A stretch of DNA of 6,536 nucleotides, from the IMG/VR virus record IMGVR_UViG_2734482539_000001; one strand, written 5' to 3'. Under the pieces are notes generated by a model. The model saw only the letters and a program-made list of their open reading frames with translations. It was not told the origin of the DNA and did not search any database. Within the stretch, counting starts at the first letter, position 1; every line of letters begins with the position of its first letter. The DNA comes from a virus. Taxonomy: Duplodnaviria; Heunggongvirae; Uroviricota; Caudoviricetes. Shown here one piece after another: positions 1 to 6,536 of this stretch. The translations under genes were made by a program, and so were the position numbers.

Positions 1-414
1 CAGAGTCTGGTCGGCGGAACGGTGGTCCGGCGTAAGGTTTACGCCCGTTTTCTGGATGCGGTGAACTTCGTCAACGGAAACAGTGACGCCGATCCGGAGC
101 AGGAGGTGATCAGCCGCTGGCGCATTGAGCAGTGCAGCGAACTGAGCGCGGTGAGTGCCTCTTTTGTACTGTCCACGCCGACGGAAACAGATGGCGCTGT
201 TTTTCCGGGACGTATCATGCTGGCCAACACCTGCACCTGGACCTATCGCGGCGATGAGTGCGGTTATCACGGTCCGGCGGTCGCGGATGAATATGACCAG
301 CCAACGTCCGATATCACGAAGGATAAATGCAGCAAATGCCTGAGTGGCTGTAAGTTTCGCAATAACGTCGGCAACTTTGGCGGCTTCCTTTCCATTAACA
401 AACTTTCGCAGTAA
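1..414 (+). CDS. L: Tail tip protein L, C-terminal fragment (5' end lies upstream of the window). Frame is open from nt 1; stop TAA at 412..414.
   Basis: Translation from nt 1 (QSLVGGTVVRRKVYARFLDAVNFVNG...CSKCLSGCKFRNNVGNFGGFLSINKLSQ) matches my recollection of the lambda gpL C-terminus almost residue for residue. Contains the C-terminal cysteine cluster (Cys codons at 232, 259, 328, 337, 349). Position immediately upstream of K is as in lambda. Confidence 0.9.
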   Translation, partial: QSLVGGTVVRRKVYARFLDAVNFVNGNSDADPEQEVISRWRIEQCSELSAVSASFVLSTPTETDGAVFPGRIMLANTCTWTYRGDECGYHGPAVADEYDQPTSDITKDKCSKCLSGCKFRNNVGNFGGFLSINKLSQ

Positions 415-419
415 ATCCC

Positions 420-1163
420 ATGACAGAGACAGAATCAGCGATTCTGGCGCACGCCCGGCGATGTGCTCCAGCGGAGTCGTGCGGCTTCGTGGTAAGAACG
501 CCGGAGGGGGAAAGATATTTCCCCTGCGTGAATATCTCCGGTGAGCCGGAGGCGTATTTCCGTATGTCGCCGGAAGACTGGCTGCAGGCAGAGATGCAGG
601 GTGAGATTGTGGCACTGGTCCACAGCCACCCCGGTGGTCTGCCCTGGCTGAGTGAGGCCGACCGGCGGCTGCAGGTGCAGAGTGATTTGCCGTGGTGGCT
701 GGTCTGCCGGGGGGCGATTCACAAGTTCCGCTGTGTGCCACATCTTACCGGGCGGCGCTTTGAGCACGGGGTGACGGACTGTTACACGCTGTTCCGGGAT
801 GCTTACCATCTGGCGGGGATTGAGATGCCGGATTTTCATCGTGAGGATGACTGGTGGCGTCACGGTCAGAATCTCTATCTGGATAATCTGGAGGCCACAG
901 GGCTGTATCAGGTGCCGTTGTCAGCGGCGCAGCCGGGCGATGTGCTGCTGTGCTGTTTTGGTTCATCGGTGCCGAATCATGCCGCCATTTACTGTGGTGA
1001 CGGCGAGCTGCTGCACCATATTCCTGAACAACTGAGCAAACGAGAGAGGTATACCGACAAATGGCAGCGACGCACACACTCCCTCTGGCGTCACCGGGCA
1101 TGGCGCGCATCTGCCTTTACGGGGATTTACAACGATTTGGCCGCCGCATCGACCTTCGTGTGA
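420..1163 (+). CDS. K: Tail tip assembly protein K, long form of 247 aa with an N-terminal JAB/MPN (JAMM) metalloprotease-like domain and a C-terminal NlpC/P60-like domain. The classical lambda annotation begins at the internal Met at 564 (199 aa).
   Basis: Translation MTETESAILAHARRCAP...VHSHPGGLPWLSEAD... contains an exact H-x-H-x7-S-x2-D JAMM signature (His codons at 621 and 627) and a D-C motif (Cys codon 780..782) typical of NlpC/P60. The last 199 aa match lambda gpK as I recall it. The ATG at 420 lies 5 nt after the L stop; the internal ATG at 564 is preceded by GGAGG (548..552). Confidence 0.88.
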   Translation: MTETESAILAHARRCAPAESCGFVVRTPEGERYFPCVNISGEPEAYFRMSPEDWLQAEMQGEIVALVHSHPGGLPWLSEADRRLQVQSDLPWWLVCRGAIHKFRCVPHLTGRRFEHGVTDCYTLFRDAYHLAGIEMPDFHREDDWWRHGQNLYLDNLEATGLYQVPLSAAQPGDVLLCCFGSSVPNHAAIYCGDGELLHHIPEQLSKRERYTDKWQRRTHSLWRHRAWRASAFTGIYNDLAAASTFV

Positions 1164-1537
1164 AAACGGGGGCTGAAGCCATTCGGGCGCTGGCCATGCA
1201 GATCCCGGCGTTTCGTCAGAAACTGAGCGACGGCTGGTATCAGGTACGGATTTCCGGGCGGGACGTCAGCACGTCCGGATTGACGGCGCAGTTACATGAG
1301 GTTCTGCCTGACGGCGCTGTGATTCATATTGTTCCCAGAGTCGCCGGGGCCAAGTCAGGGGGCGTATTCCAGATTGTCCTGGGAGCAGTCGCCATTGCCG
1401 GATCATTCTTTACCGCCGGAGCCACCCTTGCAGCATGGGGGGCAGCCATTGGGGCCGGTGGTATGACCGGCATCCTGTTTTCTCTCGGTGCCAGTATGGT
1501 ACTTGGTGGTGTGGCGCAGATGCTGGCACCGAAAGCC
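1061..1537 (+). CDS. I: Tail assembly protein I, 5' portion (codons 1-159), running into the assembly gap. Overlaps the 3' end of K by 103 nt in a different frame.
   Basis: Translation MAATHTLPLASPGMARICLYGDLQRFGRRIDLRVKTGAEAIRALA... matches the lambda gpI N-terminus. ATG at 1061 is preceded by GAGAGAGG (1042..1049). The reading frame is broken by the N-run starting at 1538. Confidence 0.8.
1225..1537 (+). repeat. Copy 1 of a 313-bp direct repeat of an internal segment of gene I; the partner is at 1788..2100, roughly 94% identical.
   Basis: By eye, 1225..1537 and 1788..2100 both begin gagcgacggctggtatcagg and end gatgctggcaccgaaagcc, with about 20 scattered, mostly synonymous substitutions. 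Both copies abut the N-run exactly. Confidence 0.85.
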
Positions 1538-1787
1538 NNNNNNNNNNNNNNNNNNNNNNNNNNNNNNNNNNNNNNNNNNNNNNNNNNNNNNNNNNNNNNN
1601 NNNNNNNNNNNNNNNNNNNNNNNNNNNNNNNNNNNNNNNNNNNNNNNNNNNNNNNNNNNNNNNNNNNNNNNNNNNNNNNNNNNNNNNNNNNNNNNNNNNN
1701 NNNNNNNNNNNNNNNNNNNNNNNNNNNNNNNNNNNNNNNNNNNNNNNNNNNNNNNNNNNNNNNNNNNNNNNNNNNNNNNNNNNNNNN
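1538..1787. other. Assembly or scaffold gap: 250 consecutive N.
   Basis: Uninterrupted run of n characters visible directly in the sequence. The six-frame track translates it as X. Confidence 0.98.
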
Positions 1788-2100
1788 GAGCGACGGCTGG
1801 TATCAGGTGCGTATTGCCGGGCAGGATGTTAGCACGTCCGGATTAACGGCACAGTTACATGAGGCTCTGCCTGACGGCGCTGTGATTCATATTGTTCCCA
1901 GAGTCGCCGGGGCCAAGTCAGGTGGTGTATTCCAGATTGTCCTGGGAGCAGCCGCCATTGCCGGATCATTCTTTACCGCCGGAGCCACCCTTGCAGCATG
2001 GGGGGCTGCCATTGGTGCCGGTGGTATGACCGGCATTCTGTTTTCTCTCGGTGCCAGTATGGTGCTCGGCGGTGTGGCTCAGATGCTGGCACCGAAAGCC
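1788..2100 (+). repeat. Copy 2 of the 313-bp direct repeat of the gene I segment; partner at 1225..1537.
   Basis: Same as copy 1. Encodes SDGWYQVRIAGQDVSTSGLTAQLHEALPDG...MLAPKA, the same residues of gpI as copy 1 with a few amino-acid differences (ISGRD/IAGQD, EV/EA, AVAI/AAAI). Confidence 0.85.
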
Positions 2101-2295
2101 AGAACTCCCCGCACACAGACAACGGATAACGGTAAGCAGAACACCTATTTCTCCTCACTGGATAACATGGTTGCCCAGGGCAATGTTATGCCTGTTCTGT
2201 ATGGTGAAATGCGCGTGGGGTCACGTGTGGTATCTCAGGAGATCAGCACGGCAGACGAAGGGGACGGTGGTCAGGTTGTGGTGATTGGTCGCTGA
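1789..2295 (+). CDS. I: Tail assembly protein I, 3' portion after the gap, stop TGA at 2293..2295. The first 312 nt re-encode residues already present before the gap; only 2101..2295 are new gpI residues.
   Basis: Translation ...GVAQMLAPKARTPRTQTTDNGKQNTYFSSLDNMVAQGNVMPVLYGEMRVGSRVVSQEISTADEGDGGQVVVIGR matches the lambda gpI C-terminus. Joining 1061..1537 to 2101..2295 gives 672 nt (223 aa plus stop), the length I recall for lambda I. Confidence 0.8.
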   Translation, partial: SDGWYQVRIAGQDVSTSGLTAQLHEALPDGAVIHIVPRVAGAKSGGVFQIVLGAAAIAGSFFTAGATLAAWGAAIGAGGMTGILFSLGASMVLGGVAQMLAPKARTPRTQTTDNGKQNTYFSSLDNMVAQGNVMPVLYGEMRVGSRVVSQEISTADEGDGGQVVVIGR

Positions 2296-2355
2296 TGCAA
2301 AATGTTTTATGTGAAATCGCCTCCGGGCGGTTTTATCGTTTATGGAGCATGACGA

Positions 2356-5300
2356 ATGGGTAAAGGCAGCAGTAAGGGGCATACCCCGCGCGAAGCGAAG
2401 GACAACCTGAAGTCCACGCAGCTGCTGAGTGTGATCGATGCCATCAGCGAAGGGCCGGTTGAAGGTCCGGTGGATGGATTAAAAAGCGTGCTGCTGAACA
2501 GTACGCCGGTGCTGGACAGTGAGGGGAATACCAACATCTCCGGCGTCACGGTGGTGTTCCGGGCAGGTGAGCAGGAGCAGTCACCGCCGGAGGGATTTGA
2601 ATCCTCCGGCTCCGAGACGGTGCTGGGTACGGAAGTGAAATATGACACGCCGATCACCCGGACCATCACGTCGGCAAACATTGACCGACTGCGTTTTACC
2701 TTCGGTGTACAGGCACTGGTGGAAACCACCTCAAAGGGAGACAGGAATCCGTCTGAAGTTCGCCTGCTGGTTCAGATACAGCGTAACGGTGGCTGGGTGA
2801 CGGAAAAAGACATCACCATTAAGGGCAAAACCACCTCGCAGTATCTGGCCTCGGTGGTGGTGGATAACCTGCCGCCGCGCCCGTTTAATATCCGGATGCG
2901 CAGAATGACGCCGGACAGCACCACAGACCAGCTGCAGAACAAAACGCTCTGGTCGTCATACACCGAAATCATCGATGTGAAACAGTGCTACCCGAACACG
3001 GCACTGGTCGGCGTACAGGTGGATTCGGAGCAGTTCGGCAGCCAGCAGGTGAGCCGTAATTATCATCTTCGCGGGCGCATTCTGCAGGTGCCGTCGAACT
3101 ATAATCCGCAGACGCGGCAATACAGCGGTATCTGGGACGGAACGTTAAAACCGGCATACAGCAACAACATGGCCTGGTGTCTGTGGGATATGCTGACCCA
3201 TCCGCGCTATGGCATGGGGAAACGTCTTGGTGCGGCAGATGTGGATAAATGGGCGCTGTATGTCATCGGCCAGTACTGTGACCAGTCGGTGCCGGACGGC
3301 TTTGGCAGCACGGAGCCGCGCATCACCTGTAATGCCTGGCTGACCACACAGCGCAAGGCGTGGGATGTGCTCAGTGATTTCTGCTCGGCGATGCGCTGTA
3401 TGCCGGTATGGAACGGGCAGACGCTGACGTTCGTGCAGGACCGACAGTCGGATAAGGTGTGGGCCTATAACCGCAGTAATGTGGTGATGCCGGATGATGG
3501 CGCGCCGTTCCGCTACAGTTTCAGCGCCCTGAAAGACCGCCATAATGCCGTTGAGGTGAACTGGATTGACCCGGATAACGGCTGGGAGACGGCGACAGAG
3601 CTTGTGGAGGATACGCAGGCCATTGTCCGTTACGGTCGTAACGTCACGAAGATGGATGCCTTTGGCTGTACCAGCCGGGGGCAGGCACACCGCGCCGGGC
3701 TGTGGCTGATTAAAACGGAACTGCTGGAGACGCAGACCGTGGATTTCAGCGTGGGTGCTGAAGGGCTTCGTCATGTACCGGGCGATGTCATTGAAATCTG
3801 CGATGATGACTATGCCGGTATCCGCACCGGCGGGCGCGTGCTGGCGGTGAACAGCCAGACCCGGACGCTGACGCTCGACCGTGAAATCACGCTGCCATCC
3901 TCCGGCACCACGCTGATAAGCCTGGTTGACGGGCAGGGGAATCCGGTCAGCGTGGAGGTCCAGTCCGTCACCGACGGCGTGAAGGTAAAAGTGAGCCGTG
4001 TTCCTGACGGTGTTGCTGAATACAGCGTGTGGGGGCTGAAGCTGCCGACGCTGCACCAGCGATTGTTCCGCTGCGTGAGTATCCGTGAGAACGACGACGG
4101 CACGTATGCCATCACCGCCGTGCAGCATGTGCCGGAAAAAGAAGCCATCGTGGATAACGGGGCGCACTTTGACGGCGACCAGAGCGGCACGGTGAATGGT
4201 GTCACGCCGCCAGCGGTGCAGCACCTGACTGCCGAAGTCACCGCAGACAGCGGGGAATATCAGGTGCTGGCGCGCTGGGACACGCCGAAGGTGGTGAAGG
4301 GCGTGAGCTTCCTGCTCCGTCTGACCGTAACAGCGGATGACGGCAGTGAGCGGCTGGTCAGCACGGCCCGGACGACGGAAACCACTTACCGCTTCACACA
4401 ACTGGCGCTGGGGAACTACAGGCTGACAGTCCGGGCAGTAAATGCGTGGGGGCAGCAGGGCGATCCGGCGTCGGTATCGTTCCGGATTGCCGCACCGGCA
4501 GCGCTGTCGCGGATTGAGCTGACGCCGGGCTATTTTCAGATAACCGCCACGCCGCATCTTGCGGTTTATGATCCGACGGTACAGTTTGAGTTCTGGTTCT
4601 CGGAAAAGCGGATTGCGGATATCAGGCAGGTTGAAACCACAGCACGCTATCTTGGCACGGCGCTGTACTGGATAGCCGCCAGTATCAATATCAAACCGGG
4701 CCATGATTATTACTTTTATATCCGCAGTGTGAACACCGTTGGCAAATCGGCATTCGTGGAGGCTGTTGGTCAGCCGAGTGATGATGCATCCGGTTATCTG
4801 GATTTTTTCAAAGGCGAGATAGGGAAAACCCATCTGGCTCAGGAGCTGTGGACGCAGATTGATAACGGTCAGCTTGCGCCTGACCTGGCTGAAATCAGGA
4901 CGTCCATTACGGATGTCAGCAATGAAATCACGCAGACCGTCAATAAGAAACTGGAAGACCAGAGTGCGGCAATTCAGCAGATACAGAAGGTTCAGGTTGA
5001 TACAAATAATAACCTGAACAGCATGTGGGCTGTGAAGCTGCAGCAGATGCAGGACGGACGCCTTTATATCGCGGGTATTGGTGCCGGTATTGAGAACACC
5101 CCTGACGGCATGCAGAGTCAGGTGCTGCTGGCGGCGGACAGGATTGCGATGGTTAATCCTGCGAATGGCAACACAAAACCGATGTTTGTTGGTCAGGGCG
5201 ATCAGATATTCATGAACGACGTGTTCCTGAAACGCCTGACGGCCCCCACCATTACCAGCGGTGGAAATCCACCGGCATTTTCCCTGACACCGGACGGAAA

Positions 5301-5835
5301 GCTGACTGCTAAAAATGCGGATATCAGTGGCAGTGTGAATGCGAACGCCGGGACGCTCAACAACGTCACGATTAATGAGAACTGTCAGATTAAGGGGAAA
5401 CTGTCAGCCAATCAGATTGAAGGCGATATTGTCAAAACAGTGGGTAAGGCTTTCCCGCGGGACTCCCGGGCACCGGAGCGGTGGCCATCAGGGACCATTA
5501 CCGTCAGGATTTATGACGATCAGCCTTTTGACCGGCAAATTGTTATTCCAGCGGTGGCATTCTGCGGCGCTAAACATGAGCGGGAGAATAACGATATTTA
5601 TTCGTCATGCCGCCTGATAGTGAAGAAAAATGGTGCTGAAATTTATAACCGTACCGCGCTGGATAATACGCTGATTTACAGTGGTGTTATTGATATGCCA
5701 GCTGGTCACGGCCACATGACGCTGGAGTTTTCGGTGTCAGCATGGCTGGTAAATGACTGGTATCCCACAGCAAGTATCAGCGATTTGCTGGTTGTGGTGA
5801 TGAAGAAAGCCACCGCAGGCATCAGTATCAGCTGA
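2356..5835 (+). CDS. J: Host specificity protein J (central tail fibre / tail tip attachment protein), 1159 aa.
   Basis: Single 3480-nt ORF. The N-terminal roughly 800 aa ([34 protein letters not shown]...) closely match lambda gpJ as I recall it. GGAG at 2344..2347 sits 8 nt upstream of the ATG. Contains tandem fibronectin-III-like segments (about 4201..4800) and ends in a C-terminal block where receptor-binding function resides in lambda. Confidence 0.95.
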
Positions 5836-5854
5836 ATTTTATAACCCATATACG

Positions 5855-5878
5855 GGCGCCAGAAATGGCGCCTTTTTT
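5855..5878 (+). terminator. Putative rho-independent terminator downstream of J: 7-bp GC-rich stem (GGCGCCA / TGGCGCC) with a GAAA loop, followed by TTTTTT.
   Basis: Seen directly: ggcgcca (5855..5861), gaaa (5862..5865), tggcgcc (5866..5872), tttttt (5873..5878). The T-run follows the hairpin only on the + strand. Confidence 0.6.
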
Positions 5879-5902
5879 ATTGCAGAAAAGCGAGAGGTAA
5901 TT

Positions 5903-6502
5903 ATGCGTAAAGTTTGTGCAGCCATTTTGTCCGCAGCCATCTGTCTGGCCGTATCCGGTGCGCCTGCATGGGCGTCTGAGCAGCAGGCCACACTGAGCGC
6001 AGGGTATCTTCATGCCCGTACGAACGCTCCCGGCAGCGATGATCTGAACGGGATTAACGTGAAATACCGTTATGAGTTTACGGACACGCTGGGGCTGATT
6101 ACGTCATTCAGTTATGCCAACGCTGAAGATGAGCAAAAAACGCATTACAGCGATACCCGCTGGCATGAAGATTCCGTGCGTAACCGCTGGTTCAGCGTGA
6201 TGGCGGGGCCGTCTGTGCGCGTGAATGAATGGTTCAGCGCGTATGCGATGGCGGGTATGGCTTACAGCCGTGTTTCGACTTTCTCCGGAGATTATCTCCG
6301 CGTAACTGACAACAAGGGGAAAACGCACGATGTGCTGACCGGAAGTGATGACGGTCGCCACAGCAACACGTCTCTGGCGTGGGGAGCTGGCGTGCAGTTT
6401 AACCCGACCGAATCCGTGGCCGTTGACGTCGCTTATGAAGGCTCCGGCAGCGGTGACTGGCGTACCAACAGTTTCATCGTGGGTGTCGGTTATAAATTCT
6501 GA
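5903..6502 (+). CDS. lom: Lom outer-membrane protein (Ail/Lom/PagC/Rck family eight-strand beta-barrel), 199 aa, with a predicted signal peptide (cleavage after AWA, residues 1-24).
   Basis: Translation [64 protein letters not shown]...[10 protein letters not shown] closely matches lambda Lom as I recall it. C-terminal aromatic residue (F) is typical of beta-barrel OMPs. GAGG at 5894..5897 lies 5 nt upstream of the ATG. Position directly downstream of J is as in lambda. Confidence 0.9.
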
Positions 6503-6536
6503 TTAGCCAGGTAACACAGTGTTATGACAGCCCGCC

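What the first reader, a model, noticed from the sequence alone, without database searches (positions are those of the whole stretch)
420..1163. K encodes a complete JAMM (JAB/MPN) motif only if translated from the upstream start; classical start is an internal Met with a strong SD
The H-S-H-x7-S-x2-D signature (codons from 621) lies only 19 codons downstream of the classical lambda K start (ATG 564), so the fold and the upstream acidic ligand of a JAB/MPN domain would require translation from ATG 420. That start has no recognisable Shine-Dalgarno but sits 5 nt after the L stop, which suggests translational coupling. ATG 564 is preceded by GGAGG (548..552), so both a full-length JAB plus NlpC/P60 protein and a shorter NlpC/P60-only product are plausible. 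The fusion of a JAMM isopeptidase-like domain to an NlpC/P60 cysteine peptidase (Cys codon 780) in a tail assembly protein has been noted in comparative analyses, but its substrate in tail-tip assembly is, as far as I know, not resolved.
Basis: partly seen in the sequence, partly recalled or inferred. Interest (0 to 1): 0.5.

Follow-up and report, generated by a model that had tools for sequence, protein, structure and literature searches.

The report
Lambda tail gene K, full-length form
This is the ordinary full-length (247-residue) tail-assembly gene K of a lambda-like prophage, a fusion of two protease domains; the shorter textbook version traces to one base missing from the 1982 lambda reference sequence.

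Summary
Every coordinate in the finding checks out. The ORF 420..1163 encodes 247 aa. Only this long form scores above threshold as a JAB/MPN (JAMM) domain, fused to an NlpC/P60 cysteine peptidase. Residues 1-48 carry the catalytic Glu19 and three core secondary-structure elements of the MPN fold. They are conserved across homologues down to about 27% identity, whose genes also start next to the L stop.

The lambda reference (J02459/NC_001416) lacks one G, equivalent to window position 554. That breaks the frame between the true start and Met49. Four independently sequenced lambda-lineage genomes and all other lambdoid K genes examined have the G. None of 4,244 matching E. coli records is identical to the deleted version.

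The internal ATG 564 does have the strongest Shine-Dalgarno match in the window. However, Met49 is Ile in 56 of 87 homologues, and Stx-type K keeps GGAGG with ATC at that codon. A conserved second product is therefore not supported.

The domain fusion and its proposed substrate (the ubiquitin-like domain of protein I) were published in 2003 and 2006, and pipelines already annotate 247 aa. Verdict: real, already known, low interest apart from the persisting reference error.

The parts
412..414 (+). Stop codon (TAA) of tail-tip gene L, 5 nt upstream of the K start
   Evidence: In divergent phages the K start lies within -4 to +10 nt of the L stop.
420..1163 (+). Gene K, full-length CDS: 247 aa, 28.3 kDa, JAB/MPN + NlpC/P60
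   Evidence: About 96-98% nucleotide identity to lambda-group K. PHROG 30 'minor tail protein', E 7e-164. AF2 model with pLDDT 97.2.
420..563 (+). Codons 1-48, missing from the classical 199-aa annotation. They encode helix 3-15 and strands 21-27 and 30-36 of the MPN fold, and the conserved P17, E19, C21, G22, N38 and F47.
   Evidence: Variable sites by codon position are 10/2/27, the same coding-type pattern as the rest of the gene (34/26/97).
474..476 (+). Glu19 codon (GAG), the catalytic Glu of the JAMM motif E-x(n)-H-S-H-x7-S-x2-D
   Evidence: E in 86/87 homologues. It aligns with the E of 'VEVCG' in P. furiosus JAMM1 (5ld9/5lda) and of 'NEACG' in 2kks.
429..713 (+). JAB/MPN (Prok-JAB, PF14464) domain, residues 4-98
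   Evidence: Foldseek matches to PfJAMM1, CSN5, Rpn11 and AMSH.
548..552 (+). GGAGG inside the coding sequence (codons P43-E44-A45), 11 nt upstream of ATG 564
   Evidence: Retained in Stx-type K, where codon 49 is ATC.
554..554 (+). The G absent from the lambda reference J02459/NC_001416 (insertion after reference position 14266). Its absence frameshifts the reference ORF and created the 199-aa annotation.
564..566 (+). Met49 codon, the 'classical' lambda K start (reference 14276)
   Evidence: Ile in 56/87, Met in 12/87 homologues.
621..662 (+). H68-S69-H70-x7-S78-x2-D81, the zinc-binding part of the JAMM motif
   Evidence: H68, H70 and D81 are invariant; S69 and S78 are S in 83/87 and T in 4/87.
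750..1091 (+). NlpC/P60 (C40) papain-like peptidase domain, residues 111-224. Cys121 is at 780-782. The conserved His187 and His199/200 follow.
   Evidence: Foldseek and HMM matches to MepS/Spr, CwlO, LytE and Acd33800.
1061..1537 (+). 5' part of gene I (ubiquitin-like domain ending in G100-G101), overlapping the 3' end of K. It is the predicted substrate of the K JAB domain. The gene is interrupted by the N-run 1538-1787.
   Evidence: Prediction from Iyer et al. 2006, PMC1779556.

Best explanation
Window 420..1163 is the normal, full-length tail-tip assembly gene K of a lambda-group prophage. It makes one 247-residue (28 kDa) protein with two peptidase domains. The N-terminal domain is a JAB/MPN+ (JAMM) zinc metallopeptidase, with catalytic Glu19 and zinc site H68/H70/D81. 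The C-terminal domain is an NlpC/P60 papain-like cysteine peptidase with Cys121 and His187/His199.

Translation starts at ATG 420. There is no SD there. Ribosomes finishing L, 5 nt upstream, most likely re-initiate (inferred).

The textbook 199-aa K starting at Met49 is an annotation artefact. The 1982 reference sequence lacks one G, equivalent to window 554, which puts the first 45 codons out of frame.

Function is inferred, not shown here. K acts as a non-virion assembly protease of the tail tip. The JAB domain most likely clips the ubiquitin-like N-terminal domain off protein I at its C-terminal Gly-Gly. The target of the NlpC/P60 domain is unknown.
For: Domain calls:
- Prok-JAB at 52.6 bits and NLPC_P60 at 49.2 bits are obtained together only for the long form; the short form is below the JAB cut-off.
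- The AF2 model has pLDDT 97.2 and pTM 0.91. Residues 1-48 form helix 3-15 and strands 21-27 and 30-36.
- Foldseek finds PfJAMM1 (5ld9; 5lda with SAMP2; rmsd about 2.5 A, TM about 0.67 to the target), CSN5, Rpn11 and AMSH for the N-domain. It finds MepS and Acd33800 for the C-domain.
- The profile aligns E19 with the Glu of PfJAMM1.

Conservation:
- In 87 homologues at 32-58% identity, E19 is present in 86/87, and G22, N38, H68, H70 and D81 in 87/87. C121, H187 and H199 are each present in 86/87.
- Their N-termini mostly lie within 0-7 residues of Met1.
- In 1,721 of 1,760 phage records the tblastn match covers at least 80% of the 247 aa, starting at residue 1-8 in the sampled rows.
- Codons 1-48 show third-position-biased variation (10/2/27).
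- K starts abut the L stop in lambda-, HK97-, T1-like and Mannheimia phages.

Reference error:
- NC_001416 has GAGGC-TATTTCC where this window and every other aligned lambdoid K examined have GAGGCGTATTTCC.
- Within K this is the only difference between the reference and LC730321, PV340536, OM418626 and EU078592.
- Genome-wide, LC730321 differs from the reference by +G at 14266 among 15 small changes.
- Only 4 of 131 phage records share the deletion. Two are the reference itself (J02459, NC_001416). One is an UNVERIFIED engineered sequence and one looks reference-guided.
- None of 4,244 matching E. coli records is 100% identical to the deleted 121-mer.

Annotation and literature:
- Feiss et al. 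[quoted passage not shown]
- PGAP and recent records annotate 247 aa.
- Iyer et al. 2006 predicted that the TAPK JAB domain processes the Ubl of TAPI.
- gpK is absent from virions by mass spectrometry.
- The Ubl of gpI ends at G100-G101. The virion structures resolve gpI only from residue 101 or 135 onward.
Against: - No direct evidence of the translation start was available: no N-terminal proteomics or ribosome profiling could be accessed.
- ATG 564 has the best SD match in the window and is kept in 70/72 distinct lambda-clade alleles. Some internal initiation in this clade cannot be excluded.
- Two records, OR974322 and OR474059, carry the reference deletion. I argue they derive from the reference but cannot prove it.
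- Expert-annotated lambda hybrids (OM418626) still list K as 199 aa with an RBS, although the sequence has the G.
- Enzymatic activity and substrate are entirely inferred. The missing N-terminus of gpI in cryo-EM maps could be disorder rather than cleavage.
Confidence: 0.9

Rival explanations
1. Two products: besides the 247-aa protein, ribosomes initiate internally at ATG 564, using GGAGG 548-552. This would give a 199-aa NlpC/P60-only protein with its own role, as with other lambda nested genes such as C/Nu3 or S105/S107.
For: ATG 564 has the strongest anti-SD pairing of the 121 ATGs in the window, -9.5 kcal/mol. ATG is kept in 70/72 and GGAGG in 71/72 distinct lambda-clade K alleles. Expert annotators marked this RBS in lambda hybrids. 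Iyer et al. 2006 describe NlpC/P60-only TAPK versions in some phages.
Against: The equivalent residue is Ile in 56/87, Leu or Val in 15/87 and Met in only 12/87 homologues. In the 85%-identical Stx-type K, GGAGG is retained but the codon is ATC, so the purine run persists without a start. GGAGG is dictated by the coding sequence Pro-Glu-Ala, and conservation within a 96-99% identical clade says little. The 11-nt spacing is longer than optimal. A 199-aa product would carry a non-foldable half of the MPN domain (residues 49-110).
Confidence: 0.1
2. The reference frameshift is real in the strain Sanger sequenced. Lab lambda would then live with a split K (a ~76-codon upstream ORF plus the 199-aa protein), so the JAB domain would be dispensable or re-assembled from fragments.
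For: Two further GenBank records (OR974322, OR474059) have the same 1-nt deletion. OR974322 carries the Sam7 change, so it is not a plain copy of the reference.
Against: OR474059 is flagged UNVERIFIED and equals the reference plus textbook edits: an insert, the nin5 deletion, cI857, ind1 and Sam7. OR974322 differs from the reference only beyond position 45,037 and lacks cI857/ind1, the pattern of a reference-guided consensus. Independently assembled lambda, lambda hybrids and DE3 all have the G. None of 4,244 matching E. coli records matches the deleted version at 100%. The JAB catalytic residues are conserved at or near invariance across the family, which argues against dispensability. From memory, unverified: vendor documentation for lambda cI857 ind1 Sam7 DNA lists the same two indels (138 delG, 14266 +G) seen in LC730321.
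Confidence: 0.04
3. The upstream 48 codons are a non-functional remnant, and only the NlpC/P60 part matters. It would act as a virion-associated peptidoglycan hydrolase for cell-wall penetration.
For: The NlpC/P60 domain resembles peptidoglycan endopeptidases such as MepS, CwlO and LytE. Ge and Wang 2024 note that the lambda peptidoglycan-cleaving enzyme is unidentified.
Against: The first 48 residues are under protein-level selection and contain residues conserved at 90% or more. gpK was not detected in virions by mass spectrometry and is not seen in any tail-tip structure, so it cannot act during infection.
Confidence: 0.03

Closest known systems
Bacteriophage lambda tail tip assembly protein K (gpK; TAPK of Iyer, Burroughs and Aravind 2006; PHROG 30; PGAP 'C40 family peptidase')
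   Same: Same gene order, L-K-I-J-lom. About 96-98% nucleotide identity to lambda-group K. Same 247-aa ORF as in re-sequenced lambda, phage 434 and thousands of E. coli prophages.
   Different: It differs from the RefSeq/J02459 entry only in length: 247 versus 199 aa, because the reference lacks one G, plus a few substitutions (for example E3 for Q3 and R26 for S26).
Prokaryotic JAMM/MPN+ peptidases that process ubiquitin-like proteins (Pyrococcus furiosus JAMM1 with SAMP2, PDB 5ld9/5lda; haloarchaeal desampylase, NF041370)
   Same: Same fold and a complete E...HSH-x7-S-x2-D motif. The gene lies next to one for a beta-grasp Ubl protein ending in Gly-Gly.
   Different: Fused to an NlpC/P60 domain. 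No E1-like adenylating enzyme lies in the examined L-K-I-J-lom region, so no conjugation cycle is evident there. The Ubl is the N-terminal domain of a structural protein, so the reaction would be a one-off maturation cleavage. The NCBIfam desampylase score (29 bits) is far below its 130-bit cut-off, so K is not an equivalog.
NlpC/P60 (C40) peptidoglycan endopeptidases (E. coli MepS/Spr, B. subtilis CwlO and LytE)
   Same: Papain-like fold with conserved Cys-His-His.
   Different: Cytoplasmic phage assembly factor with no signal peptide context. It is not found in virions, so a peptidoglycan substrate is unlikely. Sequence similarity is confined to the core.

Membership tests
JAB/MPN+ (JAMM) metallopeptidase, Pfam Prok-JAB PF14464 | Profile match above the curated gathering score | tested here: met
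   52.6 bits against a cut-off of 25 for the 247-aa form. The 199-aa form scores 22.9 bits, below the cut-off.
JAB/MPN+ (JAMM) metallopeptidase, Pfam Prok-JAB PF14464 | Complete motif E-x(n)-H-S/T-H-x7-S-x2-D | tested here: met
   E19, H68, S69, H70, S78 and D81 are present. They are conserved in 86/87 (E19), 87/87 (H68, H70, D81) and 83/87 (S69, S78; the other 4 have T). E19 aligns with the Glu of PfJAMM1.
JAB/MPN+ (JAMM) metallopeptidase, Pfam Prok-JAB PF14464 | MPN alpha/beta fold | tested here: met
   AF2 pLDDT 97. Foldseek matches to 5ld9/5lda, CSN5, Rpn11 and AMSH at E 3e-5 to 5e-4. This is a predicted model, not a solved structure.
JAB/MPN+ (JAMM) metallopeptidase, Pfam Prok-JAB PF14464 | Zinc binding and (iso)peptidase activity on a Ubl substrate | not testable with these tools
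   Needs purified 247-aa K and gpI.
NlpC/P60 (MEROPS C40) cysteine peptidase, PF00877 | Profile match above the gathering score | tested here: met
   49.2 bits against a cut-off of 23, residues 111-224 covering the full profile 1-105.
NlpC/P60 (MEROPS C40) cysteine peptidase, PF00877 | Catalytic Cys and His plus a third polar residue | tested here: met
   C121, H187 and H199 are each present in 86/87 homologues; H200 in 82/87. Assigning them as the triad rests on conservation and family knowledge.
NlpC/P60 (MEROPS C40) cysteine peptidase, PF00877 | Hydrolytic activity and substrate | not testable with these tools
   No biochemical data were found in the searched library.
Lambda tail tip assembly protein K | Position between L and I/J in the tail module, and high identity to lambda K | tested here: met
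   L (to 414), K, I, J (2356-5835), lom (5903-6502). About 96-98% nucleotide identity to lambda-group records. PHROG 30, E 7e-164.
Lambda tail tip assembly protein K | Required for tail assembly but absent from the virion | not testable with these tools
   From the literature only: PMC10721106, PMC12617516 and PMC3224144.
Nested-gene or dual-start phage genes (internal in-frame initiation) | Internal start codon and SD conserved across homologues | tested here: not met
   Met49 in 12/87, Ile in 56/87. In four of five divergent phages the codon is ATA, ATA, CTG or ATC.
Nested-gene or dual-start phage genes (internal in-frame initiation) | Two protein products detected | not testable with these tools
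   No proteomic or ribosome-profiling data were accessible (searches failed).

The most novel reading that the evidence does not exclude
K is the missing protease for both unexplained cleavages in lambda tail maturation. The JAB domain would remove the ubiquitin-like domain of gpI at G100-G101, close to residue 101 where the structure description in Ge and Wang 2024 begins. The NlpC/P60 domain would cut the tape-measure protein gpH to gpH*/gpHC in its glycine-rich region, an event whose catalyst is stated to be unknown (PMC12617516). A weaker variant is that, in the lambda clade only, internal initiation at Met49 supplies extra NlpC/P60-only protein.
Probability: 0.12. Interest if true: 0.65.

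Novelty: already known. Interest (0 to 1): 0.27.

Why it matters
The biology is not new. It was described as a JAMM protein in 2003 and as a JAB + NlpC/P60 fusion with a predicted Ubl substrate in 2006. The practical point is an annotation error.

- The most-used lambda records (J02459/NC_001416, protein NP_040598) still give a K protein that lacks 48 residues, including the catalytic Glu and part of the MPN fold. The cause is one missing base.
- From memory, the UniProt entry derived from the reference is also 199 aa.
- Any clone, interaction screen, structure prediction or enzyme assay built on the 199-aa ORF would test a crippled protein.
- For example, the lambda two-hybrid map found no tail partners for K. 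Whether that screen used the 199-aa ORF is my inference.
- Using the 247-aa form makes the 2006 K-cleaves-I hypothesis directly testable.

Tried and rejected
- I tried to read the lambda ribosome-profiling paper (Liu et al. 2013) and the Casjens and Hendrix 2015 review for start-site data. Neither is held.
- Searches for '14266', and for gpK with NlpC, JAMM or ubiquitin-like terms, found no paper discussing the K frameshift or K biochemistry.
- The MutaMouse lambda gt10 paper does not list the K difference.
- The first viral-contig scan returned only 98-99% identical loci, which are useless for deep conservation. I replaced it with tblastn over phages and the 50%-cluster representative search.
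- The virion mass-spectrometry table gives one gpI peptide without its sequence, so it cannot show whether the Ubl is removed.
- Model coordinates are not exposed, so I could not measure the Glu19 to His68/His70 distance. I relied on motif alignment to solved JAMMs.
- I considered folding a natural K-I fusion to look for Ubl docking. I rejected it because no contact or PAE output is available.
- The antisense ORF 435..863 was treated as a by-product of GC-rich coding sequence and not pursued.

Full report
**What is in the window.** The window is the tail-tip module of a lambda-group prophage. It holds the 3' end of L (to 414), K (420..1163), I (from 1061 or 1100, interrupted by an N-run), J (2356..5835) and lom (5903..6502). 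The 300-1300 stretch is about 96-98% identical to lambda-group phages, including phage 434, HK630 and DE3.

**Checking the observation.**
- The L stop TAA is at 412-414, and ATG 420 lies 5 nt downstream.
- GGAGG is at 548-552 and ATG 564 is codon 49.
- H68-S69-H70 begins at 621, with S78 and D81 following.
- The Cys121 codon is at 780 and the stop at 1161-1163.

Pfam places Prok-JAB on residues 4-98 (52.6 bits, cut-off 25) and NLPC_P60 on residues 111-224 (49.2 bits, cut-off 23). The 199-aa form falls below the JAB cut-off at 22.9 bits, matching only profile positions 63-103. The first 48 residues alone hit profile positions 3-41 at E 3.5e-5.

The SD remark also holds. Among the 121 ATGs of the window, ATG 564 has the best predicted pairing with the 16S rRNA 3' end (-9.5 kcal/mol). 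ATG 420 has the worst (+0.7).

**Are the first 48 codons really coding?** Yes, on four independent grounds.

1. *Family conservation.* In an alignment of 87 full-length homologues at 32-58% identity, G22 and N38 are invariant. P17, E19 (86/87), C21 and F47 are at least 90% conserved. All lie upstream of the classical start. H68, H70 and D81 are invariant, and C121, H187 and H199 are each present in 86/87.
2. *Matching N-termini.* The homologues' own N-termini mostly fall within 0-7 residues of Met1. A tblastn search shows 1,721 of 1,760 phage records covering at least 80% of the 247 aa. The alignments in the sampled rows begin at residue 1-8, down to about 27% identity, in T1-like, HK97-like, Klebsiella, Ralstonia and Burkholderia phages.
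3. *Codon-position pattern.* Among 72 distinct close alleles, variable sites in codons 1-48 fall 10/2/27 by codon position. This is the same third-position bias as the rest of the gene (34/26/97).
4. *Structure.* AlphaFold2 with this alignment gives pLDDT 97.2 and pTM 0.91. Residues 1-48 form helix 3-15 and strands 21-27 and 30-36.
   - Foldseek matches the N-domain to P. furiosus JAMM1 (5ld9, and 5lda in complex with the Ubl SAMP2), CSN5, Rpn11 and AMSH. It matches the C-domain to MepS and other NlpC/P60 enzymes.
   - The family profile aligns E19 ('prEaCG') with the Glu of 'VEVCG' in PfJAMM1 and of 'NEACG' in 2kks.

In AfJAMM the His, His and Asp bind zinc, whereas the Glu hydrogen-bonds the catalytic water rather than being a ligand (abstract of PMC300881).

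**Why a 'classical' 199-aa K exists.** Aligning 99 fetched loci, the lambda reference NC_001416 was the only close relative aligned at that stage with a gap. It reads GAGGC-TATTTCC where the window (549-561) and the others read GAGGCGTATTTCC.

In the reference, ATG 14133 opens MTQTESAILAHARRCAPAESCGFVVSTPEGERYFPCVNISGEPEA and then runs out of frame. The K frame has a stop eight codons upstream of ATG 14276. The 199-aa annotation is therefore simply the first ATG after that stop.

Four lambda-lineage records were compared with the reference: LC730321 (Lambda_AGU), PV340536 (Lambda), OM418626 (lambda imm434) and EU078592 (DE3). Within K they differ from it only by this one G, and all encode 247 aa. 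Genome-wide, LC730321 differs from the reference by 138 delG, 14266 +G, 20832 +C and 12 substituted positions.

Only 4 of 131 phage records match the reference 121-mer at 100%: J02459, NC_001416, OR474059 and OR974322.
- OR474059 is flagged UNVERIFIED and equals the reference plus textbook edits.
- OR974322 differs from the reference only beyond 45,037 and lacks cI857/ind1, as a reference-guided consensus would.

Among 5,426 complete E. coli genomes, 4,244 records match, but the best identity is 99.2% over 122 nt in the record. None has the deletion, and PGAP labels the region 'C40 family peptidase'.

[quoted passage not shown] Their lambda imm434 record still annotates K at 14276..14875 with an RBS. 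Their phage 434 record annotates 14132..14875 and adds a note about the start. From memory only, vendor documentation for lambda DNA lists a G deletion at 138 and a G insertion at 14266, the same two indels. I could not verify this here.

**Is there also a short product?** The comparative evidence does not support one.
- Residue 49 is Ile in 56/87, Met in 12/87, Leu in 10/87 and Val in 5/87 homologues.
- In five divergent phages the codon is ATA, ATA, ATG, CTG and ATC.
- The 85%-identical Stx-type K keeps GGAGG (-9.5 kcal/mol) but has ATC at codon 49. The purine run therefore persists without a start and is explained by the coding sequence Pro-Glu-Ala.
- The spacer to ATG 564 is 11 nt.
- A product starting at Met49 would carry an incomplete MPN domain.

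Conservation of ATG and GGAGG in 70-71 of 72 lambda-clade alleles is uninformative at 96-99% identity. Low-level internal initiation in this clade cannot be excluded without experiments. I give it about 10%.

**How translation of the long form starts.** There is no SD before ATG 420. In every phage examined the K start abuts the L stop:
- 5 nt after it in this window;
- 3 nt in the Mannheimia phage;
- 1 nt in HK633;
- an ATGA overlap in the T1-like Sazh;
- 10 nt in the Stx-type K;
- in mEp021, an unannotated ATG 2 nt after the stop.

Termination-reinitiation coupling to L is therefore the most likely mechanism. This is inferred, not shown.

**What K does.** The following comes from the literature.
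- Lambda K was listed as a JAMM protein of unknown function in 2003 (PMC300881).
- Iyer, Burroughs and Aravind (2006) described TAPK as JAB + NlpC/P60, encoded next to TAPI, whose N-terminal domain is a ThiS/MoaD-like ubiquitin fold ending in a conserved Gly. They proposed that the JAB domain cleaves at that Gly (PMC1779556).
- gpK was not found in virions by mass spectrometry and is not seen in tail-tip structures.
- Genetic work places K after J, I and L in the assembly order.

From the sequence here, the Ubl of I ends at G100-G101, numbering from ATG 1061. The structure papers describe gpI as resolved from residue 101 (Ge and Wang 2024) or model residues 135-223 (Xiao et al. 2023) and 134-222 (Ur-lambda); the N-terminal domain is unseen. 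That coincidence fits cleavage at the Gly-Gly but equally fits disorder. The mass-spectrometry table has a single, unidentified gpI peptide.

The catalyst for gpH to gpH* processing is stated to be unknown, which leaves a speculative second job for K. I found no experimental biochemistry on K.

**Comparison with known families.** The protein meets the tested defining features of the JAMM/MPN+ and NlpC/P60 families: profile score, motif or catalytic residues, and predicted fold. Enzymatic activity could not be tested here. It is an orthologue of lambda gpK. It is not an equivalog of archaeal desampylase (29 bits against a cut-off of 130). No E1-like enzyme lies in the examined L-K-I-J-lom region, so the expected reaction is a one-off maturation cleavage rather than a conjugation cycle.

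**Verdict.** This is already how most databases annotate the gene, and the domain fusion and its proposed substrate are published. The useful by-product is an explicit account of why the reference lambda K is short: one base missing at 14266. The reference annotation still carries that truncated protein, and this matters for anyone cloning or modelling gpK. Novelty: already known. Interest: low to moderate.

Noticed in passing
window 554 (= lambda reference between 14266 and 14267): The lambda reference J02459/NC_001416 lacks this G. All independently sequenced lambda-lineage genomes examined, and all other lambdoid K genes examined, have it. RefSeq NP_040598 (199 aa) is therefore N-terminally truncated by 48 residues.
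   Followed up: yes
window 1538-1787, with flanks 1225-1537 and 1788-2100: A 250-base N-run sits inside gene I. The sequences on either side are two 94%-identical copies (19 mismatches in 313 nt) of the same part of I. The window probably joins two contigs or prophage alleles here, so gene I is not contiguous.
   Followed up: partly
window 1061, 1100, 1160 (and the position matching the PGAP start in NC_049952, locus 1127): The start of gene I is annotated at three different places in different records. The later starts would cut off the first strand ('MARICLYGDL') of the ubiquitin-like domain, a start-site problem parallel to that of K. K and I overlap by 64-103 nt if I starts at 1100 or 1061.
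   Followed up: partly
L090 (OM418626 lambda imm434) versus L001 (OL657226 phage 434): The same annotation team lists K as 199 aa with an RBS in the lambda hybrids, although the sequence has the extra G. In phage 434 they list it as 247 aa with a note on the start. The start is not settled even in expert records.
   Followed up: partly
window 1358-1363 (gene I codons G100-G101): The Gly-Gly at the end of the ubiquitin-like domain of I falls next to residue 101, where Ge and Wang 2024 describe gpI as resolved in the closed-state tail tip. This is consistent with, but does not prove, removal of the Ubl during assembly.
   Followed up: partly
L096 (LC730321 Lambda_AGU), reference positions 138 and 20832: Besides +G at 14266, this lambda genome has a G deletion at 138 and a +C at 20832, the site of the stf frameshift of laboratory lambda. 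It may therefore have an intact side tail fibre gene.
   Followed up: no
proteins P0021, P0030, P0040 (L-K) and P0015, P0031, P0084 (K-I): Public databases contain ORFs that fuse L to K or K to I. Some may be real fusions, as Iyer et al. 2006 noted; others are probably frameshift or assembly artefacts in this tightly packed region.
   Followed up: no
clusters P0057, P0060, P0064, P0066 (199 aa): Several large clusters of 199-aa K proteins exist in metagenome-derived sources. This would be expected if gene callers preferred the internal ATG because of its strong SD, which would propagate the short form.
   Followed up: no

Follow-up and report, generated by a model that had tools for sequence, protein, structure and literature searches.

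The stretch of DNA analysed here (the window) comprises 6,536 nucleotides and is the complete GenBank record CWXT01000186.1 of the assembly GCA_001260035.1, a draft genome of Shigella sonnei, the species name with which the proteins of the record are labelled. It contains five gene families, Phage_tail_L (L), Prok-JAB plus NLPC_P60 (K), Lambda_tail_I (I), the GpJ domains (J) and Ail_Lom (lom), and in gene order, gene sizes and Pfam families it is like the L-K-I-J-lom tail-tip region of bacteriophage lambda. Lambdoid Escherichia phages show about 94-96% identity to it. The underlying biology is that of an ordinary lambda-type L-K-I-J-lom module of S. sonnei prophages, and what calls for an explanation is the form in which gene I has been written. 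The features of the window are collected in Table 1, where P1 and P2 are the two prophage types discussed below and a1 and a2 are the corresponding alleles of I.

Table 1. Features of the 6,536-nucleotide window (positions counted from its first letter)
Feature	Position	Strand	Content
Contig A	1..1537	+	3' part of L (1..414), K (420..1163), first 159 codons of I (1061..1537)
Left copy	1225..1537	+	I codons 55-159, allele a1, prophage type P1
Scaffolder's gap	1538..1787	.	250 N, nominal length, no sequence information behind the N
Contig B	1788..6536	+	3' 168 codons of I (1789..2295), J (2356..5835), lom (5903..6502)
Right copy	1788..2100	+	I codons 55-159, allele a2, prophage type P2
J switch stretch	4795..5271	+	477 bp over which P1 and P2 are identical; contig B turns from P2-type to P1-type

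Gene I appears in two pieces, separated by the only N-run of the window, which is exactly 250 N long. A sequence-only reading of the window had described this run as lying between two 313-bp copies of one segment of I, differing at roughly 20 positions, and had observed that an intact 223-codon gene is restored when the gap and one copy are removed. The coordinates and lengths given there proved to be exact. The two copies align over 313 bp each without indels and with 19 mismatches (93.9% identity), and a BLAST comparison of the 700-bp flanks of the gap (E = 2.7e-139) places the repeat beyond chance. When the gap is deleted together with either one of the copies, an ORF of 223 amino acids followed by a stop codon results, and both reconstructed proteins match the Pfam family PF06805 (Lambda_tail_I), with 92.7 and 94.4 bits (cutoff 23.8); as written in the record, the two I fragments score 93.4 and 38.9 bits. 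The intact I of L082 (CWXM01000203.1), a scaffold from a sibling S. sonnei draft, is as long as either reconstruction. According to the list of mismatches and the translations, 15 of the 19 differences are silent and the other four alter the protein (S/A, R/Q, V/A and V/A), a pattern that would be expected of two functional alleles and not of sequencing error.

The provenance of the record is documented in the study from which the assembly comes. Page et al. 2016 (Microbial Genomics, PMC5320598) enter the CWXT01 sample in their supplementary file 1 as Shigella sonnei, with the identifiers ERP001362, ERS432240, ERR572890 and CWXT01000001-CWXT01000382 and with lane 12971_8#20. In the pipeline described by these authors, a Velvet assembly is scaffolded with SSPACE and then treated with 120 iterations of GapFiller, an unknown number of N being put at each join, and they themselves caution that greedy tools "can lead to false joins" (Page et al. 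2016). As the window is the entire record of such a Velvet/SSPACE/GapFiller draft, it consists of two contigs, of 1,537 bp (contig A) and 4,749 bp (contig B), with a scaffolder's gap between them. The N-run is therefore located in a record made by a scaffolder, between two contigs that were assembled separately. Contig A ends at nucleotide 477 of I and contig B starts at its nucleotide 165, and the sequences to the left and right of the gap, up to its very edges, represent one and the same part of the genome. The 'exact' way in which the repeat bounds the gap is merely the meeting of two contig ends, a consequence of how the scaffold was constructed.

Each of the copies matches a distinct natural allele which is single and uninterrupted elsewhere. 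Sibling S. sonnei drafts of the same study, which we reached through the K and Lom proteins of the window, were informative in this respect. The left copy agrees at 100% with positions 383..695 of L082, which comes from a neighbouring sample in the same lane as CWXT and where it forms part of an intact 223-aa I that continues into J; it is also present at 100% in the IMG/VR locus L013 and in 8 closed E. coli genomes, in single I genes. The right copy is found at 100% in the sibling drafts L067 (CWVI01000121.1) and L070 (CXCD01000301.1), both with a continuous K-I-J, and in 8 IMG/VR loci, each time as a single copy within a continuous K-I-J.

The divergence between the two types is not restricted to the repeated segment. 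When the P1-type L082 is compared with contig B, all 19 copy sites differ and are followed by 57 more differing sites between 2112 and 3210, and when the P2-type L064 and L067 are compared with contig A, 9 additional sites differ in 1171..1222, immediately upstream of the copy. Over 816..1170 contig A is identical to P2, and in the tail genes of P1 and P2 as a whole identical blocks alternate with blocks that are 5-6% diverged. L064 and L061 are, for their part, 100% identical to the first 2752 and 1879 bases of contig B, respectively, until their own contigs end. Against their best closed E. coli counterparts contig A reaches 98.2% and contig B 96.9%. These data show that the left and right copies are separate natural alleles, carried on different haplotypes in sibling isolates. 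Since one segment of I is represented by two sequences, the read set must contain two I genes.

We also used the window in full as a query against 5,426 closed E. coli genomes, and compared the 40 best places. In these, three excepted, both halves of the window fit into approximately 5,973 bp, which is its length without the N-run and one copy (6536 - 250 - 313). The best phage genome, H106, spans precisely 5,973 bp, and the other phages listed span about 5,970-5,990 bp. Two contiguous I copies are absent from the best 40 closed E. coli places, from the listed phages and from the sibling scaffolds, and none of the 65 IMG/VR loci retrieved with two 40-mer scans contains I sequence doubled in tandem. 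A pattern composed of the left contig end, 250 N and the right contig end had no match in the genome or viral contig collections, while a control on the window itself confirmed that N in the pattern does match a literal N. The three longer spans in closed E. coli are caused by IS2 or ISEc12 insertions in J; they occur in NZ_CP073624.1 and NZ_CP072539.1 (strain AW1.7) and in NZ_LR134079.1 (NCTC9112), in prophages that are otherwise closely related. Several places with L-K-I are common in a closed E. coli genome (median 3, maximum 14), and in NZ_CP071954.1 an a1-like and an a2-like allele of I lie about 1.4 Mb apart on one chromosome.

All these data argue for the split and duplicated I being an assembly artefact, in which contigs from two lambda-like prophages of a single S. 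sonnei isolate overlap without having been merged; we assign this explanation a probability of about 0.93. The proposals already made from the sequence alone, that a scaffolder had joined two overlapping contig ends and that these ends came from different lambdoid prophages, are supported by the pipeline behind the record and its 313-bp overlap, and by the location of the two alleles on P1 and P2 haplotypes with the 57 further differing sites. We infer the following course of events. The isolate ERS432240 (reads ERR572890) would carry two or more lambda-like prophages, or remnants of such prophages, and the Velvet assembly would have broken within the mosaic tail region shared by P1 and P2, so that one contig stops in the P1-type I, at its nucleotide 477, and the other starts in the P2-type I, at its nucleotide 165. 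Read pairs located in stretches where P1 and P2 are identical, such as 816..1170, could then have provided SSPACE with the link, and the 313-bp ends, with their 19 differences (6%), would not have been merged by either SSPACE or GapFiller, a placeholder of 250 N probably remaining between them.

The structure is like that expected of unmerged contig ends in the Velvet/SSPACE/GapFiller pipeline (Page et al. 2016, PMC5320598) in that an N-run lies within a read-pair scaffold with the same gene segment on both sides, represented on each side by a different allele of a repeat present in several copies; the IMG/VR locus L063 shows the same pattern around a single N. It differs in the 250 N present here, in place of the single N that SSPACE usually inserts for a negative gap estimate. 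It also agrees with what is seen in the mosaic lambdoid prophages of E. coli and Shigella, with several L-K-I copies per genome and alternating identical and diverged blocks. Such natural mosaicism accounts for the break of the assembly at this place, but it does not produce a duplicated I. With the artefactual split of I set aside, which is the only departure of the window from the lambda tail-tip region, nothing biological differs between the two.

The two alleles could instead derive from two strains, through a mixed culture or through cross-sample contamination within lane 12971_8. The same-lane neighbours CWXM and CWXL carry haplotypes in question, and we did not find P1 and P2 together in any one S. 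sonnei assembly, P1 being known from CWXM and CWXL and P2 from CWVI and CXCD; likewise, no genome identifier was shared between the IMG/VR loci of the two I alleles. However, it is normal for one genome to have several diverged lambdoid tail regions, as reflected in the median of 3 in closed E. coli, and both allele types do occur on one closed chromosome (NZ_CP071954.1). In addition, S. sonnei is highly clonal, and the siblings in which P1 or P2 was seen probably carry both. The number of contigs in CWXT01 is not inflated either, 382 compared to a mean of 405 in the series (Page et al. 2016 and its supplement). We therefore consider a mixed sample improbable. If it were the case, the scaffold would still be an artefact, its halves coming from different cells.

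The other possibility contemplated in the sequence-only reading was a real duplication or insertion within I. This would be a partial tandem duplication or unequal recombination giving, on one molecule, I(a1), about 250 bp of real sequence hidden by the N and I(a2) from codon 55 onwards, where the hidden stretch could possibly be what is left of I together with the spacer before J, or else a small insert. The arithmetic allows it, as the 195 bp remaining of I and the 60-bp spacer between I and J add up to 255 bp, near 250, which makes a unit of 563 bp arithmetically possible. Nor is the length of the N-runs constant within this series, since L067 has runs of 246 (9395..9640) and 193 (10520..10712). 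Against this, the N-run is a placeholder. L082 contains another run of exactly 250 N, at 1815..2064 within J, where approximately 329 real bases are missing, as estimated against the window and L083, and in the window the true distance between the contig ends across the gap is -313 bp. As 250 N stand for about 329 bp in one case and for -313 bp in the other, the length of the gap is nominal.

The sequences of the copies also speak against a duplication. They are 6% apart and each is identical to a separate allele that is single-copy in the siblings, and therefore no recent duplication has taken place. Moreover, as written, the second I fragment is not in the reading frame of the first, since the repeat recurs after 563 bp (563 mod 3 = 2), and the relatives compared above, from the best 40 closed E. 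coli places and the listed phages to the 65 IMG/VR loci, show no structure of this kind. The real duplication was thus not borne out, and we regard it as very unlikely. A scaffold that is literally correct as a product of unequal exchange between co-resident prophages, with a complete I(a1), a hidden stretch and a 5'-truncated I(a2) preceding J, is just as hard to credit; if true, the hybrid tail module would represent recombination between prophages caught at an intermediate stage.

Even less probable is the insertion of a mobile element (IS) in I, with a repeat-induced break of the contigs that was later bridged with N. S. sonnei is rich in IS elements, and IS2 and ISEc12 are present within the neighbouring J of closed E. 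coli genomes, but both contigs in the window run in I sequence up to their final base at the gap and show no IS termini there, and the gap flanks belong to different haplotypes. The target duplications of IS elements are identical and only a few bases long, and the repeat around the gap, with its 313 bp and 6% divergence, is not a short identical direct repeat flanking the ends of an element. Real disruptions of the tail module do exist, as the IS insertions in J demonstrate, but they look quite unlike the structure of the window. The repeat pair of a diversity-generating retroelement is excluded, given that A is found at only 3 of the 19 sites on the left and 3 of the 19 on the right, with all four bases involved; nor is there a reverse transcriptase gene in the window, which holds only L, K, I, J and lom.

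Within the preferred explanation, that of two unmerged contig ends from P1 and P2, we also considered whether the exactly 21 identical bases at the start and at the end of the copies could be the k-1 signature of a De Bruijn graph. This was rejected because P2 (L064, L067) already differs from contig A at 1222, three bases before contig B begins, so that the beginning of contig B does not lie at the edge of the diverged block, and because mismatch spacings of 55-58 bp are incompatible with a k of about 22.

Overlapping ends do not account for all gaps of the series. The N-runs of L067, located in the side tail-fibre region, and that of L082 have flanks that do not overlap, and therefore the overlap artefact does not underlie every gap. 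The tail-fibre genes of these prophages are likewise poorly assembled in the series, as seen in L067, and in the public record the N-run of L082 splits J into CDSs of 288 and 761 aa. On the other hand, the same kind of artefact is present in other public drafts that have been carried into IMG/VR, which makes this a wider problem. In L063, a single N at 9658, again within lambdoid tail genes, separates ends that overlap over 170 bp with 6 mismatches. A single N at 3113 of L054 joins a truncated I directly to the L of another prophage, and L059 contains a single-N join at 898, the joins in these two loci connecting lambdoid tail-gene segments that are not adjacent.

A second change of haplotype was detected inside contig B. 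When this contig was painted against P1 (L083) and P2 (L067), it was of P2 type at 125 of the 128 informative sites up to 4794 and of P1 type at all 9 informative sites from 5272 on, with the switch falling in the stretch where P1 and P2 are identical (Table 1). Among approximately 15 billion proteins, the exact J protein of 1,159 aa has no record other than that from the CWXT01000186.1 scaffold. Short-insert Illumina pairs rarely span an exact repeat of 477 bp, and a switch of the assembly path through this repeat is plausible. We lean towards considering the J of contig B a second assembly chimera. We did not take this as proven, because J genes of closed E. coli reach 99.0-99.7% over 4600..5500, that is, across the junction, and for the same reason a natural mosaic is possible.

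The split I is thus not a real feature of the genome, and it matters as a warning about data quality rather than biologically. The caution expressed in the sequence-only reading, that linkage across 1538..1787 is unsafe, was justified and even understated, considering that contig B switches haplotype within J: inferences on linkage, prophage typing or host range are unsafe across 1538..1787 and probably also across 4795..5271, and the host-specificity protein J of this record may itself be a chimera of two prophages. A PCR with primers at about 1150 and 2200, which had been suggested to decide the matter, would discriminate poorly, as these positions lie in sequence conserved among the prophages and any intact copy of I would yield a product of about 490 bp.

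As for the annotation, the public record has two partial I CDSs of 126 and 168 aa (1160..1537 and 1788..2295), and these false fragments of a "tail assembly protein I" have entered public protein databases. The gene caller placed the start of I at 1160, while the ATG at 1061, which overlaps K, gives the protein of 223 aa instead. The sibling records annotate I variously, with 190, 200, 215 or 223 aa. Finally, the only mismatches between contig A and L082 across 845..1537 are clustered in K, at 924, 926, 929 and 932, and at these four positions contig A matches the P2-type L067. This cluster (924..932) could be either a small gene-conversion patch or a mixed-haplotype consensus of the assembly.

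Follow-up and report, generated by a model that had tools for sequence, protein, structure and literature searches.

Which outer-membrane receptor is recognised by the tail-tip protein J encoded on the 6,536 nucleotides of caudoviral DNA analysed here (the window; IMG/VR record IMGVR_UViG_2734482539_000001), and is it the LamB used by phage lambda? The original prediction held that the C-terminal receptor-binding region of J, assigned to positions 5320-5835, diverges from lambda J and that this implies a non-LamB or altered receptor specificity. The genes L (3' end), K, I, J and lom follow one another in the window as they do in lambda, phage 21, PhiR55_1 and the prophage of Escherichia coli ATCC 8739, and the features considered below are summarised in Table 1.

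Table 1. Coordinates of genes, J modules and other features in the window
Feature	Residues	Nucleotide positions	Strand	Basis
L, 3' end		22-414		lambda-type tail gene
K		420-1163		lambda-type tail gene
I		from 1061, interrupted by 250 N at 1538-1787		lambda-type tail gene
J gene (central tail fibre / tip attachment protein)	1159 aa + stop codon	2356..5835	+	ORF list
Hub + FNIII/Ig domains, lambda-like	1-805	2356..4770	+	97.1% aa identity to lambda
Alpha-helical shaft + upper central straight fibre, second divergent module	806-955	4771..5220	+	43.3% aa identity to lambda
Conserved junction (lower fibre)	956-1005	5221..5370	+	96.0% aa, 91-94% nt identity to lambda
Receptor-binding domain (RBD), 1A2/ATCC 8739 type	1006-1159	5371..5832	+	44.2% aa identity to lambda
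PF12421 Ig_GpJ_C match	1029-1159	5440-5832	+	Pfam, E = 2.7e-37
Intrinsic-terminator-like hairpin + T run, between J and lom		5854..5883 (hairpin 5854-5873)	+	consensus scan
Lom-like outer-membrane protein gene		5903..6502	+	Pfam Ail_Lom

On either side of the run of N, one and the same 313-nt segment of gene I is present (1225-1537 and 1788-2100), the two copies having an identity of 93.9%. The arrangement has the appearance of two contigs, from separate prophage copies, joined in a scaffold, and not of a real duplication; consequently, L and K to the left of the gap and J and lom to its right may come from different prophages. An antisense ORF of 562 codons (3145-4833, minus strand) lies wholly inside J and there is no support for it as a gene; GC-rich coding DNA often contains long ORFs on the opposite strand.

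The J reading frame is intact, and the translation of positions 5320-5835 is exactly the peptide quoted in the original prediction. Global alignment with lambda gpJ (NC_001416, 1132 aa) yielded full-length and collinear homology, with 83% identity over 1159 aligned columns, and Pfam matches that all exceeded the cut-offs were found for FNIII-A_GpJ, Phage-tail_3, Ig_J, Ig_J_second, Phage_Tail_Tip and Ig_GpJ_C, such that the complete gpJ domain set is present. The last of these, PF12421, bears the Pfam title 'Tip attachment protein J, C-terminal receptor binding domain', while the names used here for the shaft, the upper and lower fibre and the RBD are taken from the paper on the structure of the lambda tail with LamB (PMC11101478). 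Chance similarity or a frame artefact was rejected as an explanation on the basis of the intact reading frame, the E-value of the Pfam RBD match and a dN/dS ratio of 0.09 (see below).

The divergence from lambda is modular. In 90-nt bins the nucleotide identity is 92-99% up to about position 4820, 28-67% from 4821 to 5180, 91-94% from 5181 to 5360, 48-64% from 5361 to about 6440 and, thereafter, 91-100%. J therefore presents a mosaic in which two divergent modules, the shaft, where the window protein is 27-28 residues longer, and the RBD, which aligns with one single-residue gap, are separated by a strongly conserved junction. The last 170 residues (990-1159) are 48.2% identical to those of lambda, well below the 90% above which the original prediction was to be abandoned, and the predicted divergence of the C-terminus is thus upheld. 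Moreover, the RBD falls outside the lambda-type (LamB-binding) class, for which an identity of >90% to lambda gpJ residues ~978-1132 was taken as the limit. It was also correctly recognised that the block immediately upstream is lambda-like and that anchor residues persist: DRQIV occurs in both proteins, and IDMPAG and GISIS in the window correspond to VDMPAG and GISVV in lambda. The start of the divergent interval was placed too early; its first 17 residues are still lambda-like and the true boundary lies at residue ~1006 (nt ~5371). Two further aspects had been overlooked, namely the second divergent block at residues 806-955 (nt ~4771-5220) and the continuation of the divergence past the end of J, through lom, to about position 6440.

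Structural modelling showed that the fold of the RBD has been maintained. An AF2 model of residues 956-1159 is all-beta, with a mean pLDDT of 70.8 and values of about 75-95 in the RBD core, and the low confidence of its N-terminal ~70 residues is what modelling a trimeric fibre as a monomer would lead one to expect. The top Foldseek matches of the RBD model, with E-values of 1e-18 to 1e-20, were to solved gpJ fibres: 9wca and 9wcb, which are A8 gpJ, the latter in complex with OmpC of E. coli EDL933, and 8xck and 8xcj, which are lambda gpJ, the latter in complex with LamB (Ge & Wang 2024, PMC11101478). Given these matches, the fold is conserved and the differences from lambda lie in sequence. 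We found no paper behind 9wca/9wcb. The strand order of the model suggests that loops 1032-1045, 1071-1080, 1102-1104 and 1132-1143 may face the receptor and that the conserved DDQPFDRQ and DMPAG motifs may face the fibre; loops were assigned to either end by this strand order only and the assignments were kept out of the verdict on the receptor.

For the shaft module, a comparison of all modules revealed that residues 806-955 are 97-100% identical among the window, phage 21, PhiR55_1 and ATCC 8739 (96.7% to the window for phage 21 and 100% for ATCC 8739), with lambda as an outlier at 43%. Since the long shaft is common to phage 21, PhiR55_1 and ATCC 8739, the short shaft of lambda is, on these sequences, the unusual form. 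The shaft and RBD modules are functionally separable, since the engineered chimeras 1A2 and A8, which are considered below, work with lambda's short shaft.

Divergence from lambda is not sufficient, in itself, to assign a new receptor. The RBD of phage 21 is 45.6% identical to that of lambda and yet LamB is the native receptor reported for it, with one mutation in J adding OmpC and further ones adding OmpF (PMC11336670). The original prediction had moved directly from divergence to a new receptor, a step which is insufficient alone even though its conclusion is supported for other reasons. Those reasons come from a comparison with characterised alleles. Classical genetics on phage 434 had already established that exchange of J among lambdoid phages can turn a LamB-dependent phage into one using OmpC (cited in PMC11101478); the sole '434' record that we found, Lambda imm434, carries lambda's J. 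In more recent work (Brödel et al., Nature 2024; PMC11338833), the C-termini of natural gpJ proteins were grafted onto lambda gpJ, with residue 964 as the fusion point, and two of the resulting chimeras, 1A2 and A8, use OmpC instead of LamB. This fusion point falls inside the conserved block 956-1005 of the window, and the junction is both the natural recombination seam and the fusion point of engineered chimeras.

The DNA sequences of 1A2 and A8 were taken from Supplementary file 1 of PMC11338833, a machine-read text which is error-prone and has dropped bases, and the window was therefore compared with 1A2 both by frameshift-tolerant protein-to-DNA alignment and through a natural protein proxy. 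Identities of 46-54% obtained by plain tblastn against the machine-read 1A2 DNA were discarded because they had been read through frameshifts. By the tolerant alignment, the window RBD is at least 88.4% identical to 1A2 over 146 cleanly read codons, without gaps and with an uncertainty of a few residues due to the machine reading, while for A8 the same approach gave 67%, with indels. Among 53 unique natural RBDs, a protein search identified P0041 as the closest proxy for 1A2, with 97.2% identity and four residual mismatches that all lie in garbled machine-read text. The window RBD is 92.2% identical to P0041 in a gapless alignment, with 12 substitutions in 154 positions, and via this proxy it belongs to the 1A2-type class (gapless, about >=90% to the 1A2 RBD). 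Blastn among E. coli genomes found no clean natural counterpart, at the DNA level, of the 1A2 C-terminus, the best matches being ~65%, which indicates that the published C-terminus was recoded. The window protein and gpJ-1A2 thus share an RBD allele class and differ in their shafts, lambda's short module in 1A2 and the long natural one in the window; they also differ in that OmpC use has been demonstrated for 1A2, while for the window allele it is predicted.

The receptor data for 1A2 used here are those of Fig. 1b, together with Extended Data Figs 1 and 8, of PMC11338833. Delivery reached ~93% of cells at an MOI of 26 in MG1655 carrying the EDL933 OmpC and, in MG1655 delta-lamB delta-ompC, it was 2% with OmpC variant G1 and ~98% with variants G3 or G5. 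On wild-type MG1655, which is LamB-positive, 1A2 yielded 5% at an MOI of 50 vs 90% for wild-type lambda at an MOI of 58. The chimera is thus specific for OmpC variants, accepting that of EDL933 and not that of K-12 (PMC11338833). A follow-up preprint reports that gpJ-1A2 targets O157 through OmpC, in the anti-STEC vector EB003 (bioRxiv 10.1101/2025.02.28.640725). In the machine-read Supplementary file 10 of PMC11338833 (source data for Extended Data Fig. 2), the 1A2 and A8 numbers of panel C (OmpC-EDL933) are identical to those of panel B (OmpC-MG1655), which probably reflects a copying mistake, made either in the source-data sheet or when it was converted, and panel C was left out of the evidence.

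From its likeness to an allele that is OmpC-dependent in a delta-lamB delta-ompC host, we consider OmpC, with an allele-specific range, to be the probable receptor of the window RBD, and the predicted non-LamB or altered specificity is to this extent supported. That the window RBD still uses LamB, as phage 21 does with a comparably divergent sequence, is a reading to which the case of phage 21 lends some plausibility, but it appears very improbable when set against the poor performance of the 92%-identical 1A2 on LamB-positive cells, its activity in delta-lamB cells given a suitable OmpC, and the distance between the window and phage 21 RBDs, which are only 64% identical and differ by two indels in predicted loops.

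A8 lends further support to OmpC and, together with phage 21, it also provides a caution. Both resemble the window protein in fold and, for phage 21, in the shaft module, and A8 is a gpJ RBD solved in complex with OmpC of EDL933 (PDB 9wcb). Their RBDs are, however, only 63.5-64% identical to that of the window (63.5% for the clean A8 sequence of PDB 9wca) and, compared with it, they lack a stretch of 4 residues and carry an extra one of 5, both in predicted loops. The RBDs of phage 21, using LamB, and A8, using OmpC, are 81% identical to each other, and receptor choice is therefore labile in the gpJ family, with class membership constituting evidence rather than proof.

The positions at which the window allele differs from the 1A2-like P0041 also count against a firm assignment. 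The 12 differences, from window to P0041, are Q1011R, I1012V, K1013L, I1025L, I1052V, C1070S, R1076K, N1078H, N1079T, K1090R, D1134N and S1157T, at least half of which are conservative. In a sample of 41 class members, all except R1076K and S1157T fall at strongly polymorphic positions, and the segment of highest mean entropy is the predicted loop 1071-1080. Six of the substitutions at these class hot spots are non-conservative (Q1011R, K1013L, C1070S, N1078H, N1079T and D1134N), some of them lying in predicted loops. Residue 1070 (nt 5563-5565), a Cys in the window, is Ser in 26 of the 41 class members sampled and Arg in 9 of them.

Given the location of Q1011, K1013, C1070, N1078, N1079 and D1134 at class hot spots, the window allele might possibly, and we suggest this only tentatively, recognise a different set of OmpC alleles from 1A2, or an additional porin. 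A stronger version, in which the RBD uses another outer-membrane protein such as OmpF, or more than one porin, derives some support from the clustering of the window/1A2 differences at class-polymorphic positions and from the finding that a handful of RBD mutations enables the J proteins of lambda and phage 21 to use OmpF or OmpC (PMC11101478, PMC11336670). This version is nevertheless unlikely, considering that so many of the 12 differences are conservative and that both of the characterised natural non-lambda RBDs from this part of the protein family that were tested in delta-lamB hosts, 1A2 and A8, use OmpC.

How widespread the allele is in nature was assessed from complete E. coli genomes. 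The window RBD DNA matches 3,804 of the 5,426 genomes (~70%), with a median of two places per matching genome and up to twelve, while lambda RBD DNA matches 98, all at >=99% identity, and among the matches listed these are laboratory K-12 and B/DE3-type strains. Lambda is therefore the exception: the window RBD type is the norm in E. coli and the LamB-binding tip of lambda is a rare allele which, judged by sequence identity, forms a class separate from that of the window. The original prediction was right that J diverges from lambda but its framing was inverted, since it is lambda that carries the unusual modules while the window allele is common.

The nearest copy in a complete genome is the gpJ annotated in the prophage of E. 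coli ATCC 8739 (WP_000515744.1), together with which we group many RefSeq genes for 'phage attachment tail tip protein J'. Its RBD and its module 806-955 are both 100% identical to those of the window and the downstream Lom is 99.5% identical. Over the whole J gene the nucleotide identity is 96.7%, and the N-terminal 805 residues are 96.8% identical, such that the two do not represent the same prophage copy. The tail region of the ATCC 8739 prophage (NC_010468 2298092-2311928) is followed by tfaQ, pinQ, ydfK, ynfT and a truncated ydfJ, at positions 10891-13837 of the locus. These are Qin-region genes, and the ATCC 8739 copy thus lies at, or has merged with, the Qin locus.

Among sequenced phages, RBDs that are 90-95% identical to that of the window occur in many Stx1a/Stx2a phages, PPompW prophages, vB_EcoS-640R1, 2G7b and PhiR55_1 (94.8%). 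A second class, at 60-65%, comprises phage 21 and many Stx1 phages, and a third, at 42-45%, includes lambda, HK630 and mEp460. PhiR55_1, PhiR5_1 and PhiR47_1, which belong to the window RBD class, are recorded on E. coli C or ECOR13 and not on K-12, hosts which fit, circumstantially, with the failure of 1A2 on K-12 OmpC. The preprint on PhiR55.1 and PhiR47.1 (10.1101/2025.11.03.685801) reports no outer-membrane receptor for either phage, the text of a paper on long-tailed Stx phages (PMC11333237) does not deal with receptors, and a receptor-screen preprint of 2026 covers Drexlerviridae-type GpJ and not the window RBD class.

Relative to PhiR55_1, the dN/dS ratio of the RBD is 0.09 (dS = 0.31, dN = 0.027), and that of the N-terminal 805 codons relative to lambda is 0.10. 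Such a low ratio at this level of synonymous divergence demonstrates that the RBD alleles are old and under purifying selection, and that the window allele is not a decaying remnant. This bears on a separate question, which overlaps with the readings based on OmpC, LamB or another porin, namely whether the gene belongs to a prophage that is defective or cryptic and has ceased to serve in adsorption, which would make its receptor specificity moot. The proximity of the nearest complete-genome copy to pinQ, tfaQ, ydfK and ynfT, the several copies of the RBD allele in many E. coli genomes and the gapped nature of the scaffold would all accord with such a state. We nevertheless regard it as quite unlikely, in view of the intact 1159-codon reading frame and the low dN/dS in both parts of the gene, the retention of tape-measure, M, L, K, I, J, lom, stf and tfa genes at the ATCC 8739 locus, and the presence of 92-95% identical RBDs in plaque-forming phages, including PhiR55_1 and Stx phages.

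Downstream from J, the Lom-like protein yields a full-length Ail_Lom match (PF06316, E = 2.8e-126, profile positions 1-199/199) and is 44% identical in amino acid sequence to the Lom of lambda and 99.5% to its ATCC 8739 counterpart. The terminator-like hairpin that precedes its gene has an 8-bp stem with six G-C pairs followed by TTTTTTATT, and phage 21 carries an annotated terminator at the equivalent place. Since the RBD, the intergenic terminator and the whole of lom constitute one continuous block of lambda-divergent DNA (5361-~6440), the RBD and lom may travel as one exchange unit. The Lom of PhiR55_1 is, however, only 83% identical to that of the window, compared with 95% for the RBD, and the linkage is therefore not strict.

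Taken together, these results describe an intact lambda-family J protein with exchangeable modules, in which a lambda-like hub/FNIII part and short junction are combined with a shaft (806-955) and an RBD (1006-1159) that are the alleles predominating in natural E. coli prophages. The RBD, being of the gpJ-1A2 class, would most likely have the trimeric porin OmpC, and not LamB, as its receptor, and its choice among OmpC alleles probably depends on a few polymorphic residues in the loops. Lambda gpJ with LamB shares the protein family, architecture and RBD fold with the window protein, and differs in its receptor, in a shaft that is 27-28 residues shorter and in the sequences of both divergent modules (44% identity for the RBD and 43% for the shaft). 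By analogy with lambda, binding of the RBD to its receptor would be expected to trigger a fibre-opening cascade of the lambda/LamB type, presumably by the same mechanism.

This is already known, with the exact RBD annotated in RefSeq, its class characterised functionally and exploited in engineered delivery vectors, and the OmpC-bound structure of a related RBD, that of A8, solved. The result carries little weight as a discovery and its value is corrective: the tip of lambda is rare, while the window type occurs in ~70% of complete E. coli genomes and usually in several copies, and divergence from lambda alone predicts no change of receptor, as phage 21 illustrates. For annotation, we propose the label 'gpJ, 1A2/ATCC 8739-type RBD, probable OmpC receptor'. 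If the suggestion that polymorphic residues of the RBD determine the OmpC alleles or additional porins recognised is true, the RBD micro-variants over ~3,800 E. coli genomes would be the trace of an arms race against the polymorphic surface loops of OmpC, with the help of which the host range of a prophage could be predicted from its sequence.
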